A stretch of DNA of 64,000 nucleotides from Eledone cirrhosa (taxonomy: Eukaryota). The notes under the pieces were generated by a model, which searched no databases, was not told where the DNA came from, and was given only the letters and a program-made list of their open reading frames with translations. This document shows positions 1-64,000 of this stretch, in pieces. The stretch covers positions 23,580 through 87,579 of the forward strand of contig CAXHJY010001123.1 of the NCBI GenBank assembly GCA_964016885.1, read 5' to 3'. The translations under genes and the position numbers were made by a program. The number at the start of each line of letters is the position of its first letter. Within the stretch, counting starts at the first letter, position 1.

Positions 1-286
1 GTGTGTGTATGGGTGTTATGTGTGTGGGAGTATGGTTAGCATGTTAAGATGAAGAGAATATATATATATATATATTGTGTGTGTGTGTATGTGTGTGTGT
101 AGGAAAGTGATTCCTTTAGTAGGAATATTTTTGAATGAACATATTTTCCTTACTTATTGGTGTTTGCTGTTGTATTGTCAGTGCAAACGTATGTTAAGGT
201 TTATTTAGTTCGGGTTTTTATTTTCTAAAGTAGAAGGTGTTATGTGTGTGTGTGTATGTCATATTATGGTATTGTCATAATGTATA

Positions 287-2551
287 TTAAACCATATTTA
301 ATGTTGGTTTATATTTTTGAATAAACATATTTTCCTTATTTATTCGCATTTGTTCTGTTGTATTGTTAGCGCAAAGGTAAAATGGGAAGACTTGGAATTT
401 GGGTGTCTTATTACTTGCGCAAATGTCTAGATGTGCACTTAGTGGTATCTGTCTCGTGGTTGGATCTCGTAATTGTTGGCGATGAACTGTCATTCTGTTT
501 CTGAGTGTGAGTTTAGTTTGTCCTATATAATCTTCATTGCATCCTTTACATTTAATGGCATAAAGTAGATTTTTTGATGAGCAAGTGAAGTGATTTTTTA
601 CAGTAAAATTTTGTCCTGATTTAAATGTATACGTGTTGCCTTCAATGAGGTGAGTGCAGGTTCCACAATTAGAGCGACCACATTTTTTGATACTTGGTTG
701 TGGGTTTGTGGTAGGTAATTTGGCATTGGTGAGTAATGTTTTCAGTGATTTTGGTTGTCTTTTGCTTTTGATTATTTTGTGTGTTTCAAGGGCTTTTTTC
801 ATTCTTGGGTTTTGTTTTAGTAGTGGGATGTTATTGTGAATAGTGTTGTAAGCTTCCGCATTTCTTGGGTTGTGTGTTGAGATATATGATAGAATATTGG
901 ACGTACCTTGAATTTGTTTCTGTTTCCGTAATTCATCAATGCCTATTGCTTTAGCCCTTTCTATTCCATTATTTATTAGTAATAGTGGGTACTCTCTCTC
1001 GAGTAGAATTTCCTTTAATTCTTGAAGTCTTTTATTTCGCGTTTCATAATTGGAGACAATTGTGCAAATTCTTCTTGCTAGGTTAAAAGGAATGTTCGTC
1101 TTCCTGTGCTTTGGATGGTTGGAGGTGAATAGCAGATATTGTTTGGAATCTGTTGGTTTGTAGTGTATGTCAGTTTCGATATTTGTGTCTTTTTTTAAGA
1201 TTAAGATGTCCAGAAATGGGAGTTGATCTTGGCTGTATTCCATTGTGAATTGGATGTGGTTATTGATGCCGTTTATTAAGTTTTTGAAATCCTTCAGTTG
1301 GTCGAGTGTGTGGGACCAAAGAATGAGGCAATCATCCAAGTAGCGTTTCCAATTCTCTGATAAATATTTGTGGAAGTTCAATCCGTATTTTGATTTGGAC
1401 TGTTCATATATCTGGACTTCTAAGTATGCCATGACTAAGTTGGCATAAGTTGGAGCGGCTTTTGTACCCATCGCAGTCCCCAATATTTGCTTGTAAGTAT
1501 TGCCATCGAAATCAAAAAAGTTGTTCTGTAGGATGAATTTTAATCCCTCGGTGATGAAGCTTTTTTCTATTCTGTCAGGTATCTCATTGGGATATTTCTC
1601 TAGCCAGAATCCTATTGCTTCTAGTCCGTATTGGTGTGGGATCGTTGTGTAGAGATTCACTACATCGAAAGACACAATAATGTTGTTGACATGTTTGGGG
1701 AGGTGGTTTAAGAGGTCCAGATCGTCTCTTACAAGGCTTGGTATGTGTTTCAGTATTGGTTTCAGTAGTATGTCTATAAAGTTGCTCAATCTGTGTGTTT
1801 CACATTGTGGGCCCGCTACAATTGGTCTTAATTTAAGGTCTGTGGGGTATTGTGTGTTCACGCAGGCTGAGGTGGATTGTTTACAGGCATCGTTGATTAT
1901 TTTACACTTGTGGATCTTCGGAAGTCCGTAAAGGTTGCTGGTTTTGTATTCAAAATTTGTTAAATAATCGCGTTCCTTTTTAGTTAGGTCTTCCTGGTAT
2001 CGATAAATCAGTGTATTTAATTTGGTCATAATTTTTGATTGCTGGTAGTTTTTTACTCTTTCATAGTAATTAGTATTTTGTAAGAGAGAGAACATAGAAT
2101 TTTTATATTTTTCAGCCTCCATAATGACAACAGTACTTCCCTTGTCCGCTTCCTTAATTATAATGTCCGTATTGTTTTTTAGTTCATGGATAATCTCCCA
2201 TTCCCTTCGACTCGTGTTGGGTTTGGGTTTAGGTTGCGGTAGTTCATGGTATGGGAAGGTAGCTATGTGGTCACAAAATTTGTCCAGAACTCTGTTTCTA
2301 CCTTTTGTTGGGTTGTAGCTGCTTTTATTCCGTACAATTGATTCGTCGTTATTCTCCTTGTCAAAGAATTCCTCTGTGAGACGTAATTTTCTACAGAAGT
2401 GTGAGATATCGTCATTTATCGCGTTGGGGTTAGGGTATTGTGATGTTGGTGTGAATTTCAGACCTTTGGAGAGAATTTTTACTTGTTGGGCTGAGAGGTT
2501 TGTATTTGAAATGTTAATTATTTTCGGTTTTTCAAAATCGGTTTGTGCCAC
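287..2551 (-). CDS. PLE reverse transcriptase + GIY-YIG endonuclease (ORF2 of PLE-A); the frame is open further upstream, through the slippery site at 2581-2587
   Basis: Motifs ADKG, LYGLPKIHK, LRPIV, SFDVVNLYT, GTAMG, RYLDD and PFLD; Cys linker CGRSNCGTC; LLYAIKC..C...YIGQT...R...H. The listed start is GTG and the first ATG is ~140 codons in. Confidence 0.95.
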   Translation of the reverse strand: MAQTDFEKPKIINISNTNLSAQQVKILSKGLKFTPTSQYPNPNAINDDISHFCRKLRLTEEFFDKENNDESIVRNKSSYNPTKGRNRVLDKFCDHIATFPYHELPQPKPKPNTSRREWEIIHELKNNTDIIIKEADKGSTVVIMEAEKYKNSMFSLLQNTNYYERVKNYQQSKIMTKLNTLIYRYQEDLTKKERDYLTNFEYKTSNLYGLPKIHKCKIINDACKQSTSACVNTQYPTDLKLRPIVAGPQCETHRLSNFIDILLKPILKHIPSLVRDDLDLLNHLPKHVNNIIVSFDVVNLYTTIPHQYGLEAIGFWLEKYPNEIPDRIEKSFITEGLKFILQNNFFDFDGNTYKQILGTAMGTKAAPTYANLVMAYLEVQIYEQSKSKYGLNFHKYLSENWKRYLDDCLILWSHTLDQLKDFKNLINGINNHIQFTMEYSQDQLPFLDILILKKDTNIETDIHYKPTDSKQYLLFTSNHPKHRKTNIPFNLARRICTIVSNYETRNKRLQELKEILLEREYPLLLINNGIERAKAIGIDELRKQKQIQGTSNILSYISTHNPRNAEAYNTIHNNIPLLKQNPRMKKALETHKIIKSKRQPKSLKTLLTNAKLPTTNPQPSIKKCGRSNCGTCTHLIEGNTYTFKSGQNFTVKNHFTCSSKNLLYAIKCKGCNEDYIGQTKLTLRNRMTVHRQQLRDPTTRQIPLSAHLDICASNKTPKFQVFPFYLCANNTTEQMRINKENMFIQKYKPTLNMV

Positions 2552-3720
2552 CGGGTGTCGTGAGTCCTGTAGCCTTGGTCTAAAAAATGATTTTTCTGGA
2601 ATGTTTTTTCAATGGTATTATTATATCTAATGGTATTTCCCCTGTTGTTGTGTGGTCTTGTATAGAAGTTTCGGACGTATTGAGGTTCGGTTTGTTGATA
2701 GTCCGGGTTGTAGATTTTGTTCCTTTGTGTGGGTTGGGATCTACGGTTTTGGAACAGGCTCTGTGTGGGCAGGGGTCTACGGTTTTGGAATAGGTTTTGT
2801 GTGGGTTGTGATCTGCGGATCAGGTCCTGCCTTGTGTTCGGGGATCTTTGGTTTTTGTTAGTAGGGTTATAGTTTTGTCTATGGTTTCTGGGATTATCGT
2901 TATAGTTTTGCTGGGGGTATGTTGGACGTTTTGTTACTTTTTTTGTTATTTGTTGTGCATGTGGTGTGTGAGTTTTAGTTTGTTTTAAAAATGGGTTACC
3001 TGTATGTTGTTCATTTTTGAAGTCCATTTCGTAGTTGTTGAACCAGGTGGCGTTTTTTTCCCATCGCTGGAGGGATGTTAGTTCTTCATCCTCACAGTTT
3101 TCTTTCCAAAGTTTTAGGGTTTTTTTGTAGAGTAGGCCTTCAGAGTGCTTTGAGATTTCTGTGTCCATCTGTTGGTCGAGTGACTTGAATTTTTCTTCGT
3201 TGGAGTTGGCTCTTAATCGCAACAATTCTATTTCTGTTTTAAATTTTTCCAATGCCATCTTTTCTCTAAGTCTTTGTTGGTTTTCTGGTTCATTCGGGAT
3301 GGGTTTTATTTGGAGTTTTTTGGGGAGGATGATTGGGGTAGAGTTTAGCCACTTTTCATATATGTCTGCCTTGCCATTATTTTTTAGGAGATTCCAAAGG
3401 GCGAATTTGCGGGCTGTGAGCTTTTGAGTCCATATGTTGATTAGGGTGTTTTTCACTGAGTGGACATCTCGTAGATTGGGTTCTAACGGTTGTTCCAGAT
3501 TTTGGAGCATTGCTGTTTCAATGGTTTCGAACAGCTTAGTTAATACTGGAGTAATATTCGTCTCTTGGGTATTTTCTGTTTCTTCGTGGGGTCCTTTTTT
3601 ATAGATGTGTATTTGGTCCACTTTCTTGGTCAAAATTGAGAGTTTAGAGGAAATCTCTTTGAGTTCATTTAAGATGTCCTGGTTCAGTGAGTTGTTGTTT
3701 TGTTGAGACTTTGGTGGCAT
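2518..3720 (-). CDS. ORF1 of PLE-A, 400 aa: helical/coiled-coil-like N-half and Q/N/R/P-rich C-tail with 12-aa repeats
   Basis: Long uninterrupted ATG-initiated ORF ~25 nt downstream of the pLTR end. Shares W...EE..S...W....F...Y and HFL motifs with ORF1 of PLE-B. Confidence 0.85.
   Translation of the reverse strand: MPPKSQQNNNSLNQDILNELKEISSKLSILTKKVDQIHIYKKGPHEETENTQETNITPVLTKLFETIETAMLQNLEQPLEPNLRDVHSVKNTLINIWTQKLTARKFALWNLLKNNGKADIYEKWLNSTPIILPKKLQIKPIPNEPENQQRLREKMALEKFKTEIELLRLRANSNEEKFKSLDQQMDTEISKHSEGLLYKKTLKLWKENCEDEELTSLQRWEKNATWFNNYEMDFKNEQHTGNPFLKQTKTHTPHAQQITKKVTKRPTYPQQNYNDNPRNHRQNYNPTNKNQRSPNTRQDLIRRSQPTQNLFQNRRPLPTQSLFQNRRSQPTQRNKIYNPDYQQTEPQYVRNFYTRPHNNRGNTIRYNNTIEKTFQKNHFLDQGYRTHDTRWHKPILKNRK
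2581..2587 (-). promoter_or_regulatory. Putative -1 ribosomal frameshift slippery heptamer T TTT TTA (PLE-A)
   Basis: CAT TTT TTA in the ORF1 frame; ORF2 is in the -1 frame and open from here. A GCTAC-A-GG/CC-G-GTGGC hairpin starts 7 nt downstream. Confidence 0.75.
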
Positions 3721-3745
3721 TTTCGGTCTTCGTGTGGTGGGTATA

Positions 3746-4212
3746 TATTAGAAAGTGAGGTTTATTTTACAAAATGAAAAATAACCGAGGTGTCCTACAC
3801 GAGTGAAAGTATAAAGAAAAAGAGATGAAATCGAAAATGCAACTGGAGTCTTATTTAAAAAAAAAAAAAATATATTTATTTGGTTCCTTTACCGGTTTCG
3901 CAGTTCTTCTGCTTTTCCAAAGGTGAGTTGAGATGGAGGGTCTGTGGTTTTTCTCACATCTGGTTGGTCTCTGAATGTTACTTGTTTTATATGGAAAAAG
4001 TGGCTCGAAATGCCAGGTTTTTCGAGAAGTAATTTGATTGGTTTGTCAATAATTATAATAAATTTCGCGCCAGTTCGCGTTACAATAGTTCTTCCAATAA
4101 GAGGGGGGGGGGGGGGTTGTCACAGATTGTTTTTTCATATATGAGTGTTTGAATTTCTTTTTACTTGAAAAAAGGAGGTTCACGAAGGTTTTTTTTTGGT
4201 TGTTTATAAATG
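3746..4212 (-). repeat. pLTR of PLE-A (promoter region + HHR)
   Basis: Inverted copy at 5091-5547 and solo fold-back copy at 32862-33218. Confidence 0.88.
3886..3923 (-). ncRNA. Minimal type I hammerhead ribozyme motif, U3-A8 variant (this copy also U4G)
   Basis: cctt-TGGAAAA-gcag-aagaa-ctgc-GAAA-ccgg-TA-aagg. Confidence 0.7.
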
Positions 4213-6262
<2,050 letters not shown>

Positions 6263-6319
6263 CATATATATATATATATTTCAAAGTAAGGTTTTCTAAT
6301 ATATCCCACATGGGTAAAA

Positions 6320-6611
6320 ATATAGGAAAAAGAAGTTAAAAATGTAATTGGGGACTTTAAGAAGGTTTATTTACAATTCTTTATAACTTTAGTGGTTTCG
6401 CAAGTTTTATGATTTTCAAAAGTTAAAAGAGATGGAGAGATGTGTGGTTATGCTGACTTGTAACTAGCCTGATGCGAGTGTCAAGTCAGCATAACCTCAC
6501 CTACCTCCATCTCTTTTAACTTTTGAAAATAATAAAACTTGTGAAGCTAGTAACGTTATAAAGAATTGTAGACCTTCTTAAAAACTCCAATCGTATTTTC
6601 AACTTCTTTTT

Positions 6612-6617
<6 letters not shown>
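6320..6617 (+). mobile_element. Diverged fold-back PLE 3'-end fragment with degenerate TTGAAAA-type HHR
   Basis: Inverted arms ~6320-6460 and ~6482-6617; aactt-TTGAAAA...GAAA...TA-aaagtt on the left arm. Confidence 0.55.
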
Positions 6618-6667
<50 letters not shown>

Positions 6668-6671
<4 letters not shown>

Positions 6672-6873
6672 AACCAGTAAGACCCCGACAGCTGAGCTCA
6701 AGCCGTTTCGACGGCTAATTCTGGACTCAATATTTGAGTCCAGAATTAGCCGTCGAAACGGCTTGAGCTCAGCTGTCGGGGTCTTACTGGTTCCTATTAC
6801 CCACTCTACTACCTCAAGTATTGAGTACTTTGGTGCGTTATGGTCCACCTGGTTCCTTACCACATTTCCTTCG

Positions 6874-6875
<2 letters not shown>
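6668..6875 (+). mobile_element. Near-perfect ~62-bp-arm palindrome + tail; dispersed family (also ~17875, 24150-24345, ~39945, ~57425)
   Basis: ggaacc...ctggactcaa-tat-ttgagtccag...ggttcc between (TA)n tracts; copies share tagctgtcgaaacggccggagctc. Confidence 0.65.
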
Positions 6876-6937
<62 letters not shown>

Positions 6938-6940
<3 letters not shown>

Positions 6941-7714
6941 CCGGCGTTGCTCGGGATTTGCTATAGGGTTCTTATATATTTGATATATATTTATCCTTAT
7001 CGAACCTCGTGAAATAAATACGTTTGTTTATATTTTGTTATTGTGTATGCAAAAATATCTGTCCATAAATATATAATTATATATATATATATATATTAAA
7101 ATAACAGACTAAAGTTTAAGCAAAGAATCACTGCTTTCACCCTTAACGGGATATTCTACCTAAAAGCAGTATGAAGTACATACACTAAGACTAATTGATG
7201 TAATCTTTGGCCTTGTTTGTTTATATTTTGTTTTTGTGTATGCAAAAATATCTGTACACGAATATCTATATTAAAATAACATATTAATGTTTAAGCAAAG
7301 AATCGCTGCTTTCAACCTTAACGGGATCTTCTTAAACTAAAAAAAATAATCTGGAAAACAGGAAGACGATACTTTGGTTCGTGAAGACGTTCCCTGGCAT
7401 AAGAATATATATACACACACACACACTGATCGCGTCATAATGACGTAATGCAGACAGTCAGGCATACAGAGAGATATTATGAAGGCGCGACGTCATATCT
7501 ATGTATCTATCTAAAAAGAGAAAATCTAAAGAGAAAGAGATCGCTAAATCGCCTAATGCAGTCCCTAGGGCATTGAAAATTTGAAATTTCTTTTGCTCAA
7601 AACACTTCCGGGGCCATACGAGTTACATGTATAAAGTTTGAAAAAAACCGGTTGGGTATATCTCGAGTTTTAGGGAAACAGACACACAGACATCCTTTGT
7701 TTTATATATATAGA
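6938..7714 (-). mobile_element. Non-autonomous Helitron-like element containing PLE-D pLTR pieces
   Basis: Minus-strand 5' end A|TCTATATATATAAAACAAAGGATGTCTGTGTGTC; 3' hairpin cccgg-cgttgc-tcggg at 6940-6955. The terminal CTAG is not seen. Confidence 0.5.
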
Positions 7715-7736
7715 TATTTATATATATATATATACA

Positions 7737-7878
7737 CTCCAGATACATATTTGTGCACAGGTATAGAATTTCTGGACACACTCCAGATACATGTGTACAG
7801 TTTGTGCACAGGTATAAATTTGTGCACAGGTATACAATTTCTGGACACCCTCCAGATACATATTTGTGCACAGGTATT
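7737..7878. repeat. Minisatellite, ~44-bp unit ctccagatacatatttgtgcacaggtat...
   Basis: Three imperfect units plus partial copies. Confidence 0.75.
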
Positions 7879-7964
7879 CCAATACGGCAAGGCCTAATGG
7901 ATCCCCCTTGCAGTACGTACAATCTGGACACACACACACACACCTTGGTATTATGCCAATACTA

Positions 7965-8979
<1,015 letters not shown>

Positions 8980-9240
8980 TACAATAACAGAGATAGTTTA
9001 AAGCTAATCTCTGACTGGTAACCATCTCACTCAACAAACATTAGGTTATATTTTAATATAAACCCAATTTAAGTGTTTGGGGTGCTAATAATATGTATTA
9101 TGTGAAAAAGCCAGTTGTATTATTTTATGAGATATAATTAAAGTTAAAATATATCTCTCTTTCCAAACAATTGTTTCATTATAAGTTTTCTACAATCTCG
9201 GAGAATATTTCCAGTTTATGTAGAAGCCTAAAATACATTC

Positions 9241-9291
<51 letters not shown>

Positions 9292-9461
9292 TATAGATAG
9301 GTAAATATACACGGGTGTGTATGATTGTGTATAGAAGATTATATTAATAAGAGGAATTCCAACTTTGTCTGATTTACTCGTTTTATTTACAATCCTTTAA
9401 AATATATATAATGGTATTATAATGAAATAGTATGATAGAATATTAAATTCTAAGTGTTAAT

Positions 9462-9500
9462 TGAACAAGTACTTTCATGCTTTCGCAATCTTCAGGTTCA
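9462..9500 (-). ncRNA. Minimal type I HHR (PLE-B pLTR)
   Basis: tgaac-CTGAAGA-t-tgc-gaaa-gca-t-GAAA-gtac-TT-gttca. Confidence 0.8.
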
Positions 9501-9874
9501 TGATATGTGGTGACAGTCGAGTTTGTAATTTTCAACTGTAATGAGATGGGTAAATTTCCTACCTTTTATACATTTTATACAGAGAAAAGTGGCTCCAGAA
9601 TGCAAAGCCCTGTAAACTGTATTTCGACCAATCAGTGTGTAGTTTCACTGAATTACTACAGCTGATTGGTTTAAGCGTCACGGCTGGTTGAGCATGCTAA
9701 CGACCAATAGTCATATCCAACGTATCAATTGTTTTGCTTTTTGAAATGATGAAAATAGCATTTTCTATTAATCATCACCATCAACATCACTTTTATTATT
9801 ATTATTATTGTTGTTGTTGTTGTTGTTAGTGGTCGTGGTCATAGTGGTAGTAGAAGTAATACCCCTAGGCGTTA

Positions 9875-11785
9875 TTATTGTTCATTTAGCTTGGGTTTGA
9901 ATTTATCAATAAAATTCTTTTCTTTGATTTTTCTCTTGATTTCACTTGGGCTGTGTAATTTGTAGAATGGGAATATTATAAATATTCCCTGACCACATGT
10001 TGCCAGGTGGCCGCTTAGGGGTATCTGACGGACATTTGGGTCTCTGATTTGTTGACGGTGTACCCGTGCACGTTCCGATAGTGCATTTCCAGTTTGACCG
10101 ACATATAGTTCTTCACAATTCGGGCATTTAATGCAGTAAATTAGATTTCTGCTTTTGCAGTTCATATTTGCATTTGTGAATATTTTTCCAGTTTTTGTTT
10201 TCATATATTGACCGGCGTGTATGGATTGACATGTGCCGCATCGATTATCATTGCATTTAGATACAGTGAATGATTGGTCTTTGTTGTTAAGGTCAAACTT
10301 TGCTTTTGTTAGCAATTGCTTCAAATTTTTTGGCTGTCTTTTACTAAGAGTCAAAGATCGATCTCTGATTAAGCCTTTTAATTCATTACTTTGAGCAATG
10401 ATCGGTAGGTTTGCTTTGGCAGTGTTGAATATATTCTGGTGACATGGGTTGTGTGTCATTATAAATGGTATGACCAGTTCTTGGTTTCTTCTTCCTTGGG
10501 TTGTTCTAAGTTGTTGTATAGGTATTTTTATAGCCCGCTGTATGCCATTTTCTATAAGTAGAGATGGGTATTTTTGTTTGAGCAAAAATTCTCTTAGTTC
10601 TGTTAGGCGTTTGTACCTGGTATTCGTATCTTCTACAATGGTACAAATTCTTCTGGCTAGGCAGTATGGGATGTTGCGTTTTGTATGAGGTGGATGGCAC
10701 GACTTAAAATTCAGATATTGATGGGTGTCTGTGTGTTTATAATATATATCCGTGGTAATGGTGGTGTCGTTTTTGATTATCATTATATCTAGGAATGGTA
10801 ATTTGGTCCTACTCATCTCTTTTGTGAATTGGAGAGATGGGTGTAGGTTATTCAGGAGGATATTGAACTCATCCAGAGTATCTAGAGATTCTGTCCAGAT
10901 GATGAAACAGTCGTCAAGGTATCTCTTCCAAGATTTTTCAATGTACTTTCTAAAGTCAGTACTATATTTTTCCTCTATTTCTTGGTAGAGTTGTTGTTCT
11001 AAGTATCCCATTACAGAGTTCGCGTAAACGGGAGCAAACTTCGTTCCCATCGCTGTGCCTCTAATTTGGATGTAATTCTTTCCATTGAAGAAGAAAGTGT
11101 TGTTTTCCAGAATAAGTTTAACTGCGTCTAATATAAATGGCGCTGTGAATCTAATGGGAATCACTTCTCTATGTTTTTCCACCCAGTATTTAACCGCCTT
11201 TATTCCTAAATCATGTGTAATGTTGGTGTAAAGGCTTACCACATCAAAACTGAGTAGAAGTGAATTCGTTTCCGTGGTTTTGGGAAGATGGGACAGGAAG
11301 TCGATATCATCCCGGATGAAACTGGGTGTGTGAATACATAGTGGTTTCAAAATAATGTCAGCAAAATTGCTTAGACGGTGAGTGGGACATGTTGGACCAG
11401 CTATAATAGGTCTAAGTTTTAAGTCTTTTGGGTGTAATAATTTAATGTACTCACTGTTTTGTTCTCTTACTGCCAGTTGTATTTCTTTTGACTTGTGAAC
11501 TTTCGGTAGGCCATACAGGTTGCTGGGTTTTGGCTCAAAATTGGTGATGTAGTCTCTTTCCTTATCAGTAAATGAGTTGTGGTATTTTGAAGCCAGGTTG
11601 CTGATCTTCTTCATGATGTTGTGGTCTATATTTGACGGTATTTCATGATAGAATGTTGTGTCTTTCAGTTGTTCCTCAACCAAATCCTTGTAGTATTCAG
11701 TATCTATTATAACAACTGCACCCCCTTTATCTGCTTGTTTAATAATTATTGTTTTATCATTTTGTATACGTTTAAGTGCAGACAT
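9875..11785 (-). CDS. PLE RT + GIY-YIG endonuclease (ORF2 of PLE-B, main part)
   Basis: ADKG, LYGLPKVHK, SFDVVSLYT, GTAMG, RYLDD, CNDNRCGTC, LIYCIKC..C..LYVGQT. Confidence 0.93.
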   Translation of the reverse strand: MSALKRIQNDKTIIIKQADKGGAVVIIDTEYYKDLVEEQLKDTTFYHEIPSNIDHNIMKKISNLASKYHNSFTDKERDYITNFEPKPSNLYGLPKVHKSKEIQLAVREQNSEYIKLLHPKDLKLRPIIAGPTCPTHRLSNFADIILKPLCIHTPSFIRDDIDFLSHLPKTTETNSLLLSFDVVSLYTNITHDLGIKAVKYWVEKHREVIPIRFTAPFILDAVKLILENNTFFFNGKNYIQIRGTAMGTKFAPVYANSVMGYLEQQLYQEIEEKYSTDFRKYIEKSWKRYLDDCFIIWTESLDTLDEFNILLNNLHPSLQFTKEMSRTKLPFLDIMIIKNDTTITTDIYYKHTDTHQYLNFKSCHPPHTKRNIPYCLARRICTIVEDTNTRYKRLTELREFLLKQKYPSLLIENGIQRAIKIPIQQLRTTQGRRNQELVIPFIMTHNPCHQNIFNTAKANLPIIAQSNELKGLIRDRSLTLSKRQPKNLKQLLTKAKFDLNNKDQSFTVSKCNDNRCGTCQSIHAGQYMKTKTGKIFTNANMNCKSRNLIYCIKCPNCEELYVGQTGNALSERARVHRQQIRDPNVRQIPLSGHLATCGQGIFIIFPFYKLHSPSEIKRKIKEKNFIDKFKPKLNEQ

Positions 11786-12188
11786 TTCTGATTTGTTAAT
11801 GTTTGGCCTAACATTAGTATTATGTCTAAGAGGAAATTTAGACAGGATGTCAATGTATTGGTCGAGATAGATATTTCTTCCTTTTGGCGGAGTGAAATTT
11901 GATTTATTCTTTACTAGTCATTCATCACTCTCATTATTTTTATCAGCGAAGAATTCTACAAGACGCAATTTTCGACAGAAATTCTTGGGTATCCTCCTTC
12001 AGTTCTTGGTGGTTGACTGTTGGAGTCGGTGTGAATTTCAGTGCTTTTGACAGAATTTGCATTTCATCATTGTCAAGATCTCTTTTAGATAAATTAATTA
12101 TTTTAGGATCTACGTGTACAGCTGTTTTGGGTATGTTTCCTCCTGGAGTTTTTCTTTTTCCGGTTTTTGTTGTCCTGACGTTAAAAAA
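11786..12188 (-). pseudogene. Disrupted N-terminus of PLE-B ORF2
   Basis: PKIINLSKRDLDNDEMQILSKALKFTPT lies in the -1 frame of ORF1 and aligns to PLE-A PKIINISNTNLSAQQVKILSKGLKFTPT. 1-nt insertion at ~11980 and in-frame TGA at 11918-11920. Confidence 0.85.
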
Positions 12189-12832
12189 TGGATTTTTCTC
12201 TGTTCAGGATTTATATTCCTGTTGGTGTTCGGTTGATGAACTTTTGGTCGTGATATTATATTTAGTTTCGTTATGTATTTTGTCCTATTTTTGGTATTCT
12301 GTATATTATTTTTCTTCCTGTTAGCATTATTTTTAACAATCTGGGAAAGTGACCTAGGTTTGCTTTCAGGTTTAGATCGTTTTTTCGTCCAGTTTCTTGT
12401 GGGCAATCTCCGTTGAGATCTTGAGAGTGATCTGGTTATTCTACGTTTTGTTTCCACATTCCTTGTTGGTAGTCTCTGTTGAGATCTTGAGAATGATCTC
12501 CTGGTTTTACTACTTCTCATGGTCTGGTCAAAGGAATACCTATCGTGTTTGTGCTTTTTGTTCATGTTGTGTGCGATAGGGTGTTTTTGTAGAAAAAGCG
12601 AAGAGTTATTACCGTAGTTCTTCTTTGATTCAAGGTAAGGTGAGTGTTTGTGTTGGCACGTGTTCTGGCGTATGTTGTGTTGATGAGATTGTCCACTTTT
12701 AATGCTTTTTCTCAGGGTTCCAGAGTCTTTACCGTAATTTGCAGCATATTCATCGAGAAATAATTGTTTCTGCTGCCATATCTTTCTTGATTTGTTTTCT
12801 TCTTTTGAGATATCTCCGATCCAAAAGAAATA
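12110..12832 (-). pseudogene. 5'-truncated ORF1 of PLE-B (basic, RS-rich C-tail)
   Basis: FWIGDISKEENKSRKIWQQKQLFLDEY aligns to PLE-A LWKENCEDEELTSLQRWEKNATWFNNY; KIHFL vs KNHFL near the end. Confidence 0.78.
12182..12188 (-). promoter_or_regulatory. Putative -1 frameshift heptamer T TTT TTA (PLE-B)
   Basis: CAT TTT TTA in the ORF1 frame; the -1 frame opens ~15 nt upstream and runs into the conserved RT N-terminus. Confidence 0.75.
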
Positions 12833-14449
12833 CAAAAGAAATACAACTGGCAGTAAGAGAACAAAACAGTGAGTACATTAAATTATTACACCCAAAAGAC
12901 TTAAAACTTAGACCTATTATAGCTGGTCCAACATGCCCCACTCACCGTCTAAGCAATTTTGTTGACATTATTTTGAAACCACTATGTATTCACACACCCA
13001 GTTTCATCCGGGATGATATCGAATTCCTGTCCCATCTTCCCAAAACCACGGAAACGAATTCACTTCTACTCAGTTTTGATGTGGTAAGCCTTTACACCAA
13101 CATTACACATGATTTAGGAATAAAGGCGGTTAAATACTGGGTGGAAAAACATAGAGAAGTGATTCCCATTAGATTCACAGCGCCATTTATATTAGACGCA
13201 GTTAAACTTATTCTGGAAAACAACACTTTCTTCTTCAATGGAAAGAATTACATCCAAATTAGAGGCACAGCGATGGGAACGAAGTTTGCTCCCGTTTACG
13301 CGAACTCTGTAATGGGATACTTAGAACAACAACTCTACCAAGAAATAGAGGAAAAATATAGTACTGACTTTAGAAAGTACATTGAAAAATCTTGGAAGAG
13401 ATACCTTGACGACTGTTTCATCATCTGGACAGAAGCTCTAGATACTCTAGATAAGTTCAATATCCTCCTGAATAACCTACACCCATCTCTCCAATTCACA
13501 AAAGAGATGAGTAGGACCAAATTACCATTCCTAGATATAATGATAATCAAAAACGACACCACCATTACCACGGATATATATTATAAACACACAGACACCC
13601 ATCAATATCTGAATTTTAAGTCGTGCCATCCACCTCATACAAAACGCAACATCCCATACTGCCTAGCCAGAAGAATTTGTACCATTGTAGAAGATACGAA
13701 TACCAGGTACAAACGCCTAACAGAACTAAGAGAATTTTTGCTGAAAACAAAAATACCCATCTCTACTTATAGAAAATGGCATACAGCGGGCTATAAAAAT
13801 ACCTATACAACAACTTAGAACAACCCAAGGAAGAAGAAACCAAGAACTGGTCATACCATTTATAATGACACACAACCCATGTCACCAGAATATATTCAAC
13901 ACTGCCAAAGCAAACCTACCGATCATTGCTCAAAGTAATGAATTAAAAGGCTTAATCACAGATCGATCTTTGACTCTTAGTAAAAGACAGCCAAAAAATT
14001 TGAAGCAATTGCTAACAAAAGCAAAGTTTGACCTTAATAAGAAAGACCAATCATTCACTGTATCTAAATGCAATGATAATCGATGCGGCACATGTCAATC
14101 CATACACGCCGGTCAATATATGAAAACAAAAACTGGAAAAATATTCCCAAATGCAAATATGAACTGCAAAAGCAGAAATCTAATTTACTGCATTAAATGC
14201 CCGAATTGTGAAGAACTATATGTCGGTCAAACTGGAAATGCACTATCGGAACGTGCACGGGTACACCGTCAACAAATCAGAGACCCAAATGTCCGTCAGA
14301 TACCCCTAAGCGGCCACCTGGCAACATGTGGTCAGGGAATATTTATAATATTCCTATTCTACAAATTACACAGCCCAAGTGAAATCAAGAGAAAAATCAA
14401 AGAAAAGAATTTTATTGATAAATTCAAACCCAAGCTAAATGAACAATAA
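12833..14449 (+). pseudogene. Inverted, 5'-truncated copy of PLE-B RT/EN with a frameshift at ~13745
   Basis: ORFs 12739-13818 and 13865-14449 are nearly identical to 9875-11785; extra A in ctgaaaacaaaaa. Confidence 0.92.
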
Positions 14450-14831
14450 TAACGCCTAAGGTATTACTTCTACTACCACTATGACCACGACCACTAACAA
14501 CAACAACAACAACAACAACAACAATAATAATAATAATAAAAGTGATGTTGATGGTGATGATTAATAGAAAATGGTATTTTCATCATTTAAAAAAGCAAAA
14601 CAATTGATACGTTGGATATGACTATTGGTCGTTAGCACGCTCAACCAGCCGTGACGCTTAAACCAATCAGCTGTAGTAATTCAGTGAAACTACACACTGA
14701 TTGGTCGAAATACAGTTTACAGGGCTTTGCATTCTGGAGCCACTTTTCTCTGTATAAAATGTATAAAAGGTAGGAAATTTACCCATCTCATTACAGTTGA
14801 AAATTGCAAACTCGACTGTCACCACATATCA

Positions 14832-14870
14832 TGAACCTGAAGATTGCGAAAGCATGAAAGTACTTGTTCA
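14832..14870 (+). ncRNA. Minimal type I HHR (PLE-B pLTR, right arm)
   Basis: tgaac-CTGAAGA-ttgcgaaagcat-GAAA-gtac-TT-gttca. Confidence 0.8.
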
Positions 14871-14984
14871 ATTAACACTTAGAATTTAATATTCTATCAT
14901 ACTATTTCATTATAATACCATTATATATATTTTAAAGGATTGTAAATAAAACGAGTAAATCAGACAAAGTTGGAATTCCTCTTA

Positions 14985-15078
<94 letters not shown>

Positions 15079-15751
15079 TATATATATATATATATATGTA
15101 TACTGTATTTGGCTAAATCATAATTTATTATGTCTTTCTATCTCATTTCTAGAGAAAATAAAATACACATTACAACTCTTGTCACTCACCGAGTCCTCTC
15201 AACAACTTTGGATCTTTTACACGCACACATATACGCACACACTCACATATACAAACACATATATACACATACATACACATACATATATACTCACACATAT
15301 TTACACACATATATATATATAAACGGGAAAAGACATGTACATATAATTATATTATTGCAGTTTAATCTGATTTTCGCTTTCGCTATTTCCGTATTATTTC
15401 ATTTATTCTTGTTTTGATTAAAGTATTTGCAAAAACATATTTACTCCAATCTTTACATATTTATAAACATTTATTCTTTAAGAGTATCTACATTTTAAAT
15501 ATGTTTCTATTCTCAAAACATTGAAATTTTCTATATTTTCGTTACATTTATATTTAAGTTATACATGTATATTTTTTACTGCATTTGGTTATGATATTGT
15601 AATTTATTTTATTTATTTATTTTATTATATGTATATCTATACTATATTTATTCATACTAAATAATTACGATTTATTCTATTTGGTTTGTTTTAACATGTT
15701 AATTGGTTCAGTTCTTGCGTTTGTGTTTGTATTATGTTAACATAGAGTAGA

Positions 15752-15970
15752 GGGCGGTGGATTGGCAGTATCAGTAGAGGCTCGGACACCATTCTTTGCA
15801 GCATAGAGTTACGGCCCTTTATGATCTGAGTTCAAATCCCGCCGATATTAACTTTGCCTTTCATCCTTACGGGGTCGATAAAATAAAGCACCAGTAACGT
15901 ACTGAGGTCGATTAAATCGAGTTTCTGCTCCCCCACAATTGCTGACCATGTGCCTATATAAGAAACCATT
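15752..15970 (+). mobile_element. tRNA-derived SINE with Nin/Deu-like core
   Basis: A/B boxes (tggcag...gg, gttcaaatcc); core gcctttcatccttacggggtcgataaa; TSD-like ttatgttaacatagag on both sides. Confidence 0.88.
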
Positions 15971-16143
15971 ATGTTAACATAGAGGTCCTGTTTCAAATTG
16001 ATGTCTTATCCAGCCAGCCTGGGAAATATTGATGAAAGGGCATCTGCACCATCTTTCAAGGATAACTTCCTCTCAGTCCATCTACTAGTTCTGCTTGAAA
16101 TAGCACCCGAGTTTCATCCTTAATTACATTATCGTATCTTAAA

Positions 16144-16333
16144 TTGGCAGTGAATTGGCAGTATCGGTAGAGGCTCGGACCCCATGCTTTCCAGCATAGT
16201 TACGTCTCTTTACGGTTTGAGTTCAAAACCCGTCGAGGTTAACTTTGCCTTTCATCCTTTCGGGGTCGATAAAATAAAGTACCAGTAATGCACTGGAATA
16301 ATTGCTGGTCTTGTGCCAAAAGTAGAAACAATT
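16144..16333 (+). mobile_element. tRNA-derived SINE (same family)
   Basis: Same head and core; TSD attatcgtatcttaaa. Confidence 0.88.
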
Positions 16334-16436
16334 ATCGTATCTTAAACAAAGGTTAATACACCGGATAATGCATTCCTAGATCATTTGGTATGTGGTTAAT
16401 GATGGTGATGCTGGAAAGAATGTTAATGTGCCTGAG

Positions 16437-16488
<52 letters not shown>

Positions 16489-16951
16489 GCGCGTGTATAA
16501 TTTCATCAGACTAACTAAAATAGAGGCATCAGAACTTTCTCCGAGGTCTCCGACGGCCACCCTTCTCTAGCCTTCTCCCAAACCCTCACATTTTTGCCTG
16601 TATTCGTAATTCTCACTTTACTGCTGGTCTACAACGATTCCATTAGCTTTCAATGTTTCTGCTACAAAAATAGAATCGATTCATCCAGAAAGCAGCGAAT
16701 TAACAGATTCGTTATGATGTCGGGTTACATGGCTTGATATTTTGTTCTGGCTCACTGAGGCCAGAGTTCAAATCCTGCCAAGATCAATTCATCGAGGTCG
16801 ATATATAAAGAAGCAGTCTAATACTTGGGTCTCAGTTTAATCCATTTGGAGGTGTGGACAAAACGAGGCCCTGAGCAGCACTGGCCGACTTTGTTGGTCA
16901 GCTTAAACCTGCACTTCAGGTGCCCAGTGGATCAAACAGCAACAACACCGT

Positions 16952-17003
<52 letters not shown>

Positions 17004-17040
17004 CACTACCACCACCACCACCACCACCACCACCACCACC

Positions 17041-17123
<83 letters not shown>
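16952..17123. repeat. (CTA)n/(CCA)n compound microsatellite
   Basis: Direct reading. Confidence 0.97.
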
Positions 17124-17124
<1 letters not shown>

Positions 17125-17125
<1 letters not shown>

Positions 17126-17340
17126 ATTTCAAAATGTGGTGCTTTATTGACATACCCTTATCCGGGACCTTCCAACAGTAATGGTTGCATTCTTTAAGGG
17201 TATGTCAATATTTATTCATAAAACTGCTCTATATTATATTTTATCTGATGAAAGCACACCATAATTTAACTTGGTGTCCTTGAAATATGTATAATGAAAT
17301 AAATATGGTTTTATACATATAGTTTCCATTTGTTAATATC

Positions 17341-17341
<1 letters not shown>
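17125..17341 (+). mobile_element. Solo pLTR of the PLE-C family with HHR motif at 17241-17294
   Basis: Matches ~50290-50480; CTGATGA-aagcacacca...tggtgtcctt-GAAA. Confidence 0.72.
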
Positions 17342-17386
<45 letters not shown>

Positions 17387-17489
17387 TAGGTGTCCCCCAA
17401 AAATGTATATACACAAGATGTGGATTCTAATAAATATTGCCTGTACAGGTAAAACAAAGTGTGTATACATTTAAGGAGGACTCGCTCTC

Positions 17490-17557
<68 letters not shown>

Positions 17558-17636
17558 CACATATATATACATATATATATATACATATATATACACATAT
17601 ATATATATACACATATATATATACACATATATATAC

Positions 17637-17680
<44 letters not shown>

Positions 17681-17694
17681 ATATATATACATAC

Positions 17695-17762
<68 letters not shown>

Positions 17763-17926
17763 ATATATATATATAGAGCGAGTCCTCCTTAAATGTATAC
17801 CCACTTTGTTTTACCTATATTATATATATATATATATACATACATATATGTACATATATATATATATATATATAACGGACGGAGCTCACCTGTCGGGGTG
17901 CTGACTCTTTTGCTATATATATATAT

Positions 17927-18068
17927 AGTAATAATAATAAATTTGAAATCTAAAATCCAAAGAGGGCTCGATAAGGATAAATATATATCAAATATATAAG
18001 AACCGTAGAGCAAATATTTATTAAAATAACAGATTAAAGTTTAAGCAAAGAATCCTTTGCTTAAACTT

Positions 18069-18070
<2 letters not shown>
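17927..18070 (-). mobile_element. Solo pLTR end of the PLE-D family with a short fold-back
   Basis: Matches 50771-50905; taaagtttaagcaaag-aatc-ctttgcttaaacttta. Confidence 0.8.
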
Positions 18071-18161
<91 letters not shown>

Positions 18162-20624
18162 TGGGAACAAGACTGATAAAGAGGAATATGGTGGAATTTA
18201 GAAATTAATTATAATTTACTGACTTATTGTTAAATAGGTTACGAATTAAACGCAAATAGAACTAATTAAAAAGGAATGGTAAACATCTCAATATACGAGG
18301 GAGAATCGATATATGGATACACACATACACACACACAGATACATACACACACACACACACACACACATGCACACACAAACACTCACACACACACAGACAC
18401 ACATACACACACACAAACACAGACACAGACAAACGTAGATACAGACAGACACACATGCATACACACACACACAAACACACACACACTGACACAGACAAAA
18501 ACAAAAACTCAGTCACGCATACATACACATACACTGACACACATACACACACAAACACACAAACACACATACACACATACAGACACACACACACACATAT
18601 ATATATATATATCAATATAACTCTACAAATTAAGCTGACTCTAATACAGTATATTTTATACATATATATACATAGATACATAGATTGTTTTACTTATGCA
18701 TATAACTAGGTATACATATAAAAATACATACACACACATATATCGATATATATAAAGTGAAGTTGGACGTTGTTTGTTTCTTTGTTTGGTGTCCCGAACT
18801 TGCAGGCTACACCGTTCATCCGATTTTCATGAAACTTGACACATATATAAAACTCGACCCGTAGATTGGATTAGGTTACTTGAAACTTTTGAAAAATTGA
18901 TAATCGAGCTCCCATAAGCCAAACATCGATATTTTCAAAAATCGTCCGTTTTCGATGAAACTCGACGCAACTGTGTGTTTTGATCCGGGGAAGAACGTGG
19001 GCTACATTAATAATCGGACCCCAAGCGGCAAAAATCGATATTTTCAGAATTCGTCCGATTTCAATGCAATTTGATATTACAACAATAATAGATCTATTAG
19101 GAGTTACTCCAAGGCTGCAAAAATTCAGAAAGTTTTTTTAAACTCATAAATCATGCGTTAAATGAGACCTTTAAGAGTTAGGGCAGACAATTATTCATAG
19201 ATTAATTATCAATGGCGCAATATTGTGGAAATATGCAAATCTACGCCTTTCTCTATGGGAAAATGGAAGGCTTTACAAACAGATATTTGGGGTTCTTTGA
19301 GTAGAATTCTTAATTCTTAAATAATTTTGCAGTCAACAAAATATATGACAGAATGTTTTTCATATTTTTTTTTAAATATTTCGATTTCAATGAAATTTAA
19401 TGTGTATGTATTCGAACACAAGCACTTTTAGTTTACATCTGGCGCAATCAAAATCAATTTCATATGCCCATATAAGCACGCACACATTGTGACTCATGCG
19501 CGTTATTGATTGGACGGCCTGTCTATACCACGAGCAGTATGTTTTCTCAACGATAGATACACAAACAGGTATGCACGCACGCGCCAACCGCCTTTTTCTT
19601 TTTGTGTGTATCCGCTTTTTGTGAACAACAATAAATCCGTCCGTCTCACTAAACGGTCATTTACAGAATTTGCCCACTTACTTATTGGTGAGTTAGTGCT
19701 TATTTATTTAGACTACTTGCATGCCAGTTCAGTTAAATTTAATTCATTTTTCGCCTTCCTTAAATTTAAAAATCCCCATTGGGACTAGGGGATTGTTGAC
19801 ATCTTAGCGTTAAACTTTTCATATTCCCCCTTATTCAAGTGCAAATACAGTATTATCCCTATCTGATAGGAAACCAAATTTAATGGTGTCTTTTGTGATG
19901 CCAAAAGCTAAAAGCGGTGAGTAAATTTTCAAACAGTCTTAAATAATTATGCTTTTTGAAAAAAATTTACTAAAAATTACTTTGACCAAGTTGTATTGGA
20001 CACATGCAAAGTTGTAAAAAATGTTACGTCCGTTCCAAATTTTTCCTTTTTTAAACAAAAGGTTCTAAAAAATTACTTAATTCATAACACTACTGTCACA
20101 GCCTTTTGCACAGGAAGTGAGTAAGTTTTCGGGTTTTTAAACGTAAGTTCACCAGGGTTTGTGTCTTTTCCATTATTAGCCCACCTCTAATGGCATTTTT
20201 TGTTCTGTTTACGACTAAATTTTATGAGCGTATTTGCAAATTGCTATTGTTCTTTAATTTTTTAATTAGTTGTCATAGACCATCTGCATGCAGTGTAATT
20301 GATTGCGCACACGTACACACCTGCATGCAGATAAAGAATGACAGCTAATAAAAAATCGATAATTTGCTTATTAAGACATCGGTCAGAAGAGAGATTGAAT
20401 GTACTTTAGAAAATCTTTTGAATATATTGTTCTTTTTGGCATGATATGTCAGAAATATAGCTACTATTCACTTCGGTTATTTTTTGTAACTAAAAAACGG
20501 TTCCTTTTGGGTGGATACTTAACGAGAAAAATCCCAGGGTTTTGGACAAGTTTGTTTCAGGCACTGTATAGACGCCAATTTTGTCACACCTTGGTCATGA
20601 ATTTGTATTCTTTTCCAATAAATA

Positions 20625-20878
20625 CCGTATTTTCCGCTCTATAAGGCTCACCGGGATATAAGGCGTATCATTTAAAATCAGGTCCGCGGAACGGCGTGTA
20701 AGGCCAACCAGGAAAATGCTATCTTTACTTTTAGTCTAGATCTATTACTTCTGTTAGAGCCGTGATTGATTACCATTGTATTAGTTATACATAAGGCTCA
20801 CCGGAGTATAAAGCGCAGAGCTGTTTTTTAAAGAAAATTTAGGTATTTTAAGTGCACTATATAGGCCGGAAAATTCGG
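20625..20878. mobile_element. TcMar/pogo-type MITE nested in the Helitron
   Basis: TA|ccgtattttccgctctataag ... ctatataggccggaaaattcgg|TA. Confidence 0.75.
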
Positions 20879-21002
20879 TAGGTTATTATAATTATATTTC
20901 CAAACCTTCCCATTCACCAGTAACCATGCTAGCGAATTTGGTGTCACCTCTCTCTGTACTTAATCACCCATCCCTAACCTAACAGCTTCGTTACACGACG
21001 TT

Positions 21003-21945
21003 ATGCCCACACGGAAACGTTCAAGACTTACCTCCAAAAAAGATACAGCTACTGGTTTGAGACGACGAATTAGGCGTTCTCAGGTATGCGTTCATTCACA
21101 ATTGGTTAATCCTTTATGCAATATTCTCCCTCAATGTTAGCAAGCACTGCGTTTATCCCAACTGTCACCTCTTTTAAGCAACTACAACATTCTAATCGTA
21201 GTTATATTAAATTTATTGTCTTACCTTGATTCCCTTTTGTTCATATTACACTTTTTTACTATCGGCACAGTGCCTTTGGCTTAGCTAACCAGTAGCATAA
21301 ATTAACTTTCTCTAGGAAACACCTGCTGAGTGCGAATCTCGACTCGCTGAGAAACGTCTTTCCCAGCTGGTTGAGTCACCAACATCTCGTACGACGCGTC
21401 TTGCTGGCGTTCGCCTTCGTTACCAACAAGCGCTTGCAGAGGAGTCACCAACATCCCGTACGACGCGGCTTGCTGGCGTTCGCCTTCGTCGTCAACAAGC
21501 GCTTGCAGAGGAGTCCACGGCAGACAGAGACAACAGGCTTGCTGCTAAGCGTTCCCGGCATACATTAGCTACTGCTGCCAAGAGCTCAGGCTGGGTAAAA
21601 GCAGCCTTCAGATATAACCCCTCTGAGGATTACTGACTTCTGCCTACAGTTTCCATTGGCAAAATGGATAATGTCTGTACATCCTGCAAGGCAATGAAGT
21701 GGCCAGGCGAGGCGCCTTCTATGTGCTGTGCAGGAGGTAAGGTGCAACTAGAGGCATTGGCTGACCCGCCAGACGTTCTTCTGAATCTACTTACAGGTGA
21801 CGACACTACGGCTACAACGTTCCACCGTAACATGTGGAAATACAACTCCTGTTTCATGATGACCTCCTTTGGTGTAGACAATAACAACACCAACAACAGC
21901 GTGAACCCCAACAACAACGTTGCACCTGTGATACGCGGGAAGTAA
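21003..21945 (+). pseudogene. Spliced N-terminus of Helitron Rep/Hel: exon 21003-21083, intron 21084-21315, exon 21316-21945
   Basis: GT..AG phase-0 join gives MPTRKR..SQ|ETPAECESRL.. with STPR-like E(S/T)P..R..RL repeats, then AFRY.P..DY*, IGKM..C..C.A.KW..E...CC..GKV and YNS.F.MTSFG. One TGA at 21634. Confidence 0.8.
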
Positions 21946-22026
21946 CTTTCACACATTTTAACAACAGAGCAAAAGTCGACTTACACCCGGGCAATACCGG
22001 GTACTTCTGCTAGTATATATATACAT

Positions 22027-22087
<61 letters not shown>

Positions 22088-22154
22088 AATTTAAAACTTT
22101 ATAAAGTAACTGTCTCTCGCTCTCCCCCTCTCTCTCTATAGATATCTATATTTA

Positions 22155-22213
<59 letters not shown>

Positions 22214-22589
22214 ATCTATCTATTTATCTAACTATCTCTCTCTCTCTATATATATATATAGGAGAGAGAGAGAGAGAGAGAGAGAGTGTGAGAGTGCTAG
22301 AGAGAATGAGAGGGAGAGTTGTGGGTCGGAATGAAAGGAAAGACCAACCGACATACACTGTAGAAGTCATACATCATAACAACAGTCTGACTTAACCAGT
22401 TTCAAGACGAAAACACGTCTAATTATATTCCCCATCTTGTTTTTCTCTCCTCAAACTTTACTCATGCGTGTTTTCGTCATGAAACCGTTAGTGTGGCGTT
22501 GTTACGTCAAACTCTTATGTATGACAGGTTTAGCTTACCTCCTCCAATGTATATCTCGTTGGAGGTGTCTTGGGTGACTTAATGATAGG

Positions 22590-22745
22590 GACCCCAGTCC
22601 TATCATCTCATTTCTACAGCCGAGTAAACTGAAGCAACTTGAAATAAAGTGTCTTGCTCAAGGAAACAATACATCACCCAGTCCGAGAATTGAACTCGCA
22701 ATTGAACTTTCGATTGCAAGCCCAATGCTCTAACCACTAAGCCAT
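22590..22745 (-). mobile_element. Diverged tRNA-derived SINE (second family)
   Basis: Minus-strand ggcttagtggttagagca head, B-box-like gagttcaattc, and ccttgagcaagacacttta core. Confidence 0.6.
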
Positions 22746-22762
22746 GCTCCTTCACAAACTCT

Positions 22763-22815
<53 letters not shown>

Positions 22816-23655
22816 TACACATACACATACATACCCCCCCACACACACATACACATACACATACATACCCCCCCCCCACACATATATATATATATTCACC
22901 CACATATATATGTGCATTGTGATAGCGCATGACCTTATGTTAAGGATTGCGGGCTTCCGATCGTCATGTGATTTGATTCCGGTATCGGGTGAATCGGTGT
23001 TATCTTGAGCAAAACGACTTCATTGCAGGTTGTTCTAGTACAGCTGAAAATTAGTAGCAACAGCAACAGCAGCTGTCGTTTGAAACTGCGACGAACAGGC
23101 GTCCTTGACCAATGGGGAACCTTGTACACATGTTGTAAAGATCTTTTATATATATAGCAGTTGTACTTTTCAAACCCTTTTTTATGACATTTTTTTCCGT
23201 TTTATTAAGCCTTATCATCCAGGAAGTAGGTATGTAAACAATCCATTTTTAGAACCGTTGAACGATAGGAAGATTGAATTTGTAAGTTAGCAGCGTCAAT
23301 GTATTTTGACTATGAAAAATAATCTAATATATAAATAAACGTCGTGTGTGGAGCTCGAATTTTCAAACTTACGAAGCACGGAGGAAATGAATTTATAAAA
23401 TGTGGTGTTTGATTGTTCGTAGTGGACGTTGACAGCATTTTTTCGTCTCTAAGTTTCTTTGCCCGATATTATAAGCTATTCTATAGCAACTGAATAGGAT
23501 TGGAATCATTTTCTGTGCCCGAGCTTCGTTCATCTTCCTATAATAAATGAAGAGTGAATAACAAATTTAGACTTATAACATAATTTTACTCTACGTACGT
23601 TTCAATATACAACAGCCGGCCATACCTCAATATATATTGGGCATTCGTCTGCTGT

Positions 23656-23689
<34 letters not shown>

Positions 23690-23728
23690 TAGAGAGGGAG
23701 GGTGGAATTGGAAATACCACGGAAAATA

Positions 23729-23890
23729 CCGTATTTCCCGGCGCCGAAGACGCTTCGTCCAGGTGGACGCACCCTAATTTTGACGACCAAAAATTTGAAA
23801 AAATTATTATAAGCAGCCTCGAGGACGCATGGTAGATTTTTGAGACGTATTTTAGAGGAAAAGTAGCGTCTTCGACGTCGGGAGATACTG
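23729..23890. mobile_element. TcMar/pogo-type MITE
   Basis: TA|ccgtatttcccggcgccgaagacgc ... gcgtcttcgacgtcgggagatactg|TA. Confidence 0.8.
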
Positions 23891-23949
23891 TATATTTGAG
23901 GATCTGTTTTTCTATTTTTCTTCTTTGATTCGTCAAAGTGACATAATTG

Positions 23950-24140
23950 TATATTAAGTACCAGTAATGTACTGGGTATTTGCTGGCCTTGTGCCTAAAG
24001 TAGAAACAATGATTGTATATTCTGAGTTCAAATCCCGCCGAGGTCAACTTTGCCTTTCATCCTTATGGGGACGATAAAATAAAGTACCAGTAATGTACTG
24101 GGTTATTGCTGGCCTTGTGCCAAAAGTAGAAACAATTATT
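23950..24140 (+). mobile_element. Two 5'-truncated SINE pieces in tandem
   Basis: Core and tail ttgctggccttgtgccaaaagtagaaacaatt. Confidence 0.8.
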
Positions 24141-24342
24141 GTATATATATAACAAAGAGGGTGTGGTAAGAAACCAGGTGGACCATAACGCACCAGAGTA
24201 CTCAATACTTAAGGTAGTAGAGTGGGTAATATGAAAAGAATCAGGACCCTGACGGCTGAGCTCCGGCCGTTTCGACAGCTACAACCAAACTGTTCGGATC
24301 TAGCTGCCGAGACGGCCGGAGCTCAGTCGCCGGGGTCCTGAC

Positions 24343-24399
<57 letters not shown>

Positions 24400-27085
24400 T
24401 ACTCTTTTACTCTTTTACATGTTCCAGCCATCCGGCTGAGGCCATGATGTTTAACTTATGCCTAAGTTTCCATCGGTAGAATACAGCTACAGCTAACAAA
24501 TACTTATCCCTAACTGTAGGTTCTGGAATTAAGAAACATTATTAATTATCTCGATAAATTAAGACAACCAGCATTGGAAGAAAATTCCTTTATCAGAGGG
24601 GTTCTTTAATTTAGTAAACAGACTTTATCTTTATTGAACCACGCATGCGCGTGGTTCAACCACCAACTAGATATCTATATATCATGGACAATATAACAGG
24701 TTTGTAATGACGTTAGAAATAGCACCCATGAAACCTGTCTAGTATAGTACCTTACATTTAACTGAATTCGTGGTCAGCTGCACTTTAGCGTAATAGCTAA
24801 CGCACTCGGCTTGGATTTGAGAGATACTGTGTTCAATTCTCCGTAGTGACTGCGGCCAACTTTTTCCATTTCTGCGCTATTTCTTATAGCGATCTACTGT
24901 TGTTACAGCTACTTTCGGGGTTACAAAGTATGCAACTGAAACTGCACCAAAATGTATAAATATATACACATATCTAAATATAGGCATTCAAATATGCCTG
25001 AAAATATGTATTTGTACAGATATATCTATATTTGGTACAGATATATTTATATTTACTTCGGCTGGTAGCACGCTTTTTAATATAAAAGGATAATGATCCC
25101 ATAACTCCTTGTGGAGTCGTAGAGGCACCATCATACGGCTTGTCTAGGGCACACTTAAACCTGGCGGAGCCCAACCCTCTCCAGGTATGAATACAGTCGA
25201 TTTTTTCTATAGAGGAAGAATCAACCCCAGTACTGGACTAATATTTTTTTATGGACCTCGAAAGGCTGAAAGGCAAAGTTGACACCAGTGGTATTTGAAC
25301 TCAGAGTACACAATGAGGTGAGACAAATACCGTAAAGCATTCTATCCACCGTCTTAACGACTCTGCCAATTCGTCACCTTAATATACAACTTAATATATA
25401 ACTTAATTTAATTACCAATATGAGCGCTAATTATATGCAAATTAGTATGTCCATTTCAGAATAATACTAAGAACGAATGGGCATATATACCCATCGAATA
25501 CATGTTTCCTTGTGGTTGACAGGATAATATACAAGTCCATTAATGAAGGTCCAATTAGATCCGAAAATTGCTTAAAGATGTTTATCATATTTTCAATTTA
25601 CAGGAAAATTTATATTTTCTAGCATGTTTACAAATATTAGATATGTGTATATATTTATACATGTTGTTGCACTATCAGTTACGCACTCTTTATATACGCA
25701 GATATAATTTTATCACATACATACATATATATATAAAGAGAGATAAACAAACAGGTAGATTACATCATGAAAAGCCAATTACCCAAATACACACACATAT
25801 ACACACATGCAAATGAACACACACACACACACACACGTATATATATATATATATATATATATATACAAACATACCACACATACGTACACACACACAATCA
25901 TACACACACAATCATACACACGCACACATATGAGAAATGTTTCTATCTCTCTAACCATTAATTGTCCTGTTTATAAATTTGAAGAATTATGGAACAACGC
26001 CAACGTTAAACCATATAGAAATCGTCCCCCCATACCAAAACCTCTCCCCAAACCACCCAGAATCACCCACACAACATCCCCACCATCACCTTCCCCCATT
26101 CCAATAATGGATGCTATCTAGAAATATGGCGTCAAGCATAATTACGCGTTATATGTTCAGGAAATCCATAAAATGTATCCGTCTTCTCACTCCATCATAC
26201 ACACATACATACGCACATACATACGCGCATACATACGCACATAAATACATACATGCATACATACAAACATACATACGCTGATAAGTACATGCATGCATAC
26301 ATATATACATGGTGGCTGCCAACTCGTTTTCGAGTACGACCACTACTTTATATCCATGTAGGAGAACCCCTACCGATGCGCTGAACGAGTGTGACTTTTT
26401 AGTCCAGCCAGCGACTTGAAAACTCTGGTACAAACACTACACTTGTGACAATTAATGACACATAGTGCTGGGCCCATGGTACCATGTGACGACAAGTGCA
26501 GAGAGATCTCCAGATATAAAGCAATGCCTGTGCCGTGAAGCTTTTATAGTGAGCAAAGGCACTGCAAAAAGCCAGTCCCACTCTCTTAACCAAGATGATA
26601 TTTACCAAAAAGAAGAACAAATCAACATCATTGGATACCATCAGGGTTGCAGGTGTTATATCAGAGTTTTCCTTCTCCTAGAATTCTGCCTTGACAAAGG
26701 CTAAGGGGTCATCTCTCCCGGTGATTTTGGATGGCCATTGACTCTTAAGAGCTCCTTTGCCCTTTGACAGGTTTTGTTTTTAGTCCTGCAGGATGTCCAA
26801 AGTCATCCTCCTCACCAAGAAACCTTGGTGGGGTTGCCAGTTTAGTCGCCAACGACCCGACCATGAGACAGGTTGTACTGGGATACATGTTACCAGCAGC
26901 ACCAACTGGTGACCTGACATATATACATATATACATACACACATATACATACATACATACATACATACATACATACATACATACATACATACGCACATGA
27001 ATACATACATACATGCATACATACATACGTACGTACATACATACAGACAGGCATACAAACAGACATACATTATATACCTATACTA

Positions 27086-27119
<34 letters not shown>

Positions 27120-27322
27120 TCACACACGCACACACATATGTATATATAAATATAATACATACAATATTACATACATCCTTGTATACAGAGATGCATATAA
27201 ACATACACGCATATACATACATACACACATACATACATGCTACACACCCAGACAACACTCACACAATATATATATATATATAAAGATATCTATCTATCCA
27301 TCCATATCTCTCTCTCTCTCTC

Positions 27323-27364
<42 letters not shown>

Positions 27365-27402
27365 ACTCTCACTCTCTCTCTCTTTCTTCTCTCTCTCTCT
27401 CT

Positions 27403-27448
<46 letters not shown>

Positions 27449-28916
27449 ATATATACACATATATATATATATATATATATATACAAACATACATTGATAT
27501 ATAATTAGTGGATTTTAAATTTCAATAAAGGAGATTTGTTTCTATGTTGAAGGACTGGTTACATCAATATTGAAGATGAATTTGAATATAAAACCAGAAG
27601 TCACACACGCATAGATATTTTCGTGATTCCGTACTAACATATTATATAGGCATATTGAGTGCGTCTATTTATTTATTTATATATCTTCCTATTCCACTCT
27701 ACATCTACTTCTAAATATTTCGTAATTTATCCCCCCCCCCCCTCACGCAGGTGCCCACGCATACACTGACACGTGCGTGCACAAATACACGCATACATAT
27801 ACATATATTAAAGTTTTCGTTTCTTTTTGTGGTTATTTCGTCAAAATCACATCTGATCAAAGGTGCTACAGCCATGATCATGTCTTCTATTTAGGTCTAT
27901 CTTGACTATATCATCTAATGTTAACATATTATCTTATGCCACTGATTTGAGAGTGATTTGGCAGCTATTTCTAGCTGGTCGCCGTGTAACCGTATACCTG
28001 TTGGGTAAGATAAATAAAAATAGGTTACACTATGAAATATTGACCTTGAGTTAAACAAAAATAACAATAAAATGTTTGTAAACAAAACCTCCTTTACTTG
28101 GTCGCTTGATCTACAAGAAGTAGCAGCTAAATCCCCTTCAAATCACACCCTGTTTTCGTTAGGAAAAAAGAAGAAAAGTGGAACTTGAACTCAGAATGCA
28201 AAAAAAAAAAAAAAAAAAAAAAATACTAGAAATTTCGCAAGGCATCTCTGCCCAAATCACTTTCCTGGAGTGACACTTTATCGACCTCGAAAAGATGAAA
28301 GGCAACGTTAATCAAAACGAGATTTGAACTCAGCGAGAACAGAGGAACCTAATAAGCAAAGTATTTACGATTCAGTCAGTTCGGTGCAATCTATCTGTCA
28401 GGCAACCGTACAGATTCTTTTTTAATAAATTTCACTCACAAGACTATGTCGAAGCGGCGAGTTGGCAAAGTCGATAGAACGTCGGATAGAATACTTCGCG
28501 GTATTCGTTTCAGCTCTCTAGGCTTTGAGTTTGAATCTCACCGAGGCCAATTTTGCCTTTCAACAACCAGATTTAAAATACGCTCCTACGACTCCACCAG
28601 GAGTTAATGCCCCATGGCATGGCATGTTGTATAAATGAATACATTTTTCACAGGCAAATATAATGATGTATTAATACAGAAGCAACGTCATAACATCGTT
28701 CTAAAATCAATGAAGCTAAAGAGGAAGTTATTAAACCATAGAGGCACCAGACACCGCCATATTCTCTTAATGTAGGCTTCGAAATATCAGCAATTGTTAA
28801 ACTGATAAATATAACATTTTGATAAACGATCTTTGCAAACGAAAGGAAACATTACTGAAATTATACATTCACATTGATGAGCTATTCTTGTATGTATATA
28901 TATATATATATCTATA

Positions 28917-28951
<35 letters not shown>

Positions 28952-29318
28952 CAAATAGAAGTACAGCATAATCAAAGCTCTGGCTGCAGCTAAGCTAACG
29001 AATGCAATTGGCATGTGCGGCTAAGCACTCAATAAGGTATTTTACCGTAGACTAATAATATTACGTTTAGACAGCTTTGCAAATTGAAGATTGCAACCGG
29101 TAAGCCAATCGCAGGGACCAAAGCAATGAGAAAACCAACTCAGGATAATTTGACAAACCTGGACCATGGCGTCGATATTATGCAATACCTCCGCTAGCTT
29201 TCTGTGAATGCGAAATCAACAAAATCCACTTGCGGGGCATGCAAGTTATTGGTTTTGGAAGATCGAACAGAGGATTCACTTTCTCAACAGGTATCCGTTC
29301 TCAGGCGCGCCGGTAGTG

Positions 29319-29399
<81 letters not shown>

Positions 29400-29401
<2 letters not shown>

Positions 29402-29545
29402 ACACTGGTGCGTTATATCCGTAATGGTAGAGCACTCAGTCCATGGGACAAGTTTGGTAGAAGTAGTATCACAACAGTTAGTTCACCATACCCACAACAA
29501 TTGTGCTCTACCACTACGGATATTACCTTCCAGTGTTCTACCTCT
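29400..29545. mobile_element. Fold-back fragment of a dispersed (TA)n-associated family (also 42083-42200, 57190-57290)
   Basis: Shared tatccgtagtggtagagcactcagtccatgggac...acaacagttag; local inversions. Confidence 0.6.
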
Positions 29546-30198
29546 ATACACATCTCCAGCACCGATCAGCAGATTCTTCACCACGTGGGAGTTTTGTTTT
29601 CTACCCTGTGAGCGCTCTCTATATCCTCGTGTCCTACACAACTATATATATATGAATGAGAAAAACTAGAAATATCAAATTTTTGCTAGCTACTTCCCGT
29701 GTTTGTAAAGTGGACGTGCGTAACAAAATGGAAGAGACAACTTACCAATTGTGACCAATCACAATCTATACTTCTGTACTTATCGCCACTCTCATTCCCT
29801 CTAATGACCCACTAACTCAGTGTATTGGTTTCGTGTTTGCTTTCCACTACCTCAACTTGTACACTGATGTATTGTACGTATGCATGTATTTTTGCATATT
29901 TGTTTAAACTTACATATAAATTATCTAATATATTTGACCATAGATTCTTCGGTTGAAGAATGTATATCTTTGTACGTGCATAAATTTATTATATAAACAC
30001 GTCCATCAGCCACTTAACTTCAGTTTCTCCAGAATTTAACAACATAGTACGAGATAATGGATTACGTAATAATTCAGGTTTCGTAGGCAACTAGATAACT
30101 ATTGAAACACGTGTTAGAAAATCTGTTGTATAAATTACTGTTTGATCGAACTTCAACAAATATTGCTTAGTTTTCCCGTTACACGCACACGCACACGC

Positions 30199-30326
<128 letters not shown>

Positions 30327-30329
30327 CCA

Positions 30330-30740
30330 GTGAGTGTGACGGCAAGTTCACACGGGTAAGGTGAGCAGTCGCTGCTTAGGTTCACGTCAGTGGAGAGGTG
30401 TAGAGCTAAACAGGGTGTAATATAATTGATTCTACTTTTGGCACAAGGCCAGCAATTAACCAGTGCATTACTGGTACTTTATTTTATCGACCCTGTAAGG
30501 ATGAAAGGCAAAGTTAACCTCGGCTGGATTTGAACTCAGATCATAAAGGGCCGTAACTCTATGCTGCAGAGCATGGCGTCCGACTCTCTACCGATACAGG
30601 GTGTAATATAATTATACATAGATTTGTTAAGCCTACATTACGTTTATTGATTGGTGACACGCGTTTCGCTATTGATCAACTGAAGGTTCATCTGTATCGA
30701 TCTGGCCCGACTCTGGAATCAAAAGCTCGTCGGAACTCTG
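30330..30740 (-). mobile_element. Probable pLTR with long-stem-II degenerate HHR (second copy ~46420-46640, +), interrupted by a SINE
   Basis: CCGACGA-gcttttgatt...gatcaatagc-GAAA-cgcgtg-TC; matches 46420-46640. Confidence 0.55.
30428..30595 (-). mobile_element. tRNA-derived SINE with 18-bp TSD
   Basis: TSD acagggtgtaatataatt at 30410-30427 and 30596-30613. Confidence 0.9.
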
Positions 30741-30960
30741 GTGTTGTAATGACAGAATGAACCATTATATAAGCTTCTTCTCGCCATTTTAGAACATTAT
30801 CAAATGTTCTACGATTATGCATAAAAGTTACTACGTTAAGCTAAATATAGGCATAATTCTTCTCTATTCTGTCCGCCGTGGCTGTGGGGAGGCCACCAGT
30901 ATGATTAACTGGACTTGTCATTTTATCAGTCAGATGTTCCAATGATTCTCTATATATTCG

Positions 30961-31270
<310 letters not shown>

Positions 31271-31489
31271 ATATATATACATGCATGATTAAATTGTGCC
31301 TTGAAATCAATTAGTTTTAACCCAATATACATATACATTAATCCCGTTAGCTTAAATGAACCTTAAAAATCAGGAGTTCCCAACCCCCCAGTGTGAACCT
31401 GTCTACAGAGACTTAGCTTGAATTCTTGTGGTAACCTCATACCGCAGGGTTCTGCAAAACACAACATAACCCTCTCTGTTCAGGGTACG

Positions 31490-32175
31490 TGAGACCGCCT
31501 GTGAGACGTGGGACGGCTGGGACTTAGCCCAGTAGACGTCCCTCCTCCTTCTCCCCTTGCTGACGTCAAGTCCCTCCAAAGCATTTGGGATGCCATTCAG
31601 TGCAGCCTGGCTTCAGACAGGCTCACACGCCAGCTCGACCAGCACCACCTTGCCTGTTTTCGCACGGCCTCCAAATCCCACAGTGGTGCCTGCCTTCATG
31701 CCTTGCCCTCCTTCTCCACTGGCACATAGCTAGACAACAATAGCCTGCCCATCGGCGTTTCCTTGAGGCTCGGACTCCAGATCTGCGCGCCACACCAATG
31801 TCGCTGTGGATCCACCGTGGACTCTTTCAGCCTCCACCCGCTTTCCTGTCTCCACAGTGCCGGCCGCCTTCCACGCCATGCTGCCCTCAAAGAGGTCATA
31901 AAACAAGCATGGCTTTGACGCTGTAGGCTTCCCTTCCCAGCTCGAGCCGGTGGGGCTGGACCGAGAGGACGGCAAAAGGCCAGATGGCATGACCATCTTC
32001 CCGTTCCGCGGTGGCAAACCCCTCGTCTGGGATGCCACTAGCACCGACACTTTCTCCAGCCGCAACCTGGTGCAGTCTGCGACTAACCCAGATTCTGCTA
32101 CCCGTCGATCTGAGGGGGCCAAACTCTTCAAATACCAGTCGCTCTCCGAGGTTGTACCCTTGCAGGCGGAGACTG
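31490..32175 (+). pseudogene. CRE-clade non-LTR retrotransposon C-terminal fragment (CCHC knuckle + restriction-like endonuclease)
   Basis: SGA.L.ALP, LRLG, HQCRCG..VD...H.LSC, RHAAL, EP.GL...DGKRPDG.T..P...GK.LVWDAT..DT; stop and frameshift present. Confidence 0.8.
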
Positions 32176-32700
32176 GACGAATTAAATACAAAAGAACTTC
32201 AGTCCAAAAATGTCAGTCCAAACAAGCTATTTCAAATTATATACTTTAAAAAAAAAAAAAAGATTTGATCTCAGTTGAAAAAACTTTTCTTTTTTAAAAT
32301 TCTATATTTCACTGTTAGCTGTTGTAATATTTTGAGTGGATAGACAATTCTACATTTCAAACTGTTAAGTCAAAATACAAAAGATGCAAAATATGAAGAA
32401 TTTCTTTCCTCTCTTTGAAATCAGAAAACTCAGGGGAAAAATAATACCTTGCAAAATAAAATACCTCGTAGCAAAATAAAATACTTAGTAGCAACGAATG
32501 AATTGAGAAGCTTGGTGACAGTGAGAAAGCCGTTATATATATATATACATAGATATATACACACAGATAAACGCGGACGCACACACATACACACAAACTT
32601 GTGTGTGTGTGTCTTGGTTTTGGAACAGAAAGGATTTTGCATCCAGTTTTTATTGCCAGGTCTAAGGCCACTGTTCTTTTCAACAACGCCAAATAACAAC

Positions 32701-33218
<518 letters not shown>

Positions 33219-33352
33219 ATATATATATATATATATATAAATAACTGTTTCTATTTTAGGCACAAGGCCAGCAATTACCCAGTGCATTACTGGTACTTTA
33301 TATATATAAATAACAACGCCATATATATATATATATATGGTGTGTTGTTATT

Positions 33353-33449
<97 letters not shown>

Positions 33450-33450
33450 T

Positions 33451-33504
<54 letters not shown>

Positions 33505-33912
33505 AAAAAATAAATAAATACATACATAAATACATACATAAATAGATAAAAGAATGAATGAGTAAAAGAAATATATAAAAAAGAAAATAGCTCGCCAAGT
33601 CATGACTTGGCAAGCTATTTAGAACACTGGTTTAACCGCTTTACTTCCCTTCGAAGAAGAGATATTATCTCGAAAATTAAGGACATTTAAATAAATCTAA
33701 GGTAAAAGACTAATTGTCAACAATATCTTTTGCATTTGCATTTTTAGTCTATGTCCAAACCAGCATTGTTTGGCTTTACAAATTCAAACCGTTTATACCT
33801 CATTACACAATGCTTCAAGTGAACTATAACTTTCTCCTATATATATATATATTTATATTATTCAAAATATTAACAAATGAAAGATATTCACATAATCAAA
33901 ATATATGCTTAA

Positions 33913-33968
33913 TTATATATATTTCAAAGGTACTGTATTGTTTTTTTCAGTACGTCTTCATCAGATAA
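33913..33968 (-). ncRNA. HHR motif in a probable PLE 3' end
   Basis: ttat-CTGATGA-agacgtactg...cagtaccttt-GAAA-tatat-ataa. Confidence 0.55.
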
Positions 33969-35147
33969 AAGATATGATTTGATATATGACATACCGCTAC
34001 GGTCTTGATTATACAATTCCAGTATTGGCAGTGATTTATTTCATCAAATCTCAATGTTTATATACCACAAAGTATGATAAACTTAAGTATGATAAACTTA
34101 AAGAAGAAAAGGACGTAGAGCAAATTCGAGATATGAGAGAGGGTGTATATAAGAGGAAAGGCAAGAAAAATAAGTAAATACATACATAAATACATACATA
34201 AATAGATAAAAGAATGAATGAGTAAAAGAAATATATAAAAAAGAAAAGAGGAATAACGACAAAAGATGGAAAGTGTAAGGAAAGTAAAGGGAACAGAGGG
34301 GGGGGGGGGGAAAGGAAAATAAAGAAAAATAAAAGAATCATCAAATAGAGAGGGATAGAGAAAATAACCGTTGTTTTCAAATGCTAGATCAAATAGGACA
34401 TCCAATATATTCTACTAAACAATTGAATATCTTAGTATTTGATTATGCATTAGCTAATTATACTTATATATTATATCAAAAGTAATCAGTATAGATTATT
34501 TTCTATAGCAATCTATATAATTTAATATAACACATTATAGATTATTATTTTTAATTTTAAGGTAAGATATTCTATAAATATTTTGTTACAACTTTAAAAG
34601 AATTAATTTTTAAAGCGTATTTAACCAATTATTACATATGCATTAAAATATAATACCATACATAAATCAGCATATAATATATTTAGAAAATATATTACTC
34701 AAATTATTTAATTATGATATTCTCTTTATAAAATCTTCACTATTTTTTAATTTTCATTTAATTTCTAGGATTAAACTGCAGTTACATTTACTCGCAAAAG
34801 TTTAATTTCATTAATTTAATGAAAGGTTATATTTACTTCTGTATTTACTAATTTTGATATTTAGTTTAATTTTAATGATAGTCTGTATTATTAGTCTACA
34901 TATTTCAAAACTAATATAATTCAGCAAGCTAGTCAAAAAGAAAGGAAATTTTTACGGACAATGTAAACAAAAGGAAGATGACTCATTCACCATATACAAA
35001 CATTTATAACATATCCCTACTCACACATTCCGCGATATTTCGAAAACCATAAATCACTTAAATATAAATCCATGTATATATACAAATTTATAAATGCATA
35101 GTTATATACATACGTAAATGTATGTATGTATATATGTATGTATGTAG

Positions 35148-35202
<55 letters not shown>

Positions 35203-35380
35203 ATAATAATACATTTGAAGACTAAAATCCAAAGAGGGCTCGATAAGGATAAATATATATCAAATATATAAGAACCGCAGAGCAATATATATATATATAT
35301 ATATATATAAATCTACATACATACATGATGGCTGCCCCCTCGTTATCGAGTATGGCCATTGCACGAGAAAAAAAAAATAT

Positions 35381-35412
<32 letters not shown>

Positions 35413-35582
35413 GTATACATATACATACACATACATATATATTAATAGCAATAATAATAATAATAATAACAACAATAATAATAACGACAACAACAACAAT
35501 AATAATATACATATATATATATATACACAGACACGCACACACATAAACATATCTATACACACACACACACACACGATAGCAA

Positions 35583-38556
35583 CTAACAGCGCTGCGATTG
35601 AATGTGGCTTTTTAGCCCAGCCAATGATCTAAAACGTCTTGCACAGAGTCGGCAACCAAAACATTCACTGGAAATAGCCAGCTGTGGTTGGAGTTCGTGT
35701 ACTTTTGCATGTCGTTTGAGCCCTCCTGCTGATTTACATTCTCTACCACATGTTTGGCAAGCATGATGAGTAGCATCTCCAACAGCAGCCTGGTAGTCAA
35801 CCACTGGTCTTACTTTATGACTGCGAAGATGACTTTCGAGTCCAGCTTTGCTTAGGCAGAGTCTCGCACAGACGCTGCATGTCAGCACCATAGGAGGACC
35901 CTCGCCGTCTGGAAGTGCAACAGCAATGCCCTTCCTCACATCTCGCTTTACTTTCTCGTATGCGATTCGAGATGCCTCAAAGGCAACTTTTCCCTCATAT
36001 ACAGTCTTTCTCCATTTATTACGATCAGCAACAATATTTTCCCATGTATCAGCAGAGATGTTAGCGTCTTTCAAAGAGGCTTTCAAGGAATCCTTATATC
36101 TCTTTTTTGGTTTATGTGGCGGTCGTTTTCCTTTAACTAACTCTCCATAAAAGAGTTGTTTTGGTATTCTAGAATCCTTCATCCTGGCAAGGTGACCACT
36201 CCAACGGAGTCGTTGCTTAAGCACAAGAGCTTCTATACTGTCACACATAGAGCTTTCCAAAATCTAGACATCACTGATGTGGTCTCTCCAGTGAACGCCA
36301 TGGATCCGTCTGAGACACATCTGTTGGAAACGCTCCAATTGCTTAAGGTGGTGTCGATATGTGACCCAGGTCTCGCAGGCATAAAGAAGACAAGAGAGCA
36401 CACATGCCTTGTACACCTTTACCTTTGTCTTCTTGCATATGTCTCGCCGACCCCAGAGTTACCTTTCTAACTTTCCGAAAGCATCACTTGCTTTCCTAAT
36501 CCTAAGTGAGATTTCACTATCAAGGTTGACAGTGCTTCCCAGGTAGACACACTGATCAACCACTCCAAGTCGTTTACCATACACATAGATATTTGGTTCA
36601 CTGTACTGCTTGCCAGGGGCAGGTTGGTACATGACGACGGTTTTCTTGAGACTGACAGTCAATCCTAGGGCAGTGCAAGCGTCAGAAAATGCATTCAAAA
36701 TGTGCTGCATATCACTCTCTTTGTGCGCTACACGATCGCAATCATCTGCATACAAGAGGTCTCTTATGATTGTAATTATGTAAATACTTTTGTCTTTGCA
36801 GCAAAGCGCCTGATGTTAAATATGCTGCCTGAGGTTCGATATCGGATTTAAACACCATGCTCGCAATTGCTGAATGCAATACAGAAAACCATTGCAAAGT
36901 ATATGGCAAACAGGGTCGGTGCTGGAATATCCCCCTGTTTCACTCCATATTTTACTGAGATAGGCTCCGACATGTTACCTCCGACATTAACCCAAGCCTT
37001 TATGTCGTCATGGAAAGACCTAACTAAAGCAAGGAACTTATCAGGGCAACCAAGTTTCTGGAGAACCTTCCATAATGCATTTCTGTTAACAGTATCGAAA
37101 GCTTTTGTCAGATCGACAAAAACCTGATACAGATCCAAACCTTGTTCCATGCACTTCTCCTGGAGCTGTCTAGCTGAGAAGATCATATCAGTAGTGCCGC
37201 GTCCAGCACGAAAACCAGATTGACTTTCAGGAAGAACACAATCTGCAATGTGTGTCAGCAGACGGTCCAGAAGCACCCTACATAAAACTTTCCCTTCGGC
37301 AGAAAGCAATGATATATCTCTGTAGTTCCCACAATCATTCCTGTTACCCTTTCCCTTGTACAAAACCACCATTACTGCATCTCTCCAGTCCTCAGGTACG
37401 GATGCATTAGCCCATATCCTGCCAAACAAAGAGTGAAGATGTTGCAGGAGTCTCTCACCACCATATTGTAGGAGCTCAGCATGTATGCCATCCATACCTG
37501 GAGACATTCCACTGTTCAGCTTCGAGATAGCCACTGCAACCTCCACAAGTGTCGGAGGTTCTGCGAGAGGTACTTTCACAGGACTTTCTGGAATGAGATT
37601 GAGGAAATCTTCATTGATGACAGACGGCTGATTCAAAAGATCATCAAAGTGCTATCGCCCCCTTCGTAGAATTCCTTGTGAGTCACGAAGAAGTTCTCTG
37701 CCATCCTTGCTGCGAAGCGGTGTCACCAGAGAAGAAAACGGTCCATAAACTTCCCGCAAGAGACTGTACAACAGCTTTGTGTTATTGGAATCTGACGCAG
37801 TTTGTATCTCCTCAGCCTTCTCACTCCACCACTGATCCTTCATCTGAGAAAGACTCCGCCTAACACGTGATTTTACATCCTTGAGTTCCTCATGCAACGT
37901 ATTCCTCTCCTGTGGTTTTGCCGTCAAGTAGCGTGACAGAGCACGCCTCTTATCAGCCAGCAAGTCTTCTATATGTACATCATTCTCATTAAACCAGTCC
38001 TGATGTTTTCTCTGCACCAATCCCAGAACACGCCTGCCTACATCATAAACCGACTTTTTAAGAGTCGGCCAATCCTCACCAAGATCTGCAGCCTGCATCT
38101 CTTCTCGCAATGTCCTCTTCACATTTTTATCCTTAAGACGAGCAGCATTCAATCTTTTGGGCAGGGGAACACCAGGAGCCCGGATTTTACGTTTAGTGAT
38201 TAGTTTCCCTTTTGCGCGTACCAGGCGAAGAGCACGAACACACTGCACATCCTGTCTGTCACGCATCCTGACTAGGACGTAGTCCAAAAGATGCCATTCC
38301 TAAGATGCAGGATGCATCCATGTGGTCTTAAATTTGTTCTTTTGTTGGAACATGGTGTTGGTAACACACAGATCCAGCTCCTCACACATCTGCAGCAGGA
38401 GCATACCATTGTTGTTACACTTCCCCACCCCATCCCTTCCGATTACATTCCATGTGTCAAAATCCCTACCCACTCTAGCATTAAAGTCACCAAACACGAT
38501 GACTTTGTCTGCCTGAGGGATATTTCTTAAAACACCTTTCAAGGCATGGTAAAAGG
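35583..38556 (-). mobile_element. 5'-truncated, decayed RTE-clade LINE (APE remnant, RT, C-terminal C2H2 fingers)
   Basis: GDFNARVG, TTWMHP, DYVLVR, SPGMDGI, GNYR.ISLLS, ESQSGFR, FVDLTKAFDTV, GVKQG, YADD, RLRWSGH..RM...RIPK; several frameshifts and stops. Confidence 0.92.
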
Positions 38557-39659
38557 ACACATACATACATACATATATACATACATTTACGTATGTATAT
38601 AGCTATGCATTTATACATTTGTATATATACGTGCATTTATATTTAAGTGTGTAAGGATGTTGACATGATTATTTATGTTTTTTTTTATCTTGGTACGGAG
38701 AAAATTCTGTCTCCAGATTTTATTACCTAGGGAGATTAAATACCACAGCTTGGGCTGAAAGCTGACCAGATTCTCAACCTCATCAAACACTAACGCAGGC
38801 CTGTGTGTGTATATGTGTGTGTGTGTAATGTATGTATGTATGTATGTACGTATGCATGCGTGTGTATGTTCGTATGTATGTATACACCCGCACCTTTCAT
38901 CACCATTGTTTCTTTTTGTTGTCATTTCTGTTGAAGTTGTTCTTGTAACTGTTGTAAAAGTTGACATCCTTATGTTCATTTTCTTTGATTTCTTTTGTTT
39001 TTCTTTTATCTCCCTAGGGAATTCGTTGACAAGCTTCTTTTATTTATTTTCTTCGCTTTCTTCATTCAAATGCATTCACACTGGTTGTCTAAGAGACGGA
39101 CAAATATGACTTATAAAAATTACCAAACTAAAGGGGCTTCGAGCCCCCCCCCCCGGCGGGGGGGGGGGGGGCAGGCATGTGCCCCAGTTGAGAACCTTTG
39201 TTCTAGTACAATCTCATGCAAAAATACATTAGATAATGTCATTCTGCTTCACATTTTCTTTCTATCCCCTTCCTTCTCTTATACCGTATGGAAACAAATT
39301 GCTTTCTGTCATGTGATCTGGTTTTTGATTTTTGCTTTTACAATCTAAGAGTCGTTTCCAGCACGAGATCGCTGTCGTTATTCCTAATGTTCTAGGAATT
39401 AACTGAAGAAATAACGCTAAAGATAATAAATTTAATTAGATATACTGCTGACATTGATTCATTGTTCAATAAAACTGTCATCTGTCGTTTGAATTCCACA
39501 TCAGTAACTGAAACACTGGATACTCTCAGTAAAAGAGGTTGGATAATGATGTACTTTAGAGGGGGGTCTTTGCACCGTACAGGAAAAACAAATAACCAAA
39601 CAAATAATGGTGTTTTAGTAGAAGTCAGGAAGGAAGAAACGAATAAAAGAAGAAATAAT

Positions 39660-39849
39660 AATTGTTTCTACTTTTGGCAAAAGGCCAGCAATTATCTCAG
39701 GGTATTACTGGTACTTTATTTTATCGACCCCATAAGGATAAAAGGCAAAGTTAACCTCGGCAGGATTTGAACTCAGATCATAAAGGGCCGTAACTCTTTG
39801 CTGCAAAGCATGGCGTCAGACCCTCTACCGATACTGCCAATCCACCGCA
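39660..39849 (-). mobile_element. tRNA-derived SINE, full length
   Basis: Reverse complement of the 15752 family. Confidence 0.88.
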
Positions 39850-40008
39850 TTAAAGAATAAATAATAATAAAAACAAGATAGAAAGAAGGAAGGAGGGATG
39901 AATAAGGGAAATATGAAAATAAAGTGTGAAAGGAAGAAACGAAATAGCTAGTTCGGATCTAGCTGTCGAAACGGCCGGAGCTCAGCTACCAGGGTCCTGA
40001 CTCTTTTC

Positions 40009-40085
<77 letters not shown>

Positions 40086-40127
40086 TATGTACACGTACAT
40101 ACATATATGTATGCAGACGTACAGTAG

Positions 40128-40163
<36 letters not shown>

Positions 40164-40349
40164 TATGTACACGTACATACATATATGTATGCAGACGTAC
40201 AGTAGTATGTATATATATATATATACATACATGCAAACATATATATATGTACGTATGGATTCACCTAACATTTATTATAATGCTCGGTGTGTTTGTAAAC
40301 AAACATCCTGTATTAAGCCGTAGTGTCCAGCAACCATCGTTGCTCATTT

Positions 40350-40500
40350 GTTCAACACTGACAAAGGAACGCTGTACTAGTTTAAAGCTTATTAGCTATC
40401 GTCAGCAACGTATACCTTCCTGCCAGATTGTTGAACATATATTGCTGACGATAGCTAATAAGCTTGAAACTAGTACAGCGTTCCTTTGTCAGTGTTGAAC
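40350..40500. mobile_element. Fold-back pLTR fragment with two HHR copies (40370-40410 -, 40440-40480 +)
   Basis: (cg)ttg-CTGACGA-t-agct-aata-agct-t-GAAA-ctag-TA-cagcg; ~60-bp inverted arms. Confidence 0.8.
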
Positions 40501-41091
40501 AAGGAGAATCGACGTGTTACAAGGCGATATAATTGGAGTACACCATCCTTCATATGGACTATCATACATGTAAGGCTACACCACTGCTAACCAACTATTC
40601 TTTTCACAGGCTCATGCTTGCAAACCCTATTGATATGCCTGTACACCCTCTTTTTGCACTGCTTGTGCTTTGATGCATCTATGCATTGCTTTGTCTTATA
40701 TTTCTTTGGGGTCTCCGGGCTTTTTGTTCCTTTATTGTTTTGTATTTTTATATTTATCTCTTTTATTATCCCTGTATTTTTGCACTTTTTTTATTATTTT
40801 TTTTATTAATTTCTTATTGTTTCTGATCATTCTGAATAATACACTCACTCTTTCCTTGCTACCCTCCCCCAACCTCTTTATCATCTATTGCACCATTTAA
40901 GTGATACATTTTTGGTGTAATTTTTAATTTTTAATTTTTAAATTTTTAAGACATTTTATGACATTATGTGCATCATGTATTCTGCCTTTTTCCATATAAC
41001 GCTGGCCTCGGGACCCCCTGCTGGTCCTTTAACCTTGTTCTGGTGACGCATCTCGAGGGAGCATACAACCACTGATATACTCATGTTTATA

Positions 41092-41138
41092 GGCTCCGAT
41101 GATTCCTGCCATGGTGTATGGATGAAACACTGTTAGCT
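41092..41138 (+). ncRNA. HHR motif near the 3' end of a probable PLE UTR ending in (TA)n
   Basis: ggct-CCGATGA-t-tcc...gga-t-GAAA-cactg-TT-agct. Confidence 0.62.
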
Positions 41139-41182
41139 AATAAAACAATGTATTTCTAAGTACTCTTGGTTATTCCTACAAC

Positions 41183-41213
<31 letters not shown>

Positions 41214-41288
41214 TTATTTATTTATTAAAATAACAGATTTTTCCTTATCGAGCCCTCTTTCGATTTTAGTCTTCACATTTATTATTAT

Positions 41289-41359
<71 letters not shown>

Positions 41360-41623
41360 CCCTATCAAGCCCTCTTCGGATTTTAGTCTTCACATTTATA
41401 ATTATTACTATATATATATATAAATATAAGTATGTATACGTACATACATATATGTATACAGACGTACAGTAGTATGTATATATATGCACATATATATATA
41501 TGTATGGGTTTACCGAACATTTATATAATGTTCGGTTTGTTTGTAAACAATATAAGTATACATACTTATATTTAAGTATCAGCCGTACTAAGAGTGAGAA
41601 ATGAAATTTCGTTTTATTCATTT

Positions 41624-41669
<46 letters not shown>

Positions 41670-42012
41670 GAATAAACAAGAGAGATGAACACTAATATAA
41701 ACATACATGTGTTCGAATCGTAAGGACCAAAATTTGCTAGGGTGAAAAAGAATACTAACTACACCAATATAGTTAGTTATCCTTAACTTTAAATATTAAA
41801 TTAAGAAAAATTAAAAAAAATAACAGACCTATATTGGGCAAAAATGCCTAGTAACAACTAGACAGCGTTAGAGACTGTTCCGCAACGACTTTTTAAGTGA
41901 AGTTCTCACGTTTCTCTGCTCCTCAGTAGCTGTTGAGAAATTAATAAATATAGTAATAGGTTTCAGAAGAAGGGCGAAACCAGCAATGCTTTGCTTAAAC
42001 ATTAATCTGATA

Positions 42013-42083
<71 letters not shown>

Positions 42084-42572
42084 TGGTAGAACACTGGAAG
42101 GTAATATCCGTAGTGGTAGAGCACTCAGTCCATGGGACGGGTTAGGTAGAAGTGGTTACACAACAGTTAGTGTGAATTAACTGTTGTGTAACCACTTCTA
42201 TATATATATATTGCGAGATGTGGCCAGCCCATCTGTGTTTGTTCGCGTTGATGCTTGTTATTATGTCGCTGACTCCAGTTTGTTGTCGGATCCAAGTGAT
42301 GCACTCCATCTTTCGCTGTAAGAAATTAGTTGAAAGTAATTAATTAAACAAGTAGGTAATTGCTGAGTCAAATTCGGTCGCGTGATATTAAACATTACAA
42401 ATTACATATGAAATATAATCTGTATAAATAAAAGTCGTATCATGTCCGTCCGTGTGTCAGTCCGCTCGCGAGTTAGAACGAAGGAAGGGGTATGGTGAAA
42501 ATTTCTCCGGCGAAAAAAAAAATCAGCGTTTCAACTTTTACATACAGCTTTGTGTGAGTATATCTATATCTA

Positions 42573-42625
<53 letters not shown>

Positions 42626-42880
42626 CTATATCAGCCTGTAGGTTGAGGAAAAGGAGGAGGAGAGGAAAGGAGTACAAGCTCTTCGTACTCCTGGAGATGA
42701 GGGTTGCACATTTTTTTCGGGGGTCTGTGTTACCCATATAAACTGTCTCCCTCTATTGGGGAAAATCGACTAACTTTTAAATTCCATCTGTGATAACATT
42801 TTACACGTTTTTATTGTATGTAAACTTCCCCCTTTGTATTTGTCCCCTTCTTTTGTGCCCCTGTGGCTAATAAAGAAATA

Positions 42881-42955
<75 letters not shown>

Positions 42956-42957
42956 AT

Positions 42958-43621
42958 ATATGAGAGACGTAAAATAAGAAAATTATAAAATTAACTTACT
43001 TACTAAAAAATCACTTCCAACTAATTAGTTTCTGGAATGGAGTAAATATATTTTCCGAAGAAACATATGGAAAATCATTCTGTCATCAGGAAAGTATTTT
43101 TCCGCATAGGTCTCCAGGCATAGCGAGGACACTGGAAATTTATTAAAAAAAATAATTCAGTGGAATGGAAATAGCAAAGCGTGGATTGGATTCCAAGCCA
43201 TTGAGAAAATCACTGCCTCTTCGTCTGTGGCAAATTCAAAAAGAATCAATCACGTGACATCGAGGTCAATCAGTGGAAAGCGAGTGGTTATTAAGACAGC
43301 GGCCAGCTTACTACCATAGTAGCAGTCATGGCCAAATATTGCTCGACAAATGAATTGGAGATAATTATAAGGAATTTATATCTAGTAACATTTATATACA
43401 CACAGATGCATATCAATGCTAGCAAATATATAGGTTTTGTCTTATTAATAATGTGGTTCAATGCATGGGGTTGCAGAACAATAATATGAGAGACGTAAAA
43501 TAAGAAAATTATAAAATTAACTTACTTACTAAAAAATCACTTCCAACTAATTAGTTTCTGGAATGGAGTAAATATATTTTCCGAAGAAACATATAGAAAA
43601 TCATTCCGTCATCAGGAAAGT
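42958..43621 (-). mobile_element. Non-coding pLTR-body-pLTR unit with two tandem HHRs 526 bp apart (retrozyme-like)
   Basis: ~138-bp direct repeats at 42958-43095 and 43484-43621; actttc-CTGATGA-c(g/a)gaatg...cattcca-GAAA-ctaattag-TT-ggaagt. Confidence 0.78.
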
Positions 43622-43869
43622 AAATAGTAAGAGTAAGTCCCGGATTAAAAATAAAAAGGGTCATTCTTTTTTACTTTCTTTCTCGTTCACTGAAGAAATT
43701 GTTATATATATGGTTATATATATATCTGGAGAACAATCGCACCGCCAGATTTTAATGCCCAAAACACACCGTATGCCATGACGGCACCGCTAAGACACAA
43801 TCCAGTGTTTAAGCCCTATGTATGGACAGATACAAGACTATGGTCTTTGAAATAAAACGGCGACAACCT

Positions 43870-44225
43870 AGGTCGCTTGGTTACGTACACAGAATGGACA
43901 GAGACAGGATGAATATATTACAGTGACTTTGACATTATTTGGCAAGCGAAAGACTGGGTGGTCAAAACATCCATTCTGGTATAGAGCAGGTGAAGTTAAG
44001 ATGTAACAAATGTAGCTTACATCGGTCACGGCACAGTTAAAGAAGTGTCTAAATGGAAGCGTTTGAAATCTGAACCAACGAAATACTGGAAGGTAGTTTT
44101 TGGTGCTCTGGGTGTCATAAGAAAGTGGATACAAAATTGAATTTCAGATATTGGTGTTGAAATCTGTACCGAGGTGCTGCAAAAGTCTGCACTCCTGAGA
44201 ACAGCCTAATTTTGAGAAGAGTGTT
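43870..44225 (+). pseudogene. Degenerate R4/Dong-like non-LTR C-terminal remnant
   Basis: VVFGALGVIRK...EVLQKSALLRTA..RRV resembles RLE-type element C-termini. Confidence 0.45.
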
Positions 44226-44332
44226 ACAAATGTAGTGGTTGAGAAGAAACTGTAGGACGCTTGGTCATTTGTCATGACCTGCTTTTGCAGACAAACTTTG
44301 ACGACCAAAAATTTGTCTAAATATGAAAAAAT

Positions 44333-44470
44333 AATTGTTCTATTTTTGGCACAAGGCCAGCAATTATCCCAGTGCATTACTGGTGCTTTATTTTATCGAC
44401 CCTGTAAGGATGAAAGGCAAAGTTACGACAGCGGGATTTGGAATCAGACTGTAAAGAGACGCATGGCGAT
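44333..44470 (-). mobile_element. SINE fragment
   Basis: Tail and core of the main SINE family. Confidence 0.75.
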
Positions 44471-44829
44471 TTGTAAATGGTAATAGTTTTTTTCATTCTC
44501 TACAAGGGTTCGCCAAAGGAACATTTTAAAGACGGCATATCATGGTACAAAACGATACAAAGTGGATTTTGGCGTCCAAAAATGTAAACAACAACACCAA
44601 AACACAAAGTTAAAACAAGGAAAGTTCCTCGATAGATTGAACCATCTTGATCACTAGCACAATCACTCCGACTCAGTTGTCCTCTTCCCATCTATAAGCA
44701 AATGCTCAGCGCAGGCCATCTACAGGCATGTGTTCAGATCAGGTCATCTATAGGCATATGCTGAGAGCAGGCCCGTTCCTTCGTACCATTCAACCAACTG
44801 GCTGGAATACAGCAGTTGTGACTCCACCT

Positions 44830-45195
44830 TGATTTTCCTCCTTACGGGGTCGATAAAACAAAGTACCAATCACGCGCCGGGGTCGATTTAATCGACTTTC
44901 CCCTCCCCCCAAATTTCTGACCGTGTGCCTATATAAAAAAACCATTATTTTCAGCCGCGGCAAGGGCGGTGGATTGGCAGTATCGGTAGAAGGTCGGACG
45001 CCATGCTTTGCAACAGAGAGTTACGGCCCTTTATGATCTGAGTTCAAATCCCGCCGAGGTCAACTTCGCATTTCATTCCTACGGGGTCGATAAAATAAAG
45101 TACCGATCACGCACAGGGGTCGATTTAATCGAATTTCCCCTCCCCCAAATGGCTGGCCTTGTGCCTATATAAGGAACCATTATTTTCAGCCGCGT
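44830..45195 (+). mobile_element. Partial SINE followed by a full SINE
   Basis: Head at ~44965; accattattttcagccgcg repeated on both sides of the second copy. Confidence 0.85.
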
Positions 45196-45554
45196 CCACC
45201 ACGCAACCTCTTTCGCCATGGCCACAATAATATATAGTATTGTGTCTGTTCATTTGTAGTTTACTGTTTAAAGATGCGGACACACGCAGACAGACAACAT
45301 ACGGTTCTATATTTAGATAAAATAGATGGTGTAAAGAGTGTGGTTGGACACTGTTTATTTCCGTTAAAACAACAAAGTGCTTAATATGTACTCGCTGAGA
45401 GTTTTGTAGATTTGTAAACTGATTTCGTATACATAAACATACAGACAAACAGGCAGACACGCATACACACACACATACATAAATATATATATATACATAT
45501 CCTCAAAAACATATGCATATATACATACGCACAAACAAGCAAATATACACACAC

Positions 45555-45585
<31 letters not shown>

Positions 45586-45597
45586 CATATATACACG

Positions 45598-45632
<35 letters not shown>

Positions 45633-46241
45633 GTGTGTGTGTGTGTAATCACATATTCAGCACATATTCAAGCACAGATATGAATACATAGATACACACA
45701 TACATACATACATACATATATACAGACGTAGATACATGCACACATACGAGCATACATGCTGACACACACATACACGCACATATACATGCATACATAGACA
45801 CATAAATATACGCGCTTGTACATACACACAAACGTATATACGAGATAGACAATGTAGCTTCTGTAGTGTTCAAATTAACAAATGTGCATTGAATGTTGAT
45901 TTGTTTGAGCAAGATGTTGCAAGGTAAGTACGTTTAAACACGTAACTGTTTTCTATGTACTAAGGTTCCGGTTTTTCCGTTATATTTGTCCACTACTGGC
46001 TGTCGTCTGCTTAATTGGAAATACTCGCATTGAGTGACGTGTAGCGCCAATCTAAATACTGTCGCTACATCTCTCTTCCCCCGCCCTCTCTCTTTATATA
46101 TATATATATATATATATAATATGATACTCAACGAATTATGTAATCTTACTTCAGTGTAGATTGTCTCTAGTTCTAAGTTTTGATATGTCTTAGTGCACAC
46201 TTATGTGTGCATTAATGTATTCCAATCACTTTCTTATAATG

Positions 46242-46304
<63 letters not shown>

Positions 46305-46658
46305 TAAGAAAGTGATTGAACTACATTAATGCACACATAATGCAAACAATTCGTTTTGATCAACATATGAACTTCTGACTTTATCACATAGCATGTATTC
46401 ATTTTCTACTAGAATTTTAAAGGGTCCATCGAGCTGTCGATTATAGAGTCGGGTAAGATCGATACAGATCGAAGCTTGAGCTGATCAATGGTGAAACACG
46501 CGTCACCTACCAATAAATGTAATGAAGGAGTAACCAATCGTCCTTGTTATCATTTCAATATAATACACTCTGTATAGCTCTACACCTCAACACAGAAGTG
46601 AACCTAAACACCGAGTGCAGTAACTCCAAGTGAACCTGCAGTAACTCCAAGTTACACT

Positions 46659-46720
<62 letters not shown>

Positions 46721-46847
46721 GCAAAAGTTCTATTTAAAGTTGTTGGGATACAACAAGTAAATATTTTTATAACTGATATAAAGCACTCGACAAGTTTTTG
46801 GAGTAGATATACGATATTAATAAATGGAAACTATATTTATAAAATCA

Positions 46848-48744
46848 AACTACTTAAGATGTATTAAGGATAATATTGAAAACCTGGAGAAAACAGAGAA
46901 AATTTTAGTGAAGTCGGACAAAACTAATAACCTTTATGGAGTACAAAAGGACATGTATAACGACCTTATATTGAAAGAACTAAGGAAAAAGTACAAGATA
47001 GCAAGTAAGGACGAACTTGAAAAACTGAATACAGATGCATCTTGTATAATGCATGAATTAGACATTGAGAATAAAACACAACCCTTCATGCCTAGGAAAC
47101 CCAAGATTAATATGAAGGATCACAAAAGAAACTTTGAAAATGATTTACCAGTCAGATTAATTGCACCATCCAAATCTGACCTGGGAAAACTTAGCAAAAA
47201 TATTCTAGACAGGGTAATACAACAAATTATAAACTTACCTAATTTATCTTACTTAAAATTATGGATATTGCTAATCTACTGAATTACGCATTTAAACATA
47301 CTGACCTAACTAGCAATGAAATGCACATTATATTATCGGCAAGGGAAACATTGATAGAATTTAATAACCAACTCTGGACTAGGGCAGATAGAAATAATCA
47401 TTTCGACATAACTATGGGATCTTCAGACTCAGCTCAGGTAACGGACCTTGTGGGCCTATTTATAATTAATTCGCTACATAGAAAAATACCAGGTCTAACC
47501 GGAGGATTATATCGTGATGACATGCTTTTACTTATAGAAAATAATAGCTGTGAACTAAATAGAAAAAGAAAACAAATTATACAATTTTTTAATTACCTTA
47601 ATCTAAAAATAGAAATAGAGAATAACCATAGAATACTCTTTTACCTGTTTCAGCCATCCGGCTGAGGCCATGCTGGGGCACCGCCCTTGGAATAGTCAAT
47701 TTTCTTGATGTAACACTAAATCTCAACACATGTCTTCACTACCCATTTCACAAACTAAATGAGAACTTGAATTATGTCAACTTTAACTCTAATCACCCCA
47801 GATCTGTTAAAAATACTATAGTGAACTCTGTTCAAGAACGAATTTCAAGAATTTCATCTAATAACAATATATTTGATGAAAAAGCGCAGTATTACAACGA
47901 TGCGTTAGGTAGAGCTGGATATAGAAATAAAATTAAATACATCGATAATAATAATAATAAGCAAACTAACCAAAATAATAACAATTTCAATTACGGTAAC
48001 AACTTTAACAACTATAATAGAAAACATTACAATAATTCCAAAAGCCGAAAAAGAAATAGAACTAGAAATATATTATGGTTTGCTCCCCCTTTCTCACTAA
48101 ATATTAAAATCCCTATTGCTAAACTATTCTTTAAAGCTCTTGACACACGCTTCCCTAGAACACATAAATATTACTCAATTTTTAATAGACACACTATAAA
48201 ATTAACTTACTCGTCCACCAAAAATTTAGCACAAAATATTAATAGAATTAATAATAGGAATTTAAAACCTAACCAAAATACCAATAATAACCCAAACAAT
48301 ATTCAATTAAATAACTGTAACTGTAGAAATAAATCTAACTGTCCGTTAAATAACAATTGCTTAGCTAAAAATGTAGTGTACAATTGTAATGTTAAAACTA
48401 ATTTAAATTCATTTAACTATGTTGGTTCCACCTCTACATAATTTAAATTTCGCTTCAATAATCATAAGAATTCTTTCACAGATCCAAACAAAAAATCTTC
48501 AACTTCGCTATCTAGCCTACTATGGGACCTAAAACGAGATAATATTAAATATTCGATGAATTGGAATATTATTTCATAAGCTACTCCTTTTAATTCCTCT
48601 TCAGAGAATTGTGATCTTTGTATTGAAGAAATATTCTTTATATTAAAGTCCAAACATTCCCTTAATCTAAGGAACAATTTATTCATTTGCTGCAGACATA
48701 GATTGAACTCAACGTTTAAATATAAATATAAATTTAAAATGTAG
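46848..48744 (+). pseudogene. PLE-C RT + GIY-YIG pseudogene
   Basis: Collinear with the PLE-D protein; split into ORFs 46824, 47261 and 47767 plus a downstream remnant. Confidence 0.88.
47635..47689 (-). mobile_element. Short SINE 3' fragment inserted in the PLE-C ORF (similar piece at ~24400)
   Basis: ctcttttacctgtttcagccatccggctgaggccatgctgg; TSD gaata; removal restores NHRIVNFLDV. Confidence 0.75.
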
Positions 48745-50516
48745 TATAAATAATTAAGTAATTTTAGTTAATATATGGAACCTGTCGATAAATCATTAGA
48801 TTCCTTCACCTTTTTCTTTTTAAACTTTCTTCCTAAATATAAACAAGGATATAATAAACTACTCTAAAATGTATATACTTCCAATGTATTAAATAAAATA
48901 TACGTAAGGTAAATTTCTATACTAAATATAAGGTTATCTGTAGAATCATTGGGTTTTTTAAAATCTTTTAAATTATTTTTATTTATTTGTTTTGATTATG
49001 ATAGCTTCTCATAACTTTCATATGTCTACCCTTTCAATATCTTGATTGAGATATACGTAGGATAAATTTCTATACTAAATATATAAAACATATTATTTTA
49101 ACTTAAGATACTCTATAGTGTTTTAAAGATATTTAATGCTTTGATATTTCTAGATTTCTTTTGTCTATACTGATATAGCTGCATTTCCAAAATATACTTC
49201 TTTGGTATTTTAAATTTATTTTGTTATGGTTATGTTTATAATCCTTTAGTGAAATATTGATATTTGATTATCTCTATGCAAATGCATATGTGTATATTAA
49301 CATGCATAAAAAGTGTTATAGATTTTTTTTTGTGTCTATATATGTCTGTATATATACATGAGTGATGCGTGACGACGCACGCAAATATTTATTTATACAT
49401 ATGTATGTGTATATATGTATGTGTATATATCTATGTGGTTGGGAGGTATGTTGCAGATATGCATAATATTAGACACATGAATGGTAATCGTATATATGAG
49501 GACATGAATGTTAATCGTATATATTTGTATATATATACTGTGAAATTTTTATAACACAAAGAATGTATAGCAGTGATTAGGAGAAATCATTTACGTTTTG
49601 TATGGCTATATTGTTGGCTTGAGTAAACATAATTTCTATTTTCAGGACGTGCGTATCTATATGTATATATATATACATATATATTTGTATGTCTTTGCAT
49701 AAAATACTGATCTCTATAGCAAGGGTACATTTTGAACTCTGATTTTGATATATTGATCTCAAGTTTCTAAACTAAACATATAGTCATTATTGATCAATGT
49801 TTAATTTCTCATATTATATATCTATGTCCCATTCATGAATATTGATACTTATATTTTTATTATTCATTTCATATAAATTGTTAACTCAACTTAATATGAC
49901 ATGACGTAAAGTTTTCATTGTCCCCCCTCTCTCTATATAGTATTTCTCTCTCTTGAGTTTTTTCTCTCTGTATGATGACTTGATATCTCTCTGTTGCTTT
50001 CCTTTGTTTTTGTTATTTCTTCCTTTTCTTTCTTTTTTCTTTTTTCTTTTTTCTTTTTTCTTTTTTCTTTTTTCTTTTTTCTTTTTTCTTTTTTATTTCC
50101 TCCTATCTTTATTTATCTCTTTCTTTTCTCCATACATTTCTCTCTCTCTCCGATATTTCTCCAGGTTTTCTTTCTTTCTTTCTCTCTCTCCGTCTTTGTT
50201 CTTTTCTCTCTCTCCGTCTTTTTTCTTTTTCTTTATCTCCGTCTTTTTCTAATTGTGCTTAACACTATGACTTATTAAAACATTATAAACAATTCACTAT
50301 CCAGACAGCCTCCGAAAGTAATGGTTGTATTCTAAAAGGGTACGTCAAAGCTATTTCTAAAACTGTTATATATTGTCTTTTGTCTGATGAAGGCATACCA
50401 TAATTTAATATGGTATCCCTGAAATATGTATAATGAAATAAATATGGTTTTATAAATATAGTTTCCATTTATTAATATCATATATATATATATATAATAT
50501 ATATATATACATATAT

Positions 50517-50591
<75 letters not shown>

Positions 50592-50641
50592 TATATTATA
50601 TATATATATATAATATATATATATATAATATATATAATATA

Positions 50642-50760
<119 letters not shown>

Positions 50761-51248
50761 TATATATATATAATAGTAATAATAATAAAATTGAAGACTA
50801 AATCCAAAGAGGGCTCGATAAGGAAAATAATATATATCAAATATATAAGAACCGTAGAGCAAATATTTATTAAAATAACAGATTAAAGTTTAAGCAAAGA
50901 ATCGCTGCTTTCACCCTTAACGGGATCTTCTGAAACTAACAAAGTCAATCTGTAAACGCAGAACTGGATATTTCAAAAAACGTTGCAACCGGAGGAAGAC
51001 AGGAAGACGATACTTTGGTTCGTGGTAACGTTCGCTGGCAAAGAACGGGAAAAAACGAATAATACGTCATTAATAGGAGCGATGAAAAACAATTACGCGC
51101 AAAGACAAAACCACGTTTATGGTATAAAAGAGGTCGTAGACTAATGTTCTCTTAGGTGGTGCATAGAGACGTTCTCTGGCAGTCTTCAATTTTATTATTA
51201 TTACTATTTGGCTCCTTCGGTTGAGCACTCTACTGACTTATATTCATC

Positions 51249-53377
51249 ATGCAGAAACAACATCTGAATATTTCTACAAAGAACATACCCGTACCAAGCA
51301 GGAAAACATACCTAAAACTCCTGATACAGAAAACAGACGCGTTCATTAAAAGGTTGCGTTGGCGTGCCTTTTATTCCGATAATCCGCGAAAAGCAGACAA
51401 CAAACAGGATAAATTTGGATTTAAAACTTATAATAATCTTCCGTGGAACCCAGCATTGCTACCCTTCGAAAATGATGTCTTGGAACTCATTCGGAATATC
51501 AAATTTCGGAATAGGAGCAATTCCTTCCAGCAAGAGCTGAAGAATAGAATTCGTTCTATTAAGGATTCTAACGCCGTGCACGTTCATTCCGACAAAACTG
51601 GCAACCTATATCAAGTGGAGAGCAATACTTACCATCAACTACTACATAATGCTGTAACTAAGGATTACCGTAAAACTAATCGGTGCGTCATCAATGAAAT
51701 CAACGATGCTGGGTTTAAAATCACATCTGATCTCAACATCCTGGACCGGACCGAACCTCTAGACCCTATCTCTCCCCACTTTAGCCTGAAGGATCACAAA
51801 TCCAATTTTCCGAACAACCCCTCTATTCGGCTTATTAACCCTACGAAGTCCGATTTAGGTAGACTTAGTAAAACGATTCTTGATAGAATTATACCTGAAA
51901 TTAGAAGTTTGGCCCCTCTCGCACTGTGGAACAATTCTTTCGCGGTGATTGATTGGTTCAACGGCATATGTAACAAGGAACATTGCCGTTTTATCCAATT
52001 CGACACCAACAATTACTACTCCTCCATCACTTTACCACTTCTCCTTAGAGCTATCAATTTCGCTAAAACACTCACAGTGGTTAAGGATTTTGAAGTTGAT
52101 GTCATCCTTAATGCCCGAAAGTCGGTGATTAATTTCGACGACTCTATTTGGATTAAAAAATCCAATAGTACCCCATTCGACGTGAGTATGGGCACCAGTG
52201 ACTCTGCGGAGGTTACTGATCTTATTGGCCTTTTCCTTCTTTTCTCTATCAAGGACGAATTCCCCAACGCGGGCGGCGGTTTGTACCGTGACGATGGTCT
52301 TTTGACCATGACTAAGTGCGGACCTCGTGCTTGCGACAGGTTCAGAAAAGAACTCACAGCCTTCTTTAAAGGCTTCAACCTCTCTATACAGGTTGAGGCC
52401 AATCTCTCGGTCGTTAATTACCTCGACGTTACCCTCAATTTATTGAATGGGTTGTATTACCCGTATAGAAAGCCGAATGATACGCTTAATTACATAAGTA
52501 AGCATTCCAACCATCCTACCAGCATAACCAAGAACCTGGTAAGAAACGTTTCGTTGAGGCTTTCCCGTCTTTCCACCAACGAGCGCATTTTCAACGACCA
52601 TTCCCCTTATTATAATGAAGCTCTTGCTCGAAGTGGATTTGTCGATAAGGTAGCATATACAGAGTACGAATATAGACCTAGAAGTAATAGATCCCGTCGC
52701 ATTTGTTGGTTTAACCCACCATATAATATGGAGGTGGCCACACCATTAGCTAAGATCTTTCTTTCCCTTATTACGAAGCATTTCCCCCTACACATAAATA
52801 TAGTAAAATTTTTAATAGAAATACTATTAAAATTTCTTACTCTACGACTCCTAACCTTGCACATAACATCACAGCTTCAAATTTAGCTAAACTACCTAGC
52901 CGTAGGAACAGGTGCAACCCTGTAGTTAGTACTAACTGTAATTGCAGGAATCGGGCTGATTGCCCCCTATCCGGGAAATGCCTCTCTAGTAACATTGTCT
53001 ACAAATGTAAGGTTGTAACACCCACGTCCCGTAGGGCCTACATAGGGTTAACCGCCAATAGTTTCAAGCAGCGTCTTTACATGCATACCCATTCTTTTCG
53101 TTACCCTCTAAGAAGGAATATGACGTCACTTTCAGCTTATATCTGGAGTCTAAAAGACAACAACACCCAATATAAGTTACACTGGGAGATCCTAGCTAGG
53201 GCTAGATCGTATAACGGAAATAAAAGACCATGTGACCTCTGCGCCGCTGAGGCCCTGGAAATACTCTACGCTACAGACCACATCTTAAACAAAAAATCTG
53301 AGGCCATTTCGGCTTGTAAACATAAATTGCACAAAACTTTCCTGTATTACAGCACCACGTTATACCCTAACGGATAG
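51249..53377 (+). CDS. PLE-D RT + GIY-YIG with one frameshift at ~52788 (C5 run)
   Basis: NIPVP, RLRW, SDKT, QFD...YYSSI, MG, LYRDDG, YLDV, WFNPPY. Adding one C continues as HKYSKIFNR..CNCRNRADCPLSGKCL..IVYKC..YIGLT..FKQR..H..CDLC..E..CKH. Confidence 0.88.
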
Positions 53378-54305
53378 CACGATCTATACGTGGATATTTT
53401 ACGTCTTGATGTGGGAGCTAAGTATATGTTTTGTTTATTTCTTTACTTATTTGCATAGGTAAGTATATATTACCCGTATGTTTTGTGAAGGCATGTATAC
53501 CTTCTCGTACGTATATTTGACTGTTATAGCGTATAATCTTTACATATTCTGGTATTTAGGGTTTGGCTATGTGTATACCTGAGTTTTGCGTCCGCGTGAG
53601 TGTGCAGGTTCGTACGTATGGTGGGTGTGTGTATATGTGTACTTCTTGTTTTAGTTGACTTACGTCTCCGAACATTCGTGTATTTATATGTAGGTATGCG
53701 TGTGCGCTTGTTATATACGTATTTATTTACTTATATACGTTTATATAATTATTTATTTATTTGTACACAAGCATACACACACACACATATTTATATGTGC
53801 GTGGTTTTGTATACCCATGGTAAGGTTTTGCGTATGCTTGTGTATGTACGTATCTGTTTGCGTGTATGTATTTATTTGTTTCTATTACTTCTGTATTGTA
53901 TTTATTTACTTTGTTCTTAACTCTGTAGCGGAGATTCATTTGGTCTCCTAGTTAGAATTTTAGTCTACGATTTCTGCTATACCAGCTACGTGGTTTTGTC
54001 TTTGCGTGCTATTATTCTCCACGCTCCACATATGACTTATTATCTTCGTTTTTTCGTTCATTGCCAGAGAACGTCTCTATGCACCACCTAAGAGAACATT
54101 AGTCTACGACCTCTTTTATACCATAAACGTGGTTTTGTCTTTGCGCGTAATTGTTTTTCATCGCTCCTATTAATGACGTATTATTCGTTTTTTCCCGTTC
54201 TTTGCCAGCGAACGTTACCACGAACCAAAGTATCGTCTTCCTGTCTTCCTCCGGTTGCAACGTTTTTTGAAATATCCAGTTCTGCGTTTACAGATTGACT
54301 TTGTT

Positions 54306-54356
54306 AGTTTCAGAAGATCCCGTTAAGGGTGAAAGCAGCGATTCTTTGCTTAAACT
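54306..54356 (+). ncRNA. HHR motif, U4A variant (PLE-D pLTR; mirror copy 50887-50937 -)
   Basis: agttt-CAGAAGA-t-ccc-gttaa-ggg-t-GAAA-gca-gcgattctt-tgc-TT-aaact. Confidence 0.7.
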
Positions 54357-54374
54357 TTAATCTGTTATTTTAAT

Positions 54375-54427
<53 letters not shown>

Positions 54428-54449
54428 CATATATATATATAATATATAT

Positions 54450-54542
<93 letters not shown>

Positions 54543-54614
54543 ATACTTTGGGAGGGTCATGTTGCCAATAAGAAACACACGCACCAGTAGCTTTCACTTC
54601 AATTTATTATTATT

Positions 54615-55028
54615 AGCAAGACATACCCTTTTCAAAGACCCTCATGTATAGATAAGAAATGTATAACCTGTAAAATAAGCCCCCATATTAACTGTAAAAC
54701 TAGAAATGTAGTGTATAGCATAAGATGTACTGAAGGACAATGTAGAGACAAAAATATAGTGTACATAGGTGAGACAGCTCGTAGTGTAGGGGAACGGATA
54801 AATGAACACTGACGAGACCTTCAAGATAGTAAAGAATCATCTGTACTCTACCAACATGCTAAAATAGAACACAAGGGTAAATTAGAGAACATAGAAATAA
54901 AAATAAAATCTACACACAGAAAAGACGCAATGTTTAGACAAATTACAGAGGCAATAAACATAAAAGAATTACAACCAAAATTAGATAGAAAATATGAGTG
55001 GAACAGCAACATCATAACTTACAATTAA
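54615..55028 (+). pseudogene. GIY-YIG endonuclease C-terminal fragment (not in the ORF track)
   Basis: C....C..C...NCKTRNVVYSIRC....C......YIGETARSVGERINEH*...RQITEAINI...LDRKYEW. Confidence 0.88.
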
Positions 55029-55228
55029 GGACAAAATGAAAACACACACACACATAGAACAAACAACCAACCAGTAACATGTAAATAAACAAATAAATAA
55101 ATGAACATAAACACACACAGACAACCGGATGTGGCGCATGCGCAGACTGAGCACACAACACACACACAGAAACAAAATGGCGTAGGACAGAACAAAGGAG
55201 AGGCACAGAAACAAAGAAAGGAATCCCC

Positions 55229-55273
55229 AGTCACTGAAGAGGTCACAGAGTGTGTGACGAAAGAACTATGACT
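55229..55273 (+). ncRNA. Minimal type I HHR (PLE-E)
   Basis: agtca-CTGAAGA-g-gtcaca-gagtg-tgtgac-GAAA-gaac-TA-tgact. Confidence 0.78.
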
Positions 55274-55482
55274 ATATATAAACAACTATCTGGTTGTGGA
55301 ACCAACCAACCAACCAGAAATTTATAAATTTATAAATTTATTATAAATTTATTATAATAAATTGAAGTGAAAGCAACTGGTGCGTGTGTTTCTTATTGGC
55401 AAATGACCCTCCCAAAGTATAACAATATCGGCTTCAACACACGATTTCAGATAAAGAATCTTGCTAAACAAATTCAGAAACG

Positions 55483-55520
<38 letters not shown>

Positions 55521-55769
55521 ATGGATAGATGTCTAGGTATATGTATATATAAAAAAAGCATCTGACTTAAGAAGCATTGGTAACATTTGATATTTGAAAA
55601 TATAGGTGTGTCAACGTAAATGACAATAATAGTATTCAGGCATTAAAAATGATCGTTGAAAGAATTGATTAAAGTATCCCTGGAGACAGAAAAATGTCCT
55701 TTGTCCGTCTCTAATGGTATTTTATCCGATTTTCCCAACTACTTATAGTTGTTGACCATTATTATGGAT

Positions 55770-55915
55770 CCCAGCATAGTTACGTCACTTTACGGTCTGA
55801 GTTCAAATCCCCCCAAGGTTAACTTTGCCTTTCATCCTTACGGGGTCGATAAAATAAAGTACCAGTAACACACTGGGTAATTGCTGGCCTTGTGCCTAAA
55901 GTAGAAACAATTATT
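55770..55915 (+). mobile_element. 5'-truncated SINE
   Basis: B box, core and tail. Confidence 0.85.
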
Positions 55916-55945
55916 ATGGATGTTTGTGTTAGAAGACACTCATTT

Positions 55946-55947
<2 letters not shown>

Positions 55948-55991
<44 letters not shown>

Positions 55992-56053
55992 TACATATAT
56001 ACATATATATATATATACATATATATATATACATATATATATATACATATATA

Positions 56054-56129
<76 letters not shown>

Positions 56130-56325
56130 CATATATATATACATATATATGCATATATATATATATATACATACATATATATATATACATATATATGCAT
56201 ATATATATATATATACATACATATATATATATACATATATATGCATATATATATATATATACATACATATATATATATACATATATATGCATATATATAT
56301 ATATGTATATATATATACATATATA

Positions 56326-56367
<42 letters not shown>

Positions 56368-56369
56368 TA

Positions 56370-56429
<60 letters not shown>

Positions 56430-56463
56430 TATGCAAATATATATATATATATATACATATATA

Positions 56464-56505
<42 letters not shown>

Positions 56506-56542
56506 TATGCAAATATATATATATATATATACATATATATGC

Positions 56543-56575
<33 letters not shown>

Positions 56576-56609
56576 TATGCAAATATATATATATATGTAT
56601 ACATATATA

Positions 56610-56647
<38 letters not shown>

Positions 56648-56649
56648 TA

Positions 56650-56727
<78 letters not shown>

Positions 56728-56783
56728 TATATGTATATATATATAATATATGTATATATACATATATATATATATGTATATAT
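55948..56783. repeat. Long interrupted (TA)n satellite
   Basis: Direct reading. Confidence 0.97.
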
Positions 56784-57338
56784 AAAGTTTTCGTGAAATA
56801 GTCTTTTCAAGACTATACAGAGCATTTGAAGTTGTCCCAAATTGAAGGTTGAGTACTTTAGACTTTGTTTTATCATGAGTTAAGGCTCTATTGATTTTTC
56901 CCTGGATTTCTCTAAATTCTGTTGGATAAATCTATATCCTGATTCCTTTTGAATTGAGTCTGAATTATTTTTCCCATATCTTATGTTAACTATTTTCCCA
57001 TTTTGACGCTATAGTCAAATATATGTTATGGAATACTGTTAGCTTCTCGCTACAACAATTTCTATACTTTTCATTTAAATATATATATATATATATATAT
57101 ATATGAACAGTCTATTTGTCTCTAATACTTAGATACGCAGACATCTATAGATAAGATATCACAGAGAGAAGCAAGTTTCATTTGTTCTCGGTATGGTGAA
57201 CTAACTGTTGTAGAATTACTTCTACCAAACTCGTCCCATGGACTAAGTGCTCTACTACTACGGATATAACCCACCAGAGTTCTACTATTATATATGATGA
57301 TTTCTCACGAATGAAACAGTTCTAGTCCTGTAGAACCT

Positions 57339-57427
<89 letters not shown>

Positions 57428-57893
57428 ACTGGTTTAGCTCGGGTCTAGCTGTCGAAATGTCTAGACGGCCGGAGCTCCGCCGTCGGTGTCCTGACTCTTT
57501 TCCTATATATATATATGTTTACCGAATTCGCAGACCAGACCCCTTCTTCCTCCCGTTAGACCTGTGCGAAATTCCTTCCTTGCTCACATTTCAACCAGGT
57601 TTGATGGTCTTTATTCTCTCGTTCACGATTTCACCGAATTTATATTCATAGAAATCTCGGACTTGTCTCTTTCTTCATCACTTTCTGTTGCTTAAACCAT
57701 TTTATTTGTTTACCCTCGCGTCCCCTTTATTTACGTGTCCCAACGACTTTTTTTAGCCGTTGCTCGCACCAACCTGAGGTATATGGTCTTTAAAGCGATG
57801 AAATGCCTAGGACGGTTGGAAGACCACTGATGAAGGACAAACTTTTTCATATGTAACCCATTTGCAACGCCGCAGCTCCATTATTATCATATT

Positions 57894-57954
<61 letters not shown>

Positions 57955-57963
<9 letters not shown>

Positions 57964-58445
57964 TGCAAACGAATCGAATGTTATTATTAATATTCGAAAA
58001 TCTCAGATTACATTTATTGTATTCAGCCATGTTGAGCGAAAATTATTTATTGTTTTTATTTGAATGTGGCAAAGCCGGCCACTTATCGGTCGTATGCAGG
58101 AAACTGACTGGCCAGTCAGCTGATATGCAAATCTGGCTGATCAATGGATCTGTTAATATGCAAATTTGACTGATGAGCCAGTCTACTAATATGCAAATCA
58201 GGCCGATCAGTCACTGTATATTTTAGAAAATAGCATATATTTTCACTAGCTCTTACAGTGAGTTGTACTGATGAAGGGTGATACGCAGAAACATTAGTGT
58301 CTGCAGTTCTGTTTACATGCCAACACAAGAGCAAGAATGAAGGGTTCATTCTACTGACATTGCTTTAAAAATGAGGCTTGTTTGCATAATTGAAAACGAA
58401 TTGAATGTTATTATTAATATTCGAAAAACTCAGATTACACTTATA
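57955..58445 (+). mobile_element. Small non-coding unit bounded by ~55-bp direct repeats, with HHR (58263-58306) and 3 octamer motifs
   Basis: aaacgaat.gaatgttattattaatattcgaaaa.ctcagattaca occurs twice; ttgta-CTGATGA...GAAA-cattagtg-TC-tgcag. Confidence 0.65.
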
Positions 58446-59585
58446 TATATACATATATCTCTATATATATATACATGTACGTGTGTGTGGTTTTCGGTGT
58501 TTGTGGTGATGGTTGACTTTAGTTGAATTTAATCTCATTGTATCATTGTTCTTGTATTATTCTGGTGGTAGTTGTAGGCGGTGGTTGTGGACGTATTTCC
58601 ACACTATTCATTTTACCTAATAACCTGTGATACAGCATCGTATTGGATTAAAATGTTTTATAATACATATTCACACATCCGAAAGACAGGTTACATGTAC
58701 ATATTAGTAGCATATTCTGAACCCTCTTGCTCTCTCAAGAGATAGAATGAATGAATGAATAATACCCCACCACCAATATCTCCACCACCATCCCCACCAT
58801 CAACAACACTACCAACAGAACCTCCGCTGTTTCAGTTTTTATCCAATATCCTTTATTTCTTCATGTTTCATTTTTTAGCCATCTTGAACTGGGTAATTTA
58901 TTCTTTTTTTCCTTCGATTTTTCTCCCCTTTTCTCCTGACCTCAGATCAATACACTCAGTTGTTATCTTTTAAATTTGAAGTCTTTATTTGTTCCCCTCC
59001 AGTCATCCACTTCTTTCAACTCTTACCTTGCTTTCGTTCTTTCATATGAGTACATTTTTTTAATCTTACTTAAATCTTTTGGTATTTCTCCATGTTTGCT
59101 TCCCATTCTACTTTATTTTTTTTTTACATTGTTTGTTTAAATTTGGTAAACTTGCCTTCGTCTAATTCTACTTCTACTTGTTTTCTTACGCAAATTTACC
59201 CCCTAACTCCTTTCTTCCTCTCTCCTTTTCTATTTCTCATTATCTGTAACTTACTATAGATTTCCTCCTTCAAATTATTTGATGAAAAATATTCCATCAA
59301 AATTTGCGCAGAATGTTGTTGTTTATCATTAAACAGTTCAAGCCTGTATGTATTTGTTTTATCAACATTCAAGTATTACATTGTTACATCGAGGCAACTG
59401 GTTCAGTACAAAACTTCAGGGAACCAGATTATACAAACTATAAGAGTCTTTCGTGTTTGCTTTCAAATCTATGTACAAAAAGATTGCATACATCCAGCCA
59501 ACAGTGAAACTCTATGTGGAGGCCCAAACTTCTAAAAATAGCAACCAAATCCCAACTCCCTCAAGTGAAACTATATTATTTTAAT

Positions 59586-59967
59586 TGGTGGATTGGCAGT
59601 ATCGGTAGAGGGTCGGGCGCCATGCTTTGAAGCATAGAATTACCTCCCTTTATGATCTGATTTCAAATCCCGCCGAGGTTAACTTTGTCTTTCATCCTTA
59701 CGGGGTCGATAAAATAAAGTAACAGTAATGTACTGGGATAATTGCTGGCCTTGTGCCAAAAGTAGAAACAATTATTTTAATTGGTGGATTGGCAGTATCA
59801 GTAGAGGGTCAGACACCATGCTTTGCAGCATAGAGTTACGTTCCCTTACGGTCTGAGTTCAAATCCCGCCGAGGTTAACTTTGCTTTTCACTCTTACGGG
59901 GTCGATAAAATAAAGTACCAGTAATACACTGGGATAATTGCTGGCCTTATGCCAAAAATAGAAACAA
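59586..59967 (+). mobile_element. Two full SINE copies in tandem
   Basis: Heads at ~59586 and ~59782, each preceded by attattttaatt. Confidence 0.9.
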
Positions 59968-60367
59968 GTCTTTTAAAAAAGAAAAAGATGGAATAATTAG
60001 ATAATGTAACCCTCCATAGTACTAAATATTACAATTTTGAGCCACCCGTTGAAGTGACGATACCTGTAATTAAAAGGGCAGGTGGTTTCACATACTGTGT
60101 CAATCTGACTTTCTCCCGAGAATTACGTTAAAATTATATCTGGCTGTGGAGTACTTTGCCTCGTACACGTTACTTTCATGAGCGGGCCACTCCATTGACA
60201 GAACAATTATAACACACATCATTGAAAGAGAGGGAGTGAACGAAACAATAAAGTGGACTTGCTAGACTTGCTTGAATATACCTCGTTAGTTACAAGGGCG
60301 GCAACAGCAAAAAACACATATTCATTCTTTCTTTAAATGCACGAACAGAGAGAGGGAGAGAGTGAGT

Positions 60368-60444
<77 letters not shown>

Positions 60445-60591
60445 ATACTGAGACAAGCACACACAAGCCTGCACACATATACGGACGGTCTCTTTTATTT
60501 TTAATTTCTGTGCCAGGAATCTTTCCGATTTTAATACATGTTTAAATGAAGCCTTATTTATGAAAAAATACACACACATATGCACCCCCAA

Positions 60592-61250
<659 letters not shown>

Positions 61251-61786
61251 GCATGAATGAATGTATGTATATATGTATAATGCATATAGGCGTGTATTTG
61301 TATATAGGGTGTTTAGTACATGCGCGTGTTGGTGTGAATAGGTAGTCGTTTAAATAGATATCATTATTCTTTTTATAGCCAATACGTGTATTGATTTCCT
61401 TTAGACAAATATTGTTGTGTAAAAGACATGAGCATCTCAACAACACAATTCTGTTTGTAAAGAACATGTGTGTTCATCTCTACTTCGATATATTTCTTTA
61501 CACCTGTATTTCTCACACAGTGGACATAGTGGACATAGTGGACACAGTGGACACAGACATGGTCGTGTGGTTAATAAGTTCGCTTAGCAATCATGAGATC
61601 TCACGTTCCATCTCACTATGTGGCATCATGGACAAGTATATTTTTATAAAGGTTCAAAGTGAAGACAGGTACACAGAGATTGTGTCATACTGATTCAGCT
61701 TGGGAATTACATTAAGCGTACTCGTGTCTGTGGAATGCACATGTACTTATACGTTAATTATTGAGTTTAACTCAGCCAATTCCTTC

Positions 61787-61830
<44 letters not shown>

Positions 61831-62255
61831 CTTTATGTATCAAGGCCTAAATAAGTGAAAGACAAAGTTGACCGCAGAGTGATTTGAACTCCCAGAATGT
61901 AGAAAAACAGCACATACAATTAGACTGTTCCCTATAATATACATAACCTCATATTTCTTTTCAGTTTGGTGTTCATATGCATATGTAAGCTGAGGAAGTA
62001 TAATCAAATTATATCCAATAATACTTATAGAAAACCATATGCTAACATAAACACAGTATGCATGTAACTCAGCTCAATTATAATTATATAATTGTATTAG
62101 CACCTAACTTGCATATTTGCATTCTAACTTACAAATACAATGTTATATTCTAATATAACTTCTCTTTAATATCTCTGTATCAATTTTCTTGATTAATTAT
62201 CACCTGTTATATTAATTGTTTTTCCACCCATGAAATATTAATCGTACCTTTATGC

Positions 62256-62833
<578 letters not shown>

Positions 62834-62864
62834 AAAGAATAGAGGTGTAACACACAAGTTATTA

Positions 62865-63357
62865 TATATTGGTAAACGGAATAGAAAATGCTGACAAATT
62901 GTTCACAGTTGAAAAATGGTTTAATTAGGAATAAAAGAGTATTAGTGATTGTATGGGTTAGTATTCAGTTGTGGTTTTAAGTTTTTAAGTTTTTACCGGT
63001 TGCGCATTTCTAAATGCTTTTCAAAAATAATTTTGAGATAGAGTGTCCGTGCTGTTTGCTCTGATCTGATTAGTTTTGGGAATTCTACCTGTTTTTATGT
63101 AAAAAAAGTGGCTCCAGCGTTATTTTTGTGTTGCAAAAATGCTTGTGGTCAAAACAATTTTGATTGGTCGGTAGAGGTCATGTGAATGTAAAAAGTTGAT
63201 TTTGCGCCAAGACTGTTTTTATGTTAAAAAAGTGGCTCCAGCAAAAATTCTTGGTCAAAACAATTTTGATTGGTCGGTAGAGGTCATGTGGATAAAAAAT
63301 TGGTTTTGCGCCAAGATTGAGAAATGACTCTTTCACAACAAATATGTGTGTGTGTGT

Positions 63358-63456
<99 letters not shown>

Positions 63457-63526
63457 GTAGTAGTAGTAAGGTGTTCGATGCTGCGACAATGGCCAGCAGC
63501 GATGTGTGTCAAATGGCTATTAAGAT

Positions 63527-63585
<59 letters not shown>

Positions 63586-63885
63586 GCAGAGTAATTCGAT
63601 GGTCAGTAAGAATGTGTCTGAAAGCAATGGGGGGTATTTTAGCATGTCAAAAGATATTTTTCAGCTTTTGTCTTATACGGAGAAGTGTGTGTGTGTGTAT
63701 ATATAAGTCTCTTTGTATGTTGATGTACGCGTGTTTGTGTATATATATGTGTGTGTGTGTGGGGGGGGACCAGTATTTTTTTCCCCCCTGGTAAAATGGT
63801 GTACATTATTCGATTTTTTAAGTAAAATCGGTTCTCTTAATAGAACATCAAAAATCTTAACAATAAAAGGTGTGAAATGATATTC
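62865..63885 (-). mobile_element. Family F PLE 3'UTR/pLTR, second copy
   Basis: Reverse complement of 7965-8945 with a local duplication at ~63090-63310. Confidence 0.72.
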
Positions 63886-64000
63886 ACTATATATATACAC
63901 ACATACATATATTCACTACATAGATATATATATATACATATATACATACATATATATGCACATATATTTTTTTGTATTGCACCATAGAGCATGTGTGTTT

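Follow-up and report, generated by a model that had tools for sequence, protein, structure and literature searches.

The window analysed here is a 64,000-nt stretch of the Eledone cirrhosa genome (GCA_964016885.1, contig CAXHJY010001123.1, positions 23,580-87,579 of the forward strand). It contains two Penelope-like elements (PLEs), PLE-A and PLE-B, both young, high-copy and endonuclease-bearing (EN+), whose features are collected in Table 1. They are of the Neptune type, a class assigned from domain, linker and pLTR features, the reverse transcriptase (RT) tree consisting of unnamed loci only.

Table 1. Features of PLE-A and PLE-B in the window (positions within the stretch; the motif row is read on the minus strand).
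Feature	Position	Strand	Remarks
PLE-A ORF1, 400 aa	2518..3720	-	stop 20 codons past slip site
PLE-A putative slippery heptamer T TTT TTA, ORF1-phased	2581..2587	-	same in 30/30 best-scoring family copies (biased sample)
Weak hairpin, 7 nt past PLE-A site	2547..2573	-	non-significant, non-conserved
PLE-A ORF2, open -1 frame, 773 codons	287..2608	-	frame and motif reading
PLE-A ORF2 motifs	PKIINIS 2527-2507; KGLKF 2467-2453; RYLDD (RT core) 1345-1331	-
First in-frame AUG of PLE-A ORF2	2122	-	153 codons past site
PLE-A part beginning at linker CGRSNCGTC	299..682	-	Pfam; by-eye comparison with text of Craig et al., 2021, Fig. S2
PLE-A pLTR	3810..4213	-	matches the element's 3' end as a direct repeat (96%)
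Predicted minimal hammerhead, PLE-A pLTR, U3-A8 core variant	3886..3923	-	one core change in this copy
Family-form hammerhead of PLE-A	5369-5406	+	prediction
Inverted copy of PLE-A 3' UTR and pLTR, terminating in (TA)n	4213..5550	+
PLE-B ORF1 remnant, 5'-truncated	12110..12833	-	stop 23 codons past site
PLE-B putative slippery heptamer T TTT TTA, ORF1-phased	12182..12188	-	same in 30/30 best-scoring copies (biased sample)
PLE-B ORF2 (RT, linker, GIY-YIG)	9875..12203	-	broken in window copy at 11981, 11919
PLE-B in-frame AUG	12062	-	40 codons past site, 16 codons past ORF1 stop
Predicted minimal hammerhead, PLE-B 3' repeat	9463..9499	-	second copy 14833-14869 (+)
Inverted, further truncated PLE-B copy	12833..14992	+	98.7% identical to 11490-9340

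Two Neptune-type elements with overlapping reading frames

Both elements encode an RVT_1 domain (Pfam, E 6e-6, short of the curated cut-off) and, C-terminal of it, a GIY-YIG domain (Pfam, E 2e-5) with the cysteines between GIY and YIG and the two downstream histidines (CCHH) of the Neptune type. The linker joining them is the long form of CX2-5CxxC, seen in PLE-A as CGRSNCGTC (682-656) with HFTC about 25 aa further on; by eye, it fits the Neptune rows in the text of Craig et al., 2021, Fig. S2, unlike the Nematis rows. The pLTRs, their tandem and inverted arrangement and a predicted minimal hammerhead, all expected of Neptune, are likewise present. A U3-A8 hammerhead variant is already in print, and an Rfam scan of positions 1-16000 returned no hammerhead family and no frameshift family. 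The 3' end of PLE-A falls outside the window, in the neighbouring stretch, roughly 0.9-1.3 kb to the left of the window's first base. PLE-B is 5'-truncated near 12833 and fused there to an inverted partial copy; its complete ORF1, found in other copies, is 449 aa long. The lesions that the preliminary description placed at about 11980 and 11918 in PLE-B are real: 11981 carries a surplus base, and a point mutation at 11919 creates a stop. We found no relative in a search of viral contigs, no PLE RT structure in a sequence search of solved structures, and no match to the pattern GLK[FY]CP in this genome.

Intact copies of A and B depart from the canonical single-ORF plan in having two overlapping frames. 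On the minus strand of both elements ORF1 reads CAT TTT TTA (H-F-L) across TTTTTTA, and the RT frame lies at -1. This frame is closed just upstream by a TGA ending 21 nt (A) or 15 nt (B) before the heptamer, and no AUG occurs between the site and PKIIN[IL]S, all as previously described. PLE-B has an in-frame AUG, overlooked before, within the conserved RT N-terminal block; in PLE-A the first in-frame Met is 153 codons past the site rather than about 140. The predicted fusion of the window copy measures 1,144 aa, and those of families A and B 1,146 and 1,194 aa, close to the earlier estimate of about 1,150. Among selected full-length copies, both frames are open around the same -1 junction in 6/7 for A and 5/5 for B. 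At 31% identity the ORF1s of A and B are homologous, so the two elements do not represent independent origins.

The ORF1 product

ORF1 of PLE-A has an N-terminal heptad helix (aa 11-42), a conserved helical core (about aa 85-245) and a disordered tail rich in R, N and Q. No Pfam family matches it, and fold searches returned generic helical matches only with Foldseek (best E 0.22) and generic helical bundles with VIA (best Z 8.5); neither a capsid fold nor a zinc knuckle was seen in the Pfam and fold searches. Its Atlas features fall with Gag-like clusters at 0.83, which we treat as a lead only. Homologues are abundant, with 1,140 clusters at E<=0.001. The ORF1 profile showed no homology to the esterase-like ORF1 of another locus (L130) or to the N-terminus of a further one (L112).

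Conservation of the junction

The preliminary description had proposed a family-level test of heptamer and phase. We sampled loci by RT motif alone, the heptamer not being part of the query. From 1,617 matches in this genome we took 30 loci, representing at least six families: 18 carry T6A in phase, six carry T6A dephased by a later indel, four have a damaged run and two break off within the site. In this genome, five families carry the site. A further 75 loci were retrieved from metagenomes by RT motifs, and 27 of these group with the window families in one clade of the RT tree (FastTree, support 100). Where the N-terminus was readable in this clade (n=19), T6A/G stands in phase in 16, the remainder being one locus with N at the site, one T5 copy and one without upstream DNA; three further loci (L096, L099, L115) were read by hand. 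Outside the clade, T6A/G is in phase in 2/34 readable loci. As a chance expectation, 1.6% of the 100-nt segments of the loci (18/1,128, sites included) contain a T6-purine run in a single fixed phase. The heptamer junction is thus commoner than chance, although the families share ancestry and the counts are therefore not independent events.

Protein data point the same way. We assembled ORF1 homologues, representing each 50%-identity cluster once, and obtained 86 full-length proteins, all scoring at least 98 bits with their tails removed. FL falls within the last 45 aa in 75/86, as against 3/86 and 5/86 for the two preceding intervals. K, E, Q, M and W, whose codons never end in U, are absent from the position preceding FL (0/75, against a background of 19%), and the residue after FL is G, E or D in 53/75. 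The last heptamer codon is UUG in 4/19 families, which is the less usual last codon at a slip site. Between families, synonymous sites are near saturation (pS 0.68-0.81) and both ORFs are still 27-71% identical. Among the best 150 ORF1 matches the longest is 706 aa, none reaching the length of an in-frame fusion. Taken at the level of sequence, two overlapping frames, a heptamer in phase, an ORF2 without a shared start codon and conservation throughout the RT clade are established. The earlier proposal of a -1 slip site linking ORF1 to RT/GIY-YIG in EN+ PLEs is borne out to this extent, and the junction is not a lesion.

Explanations for the junction

We consider it very likely that programmed -1 frameshifting yields both ORF1 and a 1,144-aa ORF1-RT-endonuclease fusion. 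Ribosomes would slip back one base at the conserved U UUU UU(A/G) where ORF1 ends. Most would complete ORF1, whose product (400 aa in A) is helical and probably packages RNA, while a small share would shift and make the 1,144-1,194-aa enzyme, giving a product ratio set in the manner of gag and gag-pol.

The site could instead be a conserved splice acceptor, with an upstream donor supplying an AUG in the ORF2 frame and unspliced RNA encoding ORF1. An AG closes the run in 13/19 families, which read TTTTTTAG; introns are known in PLEs; and PLE-B carries CAG 7 nt further on, in a phase equal to that of A's AG. However, the AG is missing in 6/19 families (four TTTTTTG, one TTTTTTAA and one TTTTTTAT), and in at least 14/75 proteins the residue after FL (Y, P, L, W, N, F, H or Q) is incompatible with it. 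Nor does an acceptor require six T, a fixed ORF1 phase or a fixed -1 frame relation, and a single contig, its library type unknown, runs collinearly across the site, a weak point against splicing; we judge this explanation improbable. A splice at 2596, hinted at by one contig, proved to be a diverged stretch of equal length. More doubtful still is separate production of ORF2, with FL simply a protein motif: translation would restart past the ORF1 stop or begin at an internal AUG, along the lines put forward for LINE ORF2. In its favour, the PLE-B AUG stands 40 codons past the site and 16 past the ORF1 stop, and passages of PMC5009743 discuss unusual initiation for LINE ORF2. Yet the PLE-B Met is absent from the other four aligned families, initiation at codon 153 of A would remove PKIIN, KGLKF and KEADKG, and a protein motif explains neither the U before FL nor the invariable TTT TTR codons.

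RNA polymerase slippage on T6, adding one U in some transcripts and so fusing the frames, has an equally slight chance in our estimation. The run is a homopolymer, and such slippage requires no downstream fold, consistent with the fold scan below; it leaves unexplained the fixed phase of the run and the floor on stop distance. Six bases are also short for polymerase slippage. That misassembly or a homopolymer indel shared by the copies split a single gene is barely credible, and is refuted for practical purposes. A few copies do have their frames joined by deletion (L066, and the T5 copies L121 and L141), but the full-length copies counted above retain open frames and the same -1 junction, which persists across families despite near-saturated synonymous sites.

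Candidate stimulators of frameshifting

The PLE-A hairpin put forward in the preliminary description is indeed the minimum-energy fold (-7.8 kcal/mol), but as a stimulator it is unsupported: 69/200 shuffles equal it (z -0.3), and it is not conserved across families. A scan of 19 families for local, pseudoknot-free folds showed nothing conserved 3' of the site (mean z from -0.3 to -0.6), and only two or three families had a z below -2. The stimulator of frameshifting is probably not a local RNA fold, and the slippery run itself may carry the shift.

In 24/75 homologues the distance from the site to the ORF1 stop is exactly 10 codons, and in 2/75 it is shorter. This peak is no contig-end artefact, as real stops are present in the DNA of 8/19 families. 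At codon 11 of the zero frame (n=75) there are 24 stops, 2 S/F/L, 2 W and 3 Y. An aliphatic constraint in the -1 frame as the source of the codon-11 stop is disfavoured, given that it predicts many S/F/L and 2/75 were observed, in related lineages. Ten codons correspond to one collided-ribosome spacing. Family A reads TGG where the stop usually stands.

In part of the clade, speculatively, the position of the ORF1 stop may assist the slip. We raise tentatively, as an unlikely but specific proposal, that a large PLE clade shifts without an RNA fold: a ribosome terminating 10 codons past the site would block the next one on U UUU UUA, giving a collision-stimulated -1 slip tuned by ribosome load, with the window families derived or two-ribosome versions. 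In SARS-CoV-2, the zero-frame stop position tunes -1 frameshifting, and passages of Bhatt et al., 2021 (PMC8168617) place that stop 5 codons downstream, inside the pseudoknot, where it is proposed to allow refolding. In the window clade, by contrast, the stop stands at least 10 codons downstream with no conserved fold, so any stop effect needs a mechanism other than that of SARS-CoV-2.

Relation to known elements and frameshift systems

T6A frameshifts have been reported for EN-less Athena elements of bdelloid rotifers. As described in parts of PMC6431247 and PMC5408684, the EN-less Athena/Terminon elements of these animals share two ORFs and coiled-coil ORFs with the window elements. They have no fused endonuclease and are telomeric, whereas the window elements carry GIY-YIG fused to RT and have copies at many internal positions on many chromosomes. 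Canonical EN+ elements are single-ORF according to the abstract of Craig et al., 2021 (PMC8557442). The Fig. 1 legend of that paper already has an ORF1 separable by a frameshift with a pseudoknot, in a clade not named in the text; the frameshift meant is probably that of Athena/Terminon. Within the openly accessible article text searched, this legend was all that the literature yielded on frameshifting in EN+ elements.

As characterised in the text of Craig et al., 2021 (PMC8557442), the Neptune group shares with the window elements an RT followed by GIY-YIG, the long CX2-5CxxC linker as in Neptune1_Nv and unlike the short one of Nematis, hammerhead pLTRs in tandem and inverted arrangement, and (TA)n insertion. 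Differences from canonical EN+ elements are the separate helical ORF1 of 400-450 aa and the T6A/G junction. We therefore file the window elements as a variant of EN+ PLEs, not as canonical single-ORF members. Neptune-like elements with extra ORFs, likewise EN+ PLEs with coding capacity upstream of RT, are in print in the passages searched of PMC5408684 and PMC3905857 (esterase-bearing) and PMC12602865 (a two-ORF killifish Neptune). Frameshifting is unmentioned in those passages, and the window ORF1 has no esterase. These extra ORFs and the legend of Craig et al., 2021 mean that the novelty implied by the preliminary description was overstated.

The HIV-1 slip site, U UUU UUA followed by GGG (PMC4373837), is a further close parallel. 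Both systems have the identical heptamer and phase, a preference for G next, and a structural-type ORF followed by an enzyme ORF. HIV-1 differs in its defined stem-loop, none being conserved in the 19-family scan, and the elements described here are non-viral.

EN+ PLEs have been described as single-ORF elements, and their transposition cycle is poorly understood. If a second protein, probably an abundant one, is linked to the enzyme through a slip site, a large clade (more than 1,100 ORF1 clusters) has been misannotated and intact copies have been scored as broken; a reconstituted system would then require both proteins at a defined ratio. The proposal is directly testable with the young copies, in which neither frame is interrupted, and the fixed 10-codon distance would put to a sharp test the idea that a terminating ribosome can replace an RNA fold as the trigger of a -1 shift.

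Two divergent elements share one junction

The two Penelope-like elements on the minus strand of the window, PLE-A and PLE-B, both read CAT TTT TTA in the ORF1 frame, so that the heptamer T TTT TTA (T6A) lies in the correct phase near the end of ORF1 with the reverse transcriptase (RT) frame at -1, as the preliminary description had it. That frame is closed shortly upstream of the heptamer, at 21 nt in A and 15 nt in B, again as described. Past the heptamer, the first AUG in this frame comes after 153 codons in A and after 40 codons in B; the first methionine of A is thus far downstream as claimed, at 153 and not about 140 codons. Slippage at the heptamer would produce the transframe peptide ...KNHF[L/F]RPRLQDSR... 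and, for A as it stands in the window, a product 1,144 aa long, in line with the fusion of roughly 1,150 aa anticipated earlier. A and B have homologous ORF1s, at 31% identity, and RTs that are about 48% identical. The later lesions reported for B were found in its frame encoding both RT and an endonuclease (EN) of the GIY-YIG type.

Features of the two Penelope-like elements in the window (pLTR, terminal repeat)
Feature	Position	Strand	Remarks
PLE-A ORF1	3720-2518	-	400 aa
PLE-A open -1 frame	2608-287	-	773 codons; RT and GIY-YIG matches
PLE-A pLTR	4213-3810	-	404 nt; repeats, at 96%, the 3' end of the element, which lies just outside the window on the left
PLE-B ORF1 remnant	ends at 12110	-	
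PLE-B RT/GIY-YIG frame		-	lesions at 11981 and 11919

The junction is conserved within and beyond the genome

Throughout the genome (3.0 Gb in 1,796 contigs), the junction is kept in 30/30 best A copies and 30/30 best B copies, a sample biased by selection for likeness to the junction. The whole -1 frame is also open (762-768 codons) in 6/7 A and 5/5 B copies picked for intact ORF1. For an unbiased sample, we used an RT motif alone as query (1,617 matches) and examined the first 30 loci, which represent at least six families. T6A was in phase in 18 and shifted by a later indel in 6, while the run was damaged in 4 and truncated inside the site in 2. In-phase copies are present in each of the local families A to E (A and B being the window's own), bearing out the proposed conservation of heptamer and phase across the genome; the sixth family is represented by a single decayed, out-of-phase copy. 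Three single copies (L066, L121, L141) have ORF1 and ORF2 joined in one frame by a small deletion, and these look like post-insertion lesions, not families.

Scanning metagenome contigs by RT motif yielded 75 loci. On an RT tree (FastTree; 68 rows, with 12/80 left out as too short), 27 of the 75 cluster with the five local families with a support of 100. The N-terminal motif is readable in 19 of these, and 16 of the 19, near-copies among them, carry T6A or its variant TTTTTTG (T6G) in phase, extending the conservation beyond this genome within the same RT clade. The other three are a locus with an N at the site (L098), a T5 copy in a family that has T6 (L141) and a locus without upstream DNA (L113). 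Among the eight remaining clade loci, all three that were read by hand (L096, L099, L115) have T6A in phase. The chance rate of an in-phase run is 18/1,128 windows. Of the 48 other loci, 34 were readable and 2 of these carry the site: L140, which has the same ORF1 as the clade and is too short for the tree, and L130, a relative that lacks EN. Most of the others have an in-frame Met upstream, among them L112 with a single 1,053-aa ORF.

The relative without EN (L130:569-4277) encodes a 563-aa ORF1 whose C-terminal part is esterase-like (weak Pfam NXPE4_C match, E 0.048) and which has T TTT TTA at its end, in phase with the RT frame; that frame lacks GIY-YIG, and telomeric (CCCTAA)n repeats come after it. 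An unrelated ORF1 thus has the same slip site. Elsewhere outside the clade (L118/L120/L131, L134, L139), different upstream ORFs overlap the RT ORF at -1 without a T6 site; in L118 the upstream stop adjoins the first AUG of the RT frame, and a separate 644-aa ORF with a GIY-YIG match follows. Two-ORF layouts may be common among such elements.

ORF1 proteins form a family that carries a signature of the site

A profile built from 12 ORF1s matched 1,140 clusters (50% identity). None of the best 150 exceeds 706 aa, so no in-frame fusion occurs among these. From a sample of 158 ORF1 proteins we kept 86 (330-560 aa), dropping 72 that were shorter or longer. Phe-Leu (FL), which the site encodes, falls within the last 45 residues in 75/86 proteins (70/81 without query proteins) and in 3/86 and 5/86 in the two preceding windows; with tails removed, 86/86 score at least 98 bits. 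The residue ahead of FL is never one whose codon cannot end in U (0/75; background 19%), a bias that we read as the protein-level signature of U UUU UUR. When families are compared, their synonymous sites prove close to saturated (pS 0.68-0.81), while identity is kept at 27-62% in ORF1 cores and 49-71% in ORF2.

AlphaFold models ORF1 with a helical core at about aa 90-245, where confidence is high (pLDDT above 90); the helix at the N-terminus follows a clean heptad pattern, and the tail is disordered. ORF1 has no clear match to Pfam families or solved folds, and its Atlas neighbours are Gag-like at 0.83, a lead only; by analogy with LINE ORF1 proteins, we infer that it may act in RNA packaging. 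Past the slip site, the tail motif D-T-R-W (window 2560-2548, minus strand) is kept in A, E and two homologues (P0001, P0003) with third-position changes between A and E, suggesting translation of, and selection on, the ORF1 end as read without a shift.

What might drive the slip

The hairpin proposed after A's site did not hold up, as 69/200 shuffles fold as well. Across 19 families, nested local folding past the site scored an average z of -0.3 to -0.6. There is next to no fold in families C and D; one is present in L143 (z -4) and, more weakly, in L091, L109 and L123.

A ribosome terminating at an ORF1 stop 10 codons past the site could block the next ribosome on it, and the collision would force the slip. 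We consider this trigger unlikely. In 24/75 proteins the ORF1 stop comes exactly 10 residues after FL, and in 2/75 it comes sooner, where a null with a stop rate of 3-6% per codon that ignores shared ancestry gives about 2 and 20-36, respectively. Identity among the proteins with 10-residue tails is about 10% in the tails and averages 29% in the N-domains. At the DNA level the stop is real in 8/19 families, and its spacing to KGLKF is not fixed (95 to 131 nt). The portions consulted of one preprint (bioRxiv 10.1101/2023.02.01.526718) give ten intervening codons as the minimal ribosome-collision gap in yeast and report disomes piling up at stop codons in human cells; stop-codon position tunes -1 shifting in SARS-CoV-2, by a different route (PMC8168617, in part). 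Against the idea, the tail exceeds 10 residues in 49/75 proteins, measures 2 and 4 in two DNA families, and is 20 and 23 in the window's A and B, fixed by codons near the RT motif. The 10-residue trait is also clustered on the tree (21/25 rows in one clade, 9 changes) and therefore may be a single old state retained. Codon 11 past the site is TGG in A, E and L109 (window 2550-2548, minus strand; L078, L109) and TAA/TAG in sister families; speculatively, TGG is reachable from TAG by one A-to-G change.

Anatomy, class and age

Past A's pLTR lies an inverted copy of the 3' region with (TA)n at its end, and B, truncated at its 5' end, adjoins an inverted copy of part of the element. The terminal repeats of both contain predicted hammerhead-like motifs, that of A with the U3-A8 core described for Penelope-like elements; Rfam scoring of these motifs gave no match. 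An inverted pair at 32853-33243 carries two further predicted hammerhead motifs. The RT-EN linker reads CX4CxxC, about 25 residues, then HFTC. Because it resembles the Neptune rows and differs from the Nematis rows in the text of Fig. S2 of Craig et al. (2021), we provisionally label A and B Neptune-type.

Families A and B are young: candidates number 1,651 for A and 655 for B, and among these the 40 scored matches show 99% identity. In keeping with 5' truncation, DNA depth is about thirty times lower at ORF1 than at the 3' end. Part of the pLTR (window 3742-4006) is covered about ten times as deeply as the 3' end of ORF2, which points to numerous solo or non-autonomous pLTR copies. The 3' UTR of family A (about 1.6 kb; window 4503-5161 and L204) contains CA/TA microsatellites and an internal duplication of about 330 nt (84% identity). 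Between (TA)n tracts lie three long and almost perfect palindromes (window 5958-6089, 6416-6526, 6672-6792), probably fold-back remnants of other repeats; Rfam microRNA matches to them were under threshold.

Discussion

Recoding of this type is well established, and for the Penelope-like class the idea has been anticipated. In the sections consulted of Craig et al. (2021; PMC8557442), canonical EN-containing elements are termed single-ORF, the Fig. 1 legend states that a frameshift with pseudoknot can separate ORF1, the element type being unnamed in the legend text, and the supplement mentions ORF1 with a frameshift only for Chlamys families. Neptune-like elements with an esterase (PMC5408684, PMC3905857) and a killifish Neptune whose two ORFs do not overlap (PMC12602865) have been described, and the text searched mentions no frameshift in either. 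Penelope is absent from the 300,000 characters searched of a 2016 frameshifting review (PMC5009743). We also drew on parts of PMC6431247, PMC3846280, PMC5718144, PMC4209133, PMC4373837 and a 2026 retrozyme preprint. The literature searched, mostly without subscription papers and Repbase, yielded no description of a U6A site in the EN-containing clade; likewise, neither a clade of this kind with a helical ORF1 family of its own nor the apparent absence of an RNA stimulator was found in print.

Could the run serve another purpose? A splice acceptor there is the main rival, because 13/19 families read TTTTTTAG; yet TTTTTTAG is absent in 6/19, and an acceptor does not require a fixed phase. Re-initiation as the source of ORF2 does not work for A, where three conserved motifs precede the first AUG. 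RNA polymerase could slip on six T, but this would leave the phase of the run unexplained. A lesion as the origin of the junction was excluded. The junction that the preliminary description reported in an EN-containing lineage is real: it is strongly conserved across this genome and the metagenome loci of the clade, and a programmed -1 frameshift is, with high confidence, its most likely reading.
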